Shown here: positions 1 to 64,000 of the stretch, piece by piece | Layout: each line of letters begins with the position of its first letter | Numbering within the stretch: position 1 is the first letter of the stretch | Notes under the pieces: generated by a model | Database searches by the model: none | Seen by the model: only the letters and a program-made list of their open reading frames with translations | Told to the model about the DNA's origin: nothing | Made by a program: the position numbers and the translations under genes | From: an uncultured Candidatus Saccharimonas sp. | GTDB taxonomy: Bacteria; Patescibacteriota; Saccharimonadia; Saccharimonadales; OMJO01 | Length of the DNA: 64,000 bases | Assembly: GCA_943353165.1 (NCBI GenBank) | Contig: CALRAM010000002.1 | Coordinates: forward strand, 65,716 to 129,715 | Direction: 5' to 3'

Positions 1-1271
<1,271 letters not shown>

Positions 1272-1275
1272 CATT

Positions 1276-1593
1276 ATGTCGGACAAAACCGCACAGGAAA
1301 TAATCGACTCGACTAAACAAAAAGAAGAAATAAAACTTAAAGGGGCCACGCCAATGATGCATGTAAAAGTGTATGCTCCGTTCAAGACTTATTTTGACGG
1401 CATGGCAGAGAGCATATCAGCCGTAAACGACACGGGCCCTTTCGATATTTTACCCCAGCACCACAATTTTATGACTCTGCTGAATCCCTGCGAGGTTATA
1501 GTTCGCACCGGAAAGACCGACGAGAGATTGCAGATAAACAAGGGTGTTATGCACGTCAAAGCCGATCAGGTTATTGTGTTCTTGGATGTTTAG
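1276..1593 (+). CDS. atpC: F-type ATP synthase epsilon subunit
   Basis: 105 aa directly after atpD. The beta-sandwich-like N-terminal region (GPFDILPQHHNFMTLL) is typical of epsilon. Confidence 0.7.
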   Translation: MSDKTAQEIIDSTKQKEEIKLKGATPMMHVKVYAPFKTYFDGMAESISAVNDTGPFDILPQHHNFMTLLNPCEVIVRTGKTDERLQINKGVMHVKADQVIVFLDV

Positions 1594-1644
1594 TAGACAA
1601 ATGTGCTATGCTTGTGCTTATAAGTTGTATGCGAAAGGATCTAT

Positions 1645-2214
1645 ATGAAAAATATAAAAAAATCTCAGTCAGGCAGTTCAATTATAGAGTTGATATTACT
1701 ATTACTCCTAATACTAATACTAATTTTGCTGGGCCTATACGTGGCTTCAAAAAACAAAAAATCCAAACAGACACCACCCCAACAAAACGTTAGTCAAAAA
1801 ACAGAAAAAGCACCAGAAACAGTAGCAACCGTAGCGTACCTGAAGATTCCTGAGTGGGGAGTCAAGATAAAACTATCTGCCGACATATTAGACGCTTACT
1901 ACGATTCTAATTCATCTACTACCATGTCGGCTTTTAGCCTTCGAACAAAATCTTTGGACTTAGAACCGGATTGCAAGAACGGCAATCAGTCAGTCGCTGA
2001 CATATTCAAAGTAAAAAAAGATGAAATTGATCCTCAGTATGAATTAGAAGCAAAGAAATACTCCCAAACGCAAAAAGGAGTAACCATAGGCGACAGCTTT
2101 TACTTTACCGGCGAATCACAATATACCTGTGCAGTCGACAAGGCTAACGAATCATTGCTAACCAAAGTCAAAAGAGCTTTTGTGAAAGCAAGTTCCGATA
2201 TAGAAAAATTATAG
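1645..2214 (+). CDS. Prepilin-type N-terminal domain protein (type IV pilin/pseudopilin-like)
   Basis: N-terminus KKSQSG|SSIIELILLLLL: Gly at -1, Glu at +5, then a hydrophobic helix. This is the class III signal-peptide pattern. Confidence 0.45.
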   Translation: MKNIKKSQSGSSIIELILLLLLILILILLGLYVASKNKKSKQTPPQQNVSQKTEKAPETVATVAYLKIPEWGVKIKLSADILDAYYDSNSSTTMSAFSLRTKSLDLEPDCKNGNQSVADIFKVKKDEIDPQYELEAKKYSQTQKGVTIGDSFYFTGESQYTCAVDKANESLLTKVKRAFVKASSDIEKL

Positions 2215-2249
2215 CAAAACAGGGGTAGGTTTGCTATAATCGATATTAT

Positions 2250-3296
2250 ATGGCAAAAAAGTTACGAGTTTTCGTTGGTTTGAGTGGTGGCGTAGATAGC
2301 TCTGTTTGTGCTGCCCTCCTAAAAGAGCAGGGCTACGAGGTAGTAGGGGTTTATATGAAGAATTGGAGTCAGGATTTGCCAGGATTTGCTTGCCCCTGGA
2401 AGGAAGATTACTATGACGCCAAAAGAGTAGCCGTACAGTTGGGTATAAAATTCCAGATGTTTGATTTTGAAAAAGAATATCGCGACAAAGTAGTGGACTA
2501 TATGCTAGAAGCTTTTGAGTCTGGAATAACACCAAACCCAGATATAATGTGCAACCAAGAGATAAAATTCAAGTTGTTTTTAGATACAGCTCTGGACAAA
2601 GGGGCAGATATGATTGCCACAGGTCATTATGCGAATACGGCCGAAGGACAACTATTGATTTCTGCAGATCAGAATAAAGATCAGACATATTTTTTGTATC
2701 GTGTCAGCAGAGATGCCTTGAATAAAACTTTATTTCCACTGGGTAAATACAAAAAACCAGAGGTTAGAAAATTAGCTAAAAAATACGGGCTGATAACTGC
2801 CACCAAAAAAGAAAGTATGGGCATTTGTTTTGTGGGCAAAGTTGGTATAAAGGATTTTTTACAGCAATTTGTTAAAACAAAAGAAGGTAATATTTTAGAC
2901 CAAAAAAACAAAATAATCGGCAGGCACGACGGAGCGATATTCTACACCATAGGTCAAAGACACGGATTGGATGTAGGTGGCGGATTGCCATATTATGTAA
3001 CTGGAAAAGATATGTCTAAAAACGAGGTTTATGTGACTAGCGATATCGACGATGCAAAATTGTGGCGCAAAAATTTTGAATTGACCAGCCTGCACTGGAT
3101 TAACCAGCCACCCCAAAATGACCAAAAGTTGTTCGTTAGGACTAGACACAGAGCACCTCTGACAAAGTGTATTATTTCCGTAACTAACCAAAAAGCCGTA
3201 GTTGTGCTGTCAGCCAAACAACGGGCATTGACTGCAGGTCAATCAGCGGTATTTTATGATGGAAATCGCGTTTTGGGTGGGGGCATAATAATTTAG
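2250..3296 (+). CDS. mnmA: tRNA 2-thiouridine(34) synthase
   Basis: PP-loop SGGVDSS, CNQEIKF and DQTYFL motifs; length 348 aa. Confidence 0.9.
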   Translation: MAKKLRVFVGLSGGVDSSVCAALLKEQGYEVVGVYMKNWSQDLPGFACPWKEDYYDAKRVAVQLGIKFQMFDFEKEYRDKVVDYMLEAFESGITPNPDIMCNQEIKFKLFLDTALDKGADMIATGHYANTAEGQLLISADQNKDQTYFLYRVSRDALNKTLFPLGKYKKPEVRKLAKKYGLITATKKESMGICFVGKVGIKDFLQQFVKTKEGNILDQKNKIIGRHDGAIFYTIGQRHGLDVGGGLPYYVTGKDMSKNEVYVTSDIDDAKLWRKNFELTSLHWINQPPQNDQKLFVRTRHRAPLTKCIISVTNQKAVVVLSAKQRALTAGQSAVFYDGNRVLGGGIII

Positions 3297-3380
3297 AATT
3301 TCGCTAACAGCCGTGGTAAATAACTCGACTGCGTGTAATCTACATTGGTAGTAGACCGTCCCTTTGCTACAATTAAATAT

Positions 3381-5267
3381 ATGACTGCCCAAGAAATACG
3401 CCAAAAATACCTAGACTTTTTTAAAGCACGCAATCATTCTGTGATTCCCAGAGCTTTATTGGTGCCTCAAAACGATCCAACAACTTTATTCACCGGCAGT
3501 GGCATGCAGCCGTTAATTCCCTATTTGTTGGGCGAAAAACATTCTGATGGGACTAGGTTAGCAAACAGTCAGACCTGTCTGCGAGCTCAGGACATAGACG
3601 AAGTAGGCGACAATCGTCACACGACTTTTTTTGAGATGCTGGGTAACTGGAGCCTGGGAGATTACTTTAAAAAAGAACAACTGCCATGGTTTTTTGAGTT
3701 TCTTGTCGAGATAGTTGGACTCGACCCAAGTCGTTTGTACGTAACTTGTTGTAGCGGTTTTCCAGAATACGATGTGCCAAAAGACTCCGAATCCGGCGCT
3801 CTATGGAAACAGTTATTTGAAGCCAAAGGCATCAGTGCCAAAGAAGTAGAAGTCGGTTCCGAAGCGAATGGCTACAAAGTGGGTGCGCAAAACGGCCGCA
3901 TCTTTTATTACGACGAAAAAAACTGGTGGAGTCGCAATGGTCCTCCGCAAGACGTCAAGATAGGCGAACCATGTGGCCCTGACAGCGAAGTATTTTATTT
4001 ATTTGATGAAATTGAACACGACACTTCGTGGGGCGAAAAATGCCACCCCAACTGCGACTGCGGACGCTATATGGAGATTGGTAATTCTGTTTTCATGGAA
4101 TACATTCGCACCAAAGACGGGTTCGAAAAATTACCAAAACAGAATGTTGATTTTGGCGGGGGTCTAGAACGTATTGCGGCTGCTAAACAAAACAACCCAG
4201 ATGTATTCAGGATCAGCATTTTGTGGCCAATTATCGAAGAGCTCCAGAAGTTATCTGGCAAAAAGTATGAAAGCCACACCGAAAGCATGCGCGTGATTGC
4301 CGATCATTTGCGAGCGGCGACTTTCTTGGCTGTCGACGGACTCGTACCGAGCAATAAAGAGCAGGGATACGTAATGCGTAGACTATTACGCCGGGCTATT
4401 CGCTTCGCCTTTGATCTGGGCATCGAGCAAAATTTCTTAGAACAAGTCGTTCCAGTTATTGCTGACATGTACCACAAAGATTATCCAGAAGTTGGCCAGA
4501 AACGCTCTGTTATTATCGAGGTCTTGGTTCGCGAGGAAAAAGTCTTTCGTCAGACGTTACGAAAAGGGCTAAAAGAGTTCAAGAAACTTACTGAAAGTGG
4601 TCTGACAGGCAAAGAAGTTTTTGTGCTTTACGATACCTACGGTTTTCCGCTGGAGCTAAGCCTTGAAGAAGCCTATAAACAAGACGTCAAAGTTTCGGAC
4701 AATTGGCAAAAAGAGTTTGATAATTTGATGAACGAACAGCGGAAACGATCACAAACTGCCAGCAAAGGAATATTTAAGGGTGGTTTGGGCGGCACCAGTT
4801 TACAGCACAAAAAATACCACACCGCTACTCACCTGATGTATCAAGCGTTAAGGGATGTATTGGGTAATCATGTTGTGCAGAACGGCTCAAACATTACCGA
4901 AGAGCGACTGCGGTTTGATTTTAGTCATCCAGAAAAGGTAACACCCGAGCAGATAGAACAAGTTGAAGAAATTGTAAATAAACAGATTGCAAATGATTTA
5001 AAAGTAAGTTTTGAAGAATTTCCTACAAAAGTAGCCGTAGAAGAAAAGGGTGCTTTGGGGCAGTTTGGAGACAGATATGGCGCCACAGTAAAAGTATATA
5101 AAATGATAGCCGATGGTGCAGCAAAACCTTATAGCTTTGAAATATGTGGTGGTCCACATGTTGACCACACCTCGCAATTAGCTGGCTCACCACCCAGAAA
5201 ATTCAAAATCATTAAAGAAGAAAGCTCATCTGCAGGTATCCGAAGGATAAAAGCTATTTTAGTATAA
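3381..5267 (+). CDS. alaS: Alanyl-tRNA synthetase, short form (catalytic plus editing domains, no C-Ala domain)
   Basis: FTGSGMQP catalytic motif; editing-domain HTATHLMYQAL and CGGPHV metal motifs. I prefer the ATG at 3381 (MTAQEIRQKYLDFF) over the upstream start at 3345. Confidence 0.9.
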   Translation: MTAQEIRQKYLDFFKARNHSVIPRALLVPQNDPTTLFTGSGMQPLIPYLLGEKHSDGTRLANSQTCLRAQDIDEVGDNRHTTFFEMLGNWSLGDYFKKEQLPWFFEFLVEIVGLDPSRLYVTCCSGFPEYDVPKDSESGALWKQLFEAKGISAKEVEVGSEANGYKVGAQNGRIFYYDEKNWWSRNGPPQDVKIGEPCGPDSEVFYLFDEIEHDTSWGEKCHPNCDCGRYMEIGNSVFMEYIRTKDGFEKLPKQNVDFGGGLERIAAAKQNNPDVFRISILWPIIEELQKLSGKKYESHTESMRVIADHLRAATFLAVDGLVPSNKEQGYVMRRLLRRAIRFAFDLGIEQNFLEQVVPVIADMYHKDYPEVGQKRSVIIEVLVREEKVFRQTLRKGLKEFKKLTESGLTGKEVFVLYDTYGFPLELSLEEAYKQDVKVSDNWQKEFDNLMNEQRKRSQTASKGIFKGGLGGTSLQHKKYHTATHLMYQALRDVLGNHVVQNGSNITEERLRFDFSHPEKVTPEQIEQVEEIVNKQIANDLKVSFEEFPTKVAVEEKGALGQFGDRYGATVKVYKMIADGAAKPYSFEICGGPHVDHTSQLAGSPPRKFKIIKEESSSAGIRRIKAILV

Positions 5268-5304
5268 AATAACACCGTCAATCCGTGCTATACTGAAATC
5301 AGTT

Positions 5305-6594
5305 ATGCTCAAAAAAATAAAGAGCCTATCAGGGGCACTAATAAACACCAAAAAAGTAGAATCCAAAAACCAGTATATTGTAGGCTTGGATATAGGTACG
5401 GAATTTGTAAAAGCTTTAGTAGCTAGGATTAACGGCGACGCCTTAGAGATCATAGGAGTTGGCCGAGCCCACCAAGATTATAACGATATGCAGGCAGGGG
5501 CTATTTCAGACATTGGAGCTGTAGTGGCTAACTGCAATAATGCTCTAAACCAAGCCGAAAAACAGTCGGGAGTTAGCGTTCGTACGGCCGTTCTGGGGAT
5601 AGCCGGAGAGCTAGTAAAAGGCACTACTACGACAGTAAAGTTTAATCGTAAAAGTGCCGAAAAAGTTCTGGATATCAAAGAGCTGGAGCATATCATTGGT
5701 CTAGTACAAGAGCGAGCCGAAACAAAGGCAAAACAACAGTTAGCGTGGGAGCTAGGGGGCAAGGAAATAGATATCAGATTAGTAAACAGTGCTTTGGTAA
5801 ATATAGAAATAGACAGTCATATGGTCACGAACCCGATTGGTTTTCAGGGCAAAGAAGTAACAGTACAGTTATATACGGCTTTTGCCCCTATGATACATAT
5901 AGGCGCCTTGGAGCGAACGGCTCACGAATTGGATCTAGATTTGTTGGCTATCGCAGCTGAACCTTTTGCTGTTTCACGGTCGGTAATCGGCGATGACCCA
6001 AATGCGACTATGAGCGCAATTTTGATGGACGTAGGGGGTGGCACGACTGACTTGGCCGTCGTAAATGATGGTGGAGTACAAGGCACAAAGATGTTCGGAA
6101 TTGGGGGCAGAGCCTTTACTAGATCCATAGAAAGAGCCCTGGACATAAGTTTTGTTCAGGCAGAAGAAATAAAATTATCATTGGGCACAAACAAAATACC
6201 CAGTTCCAAGGTCTCTGTAATAGAAAAAGCTTTAGACAAAACACTAGAAGTCTGGCTGGGCGGAATCGAGCTAGCCTTGGGCGAGTTTACTAACTTGGAC
6301 CATTTGCCTCACCGCTTACTTTTGTGTGGCGGTGGTTCCAGCCTAGATTTGTTAGTCGACAAACTAGAAGAGAGTTCGTGGTACACTAAATTGCCGTTTA
6401 CTCGTAAACCACTCATACAACACATAAGCCCTAATCAAGTCGTCGGTATCGTCGATAAAACTGGTGATGTAATTGACCACACTTTCATAACCGCCATGGG
6501 ATTGCTTAGAGTCGGACTGGATACACTGCACCAAGAAGACAACAAGCTAACAAGTTCCTTGCGTGATAAAGTAGACAGGATGCTACGCACATGA
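5305..6594 (+). CDS. ftsA: Actin-like ATPase, cell division protein FtsA-like
   Basis: IVGLDIGTEFVKA phosphate-1 motif, DVGGGTTDLAV and LCGGGSSL motifs. Confidence 0.7.
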   Translation: MLKKIKSLSGALINTKKVESKNQYIVGLDIGTEFVKALVARINGDALEIIGVGRAHQDYNDMQAGAISDIGAVVANCNNALNQAEKQSGVSVRTAVLGIAGELVKGTTTTVKFNRKSAEKVLDIKELEHIIGLVQERAETKAKQQLAWELGGKEIDIRLVNSALVNIEIDSHMVTNPIGFQGKEVTVQLYTAFAPMIHIGALERTAHELDLDLLAIAAEPFAVSRSVIGDDPNATMSAILMDVGGGTTDLAVVNDGGVQGTKMFGIGGRAFTRSIERALDISFVQAEEIKLSLGTNKIPSSKVSVIEKALDKTLEVWLGGIELALGEFTNLDHLPHRLLLCGGGSSLDLLVDKLEESSWYTKLPFTRKPLIQHISPNQVVGIVDKTGDVIDHTFITAMGLLRVGLDTLHQEDNKLTSSLRDKVDRMLRT

Positions 6595-8270
6595 GTATAA
6601 CCCAAAAAGACACTATTTATATCGACATAGACGACGAGATAACCTCTGTTATAGAAAAAGTTAATGACAGCAAAAGCAAGATATTGGCGTTAGTATTACC
6701 AAAAAGAGCAGCAGTTTTGCAGAGCACCGTAAATATGCGTTTGCTAAAAAGAGCCGCCAAAGAAAGTAACAAAAGTGTCGTGTTGATAACTTCGGAGACT
6801 GCCCTGTTGCCATTGGCTGGAGTTGTCGGCTTGCATGTGGCTAGAACCTTGAACTCCAAACCAGCTATACCGCCAGCGCCAGACACAGACGCCTCGCACA
6901 TAACCATAGATGATGATCTGTCTAGTTCTGATGTAGAAGAGCTAGTAGATATAGACCCTAAAACAACGGTAGGAGAATTGGCGGGCGACGCCATGCCCAA
7001 CGAAGATGAGCCTATAGTAGTGGATTATGACGAAGACGACCAAGCAAACGAACACAAGACCGAAAAACCTGTAAAAGATAAAAAACTAAAGGTACCCAAT
7101 TTTGACCGTTTCAGGACAATAATATTGCTCGGCGGTGGCGCGTTGGTAATGCTGTTGACGTTAGGGATCTGGGCATTTGTTGTTGCGCCAAAGTCAACTA
7201 TTACGATTAGCACCAACACATCTCCTCTGAGTAGCTCCGTTATATTAACGGCCAGCACATCTGCAAAGACGTTGGACAAGGCCCAGCAAATTGTTCCGGC
7301 CAGCACCAAAGAATCAAAGAAAACCGATACACAAAAAGTTCCGGCCACAGGCGAGAAGAATAATGGCACAAAAGCAGGCGGCACGATGACAGTTTTCTAT
7401 TGTCCAAGCAACGACAACACACAGATTAGTTTGCCAGCAGGTAGTGCTTTCGTAAACAACGGTGTAGTTTTCCGCACAAATGTAGCAGTTACTGTTCCGG
7501 CCAGCAATTTTCTGGGTGGGGGTACATGCAAAAAAGATTTATCTCAAAATGTGGCAGTTACATCAGAACAAGCAGGCGACAAATACAATTTAAGCTCTAG
7601 AAGCTACATTGGTGTAGATAACTCGGCAATTTCGGGAACAGGTTCGGCAATGAGTGGTGGCACTAGCAAAATTGTCAAAGTTGTTAGTCAGTCAGATGTT
7701 GATGCAGCAAAACAACAAATGCTAGACCGCACAAAAACCGCAGCTATAACTGAGCTGACTAAACAGTTCAATGATGCCAATATGTTTGCATTGACCGACA
7801 CTATAACAGCAGTATCTCAGACAGCAACACCGTCGCCGAGCGTCAACGAGGAAGCCTCCGAAACTACTGTAGGTCTAAATGTTACATATGCTATGACGGG
7901 TATCTCGAAATCAGACTTGAAACTCCTAGTAGAGGCCAGCGTAAAGGACAAGATAGATCTTAGCAAAGAACAGATACAAGATGAAGATTACGGGCTAGGC
8001 AAGGCCAGCGTAAAGATTCAAGAAAAGAAGGCCAACGGCGACACAAAAGTAGAGATACAATTTCAGCTGAGCATAGGCCCGAAGCTAGAGATTGATGCGC
8101 TAAAAAAAGAAGTAGCAGGAAAAAAACGCGGCGATGTAGTAAATTTGATAAATAGTAGACCGGGCGTCAAGGATGTTTCTGTTAGATACAGTCCTTTTTG
8201 GGTAATGTCTACTCCTAGCAACCCCTCAAAGATAACCATAGTACTAGAAAAAATAAATGACAATAAATAA
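6591..8270 (+). CDS. Hypothetical bitopic membrane protein, translationally coupled to ftsA
   Basis: ATGA overlap with the ftsA stop. About 95-aa N-terminal domain, acidic linker, one TM helix (ILLGGGALVMLLTLGIWAFVV) and a large Ser/Thr-rich outer domain. Confidence 0.55.
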   Translation: MSITQKDTIYIDIDDEITSVIEKVNDSKSKILALVLPKRAAVLQSTVNMRLLKRAAKESNKSVVLITSETALLPLAGVVGLHVARTLNSKPAIPPAPDTDASHITIDDDLSSSDVEELVDIDPKTTVGELAGDAMPNEDEPIVVDYDEDDQANEHKTEKPVKDKKLKVPNFDRFRTIILLGGGALVMLLTLGIWAFVVAPKSTITISTNTSPLSSSVILTASTSAKTLDKAQQIVPASTKESKKTDTQKVPATGEKNNGTKAGGTMTVFYCPSNDNTQISLPAGSAFVNNGVVFRTNVAVTVPASNFLGGGTCKKDLSQNVAVTSEQAGDKYNLSSRSYIGVDNSAISGTGSAMSGGTSKIVKVVSQSDVDAAKQQMLDRTKTAAITELTKQFNDANMFALTDTITAVSQTATPSPSVNEEASETTVGLNVTYAMTGISKSDLKLLVEASVKDKIDLSKEQIQDEDYGLGKASVKIQEKKANGDTKVEIQFQLSIGPKLEIDALKKEVAGKKRGDVVNLINSRPGVKDVSVRYSPFWVMSTPSNPSKITIVLEKINDNK

Positions 8271-8679
8271 TATACTATCTTTGGATGTTGGTGAAAAGCG
8301 GATTGGTGTAGCTCGGGCAGGCGTGGTGGCACTTTTAGCCCAACCACAAACCACTCTATTAAATGATGCTTTGGTATTCAACAATATCGCCAGACTAACA
8401 GAAGAACTGCAGGTAAGTGAAATAATTGTGGGGTTACCGCGAAACATCAACGATGAAGACACCGAACAGACCAGATATATTAGACGGTTCGCAGATAGTC
8501 TAAAGTCAGAGGTTAGTAGCATAATTATACATTTTCAGGACGAGGCAAATACCAGTCAAAAGGCAAAAGCAGAACTGCAGGAGCGCAATAAGCCCTATGA
8601 AAAAGCTGATATTGATGCACTGGCTGCTACCTACATACTCCAAGATTTTATAGACACACGTAAAGGGTCTGTTAAATGA
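8257..8679 (+). CDS. ruvX: Holliday junction resolvase-like nuclease YqgF/RuvX
   Basis: ILSLDVGEKRIGVA N-terminal motif; 140 aa. Confidence 0.85.
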   Translation: MTINNILSLDVGEKRIGVARAGVVALLAQPQTTLLNDALVFNNIARLTEELQVSEIIVGLPRNINDEDTEQTRYIRRFADSLKSEVSSIIIHFQDEANTSQKAKAELQERNKPYEKADIDALAATYILQDFIDTRKGSVK

Positions 8680-9740
8680 AAATATATACTATAAAAAAGC
8701 TCCAAAAACGCAGTTTAGCTTGGATATCTGCACTCGTAATGTCAGTCATATTGGCTGTTTTGGTATCAAGCATAATAGTAATTAGGTACATATACTTACA
8801 AGATTTGAAGCCAGTCAATGCTTCCCAGAGAAGTGTCAGTATAATTATAAACAGAGGCGCATCAGCCAAACAGATTGGAGTAGAATTAAAAAAACAAAAT
8901 CTGATTCGTAGTAATTGGTCTTTTGAGTGGTATTTACGTAGCAAAGAAATAAGAGATGCCTTGCAATCTGGCACATACGAGCTACGGTCTAGTCAGAGTG
9001 TTCAGGAAATAGTAGATGTGCTAACTCAGGGTAAAATCGTGACTGACTTGGTAACTATTTTGCCAGATCAGCGCATAGGTCAGATTCGAGCTAGATTAAT
9101 TAGCAATGGCTTTAGCGCCAAAGACGTTGACGAAGGTTTGAATCCAGAACTTTACAAGGGCCACCCGGCTCTGGTAGACAAACCCATAGGAGCAAGCTTG
9201 GAGGGGTATTTGTATCCTGAATCTTTCCAAAAATCAGCCGGCACAAAGGTTCAGACTATCATACGGGCGTCTTTGGATGAGATGCAAAAACATTTGACTC
9301 CAGAGCTTCGGGCGGGCATAAATCAGCAAGGACTGACTGTTTACGAAGGAATTATACTTGCTTCTATCGTAGAGAGAGAAGTTTCTGGGCCACAAGATAG
9401 AGCTCAAGTAGCCCAGGTATTTTTGAAACGTATCAAACAAAACATGAAACTTCAATCCGACCCCACGGCTGTCTATGGAGCCATCGAAGCCGGTAAAACA
9501 CTGTCTTTGTATGAATCACTTAGCTTTGATTCGCCTTACAATACTTATATTCGTAACGGTTTACCGGTAGGCCCTATTAGCAATGTGACAGAATCTTCGT
9601 TGCGGGCTGTTGCCAAGCCGGCAAACGGCGATTATCTGTATTTTGTTTCAGGAGATGACGGCAATACTTATTTTTCGCGCACTTTTGAAGAGCACAACAC
9701 TAATGTTGCACTACACTGCAAGAAGTTGTGTGGTTTGTAG
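8676..9740 (+). CDS. mltG: Endolytic murein transglycosylase MltG (YceG family)
   Basis: N-terminal TM helix; YLYPESF and ASIVEREV motifs. Confidence 0.85.
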   Translation: MKIYTIKKLQKRSLAWISALVMSVILAVLVSSIIVIRYIYLQDLKPVNASQRSVSIIINRGASAKQIGVELKKQNLIRSNWSFEWYLRSKEIRDALQSGTYELRSSQSVQEIVDVLTQGKIVTDLVTILPDQRIGQIRARLISNGFSAKDVDEGLNPELYKGHPALVDKPIGASLEGYLYPESFQKSAGTKVQTIIRASLDEMQKHLTPELRAGINQQGLTVYEGIILASIVEREVSGPQDRAQVAQVFLKRIKQNMKLQSDPTAVYGAIEAGKTLSLYESLSFDSPYNTYIRNGLPVGPISNVTESSLRAVAKPANGDYLYFVSGDDGNTYFSRTFEEHNTNVALHCKKLCGL

Positions 9741-9769
9741 TTAACAGATACAGAAATCAAGGGTAACTG

Positions 9770-9798
9770 TTGTTCTATTGTCTCTTTTTTGATACAAT
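9770..9798 (+). promoter_or_regulatory. Sigma70-type promoter: TTGTTC - 17 nt - TACAAT, with TGa extension
   Basis: -35 at 9770-9775 and -10 at 9793-9798, in the 295-nt gap after mltG. Confidence 0.45.
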
Positions 9799-10034
9799 AG
9801 ATTGGCAGTTTCGAGGATTTTTCCTGCATAGGACAGTAATTCTACGAGCTGAGACCAAACAGATTCATTAGTATATATTCTGTTTTTTTAGCATTAGGAC
9901 ATATTTAATGTCAGGAGCACCAAATTCGTACAACCAGCCAGTCAATAAGCGAAAAGCTAAACCTAGCATACACAAAGCAACTAACCAAGATTAGCCATAC
10001 TTTCTCAATACGAAAACCAAAGTCTAGCAAACGG

Positions 10035-11030
10035 TTGATTCGTTACGGTATTTTGGCATTAAATGTTGTAGTACTTTCTATTGTAGTTCTTTTTGTATTG
10101 AAGTCGCCAGACAACGCAAAGATTGCCAAACAGAGTGCCAACTCTTCGAATAGCTCAGAGACTATAACAAATCCTCTAGATCAATTATCTTCAGCCGATA
10201 TCGCCGCCAATGTTGCCCAAATAACTCGTTTGTCGGAAGCTGTAGCGGTAACCAACCAAGCCGATTCGGTTAATGCTCTACTGTCTGTAGCACCAGTCGA
10301 TGACAAATTAACCACCAAACCTCAGATAGTAAACAACACCACAAAGACACGTAAAGATATCAAGAAATACACAGTTGTAGCTGGCGATACGGTGTCAAGT
10401 TTGGCTACCAAATTTGGTGTAACATCAGAGAGCATTCGTTGGTCCAATGGTATTGGCGGAAATAGTAGCTTAACTACCGGAAAAGAATTGTGGATTTCGC
10501 CTATTAGTGACGGTATTGTTTATCTGGTAAAAGCAGGTGACACGGCTCAGAGTTTGGCTAATAGTTATAGAGCGAATAAAGATTCAATCATCAGCTTTAA
10601 CGACGCAGAGTTAGGCGGTTTGCCAGTTGGAGGGCGAATAGTAATTCCTGGCGGAACCCAGCAAAATGTATTTCAGGGTGGAGATTTTAGCTGGCTAGGT
10701 GGATCTGCAATATATTCAAACAATGCTTATGCATTTGGTTGGTGTACTTGGTATGTTGCAAATCGCAGGTCAGAGCTTGGCCGCCCTGTGCCTAGCAATC
10801 TAGGTAATGCAAATACTTGGTATATCAGGGCTGCAGGCCTGGGAGTTCCAACGGGATCTGCGCCAGCCGTTGGAGCGGTAGTGGTGGAAGCGAACATAAA
10901 TCATGTGTCCGTGGTAGAGCAGATAAATGCTGACGGAAGTTTTGTTGTATCCGAAATGAATTATAGAGGCTGGAATGTAAAAACTTCCAGAACAATTGTT
11001 TCAACAGGAGGAATCAAGTTTATTTACTAA
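10035..11030 (+). CDS. Secreted peptidoglycan hydrolase with two LysM domains and a C-terminal CHAP domain
   Basis: LysM repeats (YTVVAGDTVSSLATKFGV, YLVKAGDTAQSLANSY). CHAP Cys motif GWCTWYV and His motif NHVSVV. N-terminal TM anchor. Confidence 0.8.
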   Translation: MIRYGILALNVVVLSIVVLFVLKSPDNAKIAKQSANSSNSSETITNPLDQLSSADIAANVAQITRLSEAVAVTNQADSVNALLSVAPVDDKLTTKPQIVNNTTKTRKDIKKYTVVAGDTVSSLATKFGVTSESIRWSNGIGGNSSLTTGKELWISPISDGIVYLVKAGDTAQSLANSYRANKDSIISFNDAELGGLPVGGRIVIPGGTQQNVFQGGDFSWLGGSAIYSNNAYAFGWCTWYVANRRSELGRPVPSNLGNANTWYIRAAGLGVPTGSAPAVGAVVVEANINHVSVVEQINADGSFVVSEMNYRGWNVKTSRTIVSTGGIKFIY

Positions 11031-11067
11031 ATTAATTGTAGATAAAACAGATTTTGGAAACTAGACT

Positions 11068-12330
11068 ATGTTTGTAGATAAATCAGAAGTAATTTTTCAG
11101 GCTGGCGATGGTGGTGACGGCTATGTTAGTTTTCGACAGGAAAAATTTATAGATAAAGGCGGTCCAAGCGGCGGTGACGGCGGTGACGGCGGTGACATTA
11201 TATTGGTTGCCAGTAGAAACCAGAATACATTGGCAACTTTTCGGTATCAAAAACAACTGTTGGCTCAAAGCGGCAAAGCTGGTTTTAACCAAAGAAAACA
11301 TGGCAAAAGTGGGTCTGATCTATTGGTTGCGGTGCCTGTGGGTACTTCATTTATGAACTCAGAGGGAGTGGTGTTGGCAGACATGGTCCTAGATGGTCAG
11401 CAGACAGTAGTTGCCAATGGAGGCAAAGGTGGATTTGGAAATGCTCATTTTGTTTCGTCTGTTCGTCAGGCACCAATGGTAGCCGAAAAAGGTGAAAAAG
11501 GTGATCTAATAAAAGGCACATTGGAACTAAAAATGATAGCAGATGTCGGCCTAATTGGGCTACCAAACGCTGGCAAATCTACACTGCTAGCCAGTACCAG
11601 CAATGCTCGCCCGGAAATTGCTAATTATCCCTTTACTACCCTGATACCAAATTTGGGAGTGGTTGATATAGATAAACAAAATAGTTTGCTGTTTGCTGAC
11701 ATTCCAGGCCTAATAGAAGGTGCTAGTAAGGGCAAAGGACTTGGAGACGAATTTTTGCGTCACGTAGAGAGAACACCTGTATTGTTGCACCTGATAGATA
11801 TCTATACAAATGATTTAGAGACTGCATACAAAACAATTCAGGCAGAGCTAAAGGCCTACAAAATAGATTTGTCCAAAAGACCGCAGATAGTAGCATTGAC
11901 CAAAATTGACGGCCTGGACAACGATATAATAAACGACAGGATAGCTCAGTTAAAGAAAATCGTCAAAAGAGGCACCAAAATATTTGCTATCTCTGCCCAG
12001 AGCAAACAAGGCCTAAAAGAGCTGCTATACAGTAGCAAAGAAATCGTGTCAAAGTCCCGCAAAAAAGAACAGGCAAAACCAAAACCATTACCAGTCATAA
12101 AACTGAGCGAGGATGCTAGTTGGTTAGTAGAAAAAACAGAAAATGGTTTTAGGGTTACAGGTCAAAAAATAGAGCGTTTTGCCATGCGAACGGATTTTGG
12201 AAGCACTCACGGACAGCAAAGATTACGAGACATACTGAAAAAGACAGGAATCCTAAGAGAGTTAAATCGAAAAGGTATAACTGCCGGACAAAAAATTCGT
12301 ATTGGCGACCACGGCACACTAGAATACTAA
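11068..12330 (+). CDS. obg: GTPase Obg/CgtA
   Basis: Gly-rich Obg fold (GGDGGDGGD), G1 GLPNAGKST, DIPGLIEGAS, and a C-terminal extension. Confidence 0.9.
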   Translation: MFVDKSEVIFQAGDGGDGYVSFRQEKFIDKGGPSGGDGGDGGDIILVASRNQNTLATFRYQKQLLAQSGKAGFNQRKHGKSGSDLLVAVPVGTSFMNSEGVVLADMVLDGQQTVVANGGKGGFGNAHFVSSVRQAPMVAEKGEKGDLIKGTLELKMIADVGLIGLPNAGKSTLLASTSNARPEIANYPFTTLIPNLGVVDIDKQNSLLFADIPGLIEGASKGKGLGDEFLRHVERTPVLLHLIDIYTNDLETAYKTIQAELKAYKIDLSKRPQIVALTKIDGLDNDIINDRIAQLKKIVKRGTKIFAISAQSKQGLKELLYSSKEIVSKSRKKEQAKPKPLPVIKLSEDASWLVEKTENGFRVTGQKIERFAMRTDFGSTHGQQRLRDILKKTGILRELNRKGITAGQKIRIGDHGTLEY

Positions 12331-12381
12331 TTCAAAAAACTTAAATTTGTCGTGACAGAAATCGCTCTAGTAGTGTAATCT

Positions 12382-13821
12382 GTGTTTGTGGCCCAAACAT
12401 TATATTTTTATGATCTGGAAACTACCGGAACAGATACCCGAAACGACAGGGTTATGCAGTTTGCTGGTCAGAGAACAGATATGCAACTAAATAATGCAGG
12501 TCAACCAGATAATTTTTTGATAAAACTTTCTGATGATATAGTGCCGAACCCGACCGCAGTAATGATTACAGGTATAACACCACAAAAAAGCATAAACGAG
12601 GGAATCACCGAGTCCGAATTTCTGAAAATATTCAGCAGCGAAATATCGGTACCAGGAACAATTTTTGTAGGATTTAATTCTGTAAGGTTTGATGACGAAT
12701 TAATGAGATTTATGCTTTACCGCAATTTTTATGATGCTTATGAATGGCATTGGCAAGAGGGTCGCAGCAGATGGGATATGTTAGACGTGGTACGAATGAT
12801 GCGTGCACTGCGTCCAGAGGGTATAAATTGGCCATTCGACAAAGACAGCAAACCAACCAACAGACTTGAACTATTGACTGGTTTGAACGCAATAGAGCAC
12901 GGTAACGCGCACGATGCGTTGAGTGATGTGTTTGCGCTGATAGATTTGGCACGACTAATCCGCAAAAAACAGCCAAAACTCTTTGATTTTATGCTGAATA
13001 TACGAGACAAAAAGGATGTTTCTAAACTAGTAAACAGCGGGCAACCTTTTGTGTACACTTCTGGAAAATATAGCAATGATTGGCAAAAAACAACAGTCGT
13101 AGCTGTTGTCGCCGACTACGCCAACAGGGGCAGCTTGGTTTTCGATCTCAGGAATGACCCTACTGAATTTGCTTCCATGAGTCCAATAGAAATGGCTAAA
13201 GCATGGACACGGCGTCATAACGAAGAAGGAATAAAACTGCCTATAAAAAAGCTACTTTTCAATCATTGCCCTGCTATAGCACCATTGGCAGTTATGGATT
13301 TAAACAGCCAGAAAAGATTAGGCATTAAACTGGAAACAGTCCTAAAAAACTTTAAAAAACTACAAGAAACAGACCTTCGAACACCACTACTCGAAGCGTT
13401 GGATATAGTTGAAAAATCTAAACTGGCTAAAACAGAACCAAACGAAGATGTAGATACAAAACTTTATGACGGCTTTTTGGATAATAACGATAAAAATATC
13501 AGTCAAATCATCAGACAGTCAAAACCCGAGGAATTAAATGGCTTCCTGACAAAGATTAAAGACCAGAGACTTCAGGGCCTATTGCCTCTCTACAAAGCCA
13601 GAAATTTCCATAGCAGCCTTGATAGTCAGGAGTTAAAAGAGTGGGAAGAATATCGTAGACGGCGGCTAATGGGCGGCAAACAGAGTAGCCGACTGGCTAT
13701 ATTTTTCAAAAATCTAGCCCTGATAGCCAATGAACCGAACCTGACCCCGGAAAAACAATATTTGCTAGAAGAGTTGCAGTTGTACGGTCAGAGCATTATG
13801 CCGAACGATACAGACGACTAA
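12382..13821 (+). CDS. sbcB: Exodeoxyribonuclease I
   Basis: DEDDh exonuclease motifs FYDLETTG and HDALSDV; 479 aa. Confidence 0.85.
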   Translation: MFVAQTLYFYDLETTGTDTRNDRVMQFAGQRTDMQLNNAGQPDNFLIKLSDDIVPNPTAVMITGITPQKSINEGITESEFLKIFSSEISVPGTIFVGFNSVRFDDELMRFMLYRNFYDAYEWHWQEGRSRWDMLDVVRMMRALRPEGINWPFDKDSKPTNRLELLTGLNAIEHGNAHDALSDVFALIDLARLIRKKQPKLFDFMLNIRDKKDVSKLVNSGQPFVYTSGKYSNDWQKTTVVAVVADYANRGSLVFDLRNDPTEFASMSPIEMAKAWTRRHNEEGIKLPIKKLLFNHCPAIAPLAVMDLNSQKRLGIKLETVLKNFKKLQETDLRTPLLEALDIVEKSKLAKTEPNEDVDTKLYDGFLDNNDKNISQIIRQSKPEELNGFLTKIKDQRLQGLLPLYKARNFHSSLDSQELKEWEEYRRRRLMGGKQSSRLAIFFKNLALIANEPNLTPEKQYLLEELQLYGQSIMPNDTDD

Positions 13822-13887
13822 ACCTAGGTTATTTTTGATTTTATTTGGCTGTTTCTTTTTTGCGATAGAATAGTCTACCATAAGAGT

Positions 13888-14493
13888 ATGTCTACTATAT
13901 TATTCAGCGATCAATTAGAAGATTGGTTGAAAAGCAAGAGCCCCAAAACTGTTAGTCAGCTTGGTGAAGTTTTTGGTCGCCATAGTTTTGCCATAACAAT
14001 AGTCGTCTTGATGTTTTTGCCCGCGCTGCCAATACCTACAGGCGGTATCACGCATATATTTGAAATTATCTCCATGGTTTTGGCTTTGGAGATGACGGTC
14101 GGTATGCAAACAATCTGGTTACCAAATTTTGCAAAAAATATAAAGCTAGGCAAGAGGACGATGCAGAATGCCTTACCTTTCATGATGCGCAGGATACGGT
14201 GGTTTGAGCATTATTCTAGACCCAGAAATAGTAATTTGCTAGAAAAAAGAGCGACAGGCATGCTCATTGGTTTTTTAATGTTTGGATTTTCGCTAGCCGC
14301 TTTTCTGGCTCCACCCTTTTCTGGCTTGGACACTTTACCCGCTCTTGGAGTAGTAGCGTTAGCCCTTTCGCTAATCCTTGGAGATGTAGTAGTGCTGATA
14401 GTAGGAATTTTAATAGGTTTGTTTGGTATTTTTTTGGAACTATCTTTGGGCACAATTATTTTTAAAGCATTTGGTATGTTATTGAAAAAATAA
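13888..14493 (+). CDS. ExoD-family membrane protein
   Basis: About 200 aa with LPALPIPTGGITHIF followed by TM helices, a pattern typical of ExoD-like proteins. Confidence 0.5.
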   Translation: MSTILFSDQLEDWLKSKSPKTVSQLGEVFGRHSFAITIVVLMFLPALPIPTGGITHIFEIISMVLALEMTVGMQTIWLPNFAKNIKLGKRTMQNALPFMMRRIRWFEHYSRPRNSNLLEKRATGMLIGFLMFGFSLAAFLAPPFSGLDTLPALGVVALALSLILGDVVVLIVGILIGLFGIFLELSLGTIIFKAFGMLLKK

Positions 14494-14562
14494 TAAAATA
14501 CAACAGGTAAATCGTCGTTATCTGTGTTAATCTTTTGTAATAAATTAAGCACAGAGGAAAAT

Positions 14563-15264
14563 ATGCCCAGAAGGAACAATCTTCGACGTAACACTTCTAA
14601 GAGCTACTTACCCAGACAAAAACCACATTTGCCTGAGCTGGGCGCTAGACACCCGATTGTGTTTGACGAAGCACTAGAAGATTTCTTTATAAGGGCAGAG
14701 TTCGGCATGGAGTCAGCCCTTTATGACAACGAATTTTTGACAGAAAAAGTTCCTCACAAAAAGTCAAATTACAAATTATATGATAATAGTAACAGCGCTG
14801 GGATTACTATTGTAGAACGCCGCCTGTCTGCGGAATATGCAGACAGACACAGAATAAAATGGACACCCAATGACGCTGGCAGAATAAGAGGAGAGATACA
14901 GAACGAATTGGGTAGATTGGCTATACCAGACGAGTGGCCAATGAAAGTTACGTTTGACGAAATCATTCGGGTCGGCGATGCCGACGAGCAACGCTCTAGA
15001 AAATTAGCATTGTTGGTTGATCAGGGCAGTGATGTCGCTGAGTTTTTAGTTAGAGAGCACGAAATAACAATGGATGGTTTGGGCAGAGCTTTTAGGGCGC
15101 TGCGTTATCCATATGACGGCTATATGCCAAAGTTTACGGTCGCTGCGTTAGACAGGCATTTATCTAACGATGTAAAGAACGAGGCAGTTTACGAGTTACG
15201 TAGCTTATTGCCCATTACTGCCTACATAGAGCCGATTAGGTTTACAGCCCACCAAGATTTTTAA
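14563..15264 (+). CDS. Hypothetical protein with a basic N-terminus
   Basis: ATG at 14563 preceded by GAGGAA. No family recognised. Confidence 0.5.
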   Translation: MPRRNNLRRNTSKSYLPRQKPHLPELGARHPIVFDEALEDFFIRAEFGMESALYDNEFLTEKVPHKKSNYKLYDNSNSAGITIVERRLSAEYADRHRIKWTPNDAGRIRGEIQNELGRLAIPDEWPMKVTFDEIIRVGDADEQRSRKLALLVDQGSDVAEFLVREHEITMDGLGRAFRALRYPYDGYMPKFTVAALDRHLSNDVKNEAVYELRSLLPITAYIEPIRFTAHQDF

Positions 15265-15370
15265 AGCTAAATCTTTGGTTGTAAGCTTCTAAGGTGTTTG
15301 GGGCTAGCTTATTTGGTCTTTTTCGTGTATAATCAACCAGCTCTAATTTTATAAACAGGAAGCATATAGA

Positions 15371-18178
15371 ATGAACGAAATAGTAGTTAAAGGTGCACGC
15401 GAACACAATCTGAAAAATATTGATGTTTCTATTCCTCGCGGGAAAATGGTGGTGATTACAGGTCTTTCGGGTTCTGGTAAATCTAGCTTGGCATTTGACA
15501 CTATTTACGCCGAAGGACAGCGCCGTTATGTAGAGTCATTGAGCGCTTATGCGCGACAGTTTTTAGGTCTGATGGAAAAGCCAGATGTTGATCAAATTGA
15601 CGGACTCAGCCCGGCGATTAGTATCGACCAAAAGTCTACCAGCAGAAATCCCAGAAGTACGGTCGCTACGGTAACTGAAATATATGATTATCTGAGGCTT
15701 TTGTTTGCCCGAATTGGTGTTCCTCATTGCCCTAAATGTGGCAAATCTGTTACCCGACAAACTGCACAGGCAATCGTCGACCAGGTGGCATCGTTACCAA
15801 CTGGCAGCAAACTTATGATATTGTCGCCTGTAGTAGTGGACAAAAAAGGTGCCTTCGAGCATATACCAGAGCAATTCCAGCGCGTAGGTTTTGCCAGAGC
15901 CAGAATAGACGGAGTTGTATATTCGCTAGATGAATTTCCCGAACTGGACAAAAATTATAAACACACTATAGAAATCGTTGTAGACAGACTAGTCAACGAC
16001 AAACCCAGCATTGGACGATTGACGCAAAGCATAGAACAGGCACTGGACTTGGCAGAAGGAAGATTGCGTGTCCTGCATGCCGATAGCGAAGAAGTCAGCG
16101 AGTACAGCCTGCAGTATGCCTGCCTAGACCATCCTGATATAAATATTCCTGAATTAGAACCTAGAACATTTAGTTTTAACAGTCCCCATGGTGCTTGCCC
16201 TGTTTGTACTGGTTTAGGGTCACGACTAGAGGTTGATCCCGAGCTGGTCATACCAAATGGTAGGCTGACGATAGCAGAAGGTGCTATCAGACCTTTCAAT
16301 CGTATAAACGCTGATGCTTGGTACAGCAAAAAGATGAACGCCGTAGCCGAAAAATACGGTTTTAGCTTGCACGAACCAACTGCAAAATTAAAGCCAGCCA
16401 ATTTAGAGAAGTTATTGTATGGCACTGGAACAGAAAAATATCAGGTTGCTTTGGGCGGAGGTCGTTCTTTTGAAACGACTTACGAAGGAGTCATACCAAA
16501 CCTAGAACGACGGCACAAAGAAACTGACAGTGATTTTATGCGTCGCGACATAGAACGCTTTATGCGCGAAAAGCCATGCCACGCGTGTGAGGGTCGTAGG
16601 CTAAAGCCCGAAGTCTTGGCTGTTACCGTCAAAGATTATTCTATTATGGACATATGTCAGCTTTCTATAGATGATGCAGCAGAATTTTTTGAAACTATGG
16701 TTTTTAGCGACAAAGAAGCTGTGATTGCTAAACAAATATTAAAAGAGATAAACGCTCGCCTAAAATTTATGCAAGATGTAGGGTTGAACTATTTGAGCTT
16801 GTTGCGAAGTGCAGTGACTTTGTCTGGCGGGGAAGCCCAACGAATACGGTTAGCGACCCAAATAGGTTCGGGGCTGATGGGCGTATTATATGTACTGGAT
16901 GAACCTTCGATAGGCTTGCACCAGCGTGACAATGAAAGGTTGATCGGTACCCTAAAACACCTTCGAGATTTGGGCAACTCTGTCATAGTGGTGGAACACG
17001 ACGAAGAAACTATTCGAACAGCCGACTATTTGCTGGATATTGGTCCAGGTGCAGGTATACATGGGGGTAGGGTTGTGGCTATGGGTACGCCTGAGGAAGT
17101 ATCTAGAACTCCTGAAAGTGTAACTGGAATGTATCTGCGTGGTGAACGCAAAATCAGTATTCCTAAAAAATTGCGACCCGGAAACGGTAAATCCTTGGTC
17201 ATAAAAGGTGCAAAAGAACACAATCTAAAAAACTTAACAGTAGATATTCCTCTGGGCAAGCTGGTCGTAGTCAGCGGTGTCTCTGGGTCGGGTAAATCTA
17301 GTCTGATAAATGACATTCTAGCCAAAGAATTATCTGCTCGTTTGATGCGCGCAAATATGGTTCCTGGACGCCACGACGACATTACAGGCATAGAGCATTT
17401 GGATAAAGCCATCATCATAAACCAAGCACCAATAGGTCGAACCCCAAGGTCCAATTCTGCAACCTATACGGGACTTTTTACGCCAATTCGCGAACTTTTT
17501 GCCAGCGTTCCAGAAGCAAAACTACGGGGATACGGTCCGGGTCGGTTTAGTTTTAATGTCCGGGGTGGCCGCTGCGAAAATTGTTCGGGTGATGGAATAA
17601 TAAAGATAGAGATGCATTTTTTGCCAGATGTTTATGTGACCTGCGAAGAATGCAAGGGGCGTCGCTACAATCGGGAAGCCTTAGAGATTCATTACAAAGG
17701 AAAATCTATCAGCGACGTATTATCAATGACCTGCGAAACAGCGCTAGCTTTTTTCGTAAATATTCCTTCGATTTCACGCAAACTTCAGACGCTGGTCGAC
17801 GTCGGCTTAGGATACATAACGCTAGGGCAGTCGGCTACGACTTTGTCTGGCGGGGAAGCCCAACGAGTAAAATTGGCTACCGAACTGTCTCGGCGACCCA
17901 CCGGCAGAACTCTATACATACTGGACGAACCTACTACCGGGCTACATATGGAAGACGTCAGCCGGCTGTTGGTCGTACTTCACGCTCTAGTAAATGCCGG
18001 CAATAGTATGATAGTCATAGAACACAATCTAGATGTCATAAAAAATGCAGACCACATAATAGACATGGGCCCAGAAGGCGGGGAAGCGGGTGGTCAGATA
18101 GTTGCCACCGGAACACCGCAAAAAGTTGCCAGTACCGCAGAGTCTTATACAGGTAAATTTTTGAGCAAAATACTATGA
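15371..18178 (+). CDS. uvrA: Excinuclease ABC subunit A
   Basis: Two ABC ATPase modules ([18 protein letters not shown], two LSGGEAQR signatures) and zinc modules ([21 protein letters not shown]). Confidence 0.95.
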
Positions 18179-18549
18179 AACAGTTAACACTACCGTCGTG
18201 GCAGCTAGAAAAAACTTGCAAAGGTTACATAGAATCTAGATCAACCAGAGGACAAATTACAACCAATGCTAATAAATTGGCTGTAATTTTACTGGCTTCT
18301 ACAGCCATAAACAAAGCTTGGGCTGAACCAAAGCAAAATATTAGCAATGTTATGAATTCGTGGGCAGACGAATTGCACCCTGAAAGCAAGGAAACTGTAG
18401 ACTATTTATTCTCTGACAACCAAAGGTACAGAAACATAGCAAGGACAGTTTTTGCTAGCGTAAAACCTGCAGGCTGTTATGAAACAGAGCAGTTGCTAGC
18501 TAGAATTGAAAATGGACAGATAGACGTCAGTTTGCGGACAGACAGCTAG
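18175..18549 (+). CDS. Hypothetical protein, coupled to uvrA
   Basis: ATGA overlap with the uvrA stop; 124 aa; no family recognised. Confidence 0.4.
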
Positions 18550-19178
18550 CCTTTTTTTTGAAAAAATTTGCTAATCTTTGAAGCAATAATTTTGCGTATT
18601 TTTGGGTCGGAAAATATATGATAAACAGAAGGCCCAAAAGTAAGCAATGAAGCAAATGCGATTGCCGGCAATATGTAGGCGTCAATGTTCGGTATTTTGC
18701 TGCCAAAATAGTAACCCAATAGAGTAACGCCAGCTCCCCAGCTGATACAGCCTATCAAATCGAACAAAACAAACCGTTTTCTAGGCATTTTTGCGGCGCC
18801 CGCGACTACCGGGGCAAAAGTACGCACTAGTGGCAAAAATCTGGCTAGCATAATTGTTTTGCCACCATGTTTTTCATAGAATTTTTCTGCACGACGCAGG
18901 TACTCAGCCCGAAAAAGTAGCCCATCTTCTTTTTTAAATATTTTCTTGCCTGTTTTGGCGCCTATAAAATATCCAGTGTTGTCGCCAGCAACGGCGCACA
19001 AGATAATTACTGCTATCAGGGGTAACAAAGGAAGCTTGCCTTGGGCAGCAAATATGCCAGCAGGAAAAAGCAAGGTATCTCCAGGTAGAAAAAATCCAAC
19101 TAACAGGCCAGACTCTGCAAACACAATTAAACCAACCAATAGTATGCCGCCAGTTTCCAGTATGTGGTTTATGTCCAT
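18546..19178 (-). CDS. DedA-family membrane protein
   Basis: FLPGDTLLF and ARFLPLVRTFAPVVAG motifs; 210 aa, polytopic. Confidence 0.85.
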   Translation of the reverse strand: MDINHILETGGILLVGLIVFAESGLLVGFFLPGDTLLFPAGIFAAQGKLPLLPLIAVIILCAVAGDNTGYFIGAKTGKKIFKKEDGLLFRAEYLRRAEKFYEKHGGKTIMLARFLPLVRTFAPVVAGAAKMPRKRFVLFDLIGCISWGAGVTLLGYYFGSKIPNIDAYILPAIAFASLLTFGPSVYHIFSDPKIRKIIASKISKFFQKKG

Positions 19179-19304
19179 TACAAATATAAGAGTAACGGTT
19201 TTTGGTGTTTTGGTCTAGTTTGGGCCTAACAGAGTATAAACACTTTCCAAAACCAACAAAATCCTGTACAATAGCTATTAATATTCAGTTATACAAAGGA
19301 TTTT

Positions 19305-20018
19305 ATGTCGTCAGGTGATATTTTGGTGGAACTAGAAGAGCGTACCATTCTAAAAAAAGGACTTCAGCATTTGCGTGCCGAAGGAAAAATTCCAGCAGTT
19401 ATTCATGATCATGGCAAGCCGTCGTCTCATGTTATGGCTAGTGTTAGTGTCCTTACAAAAGCCTATTCCAGCGCTGGAAAACACCACCCTGTACATTTGA
19501 CAGTTGGGAGCACAAAACACCTCGCCCTAATTAAAGACGTGGATTTTGACCCAGTAAAGCATCAAATGCGCCATGTTGTATTTCAGGCTATCAGACAAAA
19601 CGAAGCTGTAGAGGCAGAAATCCCGATTGTGTTCCTCGCAGACACTGATATTCCTGCCGAAAAACAAAGTTTATTGGTGTTAAGGCAACTAGATCATGCT
19701 CAGGTAAAAGCATTGCCCAGAGATTTGCCTGACGAATTAGTAGTAGACCCTAGCAAACTAGTTGAAGTAGGAGACCACATTACGGTTGCTGACATAATAG
19801 TTCCAGAAGGTGTAACCATTTTGACAGATCCTGGCCACCCTATCGCAACTGTAGAAATGCCAAAAGACCAATTAGCAGAAGCTGACGCTTCAGCTGCTGC
19901 CTTAGCAGAAGACGCCGACAAGGCCGAAGACGCCGACAAGGGCGAAACTGCCGAAGGCGAAACAGCCACTCCTGCCGAAGGCGAGCCTTCAAAAACCACC
20001 GAAGAATCCAAAAGCTAG
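19305..20018 (+). CDS. rplY: Ribosomal protein L25 (Ctc form) with an acidic C-terminal tail
   Basis: RAEGKIPAVIH N-terminal motif and two-domain length. The tail contains tandem EDADK units. Confidence 0.8.
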   Translation: MSSGDILVELEERTILKKGLQHLRAEGKIPAVIHDHGKPSSHVMASVSVLTKAYSSAGKHHPVHLTVGSTKHLALIKDVDFDPVKHQMRHVVFQAIRQNEAVEAEIPIVFLADTDIPAEKQSLLVLRQLDHAQVKALPRDLPDELVVDPSKLVEVGDHITVADIIVPEGVTILTDPGHPIATVEMPKDQLAEADASAAALAEDADKAEDADKGETAEGETATPAEGEPSKTTEESKS

Positions 20019-20024
20019 ACGCTT

Positions 20025-21791
20025 TTATTCGTTCAAAAAACCACCAGATTGTTGCGTCCAAAGCTTAGCGTATAGTCCGTTTTTTATTTGTATTAGATCC
20101 GAATGGGATCCTTCTTCCAGTATCTTTCCTTTTTCTAGGACAATTATGTGGTCCATATGTGCGATAGTGCTCAGTCTATGGGCAATAACCAATGCGGTTC
20201 GTCCCTCCATCAGTTTCCATAACGCATCCTGTATCAGTGCTTCACTCTCGCTATCTAGGGCGCTGGTGGCTTCGTCTAGAACCAGTATTGGAGCGTCCTT
20301 TAACATTGCTCGGGCGATTGCCACACGCTGTCTTTGGCCACCGCTTAGTTTGACACCTCGTTCACCTACCAGAGTATCGTATCCATCGGACAATTCTATG
20401 ATAAATTCGTGGGCGTGGGCTTTTTTGGCAACAGCGATTATTTCTTCGGGAGTAGCATCTAGTTTGCCGTAGCTAATGTTTTCTGATAGCGTTCTATGAA
20501 ATAGCAGAGGCTCTTGGGGCACATAGGCGACAGCATCCCTCAGACTTTTTAGGGTAACTTCTTTTATGTCGTAGCCATTTATCATTATTTTGCCACCTTG
20601 TATGTCCATGAATCTCAACAAGAGTTTTGTCAAAGTTGTTTTTCCAGAACCAGAGCGTCCAACTAGACCTATTTTTTGCCCCGCGCCTATGTGTATATTT
20701 AGATTTTCAAATAATATATTTTTGTTCCCAGAATTGTGCGAAAATGTGGCGCCAACAAAGTCGACAGTTCCATTTCCAGAAGTTAATTGCTTAGCGTTTT
20801 TTTCCTCGACAATACTGTTTTTTGTTTCTAATATCTGAGCCATATCATAAGCGTCACCCATGACGCGATGATAGTTTTTTAGGATAGAGTTCATTTCCCA
20901 AAGTTGTCTAGACATATTTAGGGTGTAGGTTATGCAGAGGTAAGCTATGCCTAGAGGGATAACTTTGCGAGAGCTAGCCCAGATTGTCATGGTCAAGGCC
21001 AAGGTGTTCAAGGCAACAATCAGAGACGTATACTTGCTACTGACCCTTAGGAACCCGTGCATTGATTTGAGGGATTTCTTTCGCCAATCGGTCAATAGTA
21101 TATTGTATTGGACGGACTCGTATTTTTCATTTCCATAACTTTTTATAGCCGAAATATTTGATATAACGTCTGCTAGTCTGCCGGTATTTCTGGTGCTGGC
21201 CTGAGCCTCTTTGGTGTAAAAACCATACATTTTTTTGGATCCGATTAGCACAGTCGCAATAAATGTAACTGCAACAAGCCCTAGGACTATGGCGTATTGC
21301 CAGAAAACTATACTCAGGACAACCACGGCCACTATTATAGAAACAAAAGATGGAACAAGCTGAAAAATTATTGTGTCCCAAAATCTTTCAAACGCTCCAA
21401 TAAATTTGTTGGTTTGGGACACCAAGGACCCGCCAAACCTATTGGCATGAAAGTCTAGTGTTTGGTTAGACAGCTTATAAAATATGGTTTTGGACAAATT
21501 TCTTTGAGCGGCGGTCTCCATAGTCCATATCATGTAGAGGTTTATTCGCCAGCCAATTAGTTCGCCGTATAACTGACTGACTAAATAGGCAAGAACTAGA
21601 GCATAATTGTTGGATAATGTGCCCAAATTTCCAGACTGTAGTCGACTCAGAAAAATAGAAATGATTAGAGGACCAACAAAACTGCTGACCAGCACAGTCA
21701 AGCCGCTGTTTACCAGTGCGGCGGATGTACGATAAGGATACTGCCAGGCAGCCTTTATAAAATATCGAATGATTGTTTTGTTCATGGCCAA
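20025..21791 (-). CDS. ABC exporter, fused permease/ATPase (MsbA/multidrug type)
   Basis: Six-TM N-terminal half; Walker A GRSGSGKTT, signature LSGGQRQRVAIARA, Walker B ILVLDEATSALD. Confidence 0.9.
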   Translation of the reverse strand: MAMNKTIIRYFIKAAWQYPYRTSAALVNSGLTVLVSSFVGPLIISIFLSRLQSGNLGTLSNNYALVLAYLVSQLYGELIGWRINLYMIWTMETAAQRNLSKTIFYKLSNQTLDFHANRFGGSLVSQTNKFIGAFERFWDTIIFQLVPSFVSIIVAVVVLSIVFWQYAIVLGLVAVTFIATVLIGSKKMYGFYTKEAQASTRNTGRLADVISNISAIKSYGNEKYESVQYNILLTDWRKKSLKSMHGFLRVSSKYTSLIVALNTLALTMTIWASSRKVIPLGIAYLCITYTLNMSRQLWEMNSILKNYHRVMGDAYDMAQILETKNSIVEEKNAKQLTSGNGTVDFVGATFSHNSGNKNILFENLNIHIGAGQKIGLVGRSGSGKTTLTKLLLRFMDIQGGKIMINGYDIKEVTLKSLRDAVAYVPQEPLLFHRTLSENISYGKLDATPEEIIAVAKKAHAHEFIIELSDGYDTLVGERGVKLSGGQRQRVAIARAMLKDAPILVLDEATSALDSESEALIQDALWKLMEGRTALVIAHRLSTIAHMDHIIVLEKGKILEEGSHSDLIQIKNGLYAKLWTQQSGGFLNE

Positions 21792-22002
21792 AGCCTCCTG
21801 CTTGGCGATTTAGTAAAATGTAGTATTAGGGTTTTTGTTTTAGCAAGAAAGTGGTTAGCTGGCCACATAGGCGCAGCGTAGTGCACTTGTTATTAAATAG
21901 TTTCGTCGTGTCATTCTGCTGGCCCTTTCCGTAATTATAGTATTAGCATAATTATAACACACCTGTTAATTACTGACAAAAGTGTTAAAATAAGTATAAG
22001 TT

Positions 22003-22887
22003 ATGGAAAAAATAATACTCTATTACAAATTCGTGCCGATTAATGACCCGACCACAGTTATGCATTGGCAAAGAGAGCTATGCCAACGCTACGATCTAAA
22101 GGGTCGTATCATCATCAGTTTGGACGGAATAAATGGAACTCTGGGTGGACGAGTAGATGACCTAAAGGCATACAAAAAAGCTATGAACTTGCATCCGCTG
22201 TTCAAGGGCATAACTTACAAATGGAGCGACGGCGAAGCGAACGATTTCCCCCGCTTGTCCATAAAAGTTCGCAAAGAAATCGTAACTTTTTTGGCATCCA
22301 ACGAATTAAAAGTTAGCGCAAAAGGTGTGTTAGGCGGCGGCAAACACATAAAGCCAGAAGCATTGCACAAATTGGTAGCCGAAAAAGGCGAAAATTTAGT
22401 TTTTATGGATGGTCGTAACGCCTTTGAGGCAAAAATAGGCAATTTCAAGGGTGCGGTAGTGCCGAACACACGAACAACGCGTGATTTTTTGGAAGAGCTA
22501 GAAACTCCGCAAATGAAAGCGCTCAAAAACAAAACTATCGTGACATATTGTACTGGTGGAATACGCTGCGAGATATTGAGTAGTATGATGATAAACCGCG
22601 GGTTCAAAGATGTTTATCAGATGGACGGCGGCATAGCCAAATACGGCGAAAAATTCAAAGACGATGGATTGTGGCAAGGCAAATTGTATGTCTTTGACAA
22701 GCGTATGAATCTGGCTTTTAGCGACAAGTCCAAAGACATAGGAAAATGTAGCCACTGTGGCGCCAAAACCAGCCAATTCATAAACTGCGCCGACCAGAGC
22801 TGCAACGATCTTGTTTTGGCGTGCCAAAAATGTTCTGCTAAAACGCAGTATTGCTCCCTACATGTCAAACAAACAGTTACGGTATAA
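22003..22887 (+). CDS. trhO: Rhodanese-domain tRNA uridine(34) hydroxylase (UPF0176/YceA)
   Basis: Rhodanese loop CTGGIRCE and a C-terminal Cys cluster (CSHCG...CADQSC). Confidence 0.8.
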   Translation: MEKIILYYKFVPINDPTTVMHWQRELCQRYDLKGRIIISLDGINGTLGGRVDDLKAYKKAMNLHPLFKGITYKWSDGEANDFPRLSIKVRKEIVTFLASNELKVSAKGVLGGGKHIKPEALHKLVAEKGENLVFMDGRNAFEAKIGNFKGAVVPNTRTTRDFLEELETPQMKALKNKTIVTYCTGGIRCEILSSMMINRGFKDVYQMDGGIAKYGEKFKDDGLWQGKLYVFDKRMNLAFSDKSKDIGKCSHCGAKTSQFINCADQSCNDLVLACQKCSAKTQYCSLHVKQTVTV

Positions 22888-22888
22888 A

Positions 22889-24412
22889 ATGAATGAACAA
22901 TTGCAATCAAAGCTAGCAACCTTGCCCCAGACCCCGGGAGTGTATTTTCATAAAGACAAAAGTGGGCAGATTATCTATGTAGGCAAGGCAGCGGTTTTGA
23001 GCAATCGCGTCAGGCAGTATTTCCGCCCTTCGACTGCGCTCAGGGTAGAAAAAAGTGATCCGAAAACGGCGGCTTTGATCAGTGAAATTGCTGATACTGA
23101 CTGGGTGGAAGTCGACAGCGAGCTAGACGCGCTGTTTTTGGAGGCTGAAATGGTGCGGCGCTATATGCCACGCTACAATATTTTGCTCCGCGACGACAAA
23201 TCTATGGTCTATATTCGCATAGATTACGACAGTGCCTACCCGACGGTTGGGACCACTCGGCGTCCGCTGGACGACGGTGCACGGTATTTTGGACCATATC
23301 TCAGTGCCGTCAGTGTCCGGCAGGCTCTAAAATTGTTACGGCGTGTTTTTCCATTTGCCACCAGCCGACAAACTGGGTCAAAGCGAGTCGGCTTGCATTA
23401 TCATTTGGGCCTAGATCCAGGACTGGAAGAAGGCAAAACCAGCCTGGTAGACTATAGAGCAAATCTGCGAAAACTCATCAGCTACATACAAGGAAATAGA
23501 ACCAAAATCATAAAAGACCTAGAAAAAGAGATGAAAAAACTAGCTACCGCCAAAGATTTTGAAGCCGCCACCCTCGTCCGCAATCAACTGTTTGCACTAA
23601 AGAACCTGACCAAACAAATCGTGTTTGGCGACAAAGAATTCCTAGATATCAGCAAAGACCACGCCCTAAATGAACTAGCAGAACTGCTGGGATTATCAAA
23701 ATCTCCAAAAAGGATAGAAGGTTATGATATCAGCCACATGTCTGGCACAGATGTGGTTGCCAGTATGGTGGTCTTTTCCAACGGTGCTAGCGACAAAGCC
23801 CAGTACCGCAAGTTCAAGACAAAGATAGACCAAAACAATGACTTTTATAATATGCACGAAACTATTGCTCGTCGTTTTAAGCAAAAAAATATCAAAAGCT
23901 GGGGCCTGCCGGATTTGGTGTTAATTGACGGCGGCAAAGGTCAGCTAGACGCTGCTGTTCGTGCCAGAGACGAAACGGGACAAAGTCATATTCCATTCAT
24001 AGGGTTGGCAAAGCGTTTAGAGCAGATTGTAATACGCAAGGCGGATAATCAGGGAAATGGAAGTGGAAGTGGCGTTACGATAGATGCTAGTGTCGTAAAA
24101 AGCTTGGGCGGATATATGACGGAGACAGACGACTACATTTTGATAGATATACCACACAGTTCCAATCTGATAAAGCTACTGCAACGGATTCGGGACGAAT
24201 CGCACAGGTTTGCAGTCAGTTATCATAGCGTCCTCAAAACAAAGAGGCAGACTAGTAGCGTCCTAGACGACATCCCGGGTATCGGTCCTGCCACTAGAAA
24301 AAAGCTGATCAAACACTTTGGCTCGGTTCAGGCTGTGGTGCAGGCTGACACTGCAGAATTGGTCAAGCTAGTCGGTCCAAAAACTACAGATGCCTTACGC
24401 AGGCATCTGTAG
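22889..24412 (+). CDS. uvrC: Excinuclease ABC subunit C
   Basis: GIY-YIG motif (GVYFHKDKSGQIIYVGKA), HRFAVSYH and a C-terminal HhH (GIGPATRKKL). ATG at 22889 is preferred over the upstream in-frame start, which overlaps trhO. Confidence 0.9.
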   Translation: MNEQLQSKLATLPQTPGVYFHKDKSGQIIYVGKAAVLSNRVRQYFRPSTALRVEKSDPKTAALISEIADTDWVEVDSELDALFLEAEMVRRYMPRYNILLRDDKSMVYIRIDYDSAYPTVGTTRRPLDDGARYFGPYLSAVSVRQALKLLRRVFPFATSRQTGSKRVGLHYHLGLDPGLEEGKTSLVDYRANLRKLISYIQGNRTKIIKDLEKEMKKLATAKDFEAATLVRNQLFALKNLTKQIVFGDKEFLDISKDHALNELAELLGLSKSPKRIEGYDISHMSGTDVVASMVVFSNGASDKAQYRKFKTKIDQNNDFYNMHETIARRFKQKNIKSWGLPDLVLIDGGKGQLDAAVRARDETGQSHIPFIGLAKRLEQIVIRKADNQGNGSGSGVTIDASVVKSLGGYMTETDDYILIDIPHSSNLIKLLQRIRDESHRFAVSYHSVLKTKRQTSSVLDDIPGIGPATRKKLIKHFGSVQAVVQADTAELVKLVGPKTTDALRRHL

Positions 24413-24502
24413 TAGTTCTATATAACTCCCCGACCGTTTACCCCAGATATTCCAGAATCAAAAAACTTGGCAGCACAATATCTGCTATACTAATGGGTCG
24501 AT

Positions 24503-25762
24503 ATGGGAAAACACTTTGAGGCGGGGTTTTTTGCAAACAACCGTCAACAACTGAGGAATATATTTACTGGTACAGCACCGATAGTACTGACAGCACACGG
24601 TCAGCTACAGAGTAGCTCGGACATGACTTTTCCGTTTCGCCAAGACAGCAATTTTTGGTACCTGACAGGTCTAAACGAACCAGATATCATCTTGGTTATG
24701 GACAAAGACAAAGAGTATCTGGTGTTGCCTGAACATTTTGATTGGCGCAGTAGTTTTGAGGGCGCTCCTAGTGCGAAAGATATGATCAGGCAATCCGGAA
24801 TAGAAACTGTACTAGACAGCAAGGCAGGCTGGAAACGACTAGGCGGGCGGCTAAACAAAGTCAAACACGCTGCTACATTGGCGGCGCCACCCGCATTTGT
24901 GGCAGGACATGGGTTTTATACCAATCCGGCGCGCAGTAGACTGCACGAACAAATCAAATCGTATAACCAGGACATAGAGCTACTAGACCTAAAACAGCAT
25001 CTGGTAACTATGCGTATGACAAAACAGCCTGCCGAATTAAACGCCATACGCGATGCTATCGGTGTAACGGAGCGGTCGCTAAAAGCCCTGCTCCGAAAAA
25101 GCTGGACTGTAGAAAATACAGAGGCAGATATAGAAGCCGCCATATTGGACAATTTTCGGTCATTTGGAGCAGACCAAGAGGCCTTTGACTGCGTGGTTGG
25201 GGCTGGTTTGCACTCTGTAATCCCGCACTGGAAAGCAGACCAGGCTGCGTTGCCCAAAAAAGGGCTAATAGTTCTAGATGTTGGTGCACAGATGCATCAG
25301 TACGCAGCAGACATTACCCGAACATTTGCCCTAGGCACGCCTAGCCGGAGGATGCAACGTGTATATGACGCGGTTCTGGACGCCCATACCTACGCCCTGA
25401 CCTTGCTGAAGCCAGGAGTTGTGCTAAAAGAGTACGAACTAGATATGGAGCGATATATGGGCGAAAAACTACGCGAGCTAGGACTGATAAAGTCGATAGA
25501 ACACGCCGAAGTCCGCAAATACTTTCCGCACTACACTACCCACCATTTGGGATTGGACGCTCATGACGACTCTGACTACGCTGTGCCGCTGAAACCAAAT
25601 ATGGTGCTGACAGTCGAACCAGGCATATATATCCCCAGCGAAGCCATAGGTGTCAGGATAGAAGACGATGTGCTAATAACAGAGAACGGTGCAGAAATAT
25701 TGTCTGATGGGTTGTCACGCGAGCTAAAATCTCTTACAATGAATGTAGCAAAAAACTTATGA
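24503..25762 (+). CDS. M24B Xaa-Pro aminopeptidase/dipeptidase
   Basis: Metal ligand motifs DVGAQMHQYAADITRT, HHLGLDAHD, VEPGIY and RIEDDV. Confidence 0.85.
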   Translation: MGKHFEAGFFANNRQQLRNIFTGTAPIVLTAHGQLQSSSDMTFPFRQDSNFWYLTGLNEPDIILVMDKDKEYLVLPEHFDWRSSFEGAPSAKDMIRQSGIETVLDSKAGWKRLGGRLNKVKHAATLAAPPAFVAGHGFYTNPARSRLHEQIKSYNQDIELLDLKQHLVTMRMTKQPAELNAIRDAIGVTERSLKALLRKSWTVENTEADIEAAILDNFRSFGADQEAFDCVVGAGLHSVIPHWKADQAALPKKGLIVLDVGAQMHQYAADITRTFALGTPSRRMQRVYDAVLDAHTYALTLLKPGVVLKEYELDMERYMGEKLRELGLIKSIEHAEVRKYFPHYTTHHLGLDAHDDSDYAVPLKPNMVLTVEPGIYIPSEAIGVRIEDDVLITENGAEILSDGLSRELKSLTMNVAKNL

Positions 25763-26142
25763 AAAACCCTACAACACGCTTTTTAGTTCGATGGTTTGTC
25801 TGCAGTCTGGGACTGTGGGTAGCGGCATTACTGCTCAGCCAAAATGTTAGCTATGACAGCATGTCTGCTGTCATAATAGCTGGACTGATACTGGCAATTG
25901 TCAATGTGTTCATAAAACCAATAGTTGTCATACTGTCTTTACCGGCTATTTTGTTCAGCCTAGGCCTGTTTATGATAGTCATAAATGGTCTGATGGTAAT
26001 GCTGGTTAGCAAGCTATACGAACCCCTAAAAGTATCTAACTTTTGGGCGGCAATGCTTGCCGGTATGGTTATAGGCTTGGTAAACTACTTTGTGACAGCC
26101 ATTTTTGAAGAAAAATTATCTGCAAAGAGAAAAATCACATGA
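25759..26142 (+). CDS. Small membrane protein, YvlD/DUF360 (phage holin 4-like) family
   Basis: 127 aa with four TM segments. The pattern IKPIVVILSLPAILFSLGLF...INGLMV is typical of the family. Confidence 0.6.
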   Translation: MKNPTTRFLVRWFVCSLGLWVAALLLSQNVSYDSMSAVIIAGLILAIVNVFIKPIVVILSLPAILFSLGLFMIVINGLMVMLVSKLYEPLKVSNFWAAMLAGMVIGLVNYFVTAIFEEKLSAKRKIT

Positions 26143-26351
26143 CAATATACAATTACCTAACTATCGGATCAACATTGTTGTTGATTGTCCTAATTTTGAT
26201 ACAAACTCGTGGAGCTAGCTTGGGCGCTGGTATGGGAGGTGGTGGCGAAGTCAACATAGTTCGTCGTGGCTCCGACAAATCAATTCACCAGCTAACCATT
26301 GTAGTTGCATTTGTGTTTACTGGCTCGCTGATTTTGGGCATCGTGGCATAA
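26139..26351 (+). CDS. secG: Preprotein translocase subunit SecG
   Basis: 70 aa with two TM helices and a Gly-rich loop (LIQTRGASLGAGMGGGGE). Confidence 0.7.
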   Translation: MTIYNYLTIGSTLLLIVLILIQTRGASLGAGMGGGGEVNIVRRGSDKSIHQLTIVVAFVFTGSLILGIVA

Positions 26352-26366
26352 ACAAAAGGTGAACCT

Positions 26367-28148
26367 ATGATTGACCGCAAAACCAAACTGCGTTGGCGGC
26401 GAAATGTACGCCGTGGCAGACGTCAGGTAGAAGACTTGGGCTCTCAGGCAGAAGAGAATTTGGAGAGGCACTTTTTTCGTCGATTTGGAAAACTACTGGA
26501 TGTTCGCAGGTTCGTAATAGGCTGGATGTTGCTGGTTGTATTGTTGTTGGCTGGGGTTTCTCTCCAAACTCGATCGCTGGGTGGGTACTACAAAACCATG
26601 CGCCCTGTAAAAGGAGGCACGTATTCAGAGGGCATTTTGGGATCATTTACAAATGCTAGTCCGCTTTATGCTGCTGGGGCAGTTAATACTTCTGTCTCAA
26701 AACTGCTGTTTGCTAGCTTGTTCAAAATAGATCAAAACGGGGCTCTGGTTTCTGATTTGGCCGTCAAGTATGTTGCTGATGCTAACGGAGTCAAGTACAC
26801 GGTGACACTACGAGACAAATTGACATGGCACGATGGCATACCCTTGACTGCTGACGACGTCGTCTTTACCTATCGCACTATTCAGAACGCGGACGCCAAA
26901 TCACCATTATTTAGTAGCTGGCAGGGCATAAAAGTAGAGGCCACCAATATTTATACAGTTGTTTTTACGCTACCTAATTCGCTGAGCGCTTTTCCGTATT
27001 CTATGACAAACGGGATTGTCCCAAAGCATATCTTAGAAAATGTACCGGTTACTCAACTCCGTTCTGTGCCATTCAATACAAACCAGCCTGTAGGTTCGGG
27101 CCCGTTTATGTGGAATAGAGTGGAAGTCACTGGCAAAACCCCTGAAACCCGCGAAGAAAAGGTCGGTTTGATACCGTTTGACGGGTATCACGAGGGCAAA
27201 CCAAACATAGATAATTTTGTTGTCCGATCATTTAGAAACATCCAAAATATGGAAGAAAGTTTTTATAGTGGAGCATTGGACGCTATGGTTGGTCTGGATG
27301 CAGCTCCCAAAAAATTAAAAGATAACAAAAATATAGTCGAGTACAGCGTGCCGTTAGAGGGGTTGGTGTCGGTGTTTCTGAAAACAACTAGCGATATTTT
27401 TGTAGATGTAAAAGTTAGGCAGGCTGTAGTCCAGTCCATAGATCAGGCCAGTCTGTTAAATGGTTTGGGTTTTCCTGCTGTTTTGGCAAATTCGCCGATA
27501 CTTCGTTCGCAAACTGGTTACGACAAAACCATCGTCCAGTTAGCCTACGACAAAGCTGTCGCCAACGCGTTACTGGATTCTGCTGGCTGGACAAAGGGCG
27601 CAAATGGTATGCGGTTCAAAGACAAAAAGCCACTAACCTTTACGCTGGTTTCTCAAAATACAGAGGGGTACTCTCTAGTGACCAAAGATTTACAAAAGCA
27701 GTGGAAGTCCGTTGGTATTGATGTTGTTGTCCAGTTGCAGCCTGGAGATGATTTTCAGGGATCTGTTTCTAGGCACGACTACGATGCATTGTTGTACGGA
27801 ATCGCAATCGGACCTGACCCCGATGTTTTTGCGTACTGGCACAGCACTCAAGCTAATCTGAGCTCGGCTACACGATTAAATCTGTCAGAATATAAATCAG
27901 CCGTAGCCGACAAATCTCTAGAAGCGGGCAGAACCAGAACTGACCCTTCCGTTCGCACGGTAAAGTATCGTCCTTTTTTGGAAGCCTGGCGGTCGGATGC
28001 CCCGGCAATTGTGTTGTATCAACCACGGTTTTACTATCTGGCTAGAAGCAAAGTTTTTAGCTTTAACCCGCGATTATTTAACGAGCCCTCGGACCGGTTT
28101 TCAAATGTAAGCCAATGGATGATACGTCAACAAAAAATAGTAAACTAG
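26367..28148 (+). CDS. ABC transporter substrate-binding protein, family 5 (peptide/nickel type), membrane anchored
   Basis: KLTWHDGIPLTADDVVFTY-type motif and 593 aa length. Arg-rich N-terminus followed by one TM helix. No permease or ATPase genes adjacent. Confidence 0.75.
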   Translation: MIDRKTKLRWRRNVRRGRRQVEDLGSQAEENLERHFFRRFGKLLDVRRFVIGWMLLVVLLLAGVSLQTRSLGGYYKTMRPVKGGTYSEGILGSFTNASPLYAAGAVNTSVSKLLFASLFKIDQNGALVSDLAVKYVADANGVKYTVTLRDKLTWHDGIPLTADDVVFTYRTIQNADAKSPLFSSWQGIKVEATNIYTVVFTLPNSLSAFPYSMTNGIVPKHILENVPVTQLRSVPFNTNQPVGSGPFMWNRVEVTGKTPETREEKVGLIPFDGYHEGKPNIDNFVVRSFRNIQNMEESFYSGALDAMVGLDAAPKKLKDNKNIVEYSVPLEGLVSVFLKTTSDIFVDVKVRQAVVQSIDQASLLNGLGFPAVLANSPILRSQTGYDKTIVQLAYDKAVANALLDSAGWTKGANGMRFKDKKPLTFTLVSQNTEGYSLVTKDLQKQWKSVGIDVVVQLQPGDDFQGSVSRHDYDALLYGIAIGPDPDVFAYWHSTQANLSSATRLNLSEYKSAVADKSLEAGRTRTDPSVRTVKYRPFLEAWRSDAPAIVLYQPRFYYLARSKVFSFNPRLFNEPSDRFSNVSQWMIRQQKIVN

Positions 28149-28201
28149 TTGAATGCATTAAAGTTCCGGGATCGAAACCGATTGAACCTAGTTCAGTAGG
28201 A

Positions 28202-28230
28202 TTGTGACAGTGAGCGCAATCTTGTAAAAT
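28202..28230 (+). promoter_or_regulatory. Promoter of tRNA-Leu(CAG): TTGTGA - 17 nt - TAAAAT
   Basis: -35 at 28202-28207 and -10 at 28225-28230; the tRNA starts 9 nt after the -10. Confidence 0.55.
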
Positions 28231-28238
28231 ATATATAT

Positions 28239-28324
28239 GCGGATGTGGCGAAATGGTAGACGCGCTAGCTTCAGGAGCTAGTGGAGGCAACTCCGTGGAG
28301 GTTCAAGTCCTCTCATCCGCACCA
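28239..28324 (+). tRNA. tRNA-Leu (anticodon CAG), CCA encoded
   Basis: Hand-folded. Acceptor gcggatg/catccgc, anticodon loop ttCAGga, long variable arm, T arm ggagg-ttcaagt-cctct. Confidence 0.9.
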
Positions 28325-28420
28325 AAAACAGGCTATTATCTGCTATCCGTAGAGTTGTTTTATGGTATTATTTAAGTTGAATATAAGCATAATATATTGG
28401 ACAGGAATTTTAATAGTTTG

Positions 28421-30061
28421 ATGAATAAAATAGCACATTATCTGCAGGAACATTTGTCCGGTGAAGTTATGACCAACCAGGAAGCACTGGAGTATTTTTC
28501 TACCGACGCCAGTATCCTGCGCTTAACTCCATCTATCGTGGTGTACCCACGGAACGAAAACGATATTCGTAAAACTACCAGATTTACTTGGCAATTGGCC
28601 GAAAGAGGCAGAGTAATACCCCTGACTGCTCGTGGATCAGGAACAGATCAGAGCGGCGCAGCGCTTGGTAGCGGGATTGTCATGATTTTCCCTGCTCATA
28701 TGCACAGAGTTTTGGATCTGGATGGAAAGACCGGCACAGTAACCATAGAACCCGGAATAAACTACGGAACACTACAACAAACTCTACATACACACGGCAG
28801 GTTTTTGCCACCGTATCCTGCGTCAAAGGAGTACAGCACAGTTGGAGGTGCCATAAGCAACAATGCCGCTGGGGAAAAAACAATAAAATACGGTAACACC
28901 CGTGATTATGTCAAAAGTTTGCGCGTTGTGCTGGCCAATGGCGAAGTCATAGAAACACGCAGAATATCCAAAAAAGAGCTAAACAAAAAATTGGGGTTGG
29001 CAACCTTTGAGGGTGAAATATATCGTAGCTTAGATGTTTTAATAGAAGAAAATAAAGCCGTATTGTCTAATTTAGCGCCCAAAGTAACAAAGAATTCATC
29101 TGGTTATGCCTTGGATTTGGTAAAACGAAAAGACGGCAGCTTTGACCTGACACCGCTAATTGTTGGCTCGCAGGGCACTTTGGGAGTGGTCAGCGAAGCT
29201 GTACTAGGAACAGAGCCTCATAACCCCAAAACGACATTGATCGTTGCTTTTTTCGACGATTTGGTGGTAGCCGAAGCAGTGTTGTTGGAATTGGATAAAA
29301 TATCTGATACACCAAGCGCCATAGAGGCGGTGGACGGAAATTTGCTAAAACTAGTTAAGTCCAAAAATCCAAATCTACTAAAGGGTGTCATAGATTCAAC
29401 TCTACCAAAGCTAGTTTTGCTGGTAGAGTTTGACAATACAAGCGATCGAATCCAAAAAAGCTTGGCCAAACGCGTAGAAAAGATAATGGCTAGCCAACAG
29501 ATAACCTGTCAGATAGAAACCGATCCCGCTGCACAAGAAAAATTGTGGAGTATCCGCCGAATGTCAGCGACAATTGCGGCTAGTGTTGATGCAAATGGAG
29601 CAAAGGCTTTGCCAATGATAGAAGATGGAATTGTGCCATTGGCTAGGTTCAAAGATTATATGCACGGAGTCTATGCACTGTTTGAGCGCTATGGCCTAGA
29701 AGCTGCAGCTTGGGGGCATGCAGGAAACGCCAACCTACATATGCAGCCGTTTCTGAACTTGTCGCAGGTCGGAGACCGTCAAAAAGTATTTAGGTTACTA
29801 GATGAGTACTATGAACTAGTGCTAAGCATGGGCGGTAGTACAACAGCAGAGCATGGCGATGGTCGTATCAGGGGGCCATATTTGCCCAGAATGTTCCAGC
29901 CCGAAGAATATGAATTGTTCCAAAAAACAAAGCAGATTTTTGATCCTTATGGCACCTTGAATCCGGGTGTCAAAATCGATGTAAAGATAGAAGACATAAA
30001 GCCACTACTCAGACACGAATACAGCACGGCTCATTGGCTACAACATATGCCGCACAACTAG
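28421..30061 (+). CDS. FAD-linked oxidase (GlcD / D-lactate dehydrogenase family)
   Basis: FAD_binding_4-type motifs (ARGSGTD, GGAISNNAAGEK) and a C-terminal oxidase domain. The start could be ATG 28421 or TTG 28397. Confidence 0.8.
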   Translation: MNKIAHYLQEHLSGEVMTNQEALEYFSTDASILRLTPSIVVYPRNENDIRKTTRFTWQLAERGRVIPLTARGSGTDQSGAALGSGIVMIFPAHMHRVLDLDGKTGTVTIEPGINYGTLQQTLHTHGRFLPPYPASKEYSTVGGAISNNAAGEKTIKYGNTRDYVKSLRVVLANGEVIETRRISKKELNKKLGLATFEGEIYRSLDVLIEENKAVLSNLAPKVTKNSSGYALDLVKRKDGSFDLTPLIVGSQGTLGVVSEAVLGTEPHNPKTTLIVAFFDDLVVAEAVLLELDKISDTPSAIEAVDGNLLKLVKSKNPNLLKGVIDSTLPKLVLLVEFDNTSDRIQKSLAKRVEKIMASQQITCQIETDPAAQEKLWSIRRMSATIAASVDANGAKALPMIEDGIVPLARFKDYMHGVYALFERYGLEAAAWGHAGNANLHMQPFLNLSQVGDRQKVFRLLDEYYELVLSMGGSTTAEHGDGRIRGPYLPRMFQPEEYELFQKTKQIFDPYGTLNPGVKIDVKIEDIKPLLRHEYSTAHWLQHMPHN

Positions 30062-30077
30062 GACACTGGTTGCCAAA

Positions 30078-30106
30078 TTGAGTTTTTGGCAAAAAAATTG
30101 TAAAAT
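30078..30106 (+). promoter_or_regulatory. Promoter in front of the truncated tRNA-Leu copy: TTGAGT - 17 nt - TAAAAT
   Basis: -35 at 30078-30083 and -10 at 30101-30106. It shares the TTGTAAAAT context with the tRNA-Leu(CAG) promoter. Confidence 0.45.
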
Positions 30107-30156
30107 AACGTGGTAAATGCGCGAGTGGTGGAATGGTAGACACGCTTGTCTGAGGG

Positions 30157-30185
30157 GTGAAACCCGCCTGTGGCGGGTTGCAAGG
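30157..30185 (+). repeat. GC hairpin repeat, copy H1 (gtgaaacccgcc-tgt-ggcgggttgcaagg)
   Basis: Stem 30161-30168 / 30172-30179 with a 3-nt loop. It directly abuts the tRNA-Leu 5' fragment. Confidence 0.85.
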
Positions 30186-30311
30186 TCGGAAGCCTGGATT
30201 GCGCAAGCAACCAAGCTGAGACGGGGTCGCAAATGATTGGGAACTAATGTTCCCAGTAATATTGTGACAGTGCCGCAAGGTGATCCCCGTCTGTGGCAAC
30301 CAAGTCCTCTC

Positions 30312-30320
30312 TGGTATAAT
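30312..30320 (+). promoter_or_regulatory. Extended -10 box TGgTATAAT for the intact tRNA-Leu(GAG)
   Basis: Ends 24 nt upstream of the tRNA 5' end. It sits where the acceptor 3' strand of the truncated copy would be. Confidence 0.55.
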
Positions 30321-30344
30321 TACTTGAACCCTGTATCGATAAAT

Positions 30345-30428
30345 GCGCGAGTGGTGGAATGGTAGACACGCTTGTCTGAGGGGCAAGTGCCGCAAGGTGT
30401 GGAGGTTCAAGTCCTCTCTCGCGCACCA
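30345..30428 (+). tRNA. tRNA-Leu (anticodon GAG), CCA encoded
   Basis: Hand-folded. Acceptor gcgcgag/ctcgcgc, anticodon stem cttgt/gcaag, loop ctGAGgg, variable arm with a GCAA loop, T arm ggagg-ttcaagt-cctct. Confidence 0.9.
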
Positions 30429-30437
30429 AAACAAAAT

Positions 30438-30466
30438 AACGACCTCTAAGGTCGTTTTGTTGTTTT
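30438..30466 (+). terminator. Intrinsic terminator after tRNA-Leu(GAG)
   Basis: Stem aacgacc/ggtcgtt followed by a U-rich tail. Confidence 0.7.
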
Positions 30467-30489
30467 GTAGCCGAGGACTTGAACCGAAA

Positions 30490-30519
30490 GGTGAGACCCG
30501 CCTGTGGCGGGTCGCAAGG
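30490..30519 (+). repeat. GC hairpin repeat, copy H2 (ggtgagacccgcc-tgt-ggcgggtcgcaagg)
   Basis: Stem 30495-30502 / 30506-30513. Confidence 0.85.
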
Positions 30520-30647
30520 ACTATTGACTGATTTAATACTTGTTTTAAGTAAGTCAAAGTCGGGGTTGCGCTAGCGTGACCAAGTCCCCCGCCTGTCTGA
30601 CCGAGCCCCCTGTCTTTTTGACAAGAAGGCCAGGCAGGACGGACAGG

Positions 30648-30756
30648 TCTCTCGCGCACCAAAACAAAATAACGACCTCCATGGTCGTTTTGTTGTTTTG
30701 TAGCCGAGGACTTGAACCGAAAGGCGAGACCCGCCAGTGGCGGGTCTCAAGGACTA
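30648..30756 (+). repeat. 109-nt direct repeat, copy 2 (orphan tRNA-Leu acceptor 3' strand + CCA + terminator + linker + hairpin H3)
   Basis: Starts at tctctcgcgcacca with no tRNA body upstream. The five differences from copy 1 fall in or next to hairpin loops and at one stem-closing position. Confidence 0.9.
30723..30752 (+). repeat. GC hairpin repeat, copy H3 (ggcgagacccgcc-agt-ggcgggtctcaagg)
   Basis: Perfect 10-bp stem gagacccgcc/ggcgggtctc. Confidence 0.85.
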
Positions 30757-30767
30757 GATACTAATTT

Positions 30768-31898
30768 TTATGTGTCTTTTGGTTTGTTTCGGCTGATATA
30801 ATAGTTTATTTTTTCAAAAGCTACTACCTGAATTTGTCTGATTCTCTCTCTAGATACGCCCAATATTTGGGCTACTTCATCTAGAGTTTTTGGGTCTCCA
30901 GAGTCTATCCCAAACCGAAGCTTTAGTATATTTGCTTCCCGTTCGGTCAAAGCTGACATTAGTTGTTCTAGCTGAACGCCAGAGTTTATTTGATCAGTTT
31001 TATGTTCTGTAGAGTCTACTTCTTCGGAAATAATATCGTACAGACTATTTGTATTGTCATCTGTATCAGAGCCAAATGTGCTATCTAATGATTTGGCTGG
31101 TTTTTGCTGGGTATATATCATCAGGGCGTCATTTGCATCTTCTGGGCTTATGCCTAGTTGCATTGATAGCCATTCTACTGTGGGTACTGTGCCTTTTTCT
31201 ATTTTACCGGTGGCAAGGTTGTTCATTTCTATGCTGACAAGCTTGTTTATTGTATTTTTTCTGTGGGGCAAGCGTATCAGGTGCGCGTCGTTTGCTTCGC
31301 TTCGTTCAATTGACTGTTTTATCCACCACGAAGCGTAGGTAGAAAACTTGAAGCCTTTTGACCAGTCAAACTTGGGAATACTACGTATAAGTCCTATTAC
31401 TCCGTTATTGAAATGATCATCACGGTCTACTACGGCCGTAAAAGCAGAGCCAGATCTTTTGCCGACTATGGAGGCTACCAATCTGAGATTTGCATGGACA
31501 GCTTCATTTTCAGCCCAGTCTAATATGGGAGCCACCTGATTCTTTTCGACAATGTTTGAACTGTCATCATCCAACACATCGTGGCCGCTTTTTATCAGAA
31601 AAAACAAACTAGTTTCTTGGGGCCTGTTTAATAGGTCTACGTTTTTTAGGCTGTTCAGGACTTGTCTATAAGAGAAATCGGAAAGATTTAGGTTGCCCCC
31701 TTTGTTTGTGTATTGTTGGGTTCGTTGGGCTTTCAGTTCTTCTGCAACCGACATGTATTCTATCAGAGAATTTTCTCGACGGTCTGGATCCATCAGTCCA
31801 TCAGAAATTTCCATTAAGTGTGCTCTCTGACGAGTCCATTCTTCGTTATATTCTATTTGCGGACGTGGTTCATTTTCTGGGTTGTATTGTGCAGTCAT
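30768..31898 (-). CDS. RNA polymerase sigma-70 family factor (housekeeping-like)
   Basis: Region 2 FSTYASWWIKQSIERS; region 4.2 LDEVAQILGVSRERIRQI; 376 aa. Confidence 0.9.
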   Translation of the reverse strand: MTAQYNPENEPRPQIEYNEEWTRQRAHLMEISDGLMDPDRRENSLIEYMSVAEELKAQRTQQYTNKGGNLNLSDFSYRQVLNSLKNVDLLNRPQETSLFFLIKSGHDVLDDDSSNIVEKNQVAPILDWAENEAVHANLRLVASIVGKRSGSAFTAVVDRDDHFNNGVIGLIRSIPKFDWSKGFKFSTYASWWIKQSIERSEANDAHLIRLPHRKNTINKLVSIEMNNLATGKIEKGTVPTVEWLSMQLGISPEDANDALMIYTQQKPAKSLDSTFGSDTDDNTNSLYDIISEEVDSTEHKTDQINSGVQLEQLMSALTEREANILKLRFGIDSGDPKTLDEVAQILGVSRERIRQIQVVAFEKINYYISRNKPKDT

Positions 31899-32024
31899 TC
31901 TTGAATAGACTATACCATAATATCAAAAAAATACTAGGCCTAAACAAACTTTGCGTTTTTTTGTTTGTAATTGTTAAGGGGGTGGTCAAATAGAGCAATA
32001 CAAGGTATAATCTGTATCTGTTGT

Positions 32025-32101
32025 GGGCTCATAGCTCAGTTGGCTAGAGCACCTGCTTTACACGCAGGGGGTCCTAGGTTCGAGTCCTAGTGGGCCCACC
32101 A
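32025..32101 (+). tRNA. tRNA-Val (anticodon TAC), CCA encoded
   Basis: Hand-folded. Acceptor gggctca/tgggccc, anticodon loop ttTACac, T arm ctagg-ttcgagt-cctag. Confidence 0.9.
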
Positions 32102-32107
32102 GATAAA

Positions 32108-32134
32108 CAGCCGATCATCAAAGGTCGGCTTTTT
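32108..32134 (+). terminator. Intrinsic terminator after tRNA-Val
   Basis: Stem agccga/tcggct followed by TTTTT. Confidence 0.7.
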
Positions 32135-32182
32135 GCATGCCAAAAAGTGTATAATAGGAGCAATAATACAGGACAATTCGCG

Positions 32183-32509
32183 ATGAGCTTGAAGGATTAT
32201 CAAAAACAAATAGACGATATCGTCCAAAAGTACGAAAAACCGTATTGGCATCCATTGAGCCAATTAGCTAGATTGAGCGAAGAAGTCGGCGAGGTAGCCC
32301 GGATATTAAACCACCAGTATGGTGACAAGCCCAAAAAACCGACAGAAGTTCATGCGGAACTAGCGGATGAGCTGGCAGATGTAATGTACACAGTTTTGTG
32401 TTTGGCGAATAGTCAACACATTGAACTGGATAAAGCACTAGAAATATCGATAGCAAAACTAGAAGGACGCGACAAAGATAGGTTTGCAAAAAAATCACCC
32501 ACTACTTGA
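32183..32509 (+). CDS. MazG-like nucleotide pyrophosphohydrolase
   Basis: EEVGEVA ... ELADELADVMYTVLCLAN motifs. ATG at 32183 is chosen because the longer ORF would overlap tRNA-Val. Confidence 0.85.
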   Translation: MSLKDYQKQIDDIVQKYEKPYWHPLSQLARLSEEVGEVARILNHQYGDKPKKPTEVHAELADELADVMYTVLCLANSQHIELDKALEISIAKLEGRDKDRFAKKSPTT

Positions 32510-32548
32510 AGAAAAACAATATTTACAGTAAAATAACAGTGTTAATGT

Positions 32549-32624
32549 GGCTCTTTAGCTCAGTTGGTAGAGCAGAGGCTTGAAGAGCCTTGTGTCCCCA
32601 GTTCGAGTCTGGGAGGAGCCACCA
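32549..32624 (+). tRNA. tRNA-Phe (anticodon GAA), CCA encoded
   Basis: Hand-folded. Acceptor ggctctt/aggagcc, anticodon loop ttGAAga, T arm cccag-ttcgagt-ctggg. Confidence 0.9.
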
Positions 32625-32716
32625 TTCGACTCACTTCGTTCGCTCATGGTGAACCACGTAGAGTTCGACAATCAAACTAAGCTCAAGCGGGCCTACCCGC
32701 CGAAGCTTTAGCGTAT

Positions 32717-32792
32717 GCGGGTGTAGCTCAGTTGATAGAGCGCTTCCTTGCCAAGGAAGAGGCCAGGAGTTTGAGTCTCCTCACCCGCACCA
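32717..32792 (+). tRNA. tRNA-Gly (anticodon GCC), CCA encoded
   Basis: Hand-folded. Acceptor gcgggtg/cacccgc, anticodon loop ttGCCaa, T arm aggag-tttgagt-ctcct. Confidence 0.9.
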
Positions 32793-32800
32793 TATAAAAT

Positions 32801-32825
32801 GCCTCAGCTAGTCTGGGGCTTTTTA
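32801..32825 (+). terminator. Intrinsic terminator after tRNA-Gly
   Basis: Stem gcctcag/ctggggc followed by TTTTT. Confidence 0.7.
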
Positions 32826-32844
32826 TATGGTTTGACGACTCATA

Positions 32845-32967
32845 CTCCTGGCCTCTTCAAAGATAAAATATGGCCAGGATTGCTCGCGAACGCGCCTGTG
32901 GTCGGGAGTTTTTGAGTCTCCTCACCCGCACCATATAAAATGCCTCAGCAAACCTGGGGCTTTTTAT
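32845..32967 (+). pseudogene. Rearranged 3' fragment of tRNA-Gly with a 27-nt insert in the T stem, plus a duplicated terminator
   Basis: An inverted 14-mer of tRNA nt 40-53 (32845-32858), direct ggccagga (32872-32879), then the insert ttgctcgcgaacgcgcctgtggtcggg. T loop, acceptor 3' strand, CCA and terminator follow (32914-32967, matching 32773-32826). Confidence 0.8.
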
Positions 32968-33041
32968 TTGGCGATAGTCTTGTAAAATATGGGATATTAT
33001 AGTATAATCTGTAAATAATTTCATAAGGAAAGAAAATTAAG

Positions 33042-33752
33042 TTGAACCATCCATTATTTGAAAAAATACCAAATGCCAACATGGCCGAGGCTTGTAGCCA
33101 AATGTTTGAAATAGGCGACTACAAATTTGCTACATCTGCAAGTATTACAGAAAAATACGGCGAAACTTTTCCACCTGTTCCCACGGAAATCTTGAGTGTT
33201 GTGGCTTGTTATTTAGAGGAAACGCCGGATGGCGTAACAGCACGCACACAGTTTGCTGGTTTGTCATCCAATATGCCCGAACACTCAGAGATATCTGACA
33301 TATACGAACGCACTATAGGTTTGCTCCAGAGCCAAAGACCGTTGATCGGCAGTATTGTAGAGGGCATACCAGAGTTTCGGGGCGAAACAGGACTAATGAG
33401 ATGGTGCATGGATACCGCCTCAAAAAACGGCAAAAAATTGATGGCTGCCCATATGATAGGTCGTGTCGTCAGCGACGGTGCCATGATAGACACAACAGTA
33501 TACCCAACCGAAATAATGGAGGGCATACCTCTAATAATCAGAAATTCTATGGTCAAACTAAGTATCGAACTGGATAAAAAGGCCAGTGCCGCCGGCTATA
33601 GTTTTGACGAAATAGAAAATTTAAGAGAAATGCTAAAACCAGTCCTGCGAAATGATAGCGAATTAGCCAACCTAAGCGTTGTAGCAGTCAGTGGTTTTCT
33701 GCCAGAAGTGGACAAATTTAGAGAAGTAGTCAAGCTCAGGCTTAGTAAATAG
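33042..33752 (+). CDS. Hypothetical protein
   Basis: 236-aa ORF with a TTG start. No motif recognised. Confidence 0.45.
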   Translation: MNHPLFEKIPNANMAEACSQMFEIGDYKFATSASITEKYGETFPPVPTEILSVVACYLEETPDGVTARTQFAGLSSNMPEHSEISDIYERTIGLLQSQRPLIGSIVEGIPEFRGETGLMRWCMDTASKNGKKLMAAHMIGRVVSDGAMIDTTVYPTEIMEGIPLIIRNSMVKLSIELDKKASAAGYSFDEIENLREMLKPVLRNDSELANLSVVAVSGFLPEVDKFREVVKLRLSK

Positions 33753-33832
33753 GGCAGCTTTAGGCTTTTTTAATCGTTTATGCTATAATATAAGCTAACT
33801 ACCACTTTTGTGGCAGTTTTTTGTTTTAATAG

Positions 33833-34384
33833 GTGTCAGGAAATAAAATGTACGATTTTGAAATAATTAAAGACCCAGTCCTACCAGATAATCCATATCT
33901 GCCGTATTTGTCTGCCGTAGAGGCGGGAGTAGTTTCGCCAGATAGTTTGGTCGCTCAGGACCTTCGTGAGCCGTTGGGTGTTATGTTGGTAAATGGTCAA
34001 ATACCAACGGAGCAAGCTGGGCTGATTTCTGTCGGAGGGTTAATATTTGCCTGCGACCATACATCTGTTATCGATATTGGAAAAGACAAAATATTTCTAG
34101 GCCCTTCGTCAAAAGGGGACATAACTACCAAAGGCGCTATAAAGGATTCCGGCCTGCTGATACTGACCAGACCAAATGGTTTACTGCGAGTTGTCGGTAT
34201 GGCAGTCAACTCTAATCTTAATCCTTGGAGCCATAAACCCAGCAGACCTTTTCAGGGGCTAACGAGGAATGTTTCTATAAATCTGTTTGGAATCGGTTCA
34301 TCAGAGTACGACCCTGTCGATATAGACAAAGACGGAACAATAACTGCAATAAAGCGGGGAAGTGTTTTAAAACTCAGACCGTAG
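33833..34384 (+). CDS. Hypothetical protein
   Basis: 183-aa ORF (GTG at 33833 or ATG at 33848). No motif recognised. Confidence 0.45.
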   Translation: MSGNKMYDFEIIKDPVLPDNPYLPYLSAVEAGVVSPDSLVAQDLREPLGVMLVNGQIPTEQAGLISVGGLIFACDHTSVIDIGKDKIFLGPSSKGDITTKGAIKDSGLLILTRPNGLLRVVGMAVNSNLNPWSHKPSRPFQGLTRNVSINLFGIGSSEYDPVDIDKDGTITAIKRGSVLKLRP

Positions 34385-34458
34385 TTTTAGGCTAAATAAT
34401 AAAAAGGAGAATCGCCCGATCAAGTAACACAATGCGAAATCGCGTATAATAGACAACT

Positions 34459-36120
34459 ATGCTTATATCTGTTGAAATATCTGAAAAGTCCTTTGGAAAC
34501 AAAGTGCTGTACCATGACCTGGATTTTGAAATACAGGTTGGCGAAAAAATAGGCTTGATTGGACGAAATGGTACAGGAAAGTCCACTCTGCTCCATTTGA
34601 TAACCGGTGAAGACACTGACTTTGAAGGCGACATCTCAAAAAAACGCGGCACAGTGGTTATCAGTAGCCGTCAGGAGCATTTTGGACATGAATCAAAGAC
34701 TGTTTTGGAATATATTCAGGGCGACCTGCCAGAATATGCACATTTGACACACATAATAGACACGTATCCTGAAACTATGGGGGATGACCGCAAAAAGATA
34801 CAAGAATTTTCTGATGCGCTGGAGCGTTTTGGTCAATTGGAGTATTACCAGATAGAAGACGAGATAAAACAGGCTTTTGATAGCTACCAAATAGATCCAG
34901 CTAAAATGCATCAATCGGTTGGGTCGTTGAGTGGTGGACAAAAGCGGATGGTGGAACTGATAAAAGTCCAGCGTAGTCGAGGGCATATTGCCCTGATAGA
35001 CGAACCTACGAACCACATGGATTTTGTCGCCAAAGCATCTTTTGTGAAATGGTTGCGGGCCACCCCAGAAGCCGTGTTGGTTATTACTCATGACCGTGAT
35101 GTTCTGGGAGTAGTTGACCGTATACTGGAAATTCGCGACGGTAAATGCTATAGCTTTAGGGGCAATTACGACGCATATTTGAGGGCAAACACTAGCCAGG
35201 TAACAAATCAGGTAAACGAATACGAACTATCGCAAAGACGCATATTGAACCTGGAGGAAGATGTCATTCGTTTTCGGCGTCTAAAGGAAAAATCTAGGAC
35301 TCCTGGAACAATTAGGCGTTTTAAGTCTCAGGAACAAAAGGCAATATCGCAGATAAAAGAGCTCAGCCAAACGGCCAAGCCATCTTTTTGGATTGATCAG
35401 GAATCTGCTAGCGGGATGAACGACAAACTGACAGCCGCTTATGACAAACACAAGACCAAAAACATAAAGGTAACTACCCGAAAAAAAGAAGATTCCAACG
35501 CTGGTCGTTTGCTGATTCAGGCTACAAAAGTTAGTTTGGGCTACGAGGGCTTGCCGTTGTTTGATGATGTTAGTTTTATTCTTCGCGAAGGGGAAAGATT
35601 ACGTTTTCATGGACGCAACGGTGCCGGCAAATCTACATTTGTTCAAGCTATAATGGCCGAAGCAACCGGTGTGCCATTGGCATCACAGTGTTTTGCGGGA
35701 ACAATAGAGATAGCCAAAGAAATAAAAATAGGCCTGTATGAACAAGAGATAAATCCACGCTTTCTAGAGATGACCCTCAATCAAGCATTGGAGCAAATAC
35801 TGGATGAGAAAAAACAACCAGTTAGCGCTCAGAAAATAAAACAACTACTGAGCGACTATCTGTTCAACCCTATGTCTGACGGACAAATGCTAGTATCCAA
35901 CCTGAGTGGTGGCCAAAAAGCCCGAATTCAGTTGATAGCAATGTTAGTGGACGACCCTCAAGTGTTGATATTGGACGAACCAACCAACCACCTGGACTTG
36001 CCTAGTATAGAAGAACTCGAAAATGCGATGCAGGCCTATCATGGGGCCATAATATATATCTCGCACGATAGCTATTTTGCTAAAAAGTTAGCAGGCGATA
36101 CTATTCTGATAGATGGTTAG
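34459..36120 (+). CDS. ABC-F family ATPase (two nucleotide-binding domains, no TM domain)
   Basis: GRNGTGKST / LSGGQKRMVEL / IDEPTNHMD and GRNGAGKST / LSGGQKARIQL / LDEPTNHLD, with a charged linker between. Confidence 0.85.
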   Translation: MLISVEISEKSFGNKVLYHDLDFEIQVGEKIGLIGRNGTGKSTLLHLITGEDTDFEGDISKKRGTVVISSRQEHFGHESKTVLEYIQGDLPEYAHLTHIIDTYPETMGDDRKKIQEFSDALERFGQLEYYQIEDEIKQAFDSYQIDPAKMHQSVGSLSGGQKRMVELIKVQRSRGHIALIDEPTNHMDFVAKASFVKWLRATPEAVLVITHDRDVLGVVDRILEIRDGKCYSFRGNYDAYLRANTSQVTNQVNEYELSQRRILNLEEDVIRFRRLKEKSRTPGTIRRFKSQEQKAISQIKELSQTAKPSFWIDQESASGMNDKLTAAYDKHKTKNIKVTTRKKEDSNAGRLLIQATKVSLGYEGLPLFDDVSFILREGERLRFHGRNGAGKSTFVQAIMAEATGVPLASQCFAGTIEIAKEIKIGLYEQEINPRFLEMTLNQALEQILDEKKQPVSAQKIKQLLSDYLFNPMSDGQMLVSNLSGGQKARIQLIAMLVDDPQVLILDEPTNHLDLPSIEELENAMQAYHGAIIYISHDSYFAKKLAGDTILIDG

Positions 36121-36205
36121 CAAATACCAATAAAATTGGTATTTCGATTAGTTTTTGTTGTTCGCTAGAATGTAACAGCGTACGCTGTTATAATGTAGTT
36201 TGTAT

Positions 36206-36279
36206 GGCGCCTTGGCGGAGTGGTTACGCAGAGGTCTGCAAAACCTCGTACACCGGTTCAATTCCGGTAGGCGCCTCCA
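36206..36279 (+). tRNA. tRNA-Cys (anticodon GCA), CCA encoded
   Basis: Hand-folded. Acceptor ggcgcct/aggcgcc, anticodon loop ctGCAaa, discriminator U. Confidence 0.9.
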
Positions 36280-36293
36280 AAATTAATATATAT

Positions 36294-36379
36294 GGGCGAG
36301 TGGTGGAATGGTTTACACAAAGGACTTAAAATCCTTCCCGCTAAAACGGTTGTGGGTTCGAATCCCACCTCGCCCACCA
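36294..36379 (+). tRNA. tRNA-Leu (anticodon TAA), CCA encoded
   Basis: Hand-folded. Acceptor gggcgag/ctcgccc, anticodon loop ctTAAaa, long variable arm, T arm gtggg-ttcgaat-cccac. Confidence 0.9.
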
Positions 36380-36383
36380 ATAA

Positions 36384-36410
36384 AACTGCCAGATAATGGC
36401 GGTTTTTTTA
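36384..36410 (+). terminator. Intrinsic terminator after the tRNA-Cys/tRNA-Leu pair
   Basis: Stem aactgcc/ggcggtt followed by TTTTTTT. Confidence 0.7.
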
Positions 36411-36442
36411 TTTGCTAGGTGCTATAATGATAGTGTAATTAA

Positions 36443-37009
36443 ATGGAGGTTTATATGTGGATAGCATTAGGAATAATAGTTTTTGTACTACTCGTAGGGG
36501 TATTGATTTATAACGGTCTTGTACGATTAAATGTCCGCGTAGATGAAGCATGGAGCGATATAACTGTCCAGCTAAAACGCCGAGCTGATCTGATACCAAA
36601 CCTGATAAATACTGTAAAAGGATATGCTGCTCACGAAAAAACCGTTTTTGAAAATGTAACTGCGGCTCGTAGCGCAATGCTAAACGTAAAAGGACCTGCA
36701 GAAGCTGGCAAGGTAGAAAATCAGTTTCAACAAACTATGAAGAGTCTGTTTGCAGTTGCCGAAGCCTACCCAGACCTAAAGGCAAACGAGAATTTCAAGT
36801 CTTTACAGGCCGAATTGACAGATACAGAAGACAAGATTCAGGCTGCCCGCAGATTTTATAACGGTTCGGCCAGAGACCTAAACACAAAGATTAAGACTAT
36901 ACCCACTAGTATTTTGGCTAATATGCTGGGCTTTAAGATACGTGAATTTTTTGGCGTAGACGAAACCGAAGCTGCCAAAATCAGCAACCCTACAGATGTA
37001 AAGTTCTAA
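36443..37009 (+). CDS. lemA: LemA family protein
   Basis: N-terminal TM helix, then YNGLVRLNVRVDEAWSDITVQLKRRADLIPNLINTVKGYAAHE, a canonical LemA block. Confidence 0.9.
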   Translation: MEVYMWIALGIIVFVLLVGVLIYNGLVRLNVRVDEAWSDITVQLKRRADLIPNLINTVKGYAAHEKTVFENVTAARSAMLNVKGPAEAGKVENQFQQTMKSLFAVAEAYPDLKANENFKSLQAELTDTEDKIQAARRFYNGSARDLNTKIKTIPTSILANMLGFKIREFFGVDETEAAKISNPTDVKF

Positions 37010-37027
37010 GGCAGAATATTTAGAGAT

Positions 37028-37912
37028 ATGTATAGTGTTATAGCGGCCAACAAACGCAGGACAGTATTTATCATGCTGTTCTTTTTGGCTGTTGTCTGTG
37101 CTCTGAGCTGGATTTTTGGCAAGGCATATTCCCAGCCCTCGATTACACCATTTGTACTATTGGGCGCATTGATTTATGCCCTCATCAGCTATGTGGCTGG
37201 TTCTAGATTGGCATTGGCTGTAAACGGAGCCAAGCAAATAGAAAAACGCGACAATCCAGAGCTTTGGCGTATTATCGAAAATCTGTCCATAACAGAGGGA
37301 ATACCCATGCCAAAAGTTTATGTCATAGACGATCCATCGCCTAACGCTTTTGCTACGGGCAGAGACCCAAATCACTCTGTAGTTTGTGTGACGACTGGCT
37401 TGTTAGACATTATGGACAAAAACGAGATTCAAGGCGTAATGGCACACGAGCTAGGACACATAAAAAACTACGACATCAGGGTCTCGCTGATAGCCTTTGC
37501 ATTAGTGGCTGCTATATCTTTGATAGCAGACATTATGCTAAGGATGGCGTGGTTTGGTGGAGGCAGAGATAACGATAACAACAACAATAACCAGTTATTT
37601 TTTATCCTGGGAATAGTTGCAGCAGTTTTAGCTCCTGTGGTTGCACTATTAATTCAGATGGCCATATCTAGGAACAGAGAATTTCTGGCAGATGCAACAG
37701 GCGCATTAACTACTCGTTATCCAGAAGGTTTAGCTAGTGCACTGGAAAAAATAAAAAAAAGTGGAGTTGCTTTGAAGCGTCAAAACACATCCACTGCGCA
37801 TTTATTTTTTGCCAACCCCTTAAAAGCCAAAGGCTTGATGGGGCTTTTTAGCACTCATCCACCAATCGATGACAGGATAAATAAACTTCGTAGCATGGGA
37901 ACACACGCATAG
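37028..37912 (+). CDS. htpX: M48 zinc metalloprotease HtpX-like
   Basis: HELGHIKN zinc motif, four TM segments, and a C-terminal THPPIDDRI motif. Confidence 0.9.
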   Translation: MYSVIAANKRRTVFIMLFFLAVVCALSWIFGKAYSQPSITPFVLLGALIYALISYVAGSRLALAVNGAKQIEKRDNPELWRIIENLSITEGIPMPKVYVIDDPSPNAFATGRDPNHSVVCVTTGLLDIMDKNEIQGVMAHELGHIKNYDIRVSLIAFALVAAISLIADIMLRMAWFGGGRDNDNNNNNQLFFILGIVAAVLAPVVALLIQMAISRNREFLADATGALTTRYPEGLASALEKIKKSGVALKRQNTSTAHLFFANPLKAKGLMGLFSTHPPIDDRINKLRSMGTHA

Positions 37913-37919
37913 GATTTTT

Positions 37920-38894
37920 ATGGCCAAAAAACATATCAAAACCAAAAAAGTTGCCAAAAAGCCTAATACTGTTTCTCCACGCCGAATAGCGGATCCAAAA
38001 AAAAGGGGCATAAAGTTTCCCAGTCTAAAACGTAGTACAGCCACAAAACCACAACGAAGTACTGTTCCGGCAGCCCGAAAGCTGTTTTGGCAAAGTTTGA
38101 ATCATATTTACAAAAACTGGAAACTCTACGGCGGCATTACTCTGGTTTATTTTATTTTGAGCGTAGTATTGGTCAAAGGATTTGATGCGAACAGTACTCT
38201 GATGACCATAAAGGCTTCTCTAGTAGATCTGACAAGTAGCAAAACAGCTGGCGTATCTACGGGCTTGTCATTGTTTGGGTTTTTGGTCAGCTCTAATGGC
38301 CCGCAAAGCGAGGTAGCCAGTGTTTATCAGATGATGCTGATAACCATCGCCAGTTTAGCCCTGATATGGTCGCTGAGGCAAACATATTCAGATAAAAAGG
38401 TCAAAGCTCGCCAGGCATTTTATGGGGGAATGTACCCTCTAATACCTTTCATATTGGTAGTTTTGGTCATCATATTGCAGACTTTGCCTCTAATGCTAGC
38501 AAACACTCTATACACGGCAGTATTTATTGGCGGACTGGCAGTAAATATAATAGAGCAAATACTGTGGGGCTTGGCGCTGTTTTTGTTGATTTTGAGCAGT
38601 CTTTATATGGTCACGGCATCTATTTTTGGTCTTTATATCGTTACTTTGCCCAATATGACACCGATGAAGGCGTTGCGCACGGCCAAAGGGTTGGTGCGTT
38701 ACAGGCGATGGACTATTATGTGCAAGGTGTTGTTTTTGCCTATGGCACTATTAGTAATGGGAGGAGTTTTGATGGTGCCTATTCTAATATACGCTACGCC
38801 TTTTGCCGAATGGCTGTTTTTTGGACTGACAATCGTTTCTTTGTCAGTCATACATAGCTACCTTTATGCTCTGTATCGAGAGCTTATGGTATGA
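37920..38894 (+). CDS. Hypothetical polytopic membrane protein with a Lys/Arg-rich N-terminus
   Basis: 324 aa with about six hydrophobic helices. ATGA overlap with ligA. Confidence 0.5.
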   Translation: MAKKHIKTKKVAKKPNTVSPRRIADPKKRGIKFPSLKRSTATKPQRSTVPAARKLFWQSLNHIYKNWKLYGGITLVYFILSVVLVKGFDANSTLMTIKASLVDLTSSKTAGVSTGLSLFGFLVSSNGPQSEVASVYQMMLITIASLALIWSLRQTYSDKKVKARQAFYGGMYPLIPFILVVLVIILQTLPLMLANTLYTAVFIGGLAVNIIEQILWGLALFLLILSSLYMVTASIFGLYIVTLPNMTPMKALRTAKGLVRYRRWTIMCKVLFLPMALLVMGGVLMVPILIYATPFAEWLFFGLTIVSLSVIHSYLYALYRELMV

Positions 38895-40900
38895 GCAATT
38901 CGGAACGATATTCTGAACTTTTGCATCAGCTAGAACAGTATTCATACCAGTACAATACCCTAGATAACCCATCAGTTAGCGATGCTGTGTATGATGGTCT
39001 GATGAAAGAATTAAAATCACTAGAAGCCGAAGATCCAAAACTGATAAATCCCCAGTCTCCAACCCAAAGAGTTGGCGGAAAACTGCTAAAAGGTTTTGAA
39101 AAAGTTCAGCATAGTGTACGTATGATAAGTTTGAACGATGTATTTTCCCCTCTAGACGTACAGGCTTGGGTCAATAGAATGGAAAAATTGTTGCCAGGGG
39201 CCGACCACCAGTATTTTTGTGACATCAAAATGGACGGGTTGGCCTGTGCCTTGATATATCAGGATGGAGTATTTGTTCAGGCCATTACTCGCGGCGACGG
39301 GTCGGTGGGCGAAGATGTAACGGCAAATGTCAAAACCATCGGCAGCGTCCCTTTAAAGCTGCGTATTAGCAAAGATTACATGGGTTTTTTGCGTGGGCGT
39401 ACAGAAATTCGTGGCGAAATAATTATGCTAAAAAAATATTTCGATGAACTAAACAAAAAACAGCTAGCCGACGGAAAACAAATTTTTGCTAATCCCAGGA
39501 ACTTGGCGGCAGGCACAATCCGTCAATTGGATCCCAAACTTGTAGCCGCTAGACCTCTATGTTTCAAGGCATATGATTTGCTACGCGAAGACCCAGCCGA
39601 AGTACCAACCAACAGCTATGCATACAATGCTTTGTTCGAACTAGGTGTCAGCGCAAATCTGAGGGCTACTGTGTTTAATAATCTGTCTGATGTCATGCGG
39701 TTCGTAAACGACTGGGAGGACAAGCGTCGTTCTCTGCCTTTCGAAACGGACGGTGTAGTTATAAAATTGGATGATCGTGCTCAATACACCAGGCTGGGAA
39801 CTGTAGGCAAAAATCCACGCGGTGCCGTCGCGTACAAATATGCTGCCGAGGAAGCTACTACTGTCGTCAAAGATATTGTCATCAGTTTGGGGCGAACTGG
39901 TGCTGCCACGCCAGTCGCGGTTTTTGATCCTGTTTTGGTCGCTGGTTCGACTATTCGCCACGCTAGTTTGCACAATGCTGACGAAATAGCCAAAAAAGAT
40001 ATTCGGGTCGGAGATACCGTCGTCATCTACAAAGCTGGCGACATAATACCGCAGGTTCAGTCTGTAATAGAAAAGTTGCGACCCAGAAATGCCATGCAGT
40101 TCAGTATGGAAAAAGAGCTAGCACGGCAGTACCCAGAGCTAGAGTTTGACCGCCCTGACGGCGAGGCTGTTTACAGAGTAAAAGGCGCTACGGGTCCTAT
40201 ACTTTTGGCAAAAGGTTTGGAGCATTTCGCTAGCAAATCGGCTATGGATATCGATACTTTGGGCCAAAAAAATGTAGTTGCGTTGGTGGAATCTGGACTG
40301 ATAACTGACATTTCTGACATTTATGCCATTACCAAGGAGCAGATACTCGGAATTGATCGTTTTGCTAGCTTGTCAGCCGAAAAGCTGCTGTCTGCCATTC
40401 AGTCAAAAAAATCGCCACCCCTTTCTAGGTTTATCTATGGTTTAGGTATTCGACATGTCGGCACCCAGACAGCCATTGATCTGGCTAACAAATTTAGGCG
40501 TTTGGATAGTCTGGGAACAGCTACCTATAAAGAGCTAAAAGACGTTGATGGTGTAGGCGAAATCGTTGCCGAATCTGTCCTGGCTTGGTTCATAGACGAT
40601 GACAATCAAATTATGCTGACAAAGTTTCGTGGCCTGGGAGTGTGGCCCAAAGACGCAGAAACGGTAGTTGGGCCTCTGGCTGGCAAAAAGTTTGCAGTAA
40701 CTGGCACGCTGGAAACAATGGGTAGAGATATCGCTTCGGAACGCGTCAGAGCACTGGGTGGAACATTTCAGACCAGCGTAGCACATGACACTGACTATCT
40801 AGTAGTTGGAGCAAATGTGGGCGAAAACAAGCTAAAAAAAGCAACAAAACTCGGCACCAATCAAATTAACGAAAAAGATTTTATAAAGATGCTTTCCTAG
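38891..40900 (+). CDS. ligA: NAD-dependent DNA ligase
   Basis: Adenylation motif CDIKMDGLA, OB fold, HhH repeats and a C-terminal BRCT domain (GKKFAVTGTL). Confidence 0.95.
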   Translation: MSNSERYSELLHQLEQYSYQYNTLDNPSVSDAVYDGLMKELKSLEAEDPKLINPQSPTQRVGGKLLKGFEKVQHSVRMISLNDVFSPLDVQAWVNRMEKLLPGADHQYFCDIKMDGLACALIYQDGVFVQAITRGDGSVGEDVTANVKTIGSVPLKLRISKDYMGFLRGRTEIRGEIIMLKKYFDELNKKQLADGKQIFANPRNLAAGTIRQLDPKLVAARPLCFKAYDLLREDPAEVPTNSYAYNALFELGVSANLRATVFNNLSDVMRFVNDWEDKRRSLPFETDGVVIKLDDRAQYTRLGTVGKNPRGAVAYKYAAEEATTVVKDIVISLGRTGAATPVAVFDPVLVAGSTIRHASLHNADEIAKKDIRVGDTVVIYKAGDIIPQVQSVIEKLRPRNAMQFSMEKELARQYPELEFDRPDGEAVYRVKGATGPILLAKGLEHFASKSAMDIDTLGQKNVVALVESGLITDISDIYAITKEQILGIDRFASLSAEKLLSAIQSKKSPPLSRFIYGLGIRHVGTQTAIDLANKFRRLDSLGTATYKELKDVDGVGEIVAESVLAWFIDDDNQIMLTKFRGLGVWPKDAETVVGPLAGKKFAVTGTLETMGRDIASERVRALGGTFQTSVAHDTDYLVVGANVGENKLKKATKLGTNQINEKDFIKMLS

Positions 40901-40938
40901 AGCTTGCATAAAGCACTAGCATTGTCTACAGTAAGTTC

Positions 40939-41661
40939 ATGCGCCAACGATACTCTTTAAGAATGAACTGCTTTTCTCCTCCAGTGATGTTGGCCACTGC
41001 AATCATTGAGATCAGCTTGCTGGCTTACACATTGTATAAGTACGGAACTAAAAGTATAGGTCGACTAGTATCTCTAATACTGCTATTACTGGCGATTTTT
41101 CAAATTGCAGAATATAACATATGTGGTGGATTAGGTTTGAATTCTCATTTTTGGTCGCGTGTAGGATTTATGGTGATAGCATTACTACCTCCTCTTGGAA
41201 TACATCTAAGTATGATGATAGCAAAGAAAGACATAAAGTGGTTTAGATACACGGCATACCTCAGCGGTCTTATTTGGGTTGGAATATTCGGCTTAAGCGA
41301 AAGAGCTTTTAGCGGATATTCATGTGGCGGCAATTACATGATATTCCAGGTTAGAGAAAACCTTGGTGTCGCCTATATGTTCTACTATTATTTTTGGCTA
41401 TTTGCATCTATTGGGTTGTCTATATGGTTCATGATTAAAGCATCTAAAAGTCAAACGAAGAGCTTACTTCTGCTGATCATTGGATATTTCTTATTTATAG
41501 TACCTACATCATTAATAAACGGCATTAATCCAGCAACTATTGAAGGGTTGCCATCTATTTTATGTGGATTTGCTATTTTATTGGCGTTAGTACTGACGTT
41601 TGGTATCTTGCCAAATGAACTTAAGTCTAAAAAACGTACAAAAAATAAATTGACAAAGTAG
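40939..41661 (+). CDS. Hypothetical polytopic membrane protein (about 7 TM)
   Basis: Hydrophobic periodicity throughout and a basic C-terminal tail. No catalytic motif recognised. Confidence 0.5.
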   Translation: MRQRYSLRMNCFSPPVMLATAIIEISLLAYTLYKYGTKSIGRLVSLILLLLAIFQIAEYNICGGLGLNSHFWSRVGFMVIALLPPLGIHLSMMIAKKDIKWFRYTAYLSGLIWVGIFGLSERAFSGYSCGGNYMIFQVRENLGVAYMFYYYFWLFASIGLSIWFMIKASKSQTKSLLLLIIGYFLFIVPTSLINGINPATIEGLPSILCGFAILLALVLTFGILPNELKSKKRTKNKLTK

Positions 41662-41759
41662 TCAAACCGCTTATGATAGAAGTATATCGTGCGCTAACGC
41701 GACGCGTGAAATAAATACTACAAAAACAAAAAACCACCCGTCGCGGGTGGGCGCGCACG

Positions 41760-41790
41760 AAAAAAAAGACCGATTTAATCGGTCTTTTTT
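41760..41790. terminator. Bidirectional intrinsic terminator
   Basis: Stem agaccga/tcggtct flanked by an A-run and a T-run. It serves the plus-strand membrane-protein gene and minus-strand tRNA-Ala. Confidence 0.7.
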
Positions 41791-41792
41791 GA

Positions 41793-41869
41793 TGGTGGAG
41801 CATAAGGGATTCGAACCCTTGACCTCTTCCATGCCATGGAAGCGCGCTAGCCAACTGCGCCAATGCCCC
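41793..41869 (-). tRNA. tRNA-Ala (anticodon GGC), CCA encoded
   Basis: Hand-folded on the minus strand. Acceptor ggggcat/atgctcc with G3:U70, anticodon loop atGGCat, T arm aaggg-ttcgaat-ccctt. Confidence 0.9.
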
Positions 41870-41879
41870 AAGTACGACT

Positions 41880-41888
41880 ATTATAGCA
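41880..41888 (-). promoter_or_regulatory. Extended -10 box TGcTATAAT for the intact tRNA-Ala
   Basis: Ends 10 nt upstream of the tRNA 5' end on the minus strand. Confidence 0.55.
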
Positions 41889-41975
41889 AAAAGGGTTCGA
41901 AATATTTTAGGGATTCGACTCACCTTAGGCGAGCCCGTCGCAACATCTATGCAAACCAGTTTGCAAGAGTTGACT

Positions 41976-42006
41976 CCCTTGCAACCCGCCACAGGCGGCT
42001 TTCACC
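41976..42006 (-). repeat. GC hairpin repeat, copy H4 (ggtgaaagccgcc-tgt-ggcgggttgcaaggg)
   Basis: Same 30-nt motif as H1-H3. It abuts the tRNA-Ala 5' fragment exactly as H1 abuts the tRNA-Leu fragment. Confidence 0.85.
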
Positions 42007-42128
42007 TTGACCTCTTCCATGCCATGGAAGCGCGCTAGCCAACTGCGCCAATGCCCCAAGTATGGTGTTTGGTCTGGCACCACCTAGATATAATACATTA
42101 TTTTAGTATGCGTATTTAATGCTAAAGT

Positions 42129-42533
42129 TTAGTTTTCAGCACGATAAACTTTACGTTCTTTTTCGGTCATGCCTCCCATGATGCCTGTTTGTTCTGTGTC
42201 TGACAGGGTGGATTCCAGGCATTCGTCTATTACCACACAAGATCGACAGATACTTTTGGCGTATTCTATCGCCAGAGTATCGCGCTTGTGGGGTAGCATA
42301 ATTTCTGGAGCTAGACCTAAGCATTCGGCTTCTTTAATCCATTCATTTTTGTCTGTTTTGTTGATCGGCCCGCCTTTTTTGTGCAGAGCTAGGGCTCGGT
42401 CTGCTTCGGTGCTGTTTTTAGAAGTCCAATTTACAGGTTCGCCCGGTGTTCTGATGGTTTGCCAAGGTTTCAAGGGTTCTATTATTTCTTTATGCGTTTC
42501 CCACCATTGTCTAGGCATTTCTTTTTTAGACAT
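42129..42533 (-). CDS. WhiB-like (Wbl) iron-sulfur transcription factor with a ~65-aa N-terminal extension
   Basis: Cys pattern C-x(27)-C-x2-C-x5-C (AECLG...SICRSCVVIDEC), followed by the G[IV]WGG-like turn GIMGGM and a basic tail. Confidence 0.75.
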   Translation of the reverse strand: MSKKEMPRQWWETHKEIIEPLKPWQTIRTPGEPVNWTSKNSTEADRALALHKKGGPINKTDKNEWIKEAECLGLAPEIMLPHKRDTLAIEYAKSICRSCVVIDECLESTLSDTEQTGIMGGMTEKERKVYRAEN

Positions 42534-42660
42534 ATTGTCTCCTTTTTTCAGTTACTGTTAATAATGTAGAAGAATAGATTAGTACATAATTCAATATAAC
42601 GCAAATTTTAGTGTTTAAGCAGGTATATTAAGACGTTTTGTTTTCAAGTACGTGGTTTAT

Positions 42661-42669
42661 TGGTACAAT
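42661..42669 (+). promoter_or_regulatory. Extended -10 box TGgTACAAT, 7 nt upstream of the ATG at 42677 (probable leaderless transcript)
   Basis: Spacing from the -10 box to the ATG leaves no room for a Shine-Dalgarno sequence. Confidence 0.45.
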
Positions 42670-42676
42670 GTTGTGG

Positions 42677-43600
42677 ATGTCCAAAAAATCTAAAAAATCA
42701 CAGAAGTTTAGTCTGAATATTAGCAGCGCATATATACGGGTTATTTTTCTGGCGGCAACAGTTATATTTATGGGGTCTGTCTGGGCTTGGTGGCACATAC
42801 TCTATAGCAAACCAGAAATGGTTTTTAGCGGTGCCATAAATAACGCTTTGCAAACCAGTAGCTTTAGTCGAACCACAATTGAGAAATCCGACGGCCAAGG
42901 TTTTAACCAAAAAGTAGACGCAATTACCGAACCAAAGCAATTTGTGGGAGGCACAAACGAAATATCACAGTCAGGGGATGGCGGTTATACAGTAAAGACT
43001 GACATGTTTGGTACACCGACATCTGATTTTGTACGATACAGCTCTATAAAGACCGACCAAAAGTCGGCAGAAGGCAAGGACCCAGACTATTCTTCCATAA
43101 TCGGAATTTGGGGAAAAAGTTCTGCCGATGACAATACAACTAGCGGTCAACTTTATAGTCAAACAGTTCTGGGAATAGTGCCTTTCGGTAATTTATCATT
43201 AGCCGACAGAAGAGTAATGATAGACCTGATAAATGATAAAAAAGTTTACAAAGTAAATTACGGCAAGGTTGTTCGTAGCATTCAGGACCGTCGTCCTACT
43301 TATACCTACGAGGTCACCGTTAGTCCAGAAGCCTACATAACTATGCTAAAGAAATATGCCAGTATTGTCGGCCTGAACCAGCTAGATAAAATAGAGGCTG
43401 CAACATACAAAGATTCTCCGCCCTTGGAATTCAAGTTCACCATAGACGTCTGGACCAGGCAAATAAACAAGATAGTCTATGCTAATTCACGAAGTGATTC
43501 GTACGGTAGTTACGGAGCGCGTAACCTTAGACTAAATCCACCGACAAAAACGATAACTATTGACGAACTTCAACAGAAAATCCAAAAAGCTAGCCAGTAG
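42677..43600 (+). CDS. Hypothetical membrane-anchored protein
   Basis: MSKKSKKSQK basic N-terminus, then one TM helix (VIFLAATVIFMGSVWAWW) and a ~260-aa outer domain. Confidence 0.5.
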   Translation: MSKKSKKSQKFSLNISSAYIRVIFLAATVIFMGSVWAWWHILYSKPEMVFSGAINNALQTSSFSRTTIEKSDGQGFNQKVDAITEPKQFVGGTNEISQSGDGGYTVKTDMFGTPTSDFVRYSSIKTDQKSAEGKDPDYSSIIGIWGKSSADDNTTSGQLYSQTVLGIVPFGNLSLADRRVMIDLINDKKVYKVNYGKVVRSIQDRRPTYTYEVTVSPEAYITMLKKYASIVGLNQLDKIEAATYKDSPPLEFKFTIDVWTRQINKIVYANSRSDSYGSYGARNLRLNPPTKTITIDELQQKIQKASQ

Positions 43601-43623
43601 TACAGTGTAATATCTAATTAGAT

Positions 43624-44898
43624 ATGAAAAAATTAGCTAAAAGATTAGTAGTCAGCGTTTTGAGTCTTCAAGTCAAAAGGTTGCGTCAAAAAAACAGTTT
43701 TACTGTCATAGCCGTGGCAGGTAGTGTAGGCAAAACTAGCACCAAACTAGCTATAGCAAATATGCTAGGAGCTACCAAAAAAGTTCGATATCAAGAAGGT
43801 AACTATAACGATATCATCAGCGTTCCATTAGTATTTTTTGGCCTTGATATGCCAAGTCTTTTCAATCCGTTTGCGTGGTTCAAAGTTTTTTTTCAGATAG
43901 AAAAACAGCTAGCCAAACCCTTTGCATATAATGTCGTGGTGGTAGAACTAGGTACCGATGGACCCGGACAAATAAAATCTTTTGGCAGATATTTGAATGC
44001 AGATATTGGTGTTCTGACCGCTATCAGACCCGAACATATGGAATATTTCGCCGACATAGACGCCGTTGCCGCAGAGGAGTTAGCTATAGCCAAATTGTGT
44101 AAAAAGATGATTGTCAGTAGTGACCTAGTAGCAAAAAAGTATATGGATTCATTGCCAAATAGTCTGACATATTCGCTTCACTCCACTGCTACTTATCAAT
44201 TAACCAACGTATTGCTAACCAACGACAGCTATAATTTTTCGGTACTTTTTAACGGAGTAAACATACTACATCTAGACTACAACGCTACCTCGGAAATTCA
44301 GCTTTATATGGTCTGTGCTGCCATAGCTGTAGCCCACGAGCTAGATTTGAGTGTTGATGAAATAACTGCCGGCTTGGATAAAATAGTACCCGTAAAAGGT
44401 CGCATGAATAAACTAAAGGGCATAAAGAACTCAACGATATTGGACGATACCTACAACGCTAGCCCAACTTCAACAAAAGCAGCGCTAGATGCGTTATACA
44501 AAAGGCCAGCTGTACAAAAGATAGCCATATTGGGCAATATGAATGAACTGGGCAAGCACTCGGCAGATGCTCATAAAGAAATTGGAAAATACTGCAATCC
44601 AAAGGAACTGGAGCTAGTTGTAACTATAGGCCCAGATGCCAACAAATATTTGGCTGCGGCGGCCGAAGCTCGTGGATGCACCGTACGGCGATACAATAAC
44701 CCGTACAAAGCGGGTATGGAGCTTCAGGAACTTATAAAACCTGGTTGTCTAATTTTGGCAAAAGGTTCACAGAACAATGTGTTTGCAGAAGAAGCAGTCA
44801 AGTTATTACTAGATAATCCCAAAGACTCGGACAAACTAGTCAGACAATCTGCTGAGTGGCAAAGTCAAAAACACAAGTTGCTGGCAAAAGTTACATGA
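43624..44898 (+). CDS. Mur ligase family protein, MurF-like
   Basis: P-loop AVAGSVGKTSTK, DDTYNASP motif and a C-terminal Mur ligase domain. Confidence 0.75.
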   Translation: MKKLAKRLVVSVLSLQVKRLRQKNSFTVIAVAGSVGKTSTKLAIANMLGATKKVRYQEGNYNDIISVPLVFFGLDMPSLFNPFAWFKVFFQIEKQLAKPFAYNVVVVELGTDGPGQIKSFGRYLNADIGVLTAIRPEHMEYFADIDAVAAEELAIAKLCKKMIVSSDLVAKKYMDSLPNSLTYSLHSTATYQLTNVLLTNDSYNFSVLFNGVNILHLDYNATSEIQLYMVCAAIAVAHELDLSVDEITAGLDKIVPVKGRMNKLKGIKNSTILDDTYNASPTSTKAALDALYKRPAVQKIAILGNMNELGKHSADAHKEIGKYCNPKELELVVTIGPDANKYLAAAAEARGCTVRRYNNPYKAGMELQELIKPGCLILAKGSQNNVFAEEAVKLLLDNPKDSDKLVRQSAEWQSQKHKLLAKVT

Positions 44899-45038
44899 AC
44901 CAACCAAAAATAACTCGAGATCAGGGTATTGGGCTTGCTGGTGTCTTTGGGTGCCTTATAGATACCATCCGTTTCCCACTGTTTTTGCCACTTGGGTTCA
45001 ATTTCTTTTGGAATGCAAGCGTTGAGTAGTTATTTATT

Positions 45039-45962
45039 CTAGACTGCTTGTCTCCAGTGCGCAAAAGAGGTAGTGCTACCACGCTGGCTGGCTTCATATT
45101 TTGTCATCAATTTTTTGGTGAGCTTTCCACTTTTGCCAGTTCCAATTGTACGCTTGTCAACGGACAAAATTGGCGTAATTCGAGCTGAGCTACCAGACAT
45201 AAACATTTCATCAGCAATGTATAGTTCGCTACGATCGATAGTGCGTTCTTGGCATGGAATCCCGGCCTCTTGAGCTAGTCGAAAAATGCTATCGCGAGTG
45301 ATACCCTCCAAAATATCAGTTGCAGAGTCGGGCGTAATCAACACTCCATCTCGCACAATGAATAAATTAGCCACAGTACCCTCGGCTACATGGCCGTGTT
45401 CGTCGAGAGATATCGCTTCGTCATACCCATTCAGAATAGCTTCGTTTTTCATAAGGCTGGCATTGGCATAGCTGCCATTCACTTTGGCGCGCGAAGGAAT
45501 GGCGTTATCTGGCGTACGCTGCCAGCTGGAAACACAGGCGTGTGCGCCAGACTGTGGCAAAAACTCACCAAGTGGATATACAAACGCGCTGAAGCTGTTT
45601 GCGAGTCCGGTCATTTTGGTGCCGGCCAGCAATTCGTCCACAAACACAGTACTGCGTATCAGAACGTCTTCTTTAGTCTTATTTTTTTGGAGCAGCTGTA
45701 GGACTATTTTTTCATAGCGTTCGTATGGCCAGTTTTTTATAAAGTCATAGAAGTCCATGATCTTGGCGGAGTTAACCAACCGCGTGTGGTGGTCGTGTAA
45801 ACGGAAAACATACATTTTTTGTTGTTTTTCGTTCCAACTAGCACTGGCTGTTGTATAAACACTCAAGCCATAGAGTATGGGGGAACTAGCTATGCTTAAA
45901 TTAGCATCCCGGAAAGGGATGAACGCGTTACGCAAGTAGCATGTGCTGTCTTTGTAATTCAT
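45039..45962 (-). CDS. Class IV (BCAT/DAAT fold) aminotransferase
   Basis: IlvE-like blocks (FRLHDHHTRLVNSA, EGTVANLFIV, GITRDS); 307 aa. Confidence 0.8.
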   Translation of the reverse strand: MNYKDSTCYLRNAFIPFRDANLSIASSPILYGLSVYTTASASWNEKQQKMYVFRLHDHHTRLVNSAKIMDFYDFIKNWPYERYEKIVLQLLQKNKTKEDVLIRSTVFVDELLAGTKMTGLANSFSAFVYPLGEFLPQSGAHACVSSWQRTPDNAIPSRAKVNGSYANASLMKNEAILNGYDEAISLDEHGHVAEGTVANLFIVRDGVLITPDSATDILEGITRDSIFRLAQEAGIPCQERTIDRSELYIADEMFMSGSSARITPILSVDKRTIGTGKSGKLTKKLMTKYEASQRGSTTSFAHWRQAV

Positions 45963-45974
45963 TTTTTTTGCTTT

Positions 45975-47147
45975 CTAAAACTGCTGTAGATAGTTAGTGC
46001 TAAAAACTGTGTTTTCTTGTTGTTGCTGTTGAAACCGTTCTTCGGCTAGACGGACCAAGGTTTGAACTAGATCAACACTACTCACACCGGCGGCGCGCCA
46101 GTTGTGTTCATACAACCCGCCAGGCAGTGGGTTTACTTCGTTGAAATAAACAATGTTCGTTTTGTTATCTATCAACATATCGATTCGAGCTATGCCGTTA
46201 CAGCCAAGTTCACGGTAAACGGCCAAACCTGTTTGTTCGGCTTTTTTGTACAATTCGGCATCTAGCTGTGCTGGAAGTTCGCTGTACCCTTGGCTACCTT
46301 TGGTACCCTTGCCACCTGATTTTTTGCCACCCTTGCCACCATGCATGTATTTGGACTCAAAATCAAAGAAGTCCTCTGGCTTAGTGAGGGGCTTTTCTAG
46401 CAAAGCAGGCTTCAACTGATCGTTTCCTAGTATCGGCAAGGTTACTTCTATCAAATTTGCTACTTCTTCTTCTACGATCACTTTGCTGTCATAGTGACAG
46501 GCGACTTCGATTGCATTTTGTAGCTCTTGAACGTTTGTTACTCGAGTGATGCCAATACTTGACCCTAGATGAGCTGGCTTAACAAACAACGGATAAGTTA
46601 GGGTTTTTTCTACGATTCTTAAAATATCGGCTGGTTTGCGGGCAAAAGCATCTCTGTATATGCATTCGTATTTGGCGACAGGAATATTGCTTGATTCGGC
46701 TACTTGCTTAGCAAGAACTTTGTCCATAGCTAATACAGAAGCGTCCATGTCACAGCCCACAAACGGCACGCCGGCCATACGCAAAAGCCCCATCAGACTG
46801 CCGTCTTCTCCGTAAGTGCCATGCATGGCTGGAAACACTACGTCAATTTTACGCGAGGTTTTGCGCCCAGCAATACCACTGGCTTTTACGAGCGTCATTC
46901 CACCGTCAAATTGAACGCTGGTGGGCTGGGTTTTGTGCAGGAAGTCTTGGATTTGGCCCGAACTGAACAGGTTAATGTCTTTGAGTTTCTCGTCCCAGTA
47001 CCAAGCGCCGTTTTTGGCTATGTAAATAGCCTCAACTTTGTATTGTTTAGTTAGCTCCAGGGGCTTTATGATGCTGGCAAGGGCCGTAACTATAGAAACA
47101 TCGTGTTCTGTACTACGGCCGCCGAATATAACTGCCACTGTTTTCAT
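45975..47147 (-). CDS. ddl: D-alanine--D-alanine ligase
   Basis: VAVIFGGRSTEHDVS, FPAMHGTYGEDGSLMGLL and EVNPLPG motifs. It also carries an unusual Gly/Lys-rich insertion. Confidence 0.9.
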   Translation of the reverse strand: MKTVAVIFGGRSTEHDVSIVTALASIIKPLELTKQYKVEAIYIAKNGAWYWDEKLKDINLFSSGQIQDFLHKTQPTSVQFDGGMTLVKASGIAGRKTSRKIDVVFPAMHGTYGEDGSLMGLLRMAGVPFVGCDMDASVLAMDKVLAKQVAESSNIPVAKYECIYRDAFARKPADILRIVEKTLTYPLFVKPAHLGSSIGITRVTNVQELQNAIEVACHYDSKVIVEEEVANLIEVTLPILGNDQLKPALLEKPLTKPEDFFDFESKYMHGGKGGKKSGGKGTKGSQGYSELPAQLDAELYKKAEQTGLAVYRELGCNGIARIDMLIDNKTNIVYFNEVNPLPGGLYEHNWRAAGVSSVDLVQTLVRLAEERFQQQQQENTVFSTNYLQQF

Positions 47148-47207
47148 CTTTGTATTATACCATACTCATCAATAACTGGGTACAATTAGGGCATACAATT
47201 AATAATT

Positions 47208-48614
47208 TCATCTGTAACTATCTGGCCAGTCGTTTTGCAACATAACTAAATCACCGGCTGCCAAAAAATGCTCTAGGTTTGTGTAGTATTCTAGTGGATT
47301 GTTTTCAATCGTGACTTCACCATCATAGTTTCCAGCACTTAAACCTGCCTGAATATGGCTGGTAACGGAGTTTTGCATGAGCACTACTTTGTCTGGTTTA
47401 GCCTGCGCAATCAGGTCACCGAGTTGCTTGTGAATATTCTCCGATTCGGTACCTTGGTCAACCAAACCTGGAGTTACGTAAATCTTGCGTTTTGCTGACA
47501 AAGCCTTTAAAAGCTCCAAACCAGCACGCATGCCTTCAACATTGCCGTTATAGGTGTCGTCTATGATCCACGCGCCACCGAGCTGACGCGGATGCATGCG
47601 ATGTTCAAATGGAGTCGTTTTTGACACACCAGTGATGATTTGCTGGTTACTCAGACCAAGTTTTTTGGCAATCACAACTACTGCGGTAATAGGTCCAATC
47701 TGATGCATGCCAAGTAATCCCGTACGTAGTTCTAGCCTGTCATTGCCGTTGCTCAGAGTAAAATCAGTACCAGTAATTGAGACGGAGACATTTGACACTT
47801 TCCATTTACCCAAACCATCTATGTCGTAGGCGCTTCCTTTGATGTTATCTTTTAAAAGTTTTTGGTTGTTAAAATAGGTTTCACTTGCATCAACCACCGA
47901 TGAAATACTGGCAAAGTCTTTGACGATTGAATCTAAGTCAGGGTATGCGTCCATATGAGCCGGAGCAATCCCGGTTATAATTGCAATTTCTGGTTTGCTA
48001 AAATGGGCTAGTTTTGCAATATCACCCGGTTTGGCTTCGCCGTATTCAAACACATACACATCTTCGTTGCCTAAAGTGCTGTTGTTTACCCAACGTACCT
48101 GACTAATTAGGATGTTTTTGTTTCCTGGTGTGGCAATAATTTTTCTGGCTTCAGATATCACGGTAACTAAAAGTTCTTTCATGGTTGTTTTTCCATAACT
48201 GCCCAAAACAGCAATTCTTAGCGCCTTTGAGCTGGCAAGTTTTTGTATAGCTGCAAGCATTTCTCGATTCTGAACGGGATTAATAATCGTTTTTTGAAGT
48301 ACCACCGTCACGACATAAACTACCGATATGCAAAAAAACGGAACAAATATAATTCCACCAATAGCAAAAAAAGCATTATGCCATAAGGCCTGAGACACTA
48401 TCATGATAATGGACGCAAAATAAGCCAAGTATGCAACTACTAACATTAGCTTTATTCTTGGAGTTATATGTAGTTTGCCTCGGTTTTGAGCTTTCCGTAA
48501 GTCAGAAAAATTAACAGCCCATTTTAAAAATTTGGTTGGGTTATATTCAAACTGCTGCACCATGTAAACAAATGCCCACGGAGCGCTAGGTGTAAAATAG
48601 CTAAAAAATCTCAT
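47208..48614 (-). CDS. Mur ligase family protein (MurF-like) with an N-terminal ~110-aa membrane domain
   Basis: Three N-terminal hydrophobic helices, then the P-loop IAVLGSYGKTTMKE and IIDDTYNGN. Confidence 0.7.
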   Translation of the reverse strand: MRFFSYFTPSAPWAFVYMVQQFEYNPTKFLKWAVNFSDLRKAQNRGKLHITPRIKLMLVVAYLAYFASIIMIVSQALWHNAFFAIGGIIFVPFFCISVVYVVTVVLQKTIINPVQNREMLAAIQKLASSKALRIAVLGSYGKTTMKELLVTVISEARKIIATPGNKNILISQVRWVNNSTLGNEDVYVFEYGEAKPGDIAKLAHFSKPEIAIITGIAPAHMDAYPDLDSIVKDFASISSVVDASETYFNNQKLLKDNIKGSAYDIDGLGKWKVSNVSVSITGTDFTLSNGNDRLELRTGLLGMHQIGPITAVVVIAKKLGLSNQQIITGVSKTTPFEHRMHPRQLGGAWIIDDTYNGNVEGMRAGLELLKALSAKRKIYVTPGLVDQGTESENIHKQLGDLIAQAKPDKVVLMQNSVTSHIQAGLSAGNYDGEVTIENNPLEYYTNLEHFLAAGDLVMLQNDWPDSYR

Positions 48615-49366
48615 TTTAGAAACTCAGCGATTAGTCGGTTGACTTGTCCAGAATCTGTCTGATGCACAAAGTGTGCTGCATTTGGGATTATCTCTAGGCG
48701 TGAATATTTAATTAGTGTATGTAGTTTTTGGCCAATTGATTTTAGAGGAGTGGCTTTGTCTTGATCGCCATAGATTAATAATGTAGGAATAGCTAAAGAA
48801 GATGCGTCGGTTTGGATGTCTTGGCGAACTATTTGCCTGAAAGTTTCTTGCATGTGTGGCGCAATCAACATGTCAGAGCCAATAGCCCCATAAAGCCTTT
48901 TCTGTAGTTTTTGTTTTGAGGATACTGGAAGCCAAAATGTCATAACTTTTCCAGTCTTGGTAACTGCTTGGAGTGCTTTTCGTTTTAGGTCGTCTGAATT
49001 TCGAACCCCAGATGCCGCAATAAGCACAAGTTTATCGGCTGTAATTTGCTCTGTGACCAGTGCTCGAATGGCAAGCGCTCCGCCATTTGAATGCCCAATG
49101 ATACAGTAAATATCTAAGATATTAAGTTTATCTAGAAAATCTTTTAGAAATTCGGAGTAGTTATCCAGTTTCCAAGCTGATTTTGGTGTTTGGGATTGGC
49201 CAAAACCAGGTAAATCTACGGAAATAACTTTTTGAGACTTAGACAGTTCAGCAACAAGTAGCTTAAAAGTATCTAAGCTGTCTGCCCATCCATGCAGGAG
49301 AAGTATGGCTTTGCCTGATCCTTGGCATTCGTAGTGCGTCAAAAGACCTTGGACAACAATTTGCAT
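48611..49366 (-). CDS. Alpha/beta hydrolase
   Basis: LLLHGW oxyanion region, nucleophile elbow GHSNGG and a C-terminal His (NAAHFVH). Confidence 0.8.
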   Translation of the reverse strand: MQIVVQGLLTHYECQGSGKAILLLHGWADSLDTFKLLVAELSKSQKVISVDLPGFGQSQTPKSAWKLDNYSEFLKDFLDKLNILDIYCIIGHSNGGALAIRALVTEQITADKLVLIAASGVRNSDDLKRKALQAVTKTGKVMTFWLPVSSKQKLQKRLYGAIGSDMLIAPHMQETFRQIVRQDIQTDASSLAIPTLLIYGDQDKATPLKSIGQKLHTLIKYSRLEIIPNAAHFVHQTDSGQVNRLIAEFLK

Positions 49367-49559
49367 AAGTGTAATTATATAATGGCGGTCGGTGTATTAC
49401 CTAACTCTACTGAATTTGTTGTAGGCCAGTTTGGAGTTTATCATTTTTTATAGAAGTTGATTGTAGGCCCGTCTGAGTCAATTACCAAAGAAAAATCAAA
49501 GGTCATGCCGGTGATACTTTTTTGGCTGTATAATAAAACAATATGCATAATCTCAACTA

Positions 49560-50393
49560 ATGGCACATACAAAGAAAACTATTACGATTAAACTTTTGGC
49601 TATTTTACTGCTGGGTGGGTTGACTGTGTTCTTTATTCCGACTTCAAAAGCTTTAGCCAACGAAGGTCTGTTTTTGGTTTCTGATAGCATTTACATAGTA
49701 AAAGCATTGAACGAAAACCCTCTACTTTTACCTAGAAAACCCGTCAAACTGTTAACTAAATTAAAGTTCGCCCCTTTTTTGCCGTCCCAAGACATCGACT
49801 GTGCGGTAGATCCATGTATAGCATTTACGTTTGATGACGGGCCAAATCCTTTTACAACCCCTAAAATACTAGAAACCTTGGATCGTGTTTATGCCCATGC
49901 TACTTTTTTTGTGGTAGGCAACCAAGTAGCTAACAACTCTGCTTTGCTCAAAAAAATGCATTCATCTGGTCACGAAGTAGAGAACCATAGTTGGGGTCAC
50001 CCGGATATGACCAGATTGTCTGCCAGACAGATAAGAGAGCAAATAGACAATACACAACAGGCTGTTGTGGGTGCTGGTTTGCCAGCCCCCAAATACTTTA
50101 GGCCCCCTTATGGATTACGCAATTCCACAGTTCGGCAGGTTGTTGGTATGCCTTTTATCCTTTGGAACATCGACACAAAAGATTGGCAACAAAATGACGC
50201 ACAAACCTTGGCCCAAAGTATCATAGAACAGGCAAGGCCGGGCAGTATAATCATTTTGCATGACACAAAATCAGTTACTGCGGCTGCTCTACCTATCATA
50301 ATGGAGGGTTTAGTAGGTAAATATCATTTTGTATCGGTCAGCGAACTTTTAAAAATAACTGCTAACGACCGTGGTGAATATCGAGGTCGTTAG
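49560..50393 (+). CDS. Polysaccharide (peptidoglycan) deacetylase, NodB homology domain
   Basis: FTFDDGP, HSWGHP and ILHD motifs, with an N-terminal signal/anchor. Confidence 0.85.
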   Translation: MAHTKKTITIKLLAILLLGGLTVFFIPTSKALANEGLFLVSDSIYIVKALNENPLLLPRKPVKLLTKLKFAPFLPSQDIDCAVDPCIAFTFDDGPNPFTTPKILETLDRVYAHATFFVVGNQVANNSALLKKMHSSGHEVENHSWGHPDMTRLSARQIREQIDNTQQAVVGAGLPAPKYFRPPYGLRNSTVRQVVGMPFILWNIDTKDWQQNDAQTLAQSIIEQARPGSIIILHDTKSVTAAALPIIMEGLVGKYHFVSVSELLKITANDRGEYRGR

Positions 50394-50427
50394 ACACACG
50401 CTAGCCCCTGTGATAAGGTGTTACTAA

Positions 50428-52896
50428 ATGAAAAGATACAATCCAAAAGACATAGAACCAAAATGGCAACAACGTTGGGAAAAAGACGGCACTTATTTGG
50501 CGAATCTACATAGCAAAAAACCAAAATACTACGGCTTTGCAATGTTTAATTATCCTAGCGGTGCAGGTATCCATGTCGGCCATGTCCGAAACTATACGAT
50601 TCCAGATGTAGTTACTAGGGCAAAGCGTCAACAAGGCTACGAAGTCTACCAGCCTGTAGGTTGGGATTCGTTTGGTTTGCCCGCAGAAAATTTTGCCATA
50701 AAGACTGGTGTGTCACCACAAGAGTCCACTAAAAAAGCCATAGAGAAATACAGGCAACAATATACAGCTATGGGTTGGGGTGTTGATTGGTCCAAAGAGA
50801 TAAACACTACCGATCCAGAATATTACAGGTGGACCCAGTGGATTTTTTTGAAGTTGTTAGAAAACAAACTAGCTTATCAAAAGGATAGTGCTCAGTGGTG
50901 GTGCAATAGTTGCAAAACGGTATTGGCTGACGAGCAAGTTATAGCTGGAAAATGTTGGCGGCACGATAATCCTGACGATCCACTGATCAGCAAAAAAAGT
51001 TTGAAACAGTGGTTCTTTAGGATTACGGACTACGCCGATGAAATACTAGAAGCCACAGACGACCTGGACTGGACGCCGTCAGTCAGAGCTTCCCAGAAAA
51101 GCTGGATAGGCAAGAGCGTAGGCGTAGAGATAATTTTTGAGTTAGATAGTGACAATTCTATAACGGTATTTACCACCCGAGCGGACACAGTCTTTAGTGC
51201 GGCCTTTTTGGTGTTGGCTCCGGAGCATCCAATGGTAAAAAACATAACAACCGATCAACAGAAAACCCAAGTAGATAGTTACATAGAAAAATCCCTTCGC
51301 AAAAGCGAGCTAGAACGCCAAGTTGATGGCGACAAAGAAAAAACGGGGGTATTTACTGGTGCCTACGCCTCCAATCCAGCCAATGATGAAAAGATTCCAG
51401 TTTGGATAGCTGATTTTGTTTTGTTTGGCTATGGGACTGGTGCGGTTTTTGGCAACATTCATGACGAGCGCGATTTTCAGTTCATCAAAAAGTTTGATAT
51501 ACCGGCTCGTGTATCGGTTGTACCAGAATCGGAGTCAGAAGCTAAAAAAGTTCTGGCCAAAGAATTCTCTTATACTGCCGAAGGTATATTGGTGGATTCT
51601 GGTAAATTTGACGGCCTGCAGAGTGCAGTTGCTCGGGAAGAAATAACAAAATGGTTAGCAGACAAAGGTTCGGCAAATGAAAAAGTAAACTACAAGATGA
51701 GAGACTGGTTGATTAGTCGTCAGCGCTACTGGGGTGCACCAATCCCTGTCATACATTGCCATACATGCGGCGCGTTGCCTGTGCCTGAAGAGGATTTGCC
51801 GGTAGAGTTACCTGCCATAAAAGATTATCAGCCAACCGGAGAAAACGTATCTGTTTTGGCTGGTGCTACTGATTGGGTCAATGTTCCATGCCCTAAATGT
51901 CATGGACCTGCCGCCAGAGAAACCGATACTATGGATGGCTATGTTTGCTCCAGCTGGTATTTTTTTAGATATTTAGACCCAGCAAATAACCAACAGGCTT
52001 GGTCGAGTGACCTTGCCGATAAATGGATGCCGGTAAACTTTTATAACGGCGGAGATCATGCCACGGCCCATCTATTGTACGCCCGCTTTTTTGCCAGATT
52101 TTTTAATAAATTAGGCATGGTAAACACTCCAGAACCGTTTACAAAGATGGTCTACAACGGAAAGGTCCGTGCCGCTGACGGAACGGCTTTTAGCAAGAGC
52201 AAAGGCAACGGAGTCGATCCTCTGGAAATCATTGGACAAGGCTATGGGGCCGATGCATTGAGAGTGTACGAGATGTTTGCTGCTCCGGTAGAGCAAAATG
52301 TTTTGTGGGACCCGCAGGGTGTACCAGGCTGTTTTAGGTTCTTGACTAGGGCTTGGAATATAGTCACAGAATTTGTAGAAGCCAAGGCAGTACAATCGGA
52401 TCCAAAGGCCGACGATGAAGTACTTCGTGTGGCGCACAGGACAATCAAAAAAGTTAGCCACGACATAGTTGCTGGCAAATTCAACACTGCTATCTCTGCA
52501 ATGATGGAGGCTGTAAACGATTATCACAAGCTAAAAGACAGTCATGGTATTTCCAACAGTCCTGCGTGGAGGACGGCCACCGAGTCATTGGTTCAGCTAC
52601 TAGCCCCATTTGCCCCACATATAACCGAGGAACTTTGGAGCAATCTAGGGCACGATGATACGGTTCATATCGACCACTGGCCAATTCATGACCCTAAATA
52701 CTTGGTAACCGATATGATAAACATTGCAGTTCAGGTAAACGGAAAACTTCGTGCAAATATAATGGTCAAAACTAGTGCCGATGAAACAGAAGTATGTGCG
52801 GCTGCTAGAGCCGACGAAAACGTAGCAAAATACCTAGTAGGCGAGCCAAAAAAAACTATCTATATTCCTAGCAGAATAGTTAACTTTGTAGTCTAG
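50428..52896 (+). CDS. leuS: Leucyl-tRNA synthetase
   Basis: HIGH-type motif GIHVGHVRNY, KMSKS-type motif FSKSKGN, and a CP1 editing insertion; 822 aa. Confidence 0.95.
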   Translation: MKRYNPKDIEPKWQQRWEKDGTYLANLHSKKPKYYGFAMFNYPSGAGIHVGHVRNYTIPDVVTRAKRQQGYEVYQPVGWDSFGLPAENFAIKTGVSPQESTKKAIEKYRQQYTAMGWGVDWSKEINTTDPEYYRWTQWIFLKLLENKLAYQKDSAQWWCNSCKTVLADEQVIAGKCWRHDNPDDPLISKKSLKQWFFRITDYADEILEATDDLDWTPSVRASQKSWIGKSVGVEIIFELDSDNSITVFTTRADTVFSAAFLVLAPEHPMVKNITTDQQKTQVDSYIEKSLRKSELERQVDGDKEKTGVFTGAYASNPANDEKIPVWIADFVLFGYGTGAVFGNIHDERDFQFIKKFDIPARVSVVPESESEAKKVLAKEFSYTAEGILVDSGKFDGLQSAVAREEITKWLADKGSANEKVNYKMRDWLISRQRYWGAPIPVIHCHTCGALPVPEEDLPVELPAIKDYQPTGENVSVLAGATDWVNVPCPKCHGPAARETDTMDGYVCSSWYFFRYLDPANNQQAWSSDLADKWMPVNFYNGGDHATAHLLYARFFARFFNKLGMVNTPEPFTKMVYNGKVRAADGTAFSKSKGNGVDPLEIIGQGYGADALRVYEMFAAPVEQNVLWDPQGVPGCFRFLTRAWNIVTEFVEAKAVQSDPKADDEVLRVAHRTIKKVSHDIVAGKFNTAISAMMEAVNDYHKLKDSHGISNSPAWRTATESLVQLLAPFAPHITEELWSNLGHDDTVHIDHWPIHDPKYLVTDMINIAVQVNGKLRANIMVKTSADETEVCAAARADENVAKYLVGEPKKTIYIPSRIVNFVV

Positions 52897-52907
52897 GTAT
52901 TGTTTGC

Positions 52908-53195
52908 CTAAGAAGCTTCAGGGTCGTCGGGGTTTGGCAGGATGCGAACAGTAGTAAGTTCACCTATTCCAGACATAGTAATGTCGGGGTATTGTTTTAG
53001 GAACAATTCGCGACCGTCGATAATATTTTCTGAGTTTTTGATTTTTTTATCTAACCGTTCATCATTAATTTCTTTGATGGCTAAGGTAGCACGACCTAGC
53101 GCCCCCATGAATGCAGAAAAATCCGACATGCTGGAACTGTCGATTTTTGTTTGGTCGATTGTTGGTTTAGTTTGTTCGGGGTTAAATTTTGACAT
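52908..53195 (-). CDS. Hypothetical small protein (95 aa), probably leaderless
   Basis: A TGtTATAAT box (complement of 53203-53211) ends 7 nt upstream of the ATG. Confidence 0.45.
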   Translation of the reverse strand: MSKFNPEQTKPTIDQTKIDSSSMSDFSAFMGALGRATLAIKEINDERLDKKIKNSENIIDGRELFLKQYPDITMSGIGELTTVRILPNPDDPEAS

Positions 53196-53316
53196 TAGTT
53201 AGATTATAACACATATGTCAATATAAGGCAATATATTTGTACTTGAGATTGTTGCCATAATGGCGTATAATAGGAACTAAGTTAAACTATAAGTCACAAA
53301 GAGGAGTCTTTTTTCT

Positions 53317-53499
53317 ATGGGTAAACCCAAGAAACGAACTAGTCCACGCCGTACTGGCACTCGCCGAAGTCATTTGGTGCTAAAGCTGGCACGTGCAGTA
53401 AATGGTAAATCGCCTATAAAGGCATTTACTACGCGCAAAGAATCTGGAAAGACGCTTTCCGCTAAAATAAACGCGTCAAACAAAGTTCAAAAAGTATAG
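53317..53499 (+). CDS. rpmF: Ribosomal protein L32
   Basis: MGKPKKRTSPRRTGTRRSH N-terminus; 60 aa. Confidence 0.85.
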   Translation: MGKPKKRTSPRRTGTRRSHLVLKLARAVNGKSPIKAFTTRKESGKTLSAKINASNKVQKV

Positions 53500-53555
53500 T
53501 TACTAGTAGTTACAGTAAGCTATACTGTAACTAAGCATAAGAGGAAATTAACAAT

Positions 53556-54020
53556 ATGGCATCCAATCGTCACCTTGGTAGAATCATCGCGCTGCAAACT
53601 CTGTACGAGCAGGATTTTCGTCGTGATTGTCTAGACAAGACTTTAGATTTGGAACAGGTTCTAGAGCGAAATATCAACCGTTATCAAAAGATGGCAAAAG
53701 ATAGAAAGTTCATAGAAGGCTTGGTCAGAGGAGTAAACGCGGAAACTTCAAAGCTAGATAGTATTCTGCAACCGATTGCTCCTGATTGGCCCTTGGACCA
53801 AATAGCCAAAATGGACAGAGTTTTGTTGCATATGGGCACATACGAGTTAATGTATGACAAAAATATTCCGCCAAAAGTTGTCATAAATGAAGCCGTAGAA
53901 TTGGCCAAATCGTTTGGTGGAGACAGCTCCAGCAAATTCGTCAACGGAGTGCTAGGAACTGTGCTAAGGCAGATGGAAAGCAAAGATACTATAGATAAAA
54001 AACCGAAAGATAAATTATGA
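53556..54020 (+). CDS. nusB: Transcription antitermination factor NusB
   Basis: [13 protein letters not shown] and [13 protein letters not shown] blocks. Confidence 0.85.
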
Positions 54021-54517
54021 ACCGACCTAAACCAATACAAGGCTTCAAGAAACTGGTAACAAAACACAGACCAGCAATAAATGAAGTAGTACGCGAGCCA
54101 ACTTCTGGTGGCGTAATCTTTCGTCGTGCCGAAAAAACTAAGGCAATTGAAATATTGCTGATTCAGGACGCCAAAAACCGCTGGACCATACCAAAAGGAC
54201 ATATCGAAGAAGGGGAAACTCCAAAGCAAACGGCCGAGAGAGAAGTCAGAGAAGAAACAGGATTGCAGGAAATGAAGATTATAAACTGGCTCGGAAAGAT
54301 AAACTTTCGCTACCGTAGGCAACAAAGTCTGGTCTTGATGACAACAGAAATATTTCTTATCCAGGCCTTGGGCGACACCAATGACCTAAAGCCAGAAGAG
54401 TGGATGAATGGTATTGAATGGTTCAGTACGGCTGACGCTTTAGATAAAATAGAATATGAAGATATAGGCAAGATTATATTGCTGGGCCTAAAAAGTATCA
54501 GACAGGCAGGACTTTAG
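54017..54517 (+). CDS. NUDIX hydrolase
   Basis: Nudix box [22 protein letters not shown]. Confidence 0.9.
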
Positions 54518-55216
54518 ATGCAGGATGACAGTCTTTACAAAGCCTTTGCGCTAGAAAAATTAGGAGTTGAGTTTGTAGATATTCAGTTCCTGATTACTGC
54601 ATTCACACATCGTTCGTATGTAAACGAACATCGAAAAATTGCCAAGGAACACAATGAACGGATGGAGTTTTTGGGTGATGCTGTTTTAGAGCTAGTCGTT
54701 ACCGAGTATTTGTACAAAAACCATTCTGACCCCGAAGGTACCCTAACCAGCTGGAGAAGTGCATTGGTTAGGACTGAAAGCATTGGTGCAGCAGCGGCAA
54801 AGTTTGATTTTGAACCATTACTCAGACTCAGTAGAGGCGAAAAAAGAGGCACCACCAGAGCCAGAGAGCAGATTTTGGCAAATTGCTACGAGGCAGTTAT
54901 AGGCGCATTGTATCTAGATCAAGGTTATGACGGAGCCAAAATGTTTATAGAAAAGAGCGTTCTGGCAACTTTTGACGACATTTTAACCAGTGGTTCATGG
55001 ATGGATCCAAAGTCAAATCTCCAAGAAATTGTACAGAGCAAAGAAGGATTTACTCCTGTTTACAAGGTTTTGTCAGAAGAAGGACCTGACCACGAAAAGA
55101 TATTTAGGGTAGGTGTGTTTGTCGACGGCGAAATGAAGGGTGAAGGTAGTGGTCCTAGTAAACAATCGGGTCAGGTAGCTTCTGCAGAAGCGGCCCTGAA
55201 AGACTACAAAGATTAG
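54518..55216 (+). CDS. rnc: Ribonuclease III
   Basis: ERMEFLGDAVLELV signature and a C-terminal dsRBD. Confidence 0.9.
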   Translation: MQDDSLYKAFALEKLGVEFVDIQFLITAFTHRSYVNEHRKIAKEHNERMEFLGDAVLELVVTEYLYKNHSDPEGTLTSWRSALVRTESIGAAAAKFDFEPLLRLSRGEKRGTTRAREQILANCYEAVIGALYLDQGYDGAKMFIEKSVLATFDDILTSGSWMDPKSNLQEIVQSKEGFTPVYKVLSEEGPDHEKIFRVGVFVDGEMKGEGSGPSKQSGQVASAEAALKDYKD

Positions 55217-55321
55217 TTAACAGTTGACAACAGAGGCGATACTCTGTAAAATAACAAAGAATTATTAGTAACCTAGAATTCTCTAAAGCAGAGAATAAGA
55301 GATTGGAACCAAAAGTACACT

Positions 55322-55771
55322 ATGTTAGCAATCCGTTTGCAACGAACAGGCCGAAAAGGTCACGCCCAGTTTAGACTGGTAGTTCAGGATTCCCACGTTA
55401 GCCCAAAAAGCGGCAAAGTAGTTGCCCAGTTAGGCAGTTACGATCCTCATACAAAAGCAACTAGCCTAGACAAAGAAAAGGCATCTTTTTATCTGGAACA
55501 TGGTGCGCAGCCGTCCGAAAGAATGGTCTCTATACTTCAAAAAGAAGGTGTCAAACTGCCAAAGTGGGTTGCACCACTTGTCAAAAAAGAAGGCAAAATT
55601 CGGAGTGCAGAAAAACTACGCAAAAACCAGCCGGCTAAACCTGTAGAAGAAATAGCCCCAGAAGTCGCTGAAGCCCCAGAATCGGCCGTTGCCGAAGAAA
55701 TAGCCCCAGAAGCCGTAGAATCAGCCAAGGTAGAAGAAATAGCCCCAGAAGCCGTAGAATCAGCCGCCTAG
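55322..55771 (+). CDS. rpsP: Ribosomal protein S16 with a repeat-containing acidic C-terminal extension
   Basis: MLAIRLQRTGRKGHAQFRLVV N-terminus. The extension contains tandem EEIAPEAVESA units. Confidence 0.9.
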   Translation: MLAIRLQRTGRKGHAQFRLVVQDSHVSPKSGKVVAQLGSYDPHTKATSLDKEKASFYLEHGAQPSERMVSILQKEGVKLPKWVAPLVKKEGKIRSAEKLRKNQPAKPVEEIAPEVAEAPESAVAEEIAPEAVESAKVEEIAPEAVESAA

Positions 55772-55817
55772 GCTTTTTGCTATAATTAATACTACATAAA
55801 AACAAGGAACAAACCAC

Positions 55818-56303
55818 ATGAGTACGATTGACGAACAATTTATAGATTACATCGTAAAATCACTAGTAAGCAAACCAGATGCTGTGCAAATAGACCGAAG
55901 CATAGATGACAAGGGTGTACTACTAGAGTTGACAGTAGACGGCGAAGATTTAGGTCGTGTTATAGGCAAGCGTGGAGCTACAGCTCAGAGTCTACGCACA
56001 TTACTGCGTGCTCTGGGCACAAAAAATGAAGAACGCTACAATCTAAAGATTATAGATACTGCAGACGGCGAACCTTTGGGTCGCCCCACTAACCCAGCTA
56101 CAGCAAACAGACAGGCTAGGTCAGAAGAACTTTCTGCTGAAACCGAAGATATAAAAACTGAAAAAGAAGAAAATACACCAGCAATGCCTGAAAATGTAGA
56201 ACCTGCCCTAGAATTGCCAGAACCAGTAGAAGAAAACAATATCAGCGATGCTCTCAGCCAAACCCGCAAGGAATTGGCTGAACTAGACGACCTGGACGTT
56301 TAG
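55818..56303 (+). CDS. KH-domain RNA-binding protein (YlqC-like) with an acidic C-terminal extension
   Basis: GRVIGKRGATAQSLRTLLRA KH motif and the conserved position after rpsP. Confidence 0.8.
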   Translation: MSTIDEQFIDYIVKSLVSKPDAVQIDRSIDDKGVLLELTVDGEDLGRVIGKRGATAQSLRTLLRALGTKNEERYNLKIIDTADGEPLGRPTNPATANRQARSEELSAETEDIKTEKEENTPAMPENVEPALELPEPVEENNISDALSQTRKELAELDDLDV

Positions 56304-56459
56304 ATTAAAAAATAGTTCAAAATAACTTGAAATAGGATCAAAAGTAAGGTATTGTTATATCTAGCTTCGGCTGTTGCTACAGCGCCAAAAAACAAAAATA
56401 ATCAAAGCTCTGCGAGCCATCCGCTATTTTTAGCGAATGGGAGCTTTATGTGACAGACG

Positions 56460-56483
56460 GAACCCTGCAAAGGGTTCTTTTTG
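56460..56483 (+). terminator. Intrinsic terminator (GNRA-loop hairpin)
   Basis: Stem gaaccct/agggttc with loop GCAA, followed by TTTTT. Confidence 0.7.
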
Positions 56484-56492
56484 TTTTGCATG

Positions 56493-56501
56493 TGATATAA
56501 T
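56493..56501 (+). promoter_or_regulatory. Extended -10 box TGaTATAAT, 7 nt upstream of the trmD ATG (probable leaderless transcript)
   Basis: Spacing to the ATG at 56509. Confidence 0.45.
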
Positions 56502-56508
56502 ATTACAG

Positions 56509-57162
56509 ATGAAAATTCAAATAATAAGCTTATTTCCCGAGATGTTCGACGGCGTTCTGAACACTAGTATGATGTGGAAAGCTCAGGACAAAAACCTGGC
56601 GGAGTTTGATTGCATAAATCTACGGAACTTTGGCTTAGGCAAACGCAAAACAGTGGACGATACGCCGTACGGCGGAGGGGACGGTATGTTATTGATGATT
56701 GAACCTTTATATTCTGCCGTAAAACATGCCAAAAAAATCGACAAAAACGCGTTAGTAGTTCTAATGACTGCTAGAGGTGAAAGATTGGTCCAGAAGCGAG
56801 CCCAACAGATTTCGGAAAGTAAAAAGGGGCTGATTATTATCTGTGGTCGGTACGAGGGCTATGATGAACGTATAATCGAACTCGTTGATGAACAAATATC
56901 CATAGGCGACTATGTATTGACCGGTGGAGAATTGCCCGCCATGGTACTGGTTGACAGTATTGTACGGTTAATACCTGGTGTATTGGGTGGAGAAAAAAGC
57001 GCAGAAATAGAAAGCTTTAGCGACGGGGAAACCCTGGAATACCCACAATATACCCGACCAGAAGAGTTTAGAGGATTAAAAGTTCCCAAAGTTTTACTAA
57101 GTGGCAATCATGATTTGGTAGCCAAATGGCGAATCAAAAATAGCCAAAAAGCAAACGATTAG
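56509..57162 (+). CDS. trmD: tRNA (guanine37-N1)-methyltransferase
   Basis: MKIQIISLFPEMF start; SIGDYVLTGGELPAMVLVDSIVRLIPGVLG SPOUT knot motif. Confidence 0.9.
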   Translation: MKIQIISLFPEMFDGVLNTSMMWKAQDKNLAEFDCINLRNFGLGKRKTVDDTPYGGGDGMLLMIEPLYSAVKHAKKIDKNALVVLMTARGERLVQKRAQQISESKKGLIIICGRYEGYDERIIELVDEQISIGDYVLTGGELPAMVLVDSIVRLIPGVLGGEKSAEIESFSDGETLEYPQYTRPEEFRGLKVPKVLLSGNHDLVAKWRIKNSQKAND

Positions 57163-57199
57163 GCCTTGTAATTATACAGATACCTGCTATAATATATTT

Positions 57200-58171
57200 A
57201 TGAATGATAATATGGATGCTCCTATAAAACTTAACTGGGATTTTTCTTTTTCTGATAAACAAAACGACTATAATCCGGAATTGAGCTTTAGCCGTAACGA
57301 ACTACAAACCTTGATACAAAAAAATACAGAATTTTGCATAGACAGTGTAGCCACTAACTACAAACTCAGTAATAAAGTAGTAAATTCTATATATGACAAA
57401 ATTTCACAGTTTGAAACTAGTTTAGTAGCAGGTTGCGAGGGTGAATATAATAACAATACTCAGGAAGCTCTTAACATCGGAAATATCACGAAAAAGCTAG
57501 GAAATGTAGCGTTAATGCCCCACACTTCCTTTGCTCAACTATTCCCAAAAGATAGATCTATATTTCTGTCTGTTAATAGTGCTATTGAAGAGGCAAGGTT
57601 TCTCGACTCGGCATTAAAAGTAGTGGTACCAGTGTACAAAGAAAACAATATAATGATCAGTGAAAAAACTATGAAAAGCTTGGATATATTGGCAGAAAAC
57701 CCTAGAAAATTAATGGAAACATCCATAAGTATGGCTTATGCTAGACGATTATTGAAATACGGGCTTTTGCGTAACGAAGATATGCCTGTAGGAATGATAG
57801 ATTCACTTGGTTTCGACAAATGGATTATGCATTGCAAAGAAAAACAAGGTCGCGTAACTAACTATAACAAAAAGGATAAATCCATACTTAGCGAGTTCTA
57901 TAAAAAAGAAAATTTGGCCGTAAAGAATCTGAGGTATTCCTTGTGGACATCACTTTTTTACTCGATTATAGATGTAGATCCAGAACAAGACCCGTTTTTG
58001 TACGTTAATTATGCGCAACAAGTTGACAACAAAAGCGAGTATTCCGTAACTTTTAACTACGAAGGCACGACTTGTAGGTTGGATAATGACGATATAAAAG
58101 ACACTCTAAATAAAATATTCGTCCCTAGCGATACTAAAATGACTGTCATAGCCAACAAAACCGTAGAATAA
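57200..58171 (+). CDS. Hypothetical protein encoded by an AT-rich gene
   Basis: 323-aa uninterrupted ORF, Asn/Lys/Ile rich. No family recognised. It sits where rplS usually follows trmD. Confidence 0.5.
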   Translation: MNDNMDAPIKLNWDFSFSDKQNDYNPELSFSRNELQTLIQKNTEFCIDSVATNYKLSNKVVNSIYDKISQFETSLVAGCEGEYNNNTQEALNIGNITKKLGNVALMPHTSFAQLFPKDRSIFLSVNSAIEEARFLDSALKVVVPVYKENNIMISEKTMKSLDILAENPRKLMETSISMAYARRLLKYGLLRNEDMPVGMIDSLGFDKWIMHCKEKQGRVTNYNKKDKSILSEFYKKENLAVKNLRYSLWTSLFYSIIDVDPEQDPFLYVNYAQQVDNKSEYSVTFNYEGTTCRLDNDDIKDTLNKIFVPSDTKMTVIANKTVE

Positions 58172-58173
58172 TA

Positions 58174-59460
58174 TTACAATTTTTTGCAAACGCGACAGGG
58201 CTCTTCGCTATCGTCTTCTGCCATCCACCGAGAAGTGGCTTTTCTAAAAGGTTCGTAGTCGTGGTAGGCAACCAAATCAGCCGCCCTTCGCACTAACCAG
58301 CCCAACCTTCCATAAATCTGTACTTTTCCCCATAGAATTGCCGACCATTTTCTGCCTGCAGGTATGACATAAATAGGTTTTTTGGCGTAGTAAGGTTTTG
58401 CGCTCTTGCCATCGGCTAGTCTTTTTAGGTTTTTTGCTAAAAATTTACCATCGTAGAGTGCTGTTTGGGCCATTCCGCTGTACGGCGTGTCAGCATTGTC
58501 GCCTATGACATAAATACCCGAGTCAGACTGGAGGTACTGGTCCACTCTAACTCTACCATTGCTTGCTAGTTGAAAGCCTTGGTCAGCAAAAAAAGTATTA
58601 TTTTTGACGCCAGCAGTCCATATAACAGTTCGGCTTAGTATAGTTTTGCCTGCTATCATCAGCCCTTTTGTCGTTTCTGCTTCAACTTTGCTATTTAAAT
58701 AGATTTTGACCCCTAGTTTGTGTAGGCGCCTGCTCACAGCATCGGAATAGCGGCGGGGCATTTTAGGCAATAATCTTTTGGCGCTTTCTACTAAATCTAC
58801 ATGAATTTTAGGGTTTTTTACGTTATGTCTTTTGCATATTTCTTTTAGATAGGCTGGTAGCACTCCAGATAGTTCAACACCAGTTGGCCCGCCACCTACA
58901 ACTATATAGTTCAAGTCGGGGTGTTTGTCTACCAATAGCTGATCGTGTAAGTGTTTTTTTAGGCGTTCGGCGTCTTTGTTCGATTTTATGCCGTACGAAT
59001 ACTCCCGGAGTCCTTTTATGCCAAAATAGTTTGGCATAGTACCTATACACAGAACCAGTCCGTCAAAAGAAATACTGTGTCCAGTGTTTGTGCCAATCGT
59101 ACGACTCTTTTTGTCCAATTTGTTAACTGTGCTTTTTATGACATGAACAGATTTACCCGCAAAAAGTTCGTTCAGCATTATCGAAGAAATAATCCTGCGC
59201 CCTCCCGTAGCAGTTCGGAAAAGTGTAGGATAATAGCGAAAATCAGGTTTGTCACTAACAAGCGTAATATGAAATCTTTTGTCCTGGGATAGTTCCAGGG
59301 CGGCCTTTATCCCGGCAAAACCTCCACCAACTATAACGATTTTGTGCTTGCTCAAAAATGTTCCTTTATTCTTATGTATATTTGTATCTATGTTAGCATG
59401 TAGTGTCGCTATGTGTATAATTTGCGCAGCCATGTTGTAACAGTATGGCTTAGTTGGCAT
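58174..59460 (-). CDS. ndh: Type II NADH dehydrogenase (NDH-2) / FAD-dependent pyridine nucleotide-disulfide oxidoreductase
   Basis: Two Rossmann motifs (IVIVGGGFAG, VVGGGPTGVE). The exact start is uncertain; several in-frame ATGs precede the first GxGxxG. Confidence 0.8.
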   Translation of the reverse strand: MPTKPYCYNMAAQIIHIATLHANIDTNIHKNKGTFLSKHKIVIVGGGFAGIKAALELSQDKRFHITLVSDKPDFRYYPTLFRTATGGRRIISSIMLNELFAGKSVHVIKSTVNKLDKKSRTIGTNTGHSISFDGLVLCIGTMPNYFGIKGLREYSYGIKSNKDAERLKKHLHDQLLVDKHPDLNYIVVGGGPTGVELSGVLPAYLKEICKRHNVKNPKIHVDLVESAKRLLPKMPRRYSDAVSRRLHKLGVKIYLNSKVEAETTKGLMIAGKTILSRTVIWTAGVKNNTFFADQGFQLASNGRVRVDQYLQSDSGIYVIGDNADTPYSGMAQTALYDGKFLAKNLKRLADGKSAKPYYAKKPIYVIPAGRKWSAILWGKVQIYGRLGWLVRRAADLVAYHDYEPFRKATSRWMAEDDSEEPCRVCKKL

Positions 59461-59638
59461 GGACGCATTTATTCAAGACATAAAAACCAAAGGTTTGCTC
59501 AAGCAATTAAAACAGGATTTCGACCCTCTAAATATTTTCAACCCCCACAAAAAGACAGATACAGCGTGGGACTACACAATGGCCCATATAAGGCATCATT
59601 TTTTAGTATTTTCTAGGGGCATATATCCTGATTGGTTG

Positions 59639-60286
59639 CTAGCCGAGTATATTTATAGCTCTGGCAGCTAATAAAGCAACAGTAGTTAATGAAACCAAGG
59701 CTTGAATGGACATCAATAATTTTGCCCTATGTGTTAGCGGCATGGCGTCTGTAGGGCTAAAGGCTGTGCCAACTGTAATAGAGATGAATAGGTAATCCAT
59801 AAAACTAGGACTCCATCCTGGCTGTTCTGTAACTAGACTGGTTGTTGTCATCTGTGGAAACAAAAAATCTACTGGCGGTTGATGTGTACCACGTCCGCCC
59901 GGCCCACCTCCGTCTAGCGCCCAGTACAATAAACCGAACATAATTATATTTGTTAAGTATATAGCTAGAGCTGACAGGATAAGTTGTTTGCCGGTAGTCT
60001 GCCCGCCATTTATTAGTTTTTGTACAACCAGAACCAAAGATGAAATATTAGCAAATGAGATAACGCCAATAAGCATTAGCCCTGCAAACCGTTTAATTCG
60101 GCTAGCTACGGTGTGTGTTATAGGAGACATGATTCGTAGGGCAACCATCAGCAAAAGCTCCATGACGTATATCAGATATTTTGGTCCAATAGATAGCTTG
60201 TTTGGCAGATAAAACTGAACCAATATTGCCACCACAACCGCAAGCTCCATATGCCACAGAGGCTCGTGGACTCTTTGTTTACTCAT
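59639..60286 (-). CDS. Hypothetical integral membrane protein
   Basis: 215 aa with five or six hydrophobic helices and a Gly/Pro-rich loop (DGGGPGGRG). Confidence 0.5.
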   Translation of the reverse strand: MSKQRVHEPLWHMELAVVVAILVQFYLPNKLSIGPKYLIYVMELLLMVALRIMSPITHTVASRIKRFAGLMLIGVISFANISSLVLVVQKLINGGQTTGKQLILSALAIYLTNIIMFGLLYWALDGGGPGGRGTHQPPVDFLFPQMTTTSLVTEQPGWSPSFMDYLFISITVGTAFSPTDAMPLTHRAKLLMSIQALVSLTTVALLAARAINILG

Positions 60287-60301
60287 GTTTATACTATAAC
60301 A

Positions 60302-60688
60302 CTAACGCTTTTGTTTTGATTCCAATCTGTGAATACTGTCATGGTCCAAACCAAAAAAATGAGCCACTTCATGCCAAACGGTTTTTTTGACATGCTGTAG
60401 TGCTTCGGTGGAATTGTTGCTGATATGCGCAATAGGCAAACGAAATATAGTTATCTTGTCCGGAAGCACAAGATTGTAATTAGAGTTGCGTTTTGTCAGA
60501 GGAATTCCTTCGTATAGTCCAAACAATGTTTGATTACAGTGTAGTTTTAGGCTATTCCTTTGTTCTGGAGTTGGCTCATCGGCAGCTACAAACACAACAT
60601 TTTGCAGGTTTTTGTAATATTTTTCCGGGATGGTATCTATGCCTGCACTTATCATAGACTCAAACTCTTCCGTTTTTATATCTATCAT
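60302..60688 (-). CDS. Small zincin-like metallopeptidase family protein
   Basis: HEVAHFFGLDH motif near the C-terminus; 128 aa. Confidence 0.75.
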   Translation of the reverse strand: MIDIKTEEFESMISAGIDTIPEKYYKNLQNVVFVAADEPTPEQRNSLKLHCNQTLFGLYEGIPLTKRNSNYNLVLPDKITIFRLPIAHISNNSTEALQHVKKTVWHEVAHFFGLDHDSIHRLESKQKR

Positions 60689-61596
60689 GTTTTTAGTATT
60701 TTAGTTAGTCGGTAGTGTGAAAATTTGTCTATCTTTTTGGCAAATTTGGTCAAATACTTAAGCGCATAAGGTGCACTGATATAACTCAAATATGCATAAA
60801 GAATACCAAATAATACATCCACAACGTAATGTTCACCCAAATAAACGACTCCAAACCAAATAGACGCTGGGTAAATCAGGCTAAGTGCAAACCAACGATT
60901 GCCCCATATTTTTCGCACAAATAAGGCTAATAAAAATGGATATGCGGCATGTAGAGACGGCATTGCTGCAACCGTATTTGGCGCTAGTTGTTTGTAATAC
61001 GATGAAAAGTCTTTTACCCCAAATGCGTACCAAACATCACTTGAAACACGATGTATTGGTTCTATAAAGCGCAGATCGCTAGCCATCCACGGTGGCGCGG
61101 CAGGATATAGTACGTATGTTATAAAACCCGCATATGACAAAACTACTAGTGATGTTATAAATAGCCAATACTGCTTTGGTCGGTATTTCCAAATGGCTAC
61201 TGCCAACAGTATGGGTGTAACAAAATGTAACATATACAAAAAATAAAAATAAAAGTCATACCAAGCCACACGGCCAAAATACATATGCTGTTGTAGCCAA
61301 GCGGTTGGCAGCACCCCGCCAAATAACCACTTGTCGAAGTGAACCATTTCCATGTAGTGTACGTTACTATTTATTAATGGGGCCAAACTGCGAAGTTTTT
61401 CGTAAGATAATAAAAGCAAAACAAAAGGCAGAAAATATATGACAAAACTTTTACCTTGACCAAGTATGTAAAATAGTCCAAACAAAGCCAGAAACATTAT
61501 GTCTGGCGTCCAAAAGGTCCGCACAAATACAAACAACACAAACAAACCCAGCAAGTATCCTAAAACCAAAAATTTTCTGAAAGATATGTTCAACAC
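60685..61596 (-). CDS. PAP2-superfamily membrane phosphatase/phosphotransferase-like protein
   Basis: Polytopic, with PSLHAAY and GEHYVVDV motifs resembling PAP2 C2/C3. Confidence 0.65.
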   Translation of the reverse strand: MLNISFRKFLVLGYLLGLFVLFVFVRTFWTPDIMFLALFGLFYILGQGKSFVIYFLPFVLLLLSYEKLRSLAPLINSNVHYMEMVHFDKWLFGGVLPTAWLQQHMYFGRVAWYDFYFYFLYMLHFVTPILLAVAIWKYRPKQYWLFITSLVVLSYAGFITYVLYPAAPPWMASDLRFIEPIHRVSSDVWYAFGVKDFSSYYKQLAPNTVAAMPSLHAAYPFLLALFVRKIWGNRWFALSLIYPASIWFGVVYLGEHYVVDVLFGILYAYLSYISAPYALKYLTKFAKKIDKFSHYRLTKILKT

Positions 61597-61814
61597 AGAT
61601 ATATTGTAACTTAATTTAAATTTGTTTTACCCTAAAAAATACGTAGGCAAAGTATGTGCTATTGCAATAAGCCCCAATGTGCTATAGTTATATGCAAGCA
61701 AGTTGTTACTAACACCTCGCCGTTGTCATATTACGTTCCCACAAAGACATACTATTACCTACGGTTAGACGAAATAACGCGGGCGATATTAGTTAAAGAA
61801 AGGACAAAATAACA

Positions 61815-62096
61815 ATGGCAATTAAATTATATGTAGGCGGACTTCCGTACAGCATGACAGATAGTGACCTAGAGGCGCTATTTGCAGAAATCGGTAAAGT
61901 TGTTAGCTCGGCAGTTATTGTCGATCGCGACACAAACCGTTCAAAAGGCTTTGGCTTTATTGAAATGGAAGACGATGCTGATGGACAACGAGCTATCAAA
62001 GAACTAGACGGCAAAGACGTCGGTGGACGTTCTATTGTTGTAAACGAAGCACGACCAAAAGAAGATCGACGCCCAAGTGGCGGCGGTTACCGCTAA
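61815..62096 (+). CDS. RRM-type RNA-binding protein with a Gly/Arg tail
   Basis: RNP-2 KLYVGGLPY and RNP-1 KGFGFIEM. Confidence 0.9.
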   Translation: MAIKLYVGGLPYSMTDSDLEALFAEIGKVVSSAVIVDRDTNRSKGFGFIEMEDDADGQRAIKELDGKDVGGRSIVVNEARPKEDRRPSGGGYR

Positions 62097-62121
62097 ACTA
62101 CGATAGTCTAGTACTATTTAC

Positions 62122-62151
62122 AAAAACGAGCCTGGAGACAGGCTCGTTTTT
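62122..62151 (+). terminator. Intrinsic terminator after the RRM gene
   Basis: Stem acgagcctg/caggctcgt followed by TTTTT. Confidence 0.75.
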
Positions 62152-62162
62152 GATTGCCAAGT

Positions 62163-62204
62163 ATATATGACGGTTTTTGACATAACCGTCATATATGATA
62201 CAAT
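62163..62204 (+). promoter_or_regulatory. Perfect 13-bp inverted repeat overlapping a strong promoter (TTGACA - 16 nt - TGaTACAAT)
   Basis: Arms atatatgacggtt (62163-62175) and aaccgtcatatat (62184-62196). The -35 (62177-62182) lies in the spacer and the -10 is at 62199-62204. Confidence 0.6.
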
Positions 62205-62235
62205 ATGTGTTACAGAAAAGACGTAGAAAATTATT

Positions 62236-62898
62236 ATGGACAATAAAGATTCAAATTACAGTCATGGTCATCATCATATGGAGTTTCACGATCAAGAAGA
62301 TGTCAGGTCTAATAGACTTGCCGCGTCTGCAATTCTAAATATTGCATCTGCAGGATTGCAGCTATGGGGTGGCTATTCCGGAGTTGAAAGCGTCTTGATA
62401 GTAGAAGCAGCCGAAGAATTTACAGATGGCATGGCTTTCGCTGCAGCTGCGGTAGAAGTCAGGACTGAAAAAAAACAACTATCTCAAAAAGCCAGAAACT
62501 TAGCCATAGGGTTTGCTATGGGGGCAGCCACCATAGCAACGGGTATTACTGCAACTGAATTAGTGGCAGAGCGTGGTTCTATGCTTCAACCGTTGGAAGG
62601 CATAGATCTGAATAACAATGCGTACAAGGCCGCCGTGGGAGCACTGGCTATAAATTCTGTAGTATTCTTTTTGAATAGAAATGGAAACAAATCTGATAAG
62701 ACTATTGACAGGTTTGCTTTCAAAGATTCGCTCAAAGATGCAGCTATACCGGCTACAGTATTGGGTTTGGCTGCCGTAAAAGCGCCGCAATACATTAAAA
62801 GTATATTTGAGATTGGCGCTGTATCCTATGGTTGGTACAATACCGTTCAACTATACAAAGGTTGGCGCCGAAAAGCTCAAAAACACGAAGCTAAATAA
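62236..62898 (+). CDS. Hypothetical membrane protein with a His-rich N-terminus; weak resemblance to the cation-efflux (CDF) TM domain
   Basis: SHGHHHMEFH N-terminus and several TM helices. The first two helices loosely resemble the CDF signature but lack its Asp/His ligands. Confidence 0.4.
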   Translation: MDNKDSNYSHGHHHMEFHDQEDVRSNRLAASAILNIASAGLQLWGGYSGVESVLIVEAAEEFTDGMAFAAAAVEVRTEKKQLSQKARNLAIGFAMGAATIATGITATELVAERGSMLQPLEGIDLNNNAYKAAVGALAINSVVFFLNRNGNKSDKTIDRFAFKDSLKDAAIPATVLGLAAVKAPQYIKSIFEIGAVSYGWYNTVQLYKGWRRKAQKHEAK

Positions 62899-63149
62899 AA
62901 AATATAACGCATCCGAAAGACCTTACTTTGGAGACTGCGCCATTCATGTGTTAGGACAAGGAACCATAACCCAAAAAGACGGGTTCAAAGAGTTCTCAGC
63001 CTATATTTATTTGTTAAAAAAAGTTACTTAGACTAAATATCTAAGCAAAAAGAGTAGAATTAAATTTATAATGCTTGTTCATTTATATTATTCTAGTTAT
63101 ATTTATATGATAGTAGCAGTACAAAAATTAATAAAAAAGGATAAGCATT

Positions 63150-63698
63150 ATGGTCAAAAAAGCAGATAGAAAAACACTTGACGTAACTTTTACTTTACTA
63201 GGTCTTGCGGTCACGGTAATACTATTTGTTGCAGGCTGCATTGGAATGTATGCCTATAATTTTGCAACTTCTACAGTTAGAAGTGAATTGGTTCAGCAGA
63301 AAATCTTTTTTCCACCAGCAGGTAGTCCAGGCTTAAGTGCTAGCGAGTTTCCTGATCTTCAGAAATATGGTGGCCAGCAGGTAGACGATGGCATTAAAGC
63401 GAAGGCTTATGCCAACGGATTCATCGGAAGACATCTAGATAAAGTCGCTAATGGAAAAACATATTCAGAAGTAAGCGCCGAGTCAAAACTCGATCCAACC
63501 AACGCAAAACTAACGGCACAAAAAGCAACTCTATTCCAGGGCGAAACACTACGTGGAATTTTGCTTGGAGATGGCTATGCCTACTGGACATTTGGTTTAA
63601 TCGCCTACTATGCGTCCATAGTTGCACTTACTGGTTCTGCTGTAATGTTATTGCTAGTAATCCTAGGCTACCGACACATTCGTCATAATAAGAATTAA
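63150..63698 (+). CDS. Hypothetical protein with N- and C-terminal TM helices
   Basis: 182 aa: TM helices at both ends and a ~110-aa outer domain. Confidence 0.5.
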   Translation: MVKKADRKTLDVTFTLLGLAVTVILFVAGCIGMYAYNFATSTVRSELVQQKIFFPPAGSPGLSASEFPDLQKYGGQQVDDGIKAKAYANGFIGRHLDKVANGKTYSEVSAESKLDPTNAKLTAQKATLFQGETLRGILLGDGYAYWTFGLIAYYASIVALTGSAVMLLLVILGYRHIRHNKN

Positions 63699-63700
63699 AC

Positions 63701-64000
63701 ATGAAAAAAATTATATTAGTATTAGGCGTGACTCTGGTTATTGTTTTGGCTGGTGCGTATTTTGTAGTTAATCGTAGTTCAAGTACGCAAACTTACACTA
63801 GTCCATCGAGCGCTGTCATTACAACTAGCTCAACACCCGGTACTTCTCAAATTAATACGGCTGCCGTAATGAAAGAAGTGAAGTGGGGGAATGACATGCA
63901 GATCTCCTTCACTAGTGGCCTAGTACGGATACAGGCCAACGGTATACCTAATCACAAGAGGGACTCCCAGTACGCCGTTCCAAATAATCAGGTGGTTGTG
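63701..64000 (+). CDS. Hypothetical secreted/anchored protein; 3' end lies outside the window
   Basis: ATG at 63701 and the signal-like MKKIILVLGVTLVIVLAGAYF. The frame is open to the window end. ANGIPNH resembles YHYH-domain proteins (weak). Confidence 0.4.
   Translation, partial: MKKIILVLGVTLVIVLAGAYFVVNRSSSTQTYTSPSSAVITTSSTPGTSQINTAAVMKEVKWGNDMQISFTSGLVRIQANGIPNHKRDSQYAVPNNQVVV

Follow-up and report, generated by a model that had tools for sequence, protein, structure and literature searches.

The intact tRNA-Gly(GCC) gene in the 64,000-nucleotide stretch of Candidatus Saccharimonas sp. DNA analysed here (the window) is followed by a scrambled partial copy of its own 3' half, and the question raised by this locus is what kind of event leaves such a copy behind and what the short insert within it represents. 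Genes around the locus, judged by their nearest relatives, assign the window to Candidatus Saccharibacteria (TM7), a group of the Patescibacteria. The preliminary description had listed the pieces of this copy, and all of them were recovered at their positions (Table 1), including the 27-nt insert and the direct ggccagga that forms an 8-bp hairpin with the inverted piece; two of its measurements changed. The inverted copy is genuine, but it comprises 22 nt of the tRNA (nt 40–61) rather than the 14 nt (nt 40–53) first reported, and the duplicated 3' end agrees at 51 and not 50 of 54 positions, with three differences instead of four, confined as described to the terminator loop. A 13-nt spacer separates the inverted T-arm piece from the direct ggccagga, and tRNA-Gly nt 54–76 recur unchanged at 32911–32933. 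At its full extent the direct repeat covers 61 nt (32770–32830 and 32911–32971) with a period of 141. Eleven assemblies of the species carry the locus (L001, nine of L041–L050 and the window itself), and the appendix is equally long in each, which establishes that it is real and fixed and no assembly artefact. These 11 strain assemblies, each with the same appendix, yielded no intermediate form of the insert. The 236-aa protein downstream of tRNA-Gly, used to seek relatives of the locus, is confined to this species, and ABC-F relatives at 82% identity were rejected as locus comparators because they are not syntenic.

Table 1. Features of the tRNA-Gly(GCC) locus and of the related modules at other tRNA genes of the window
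Feature	Position	Strand	Basis or score
tRNA-Gly(GCC), intact, CCA encoded	32717–32792	+	ARAGORN; Rfam tRNA 70.4 bits
Terminator 1, 7-bp stem and T run	32801–32826	+	
Inverted copy of tRNA-Gly nt 40–61 (21/22), the stereotyped inverted T-arm piece	32837–32858	+	
Direct ggccagga, tRNA-Gly nt 45–52 (end of variable region and first 4 T-stem nt)	32872–32879	+	
27-nt insert, eroded remnant of element E	32880–32906	+	alignment and shuffles
P1-like core gcgaacgcgcctgtggtcggg of the insert; P2 and P3 gone	32886–32906	+	
Pseudo T loop, 3' T stem, acceptor 3' strand, CCA	32907–32933	+	
Terminator 2, duplicate of terminator 1 with 3 loop substitutions	32942–32967	+	
Upstream-type module, tRNA-Leu(GAG)	30114–30339	+	E 47 bits
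Its first parts: pseudo 5' part (-5 to nt 39); E, P3 loop enlarged	E 30156–30268	+	
Its next parts: variable-arm nt 42–55; P1 remnant; T-loop nt 64–75; inverted T-loop piece	P1 remnant 30281–30299	+	
Downstream-type module(s), tRNA-Leu(GAG)	30429–30767	+	66 and 27 bits
First parts: terminator; inverted T arm; E; T-loop piece; nested 60-nt insert	E 30490–30581; insert 30588–30647	+	
Later parts: tRNA nt 71–84 and terminator; second inverted T arm; lone P1	P1 30723–30752	+	
Upstream-type module, tRNA-Ala(GGC)	41875–42062	-	E 97 bits
Its parts: pseudo 5' part -5 to nt 53; E; T-loop piece; inverted T-loop piece; TATAAT	5' part 42005–42062; E 41918–42006	-	

What, then, is the insert? Four copies of the hairpin motif GTGARACCCGCCTGTGGCGGGTYGCAAGG are present in the window, always beside a partial copy of tRNA-Leu(GAG) or tRNA-Ala, and its core was found at 34 loci in a scan of one genome per species (about 24 of them from Saccharibacteria or Patescibacteria) and at 34 more in a metagenome scan. 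Throughout the scanned loci, chance matches outside Saccharibacteria aside, the motif is the first hairpin of an element of ~90 nt, here called E, which consists in order of GGUGARA, hairpin P1 (NNCGCC-UGU-GGCGNN), YGCAAGG, a long and variable hairpin P2, GGGG and hairpin P3 (GUCGCC-GAA-GGUGAC). Since GGUGA stands at both ends, the exact limits of E are ambiguous. The Gly insert aligns with P1 as AACGCGCCTGTGGTCGGG against AACCCGCCTGTGG-CGGG, a score matched by 14 of 20,000 shuffles of the insert and reached by none of the 25,221 other 31-mers of the window. The similarity thus exceeds chance and supports the proposed homology between the Gly core and the hairpin motif at Leu and Ala; the proposal that the insert and its counterpart in the tRNA-Ala pseudo-copy interrupt the T stem at one and the same point was likewise borne out. 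A covariance model of the full element, run with filters off at E≤10, gave no match at 32880–32906, which identifies the insert as a fragment and not a complete copy, and its assignment to E follows from the 18-nt alignment together with the shared architecture. In another species (L016/L019) a full-length E lies at tRNA-Gly(GCC) in the same downstream layout, and the window holds two further P1-only remnants, one at tRNA-Leu(GAG) at a position where L073 reads GTGAGACCCGCCGGAGGCAA and one at the end of the downstream Leu(GAG) array (Table 1). The P1 similarity, the full E at the tRNA-Gly of the other species and the comparable remnants lead us to read the Gly module as an old copy that lacks P2 and P3. 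By itself, the Gly feature is an ordinary decayed copy of E, and the 27-mer is not the separate unit that it had seemed to be but the eroded first hairpin of a three-hairpin element.

The structure of E is strongly supported by covariation. RNAalifold applied to an alignment of 23 sequences resolved three hairpins with compensatory changes in 19 of 31 pairs, and a covariance-model alignment of 70 copies from ~50 Saccharibacteria contigs showed 94.4% of cells paired and double (compensatory) changes at 29 of the 31 pairs. None of 500 shuffles paired as well, and sliding the partners lowered pairing to 31–42%. G-U or U-G combinations fill 120 cells of the alignment against 19 for A-C or C-A, and one G-U pair in P3 is conserved in 53 of 62 copies; this excess of G-U over A-C indicates that it is the tRNA-sense strand that folds, either as RNA or as single-stranded DNA. 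Genuine copies score mostly 45–104 bits against the model, with truncated or eroded ones down to 27, and the 21-mer matches seen in GC-rich genomes outside Saccharibacteria, at 26 bits or less, were set aside as chance. Searches of Rfam 15 at the gathering score returned tRNA models only and no family for E, and at E≤10 just sub-threshold matches at chance level. Phage records, plasmid records and viral contigs contained no E, and no description of it was found in the literature. As judged from the sequences compared, the family is confined to Saccharibacteria and has not been described previously. Within 3 kb of E at 23 loci no protein gene recurs, the only open reading frames in common being spurious ones that overlap E itself, which suggests that whatever moves E acts in trans.

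The positions taken by E are highly stereotyped. Approximately 55 of 69 non-redundant instances have an intact tRNA gene within 500 nt, and E lies on the same strand as that tRNA with one exception. The junction falls after tRNA nt 52/53 in 33 cases, after nt 36–39 in nine, and after nt 24 and nt 18 in two each, all of which are exposed loops or junctions of the cloverleaf (T loop, anticodon loop and D region), and GG precedes TGARA in ~65 of the 69 instances. The tRNA identities represented are Gln, Pro, Ser, Leu, Gly, Lys, Ala, Val, Glu, Phe, Arg, His, Asp and Ile, and in tRNA genes E almost always lies inside a truncated copy that stands beside the intact gene. Two layouts recur across at least 14 tRNA identities. 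In the upstream type, a 5' tRNA part is followed by E, ~10 nt of tRNA, an inverted T-arm piece, an AT-rich spacer containing TATAAT and the intact tRNA; in the downstream type, the intact tRNA and its terminator are followed by an inverted T-arm piece, ~10 nt of direct T stem, E and tRNA nt 55 to CCA, with a second terminator copy at the end in some modules. The order of the Gly appendix (terminator, inverted T-arm piece, direct T stem, insert, nt 54–76, terminator) is exactly that of the downstream layout, and an inverted T-arm piece like that of the appendix is present in 17 other downstream-type modules. One pseudo-tRNA-Pro (L011 4230–4434) carries two full E copies, after nt 25 and after nt 55, and precedes an intact tRNA-Pro, and at L033 900–1000 E is inverted relative to the surrounding tRNA-Phe fragments, its junction again following GGG, here on the complementary T-stem strand.

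An intron-like state of the insert in intact tRNA genes had also been suggested. However, such a state was not encountered: the 11 assemblies with the locus all carry the appendix beside an intact tRNA-Gly, and when E was excised over a range of lengths from the 69 instances, ARAGORN made a single call, a spurious one of 95 nt, so that removal of E restored a complete tRNA in none of the 69.

E also inserts outside tRNA sequence. Copies nested in other copies of E occupy the single-stranded GGG between P2 and P3 (L021, L053, L057, L058 and L076), and four copies lie in the loop of a conserved hairpin that is not a tRNA (L060 100–260, L078 2310–2480, L080 975–1155 and L083 460–635), of which an uninterrupted version is present at L058 4190–4290. 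These nested and non-tRNA insertions are simple, with no consistent duplication and a loss of 2–4 host nt. The non-tRNA host itself is a conserved, intergenic and hairpin-rich sequence of the form CGGGTGGCGTTCGGCGG...GCACCC...AGGGGCGGACCGRRCGACAGGACCCG, and because it has no Rfam match it may be an undescribed small RNA.

E-type modules are found at four of the eight tRNA genes of the window, with intact E at tRNA-Leu(GAG), in two copies and a lone P1, and at tRNA-Ala. The direct repeats of tRNA segments that flank the units measure 61 nt (Gly), 58 nt (Ala), and 44 and 120 nt (Leu). A syntenic strain (L001), ~98% identical across the 22 kb compared, lacks both the 188-nt Ala module and a 233-nt Leu(GAG) unit; the Ala unit is missing from L045 as well and is variable in further strains. 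Conversely, L001 carries an E upstream of tRNA-Leu(CAG) that is missing from the window. At that place the window (28165–28228) has a T-arm-like remnant, ccgggatcgaaaccg, followed by attgaacc, where the sequence of L001 (3867–4003) comprises a complete E, a T-loop piece and cttgaacc. The Ala and Leu sites that lack a module need not be pre-insertion states, since secondary deletion between the direct repeats could also have emptied them. Comparison of copies at different tRNAs is informative in another respect: E is 97% identical between tRNA-Arg (CCU) and tRNA-His and 94–95% identical between tRNA-Arg (GCG) and tRNA-Lys (UUU), and in each case its flanks are pieces of the local tRNA, which implies that E moves alone and that the tRNA pieces around it, direct and inverted alike, are generated at each site. 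On these comparisons E is most likely a non-autonomous mobile element. A further polymorphism lies just upstream of tRNA-Phe (window ~32545), where L042, L045, L048 and L050 carry a 132-nt unit made of a diverged pseudo-tRNA-Phe (nt 1–37, broken at 37/38) and ~90 nt that are not E ahead of the intact gene; the unit is missing from the window, L001, L041, L043, L044 and L046. Since this pseudo-copy has no E, partial tRNA duplication appears possible without it.

How might such modules arise? We think it probable, with appreciable room for doubt, that the Gly appendix is an old, fixed and eroded module of the downstream type, left by a mobile non-coding element peculiar to Saccharibacteria. E would enter single-stranded loops of structured-RNA genes directly after GG(U), and it may move through a folded single-stranded intermediate, either an RNA that is copied back into DNA or a single-stranded DNA acted on by an enzyme whose gene lies elsewhere. 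Template switching at insertion or repair would then produce both the partial duplication of the target and the fold-back piece. At tRNA genes the survivors may be those outcomes that retain an intact copy, the duplication allowing a cell whose tRNA genes are single-copy to survive, and the modules would later vanish by recombination between their own direct repeats or decay, as the putative deletion of P2 and P3 from the Gly module would illustrate. Two regularities bear on this scheme. The truncation point of the pseudo-copy lies ~10 nt past E wherever E sits, and this dependence argues for a coupling of duplication to insertion and against E having colonised older pseudo-copies. Moreover, an inverted T-arm piece separates the E-bearing fragment from the intact gene in every case, and its sequence derives from a T arm without interruption. 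This is the mark that a fold-back or template switch would leave; known transposition chemistry does not account for the origin of this piece. Two narrower ideas were not upheld. An RNA intermediate bounded by transcript ends was considered against the ends of the repeats: upstream-type repeats begin 0–18 nt before tRNA +1, one (L038) including the -10 box, and downstream-type repeats include the terminator in some cases and not in others. A role of the inverted T-arm piece as a promoter element or guide was rejected, the spacing to TATAAT being variable and the piece lying 5' or 3' of E according to layout.

A more radical version of this scheme makes E a bacterial mobile element of a new kind, one that spreads as RNA. 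Folded E RNA would become joined into tRNAs and other structured RNAs at their exposed loops, following GG(U), and the chimera, copied into DNA, would recombine beside the parent gene to give the partial duplication and the fold-back piece. If this were true, E would be a bacterial counterpart, in non-spliceable form, of the archaeal 'transposing' tRNA introns. We regard this version as doubtful.

Alternative hypotheses assign the modules a different origin or purpose. One is that the E-bearing tRNA fragments are functional host RNAs, regulating the transcription or processing of tRNAs as leaders or trailers, or serving as decoys or sponges with a tRNA-like scaffold, with the fold of E maintained by host selection and not for mobility. 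Long-term conservation of the fold, with its very strong covariation and conserved G-U pair, could reflect such a function, and the agreement in strand with the neighbouring tRNA (one exception), the location of upstream-type modules behind the native promoter region and ahead of the intact tRNA with predicted co-transcription, the occupation of tRNA-Leu(UAG) nt 37/38 in three species (L031, L040 and L081) and the fixation of the Gly module in 11 of 11 assemblies would all be in keeping with it. However, a host RNA would not be expected to come and go among ~98% identical strains, to be optional at any of at least 12 tRNA identities or to appear in near-identical form at unrelated tRNAs; copies also decay to fragments (the Gly insert, the remnant within the upstream Leu module and the lone P1), and nesting of E in E disrupts the P3 of the host copy. 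We consider this explanation unlikely. Least probable of the readings weighed here is that the Gly insert has nothing to do with E, the match to CGCCTGTGG reflecting chance or convergence of a GC-rich hairpin and the appendix being an ordinary local duplication. The silence of the covariance model over the insert would agree with this, as would a further occurrence of the 9-mer in the window, at 7345, but the alignment statistics given above, the placement of the insert exactly where E sits in downstream-type modules, complete with inverted and direct T-arm pieces, and the full E in the same layout at the tRNA-Gly(GCC) of another species leave it highly improbable.

Site-specific integration provides a further candidate, in which the modules are scars left at tRNA genes by miniature derivatives of integrative elements, without an integrase and similar to cis-mobilisable elements, accreted in tandem, and E is an attachment-site arm. 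Each unit is indeed flanked by 44–120-nt direct repeats of tRNA sequence, whole units are gained and lost between strains, and the 132-nt pseudo-tRNA-Phe unit is polymorphic without any E. The breakpoints lie in the anticodon loop and T loop, which are the classical integrase sublocations within tRNA genes, as Williams is said to have set out in 2002. The same source and that of Pavlovic and colleagues (2004) reportedly describe att scars at tRNA genes and cis-mobilisable elements of integrative elements, with which E modules share partial tRNA repeats around a unit of gain and loss, preservation of the intact tRNA and tandem accretion (at Leu(GAG) in the window and at L039). Yet tRNA sequence flanks E on both sides instead of forming a one-sided junction, the units measure only 141–233 nt with no integrase, and no recombinase gene recurs within 3 kb at 23 loci. 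Unlike att scars, which pair one element type with one tRNA target by way of a shared core, E is found at many tRNA identities (at least 12) and at four positions (nt 18, 24, 37 and 53), within E and in a non-tRNA hairpin; its one-strand fold with G-U pairs is unexpected of a double-stranded att arm, and phage and plasmid records contain no match. Integration scars are accordingly a distinctly unlikely source, and the mobile-element reading is the most probable of those weighed.

Several other known systems resemble E in part. In PMC4033280, a review that cites Fujishima et al. 2010, archaeal tRNA introns at non-canonical positions are described as having spread by 'intron transposition' in Thermoproteales. 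Like E, they are short structured inserts of similar sequence shared by many tRNA species (PMC4033280), located at positions 37/38, in the D region and in the T arm, in small or streamlined genomes. E differs in being bacterial and in residing in truncated pseudo-tRNAs beside an intact gene and not in spliced genes. In the consensus, the 5' end of E lies in P1 and the 3' end in P3, and both read GGUGA; as direct repeats they are unable to pair, so that no bulge-helix-bulge can form. We also know of no splicing endonuclease in these bacteria. Group I introns in the tRNA genes of Patescibacteria share with E the phylum, the insertion into tRNA genes and a structure at the RNA level, but they are self-splicing ribozymes at 35/36 of complete genes (PMC13011429). 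Their conserved P3–P8 catalytic core, usually in more than 200 nt, is missing from E, which has three simple independent hairpins in ~90 nt and never lies in a complete gene, and the Intron_gpI model matched E neither at the gathering score nor at E≤10.

REP/BIME sequences and the palindrome-associated elements derived from IS200/IS605 have GC-rich hairpins, insert by a short target without clear target duplication and are mobilised in trans. They resemble E in being small, non-coding and multi-copy, and in a one-strand fold with subterminal hairpins, P1 lying near the 5' end of E and P3 at its 3' end. Unlike them, E combines three different hairpins with a conserved G-U pair and is directed to loops of tRNAs and other structured RNAs, where at tRNAs it is accompanied by partial gene duplication and an inverted piece; no Y1 transposase was linked to E among the proteins within 3 kb of the 23 loci. 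Classification as a MITE was rejected, given direct ends (GGUGARA ... GGUGAS) in place of terminal inverted repeats and the absence of a target duplication of fixed length. Bacterial rRNA intervening sequences are sporadic, strain-variable stem-loop inserts of ~100 nt that RNase III excises with function kept. They share with E the insertion of stem-loops into loops of structured-RNA genes and the variation between strains, but they occur in rRNA helices, bring no target duplication and show no sequence similarity to E. Wherever the comparison can be made, E fails a defining feature of each of these families. We rate the family as new among small non-coding mobile elements; that its mechanism is new in kind seems rather unlikely, yet it is a real prospect.

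Saccharibacteria have genomes of ~1 Mb with single-copy tRNA genes. Despite this, half of the tRNA genes in the window bear modules, and these differ between near-identical strains. Support for E as a structured, RNA-like family is strong, no library contains it, and its stereotyped seat in tRNA loops, with the intact gene spared, would point to a mechanism of insertion or repair undescribed in bacteria. The element gives direct access to the question of how disruption, duplication or splitting of tRNA genes comes about. In practical terms, E yields spurious ORF calls and pseudo-tRNA matches, and its modules can serve as fine-scale strain markers. A 'hypothetical protein' of 141–217 aa is called across the Leu(GAG) E modules (window 30009–30662, minus strand; L041 6968–7621; L001 5784–6209), and spurious open reading frames overlap E and tRNA pieces at eight further loci.

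Two additional observations concern the breadth of the family and the company it keeps. Nested copies of E with divergent P1 stems were noted at L021 572–600, L053, L058 8959–8986 and L076 167–195; examples are ACAATTC-UGU-GAATTGT and AUUGCC-AGU-GGCAAU, and these copies retain UGARA, the U/AGU loop and YGCAAGG. Their divergence indicates that the E family is broader than the pattern CGCCTGTGG used in the scan. Finally, a second short repeat with inverted ends, CCCGCCTGTCTG(A/G)CCGA...CAGGACGGACAGG, constitutes the nested insert in the downstream pseudo T arm of tRNA-Leu(GAG), and it recurs beside E in another species, upstream of the first E of L028.

Follow-up and report, generated by a model that had tools for sequence, protein, structure and literature searches.

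An ORF-less three-hairpin element in truncated tRNA gene copies of Saccharibacteria

The tRNA-Ala(GGC) locus and its sister copies

The window, by which we mean the whole 64-kb stretch of DNA analysed here, has a GC content of 42%, and its ORFs are chromosomal in kind (UvrA, UvrC, LigA, Mur ligases and WhiB). A phage origin was rejected on account of these ORFs and of a search of 50,697 phage records, which returned one short tRNA match. On the minus strand, an intact tRNA-Ala(GGC) gene follows a truncated copy of its own 5' part, and between the two lies an 86-nt element, here called E. The features are, in minus-strand order:

42005–42062, minus strand: truncated 5' copy of tRNA-Ala(GGC), 58/58 identical to 41817–41874; made up of the leader TACTT (42062–42058) and tRNA nt 1–53 (42057–42005)
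41919–42004, minus strand: element E, 86 nt (42006–41918 with the flanking GG and T counted); covariance model R1, 92.5 bits, E-value 8.7e-20
~42004–41980, ~41977–41935 and ~41931–41919, minus strand: hairpins H1, H2 and H3 of E, from the consensus fold and covariation
41909–41918, minus strand: tRNA remnant TCGAATCCCT, tRNA nt 56–65 (T loop and T-stem 3' strand)
41891–41903, minus strand: ATTTCGAACCCTT, a T-arm piece in reverse complement, read from the sequence
41880–41888, minus strand: TGCTATAAT, an extended -10-like box, read from the sequence
41793–41869, minus strand: intact tRNA-Ala(GGC); ARAGORN; Rfam RF00005, 63.8 bits
41734–41792, minus strand: two terminator-like hairpins, aaaaaagaccgattaaatcggtctttttttt and CCACCCGCGACGGGTGG plus a T run, 3' of tRNA-Ala

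An earlier reading of this DNA, made from the sequence only, had described the identity of the leader and tRNA nt 1–53 with the intact gene, and repeat analysis bore this out (a direct repeat of 58 nt with 100% identity). Alignment to the intact gene likewise placed the break of the 5' copy after the fourth nucleotide of the T-stem 5' strand, where it ends ...GGTCAAGG and is followed directly by TGAAAGCCGCCTGTGGCGGGTTGCAAGG. Around E, the left match to the tRNA stops at nt 53 and the right one restarts at nt 56; G54 and T55 are absent from the interrupted copy. No acceptor 3' strand follows TCGAATCCCT, in agreement with the T-loop remnant reported before. The hexamer of TGCTATAAT ends 10 nt before the start (+1) of tRNA-Ala, the spacing that the sequence-only reading had given; the box was not called by a simple -35/-10 promoter scan because a -35 box is absent. 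The intact gene is preceded by a second TACTT leader, and the spacing between fragment and gene is 135 nt without an ORF. The locus thus carries a direct repeat of part of a tRNA at both ends, as is found for integrase-borne islands. Upstream of the 5' copy (minus strand) lie the stop of a WhiB-family gene and then a small hairpin. The arrangement recurred with no mismatch in seven of ten independent contigs encoding an identical WhiB protein, drawn from ENA, NCBI and Logan assemblies. It is therefore real and not an assembly artefact.

The order seen at the Ala locus (5' tRNA fragment, E, short 3' remnant, -10-like box, intact tRNA) is referred to as type 1. In type-1 loci the 5' fragment is usually 95–100% identical to the neighbouring tRNA gene, and most have a -10-like box in this position (read by eye). 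A mirror geometry, in which the intact tRNA is followed by E and a 3' fragment, is also present and is referred to as type 2. Type-2 loci begin with the intact tRNA, a terminator, a reverse-complement tRNA 3' half starting TGG and a 3–7-nt turn, and they end with a direct variable-loop/T-stem piece, E and tRNA nt ~56–76 (often 21/21 or 22/22). The resulting direct-inverted-direct order, joined at palindromes, is a feature of type-2 loci; at the Ala locus there is an inverted T-arm piece, with equivalents in the type-1 copies L005, L034 and L035 and at the Leu locus of the window.

The left end of the insert had been noted to be common to a tRNA-Leu locus, and indeed TGAAAGCCGCCTGTGGCGGGTTGCAAGG was found again twice: at 30158–30185 it follows a 5' copy of tRNA-Leu(GAG) with 44/44 identity, and the other occurrence is at 30492–30519. 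At up to three mismatches it matched three times in the window and not at all in 100 shuffles. The copies at this second locus are:

30114–30269, plus strand: type-1 sister copy at tRNA-Leu(GAG); covariance model, 46.9 bits
30114–30157, plus strand: Leu 5' copy, leader and nt 1–39, 44/44
30490–30661, plus strand: type-2 sister copy, 3' of the intact tRNA-Leu(GAG) and its terminator, 72.6 bits; consists of E (30490–30581), a T-loop remnant, a ~65-nt palindromic insert and the tRNA 3' end GTCTCTCGCGCACCA (30647–30661)
30723–30752, plus strand: truncated, more diverged E, 30 bits, with only H1 aligned

The type-1 Leu E (30158 to ~30269) has an additional hairpin in the H3 loop, and the truncated E forms the end of the second copy of a 120-nt repeat. 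Both types occur at one tRNA not only at tRNA-Leu(GAG) of the window, but also at tRNAs in L026, L032 and L037.

Fold, junctions and distribution of the element

E is ~86–90 nt long, has no ORF and folds into three hairpins in the order H1-H2-H3. In an alignment of 33 simple copies over 90 nt, H1 has the consensus GAGA.CCGCC-NGU-GGCGGGUCGC with a conserved A·G mismatch, H2 comprises ~17 bp of variable sequence, and H3 has the consensus GGUCGCC-GAA-GGUGACC. Paired cells amounted to 94.6%, compared with 75.0% in column shuffles and 32–50% in a control with the partners slid by 1–3 columns. Double-change cells were observed 188 times (60 expected), and compensatory changes were seen in 19 of the 30 pairs. 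In H3, 29/33 copies kept a G·U pair; the fold is therefore that of the tRNA-sense strand, either as RNA or in the form of single-stranded DNA. The invariance of H1 is in part an artefact of collecting loci by an exact motif: copies found by the model alone have other H1 stems that are still complementary, such as GAGAACUGCC-AGU-GGCAGUUCGC in L039. The ends of E (TGAGA... and ...GGTGAC) show direct, not inverted, similarity, and GGGTCGC/GGTGAC motifs are common to H1 and H3. With its very strong covariation, E is a candidate new structured nucleic-acid motif.

Two mutually exclusive hairpins had been proposed for the Ala insert. One of them, tgcaaac/gtttgca, corresponds to the tip of H2 and is supported by covariation, whereas the other, ttgcaag/cttgcaa, has no comparative support; it is the one picked by single-sequence minimum-free-energy folding of the Ala copy. 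Alternative hairpins did not hold up as a general feature across copies, and the single-sequence fold of 41870–42062 had an energy no better than shuffles (z = -0.28). The heptamer AAGGTGA, noted earlier at both junctions, is neither a target-site duplication nor a general feature. Its left occurrence consists of AAGG of the tRNA and TGA of E, and its right occurrence is the 3' strand of H3, where other copies have CGTGAC or GGTAGG.

The left junction was GG|TGA in all copies. Exactly 2 tRNA nt were absent at the junction in 13 of the 17 copies in which both flanks could be matched, a loss that rests on maximal matching at ambiguous ends. A constant insertion point at T-stem position 52/53 had been considered; the T stem is the host site of most copies and of all type-2 copies, but E also lies in the anticodon loop (37/38; Leu-TAG, Leu-GAG and Pro-GGG), in the variable loop (46; Arg-TCG and Ala-TGC) and in the anticodon stem (25–29; Gln and Pro). 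Moreover, E was found nested in H3 of another E after GGG, following the same junction rule (L010, L017, L035, L037 and L021). Tandem units occur in L024 (two units with a 165-nt period and 61/61 identity), and L039 carries two type-2 units. One H2 subfamily was present at different tRNAs and in different genomes, and one and the same site of tRNA-Leu(TAG) was occupied by differing H2 subfamilies. In one case E is bracketed by the two copies of a duplicated non-tRNA segment, which indicates that the coupling to host-segment duplication goes beyond tRNAs.

No target-site duplication was found at the ends of E, which thus differs from classical MITEs in having neither terminal inverted repeats nor a short target-site duplication. 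No gene for a transposase, integrase, reverse transcriptase or GIY-YIG protein was present in the 64-kb window, as judged from its 20 large ORFs and, for GIY-YIG proteins, also by tblastn. An autonomous version of E was not found.

A scan of one genome per species (185,579 species) with a degenerate 30-nt motif from H1 matched 40 loci. Nearly all of them are in genomes named Saccharibacteria or Saccharimonadales, and the others are in other Patescibacteria or unclassified metagenome-assembled genomes (MAGs); LigA of the window has relatives at 66–71% identity that are named Saccharimonadales. The window is therefore part of a Saccharibacteria chromosome. An actinobacterial origin, to which WhiB and the GC content of 42% had pointed, was rejected, because Saccharibacteria account for all motif loci and LigA relatives. 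The covariance model detected 56 copies of E within the collected motif loci. The motif had no match in 2.9 million viral contigs, and E has so far been seen only in genomes of Saccharibacteria/Patescibacteria. An intact tRNA adjoins nearly every copy, and E occurs almost only in truncated tRNA gene fragments; the adjoining tRNAs have more than 12 identities. The motif and the nearby tRNA were on the same strand in every motif locus, and 41 of the 42 copies that the covariance model placed within 400 nt of a tRNA were co-oriented with it. Comparison with Rfam 15 at the gathering threshold returned tRNAs only and no family matching E, and at an E-value ≤10 there were weak chance matches only (41700–42150 and 30050–30800). 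We found no prior description of E in the literature searched, full text included, and the family is apparently undescribed.

Orthologous loci and mini GIY-YIG genes

Orthologous tRNA-Ala(GGC)/ligA loci were graded by the identity of LigA to that of the window:

L134, LigA 96%: same type-1 arrangement; E differs solely in the H1 and H3 loops
L021, LigA 71%: degenerate 5' fragment ...AGGTCAA, an 81-aa GIY-YIG ORF and the intact tRNA; 3' of the intact tRNA, a type-2 E holding a nested second E
L135, LigA 71%: type 2; an E-like but divergent insert occupies the same T-stem site
L136, LigA 69%: type 2, with an unrelated insert of ~160 nt
L137, LigA 67%: plain tRNA and terminator on a 936-kb contig, without fragment and without insert
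L138, LigA 70%: tRNA lost, ~14 nt of its 3' end remaining

By this comparison, the Ala locus does not descend from one old tandem duplication but has undergone repeated remodelling, and at least one lineage can do without tRNA-Ala(GGC). WhiB was used to look for an empty site in a close relative; the search yielded homologues at 92% and 84% only, and the contigs of both end inside the repeat. None of the loci captured formed a strain-level pair of filled and empty sites, and the insertion event was accordingly not directly observed. The sequence-only reading had argued for a site-directed process and not random decay, and this view is strongly backed by the spread over more than 12 tRNAs and 40 loci, the GG at every start, the nested copies under the same junction rule and the variable orthologous Ala loci. 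The homologous loci did not show the ordinary tandem duplication lacking conserved insert boundaries that would have spoken against it.

GIY-YIG ORFs lie next to E-bearing tRNAs in L013, L015 and L021 (Pfam PF01541, E-values 5e-19 to 5e-13), and an alignment of the three was used to collect 80 metagenomic loci. About 70 of these 80 mini GIY-YIG ORFs have a same-strand tRNA within 300 nt, and 32 end at -22 to +60 nt from the tRNA start. Upstream of 16 of the 32, a stretch aligned to that tRNA at a score of at least 30; most of these stretches are 5' fragments of that tRNA (35/35 in L106, 22/22 in L120 and 21/21 in L070), and a cross-match to a neighbouring tRNA probably accounts for a few. Several further GIY-YIG loci gave 12/12 matches to tRNA nt 1–12. 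Where the ORF lies 3' of the tRNA, it is followed by a tRNA 3' fragment (30/31 in L056 and 21/21 in L059). These fragments show that this group also harbours protein-coding elements that invade tRNA genes, with partial duplications of the same geometry. E was found in none of the 80 loci, showing that E and the GIY-YIG genes are not obligatorily linked. Breakpoints at GIY-YIG ORFs were mostly in the D arm and did not follow the GG rule of E. Nevertheless, the mini GIY-YIG proteins are the best candidates for a trans-acting nuclease.

Several pseudo-tRNAs adjoining GIY-YIG ORFs had a hairpin GGTCGCC-N3-6-GGCGAC in place of the anticodon arm. It resembles H3 of E, a likeness that hints at shared ancestry.

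Origin of the element and related systems

With moderate confidence, we read the Ala locus as a truncated tRNA-Ala duplicate that holds one copy of a selfish, non-autonomous, (formerly) mobile hairpin element without an ORF. The host sites show that E enters stem regions of tRNA genes directly 3' of GG. Insertion would destroy the tRNA, so that copies could last only in partial duplicates beside an intact gene, and the two mirror-image arrangements of types 1 and 2 would be the outcome. The duplicates probably stem from the repair of breaks in the tRNA gene, and the direct-inverted-direct signature suggests fold-back or template switching during this repair. Alternatively, the duplicate may have been carried along, in the way that free-standing homing-endonuclease genes bring a replacement piece of their target. 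GIY-YIG homing enzymes leave 2-nt 3' overhangs, and the 2-nt gap would suit insertion after such a staggered break. The identity of the long fragment to the functional gene may reflect a recent origin or gene conversion. A more specific proposal, which we consider possible but clearly less probable, is that E represents a new kind of bacterial mobile element, one defined by its fold and not by a protein, homing to GG in tRNA-like stems, with its spread coupled to a rescue duplication that regenerates the intact tRNA gene. The active form of such an element could be single-stranded DNA, or else RNA that works through cleavage and ligation, either its own or by a structure-specific nuclease.

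Strong covariation, the conserved G·U pair and strict co-orientation would equally suit a functional RNA. E might then be a structured RNA fused to a tRNA half, serving as a decoy, regulator or processing module, and the partial tRNA copies would belong to the RNA gene. The strand-specific G·U, the 41/42 co-oriented copies, the well-spaced extended -10 box upstream of most type-1 fragments (read by eye) and the near 100% identity of the adjoining tRNA fragment to the functional gene all agree with this explanation. However, type-2 copies lie behind intrinsic terminators without a visible promoter, E copies nest within one another and form arrays, they occupy differing positions within the tRNA, the orthologous locus is empty in L137 and devoid of the tRNA in L138, and Rfam holds no matching family. 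On balance we regard a functional RNA as unlikely, though it deserves serious consideration. We give less credence to E as a palindrome-associated miniature element, derived from a single-strand DNA transposon (IS200/IS605 type), for which a Y1 (HUH) transposase would supply movement in trans, reading H1/H3 on one strand. Strand-specific sub-terminal hairpins, the GGGTCGC/GGTGAC motifs common to H1 and H3, the absence of a target-site duplication, a fixed orientation relative to the target and a constant left flank GG all agree with this. Members of that family, however, need a 4–5-nt target and lose no target bases, whereas E has only GG as a constant and apparently lacks ~2 nt; furthermore, no such transposase is encoded among the 20 large ORFs of the window, and the partial gene duplications would be left unexplained.

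Direct repeats of a tRNA part around foreign DNA are the classical att signature, and the arrangement could accordingly be a scar, left where an integrase had inserted larger tRNA-targeting islands or prophages that later decayed. Breakpoints of E in the anticodon loop and T loop fit the known sub-locations of integrases in tRNA genes. Against this stand an 'island' of just ~135–250 nt without an integrase or kb-scale cargo, a core that is a conserved structure under covariation and not decaying DNA, the lack of any copy in viral contigs, the joining of one element to many tRNAs at differing positions and the nesting of E in E. The integrase scar is largely refuted by these data and we hold it to be quite improbable. 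Even lower in our estimate is an ordinary tandem tRNA duplication of which one copy decayed, with E as a chance hairpin. In its favour, tRNA genes often occur in tandem, and an intact gene does adjoin the fragment; the boundaries and structure of the insert, however, are kept across 56 copies, the fragment matches the gene 58/58 even though the remainder of the copy is gone, and the chance expectation for the motif is zero, so that the sequence comparison already refutes it. An intron of the tRNA gene, self-splicing or enzyme-spliced, would explain why E sits within tRNA sequence, with host helices bringing its two ends together, in a host group rich in tRNA group I introns (PMC13011429). Yet complete exons on both sides are found in none of the 56 copies, the junction lacks ~2 tRNA nt, an intact intron-less gene almost always adjoins, and ~90 nt is too small for group I, for which Rfam gave no match even at an E-value ≤10. 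For the copies examined we regard the intron as already refuted, and we assign it the same negligible weight as the decayed tandem copy. The junction sequences also do not fit the end rules of an IS607-like GG core of serine recombinases, integron attC sites, group II introns (GUGYG...AY) or spliceosomal-like ends.

We therefore return to the selfish hairpin element as the preferred reading. By analogy, E would belong with miniature selfish hairpin elements, its target and the coupled rescue duplication being unusual. Bacterial miniature repeats include the Rickettsia palindromic elements, REP/BIME, Correia and RUP. The Rickettsia palindromic elements and their kin resemble E as selfish palindromes of ~100 nt in reduced genomes that lie within genes, including RNA genes; however, bacterial miniature repeats occupy dispersed sites, often have terminal inverted repeats and bring no partial duplication of a host gene, whereas E is tRNA-specific and co-oriented with its host. 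In Thermoproteales, tRNA introns transpose among archaeal tRNA genes, and like E they are related short inserts at many non-canonical positions in different tRNAs. In contrast to E, which sits in dead fragments and is unspliceable, they are true introns in functional genes and are cut by the splicing endonuclease. The flanks of type-2 loci resemble tandem inversion duplications, which according to the Roth laboratory model reportedly form by snap-back at palindromes: both have the direct-inverted-direct order, with turn-arounds at the terminator hairpin and a tiny loop. This is a general mechanism and not an element, and it would account for the flanks, not for E.

The nearest analogues appear to be mitochondrial GC clusters and hairpin elements together with truncated gene duplications linked to homing endonucleases. 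With regard to the latter, phage T4 SegB in a tRNA cluster is a free-standing homing endonuclease that brings a replacement piece of its target. Free-standing homing-endonuclease genes of fungal mitochondria do the same for their target gene (PMC6506933). As at E loci, the insert separates a displaced gene fragment from a restored intact gene, and the mini GIY-YIG genes at tRNAs of the same bacterial group have exactly this geometry. E differs in encoding no protein and in its after-GG rule, which is unlike the GIY-YIG breakpoints. The mobile GC clusters of yeast mitochondria and the double-hairpin and repetitive hairpin elements of fungal and sponge mtDNA are, like E, short, ORF-less, GC-rich hairpins in a small AT-rich genome (PMC4478555, PMC2800124). 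Their hairpin is likewise under constraint, their copies fuse, insert into one another and line up in arrays, and, as for E, the suspected mobilizers are resident endonucleases. However, they are mostly intergenic and duplicate an AG/TAG target (PMC4478555, PMC2800124), whereas E is bacterial, lies almost only in tRNA fragments and shows a partial duplication, with no short-target duplication and an apparent 2-nt loss. A survey has found tRNA group I introns to be abundant in Patescibacteria; it concerns an object distinct from E (PMC13011429).

E may offer a tractable case of a parasite that persists in a lethal target, single-copy tRNA genes, through a coupled partial duplication. Saccharibacteria have genomes of ~1 Mb that are thought to be free of junk. 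Their tRNA genes are ringed by an apparently selfish, conserved structured element and by mini GIY-YIG genes, both of which remodel the loci time and again. E-linked fragments also affect annotation, since assemblies break precisely where the repeat ends and pseudo-tRNAs arise.

GIY-YIG genes beside tRNA genes

Stand-alone ORFs of ~80-90 aa with a GIY-YIG domain adjoin tRNA genes on the same strand at about 70 of the 80 metagenomic loci that we fetched with such ORFs (L054-L133), as well as at L013, L015 and L021, where the neighbouring tRNAs carry E, the ORF-less element of ~86-90 nt with three hairpins (H1-H2-H3) found inside truncated tRNA gene copies. Often, a 5' or 3' fragment of the adjoining tRNA brackets the ORF. 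These patescibacterial ORFs appear to form a class of nuclease genes that invade tRNA genes and that has not been described before. In several pseudo-tRNAs beside them, the anticodon arm is replaced by a conserved hairpin, GGTCGCC-N3-6-GGCGAC, which resembles H3 of E.

Positions of the GGTCGCC-N3-6-GGCGAC hairpin
L021: 101-115 and 477-491
L054: 335
L056: 221 and 584
L084: 485
L085: 1771

Further inserts in tRNA copies

The pseudo-copies of tRNA-Leu(GAG) in the window hold additional hairpin inserts, and another insert lies downstream of tRNA-Gly(GCC).

Inserts in the tRNA-Leu(GAG) pseudo-copies
30582-30646: palindrome of ~65 nt, separating the T-loop remnant from the acceptor strand
30232-30263: hairpin of ~33 nt, within the H3 loop of the E copy
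30284-30301: short H1-like remnant at the upstream copy's T stem

tRNA-Gly(GCC) locus
32717-32971: tRNA-Gly(GCC) and its downstream flank
32837-32858: inverted copy of the variable loop/T arm
32904-32971: 3' copy of the tRNA and second terminator

On the 3' side of tRNA-Gly(GCC), a terminator is followed by the inverted copy, an insert, the tRNA 3' copy and the second terminator. The insert, GC-rich and ~31 nt long, occupies the T-stem site and has an H1-like core (CGCGCCTGTGGTCGGG). It was not detected by the covariance model built from E copies and is possibly a decayed E. Perfect palindromes of 16-18 nt, such as TCCGCCGGCTGGCGGA, were found in the D loop of older 5' tRNA fragments (L015, L016, L017 and L021); they may represent H1 footprints or mini-derivatives.

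Unusual settings, assembly and neighbourhood

At L013 (849-1098), two direct repeats of a ~57-nt non-tRNA segment enclose one E (944-1032, minus strand), which runs opposite to the nearest tRNA and is the sole exception to co-orientation. The E copy at L031 lies in a GC-rich structured region (4978-5130) that gave no Rfam match, with no tRNA within 8 kb.

Two contigs from an 84%-WhiB relative, L051 (4508) and L052 (1652), terminate within the 5' tRNA copy. L051 stops precisely where this copy ends (...GAGGTCAA), whereas L052 stops at an earlier point in it, which indicates that the repeat breaks short-read assemblies. Contig L011, labelled Doudnabacteria, carries a LOOT RNA (RF03000, 79 bits) at 3558-3673. 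Because two contigs assigned to Saccharibacteria, L009 and L015, have an E-bearing end identical to that of L011, its label or binning is doubtful.

The tRNA-Ala(GGC) locus of the window has a WhiB-family gene beside it (42129-42533, minus strand; PF02467, E 2.5e-16), a position kept in relatives. WhiB proteins are typical of Actinobacteria, known hosts of Saccharibacteria, and here the gene is found in a Saccharibacteria genome.
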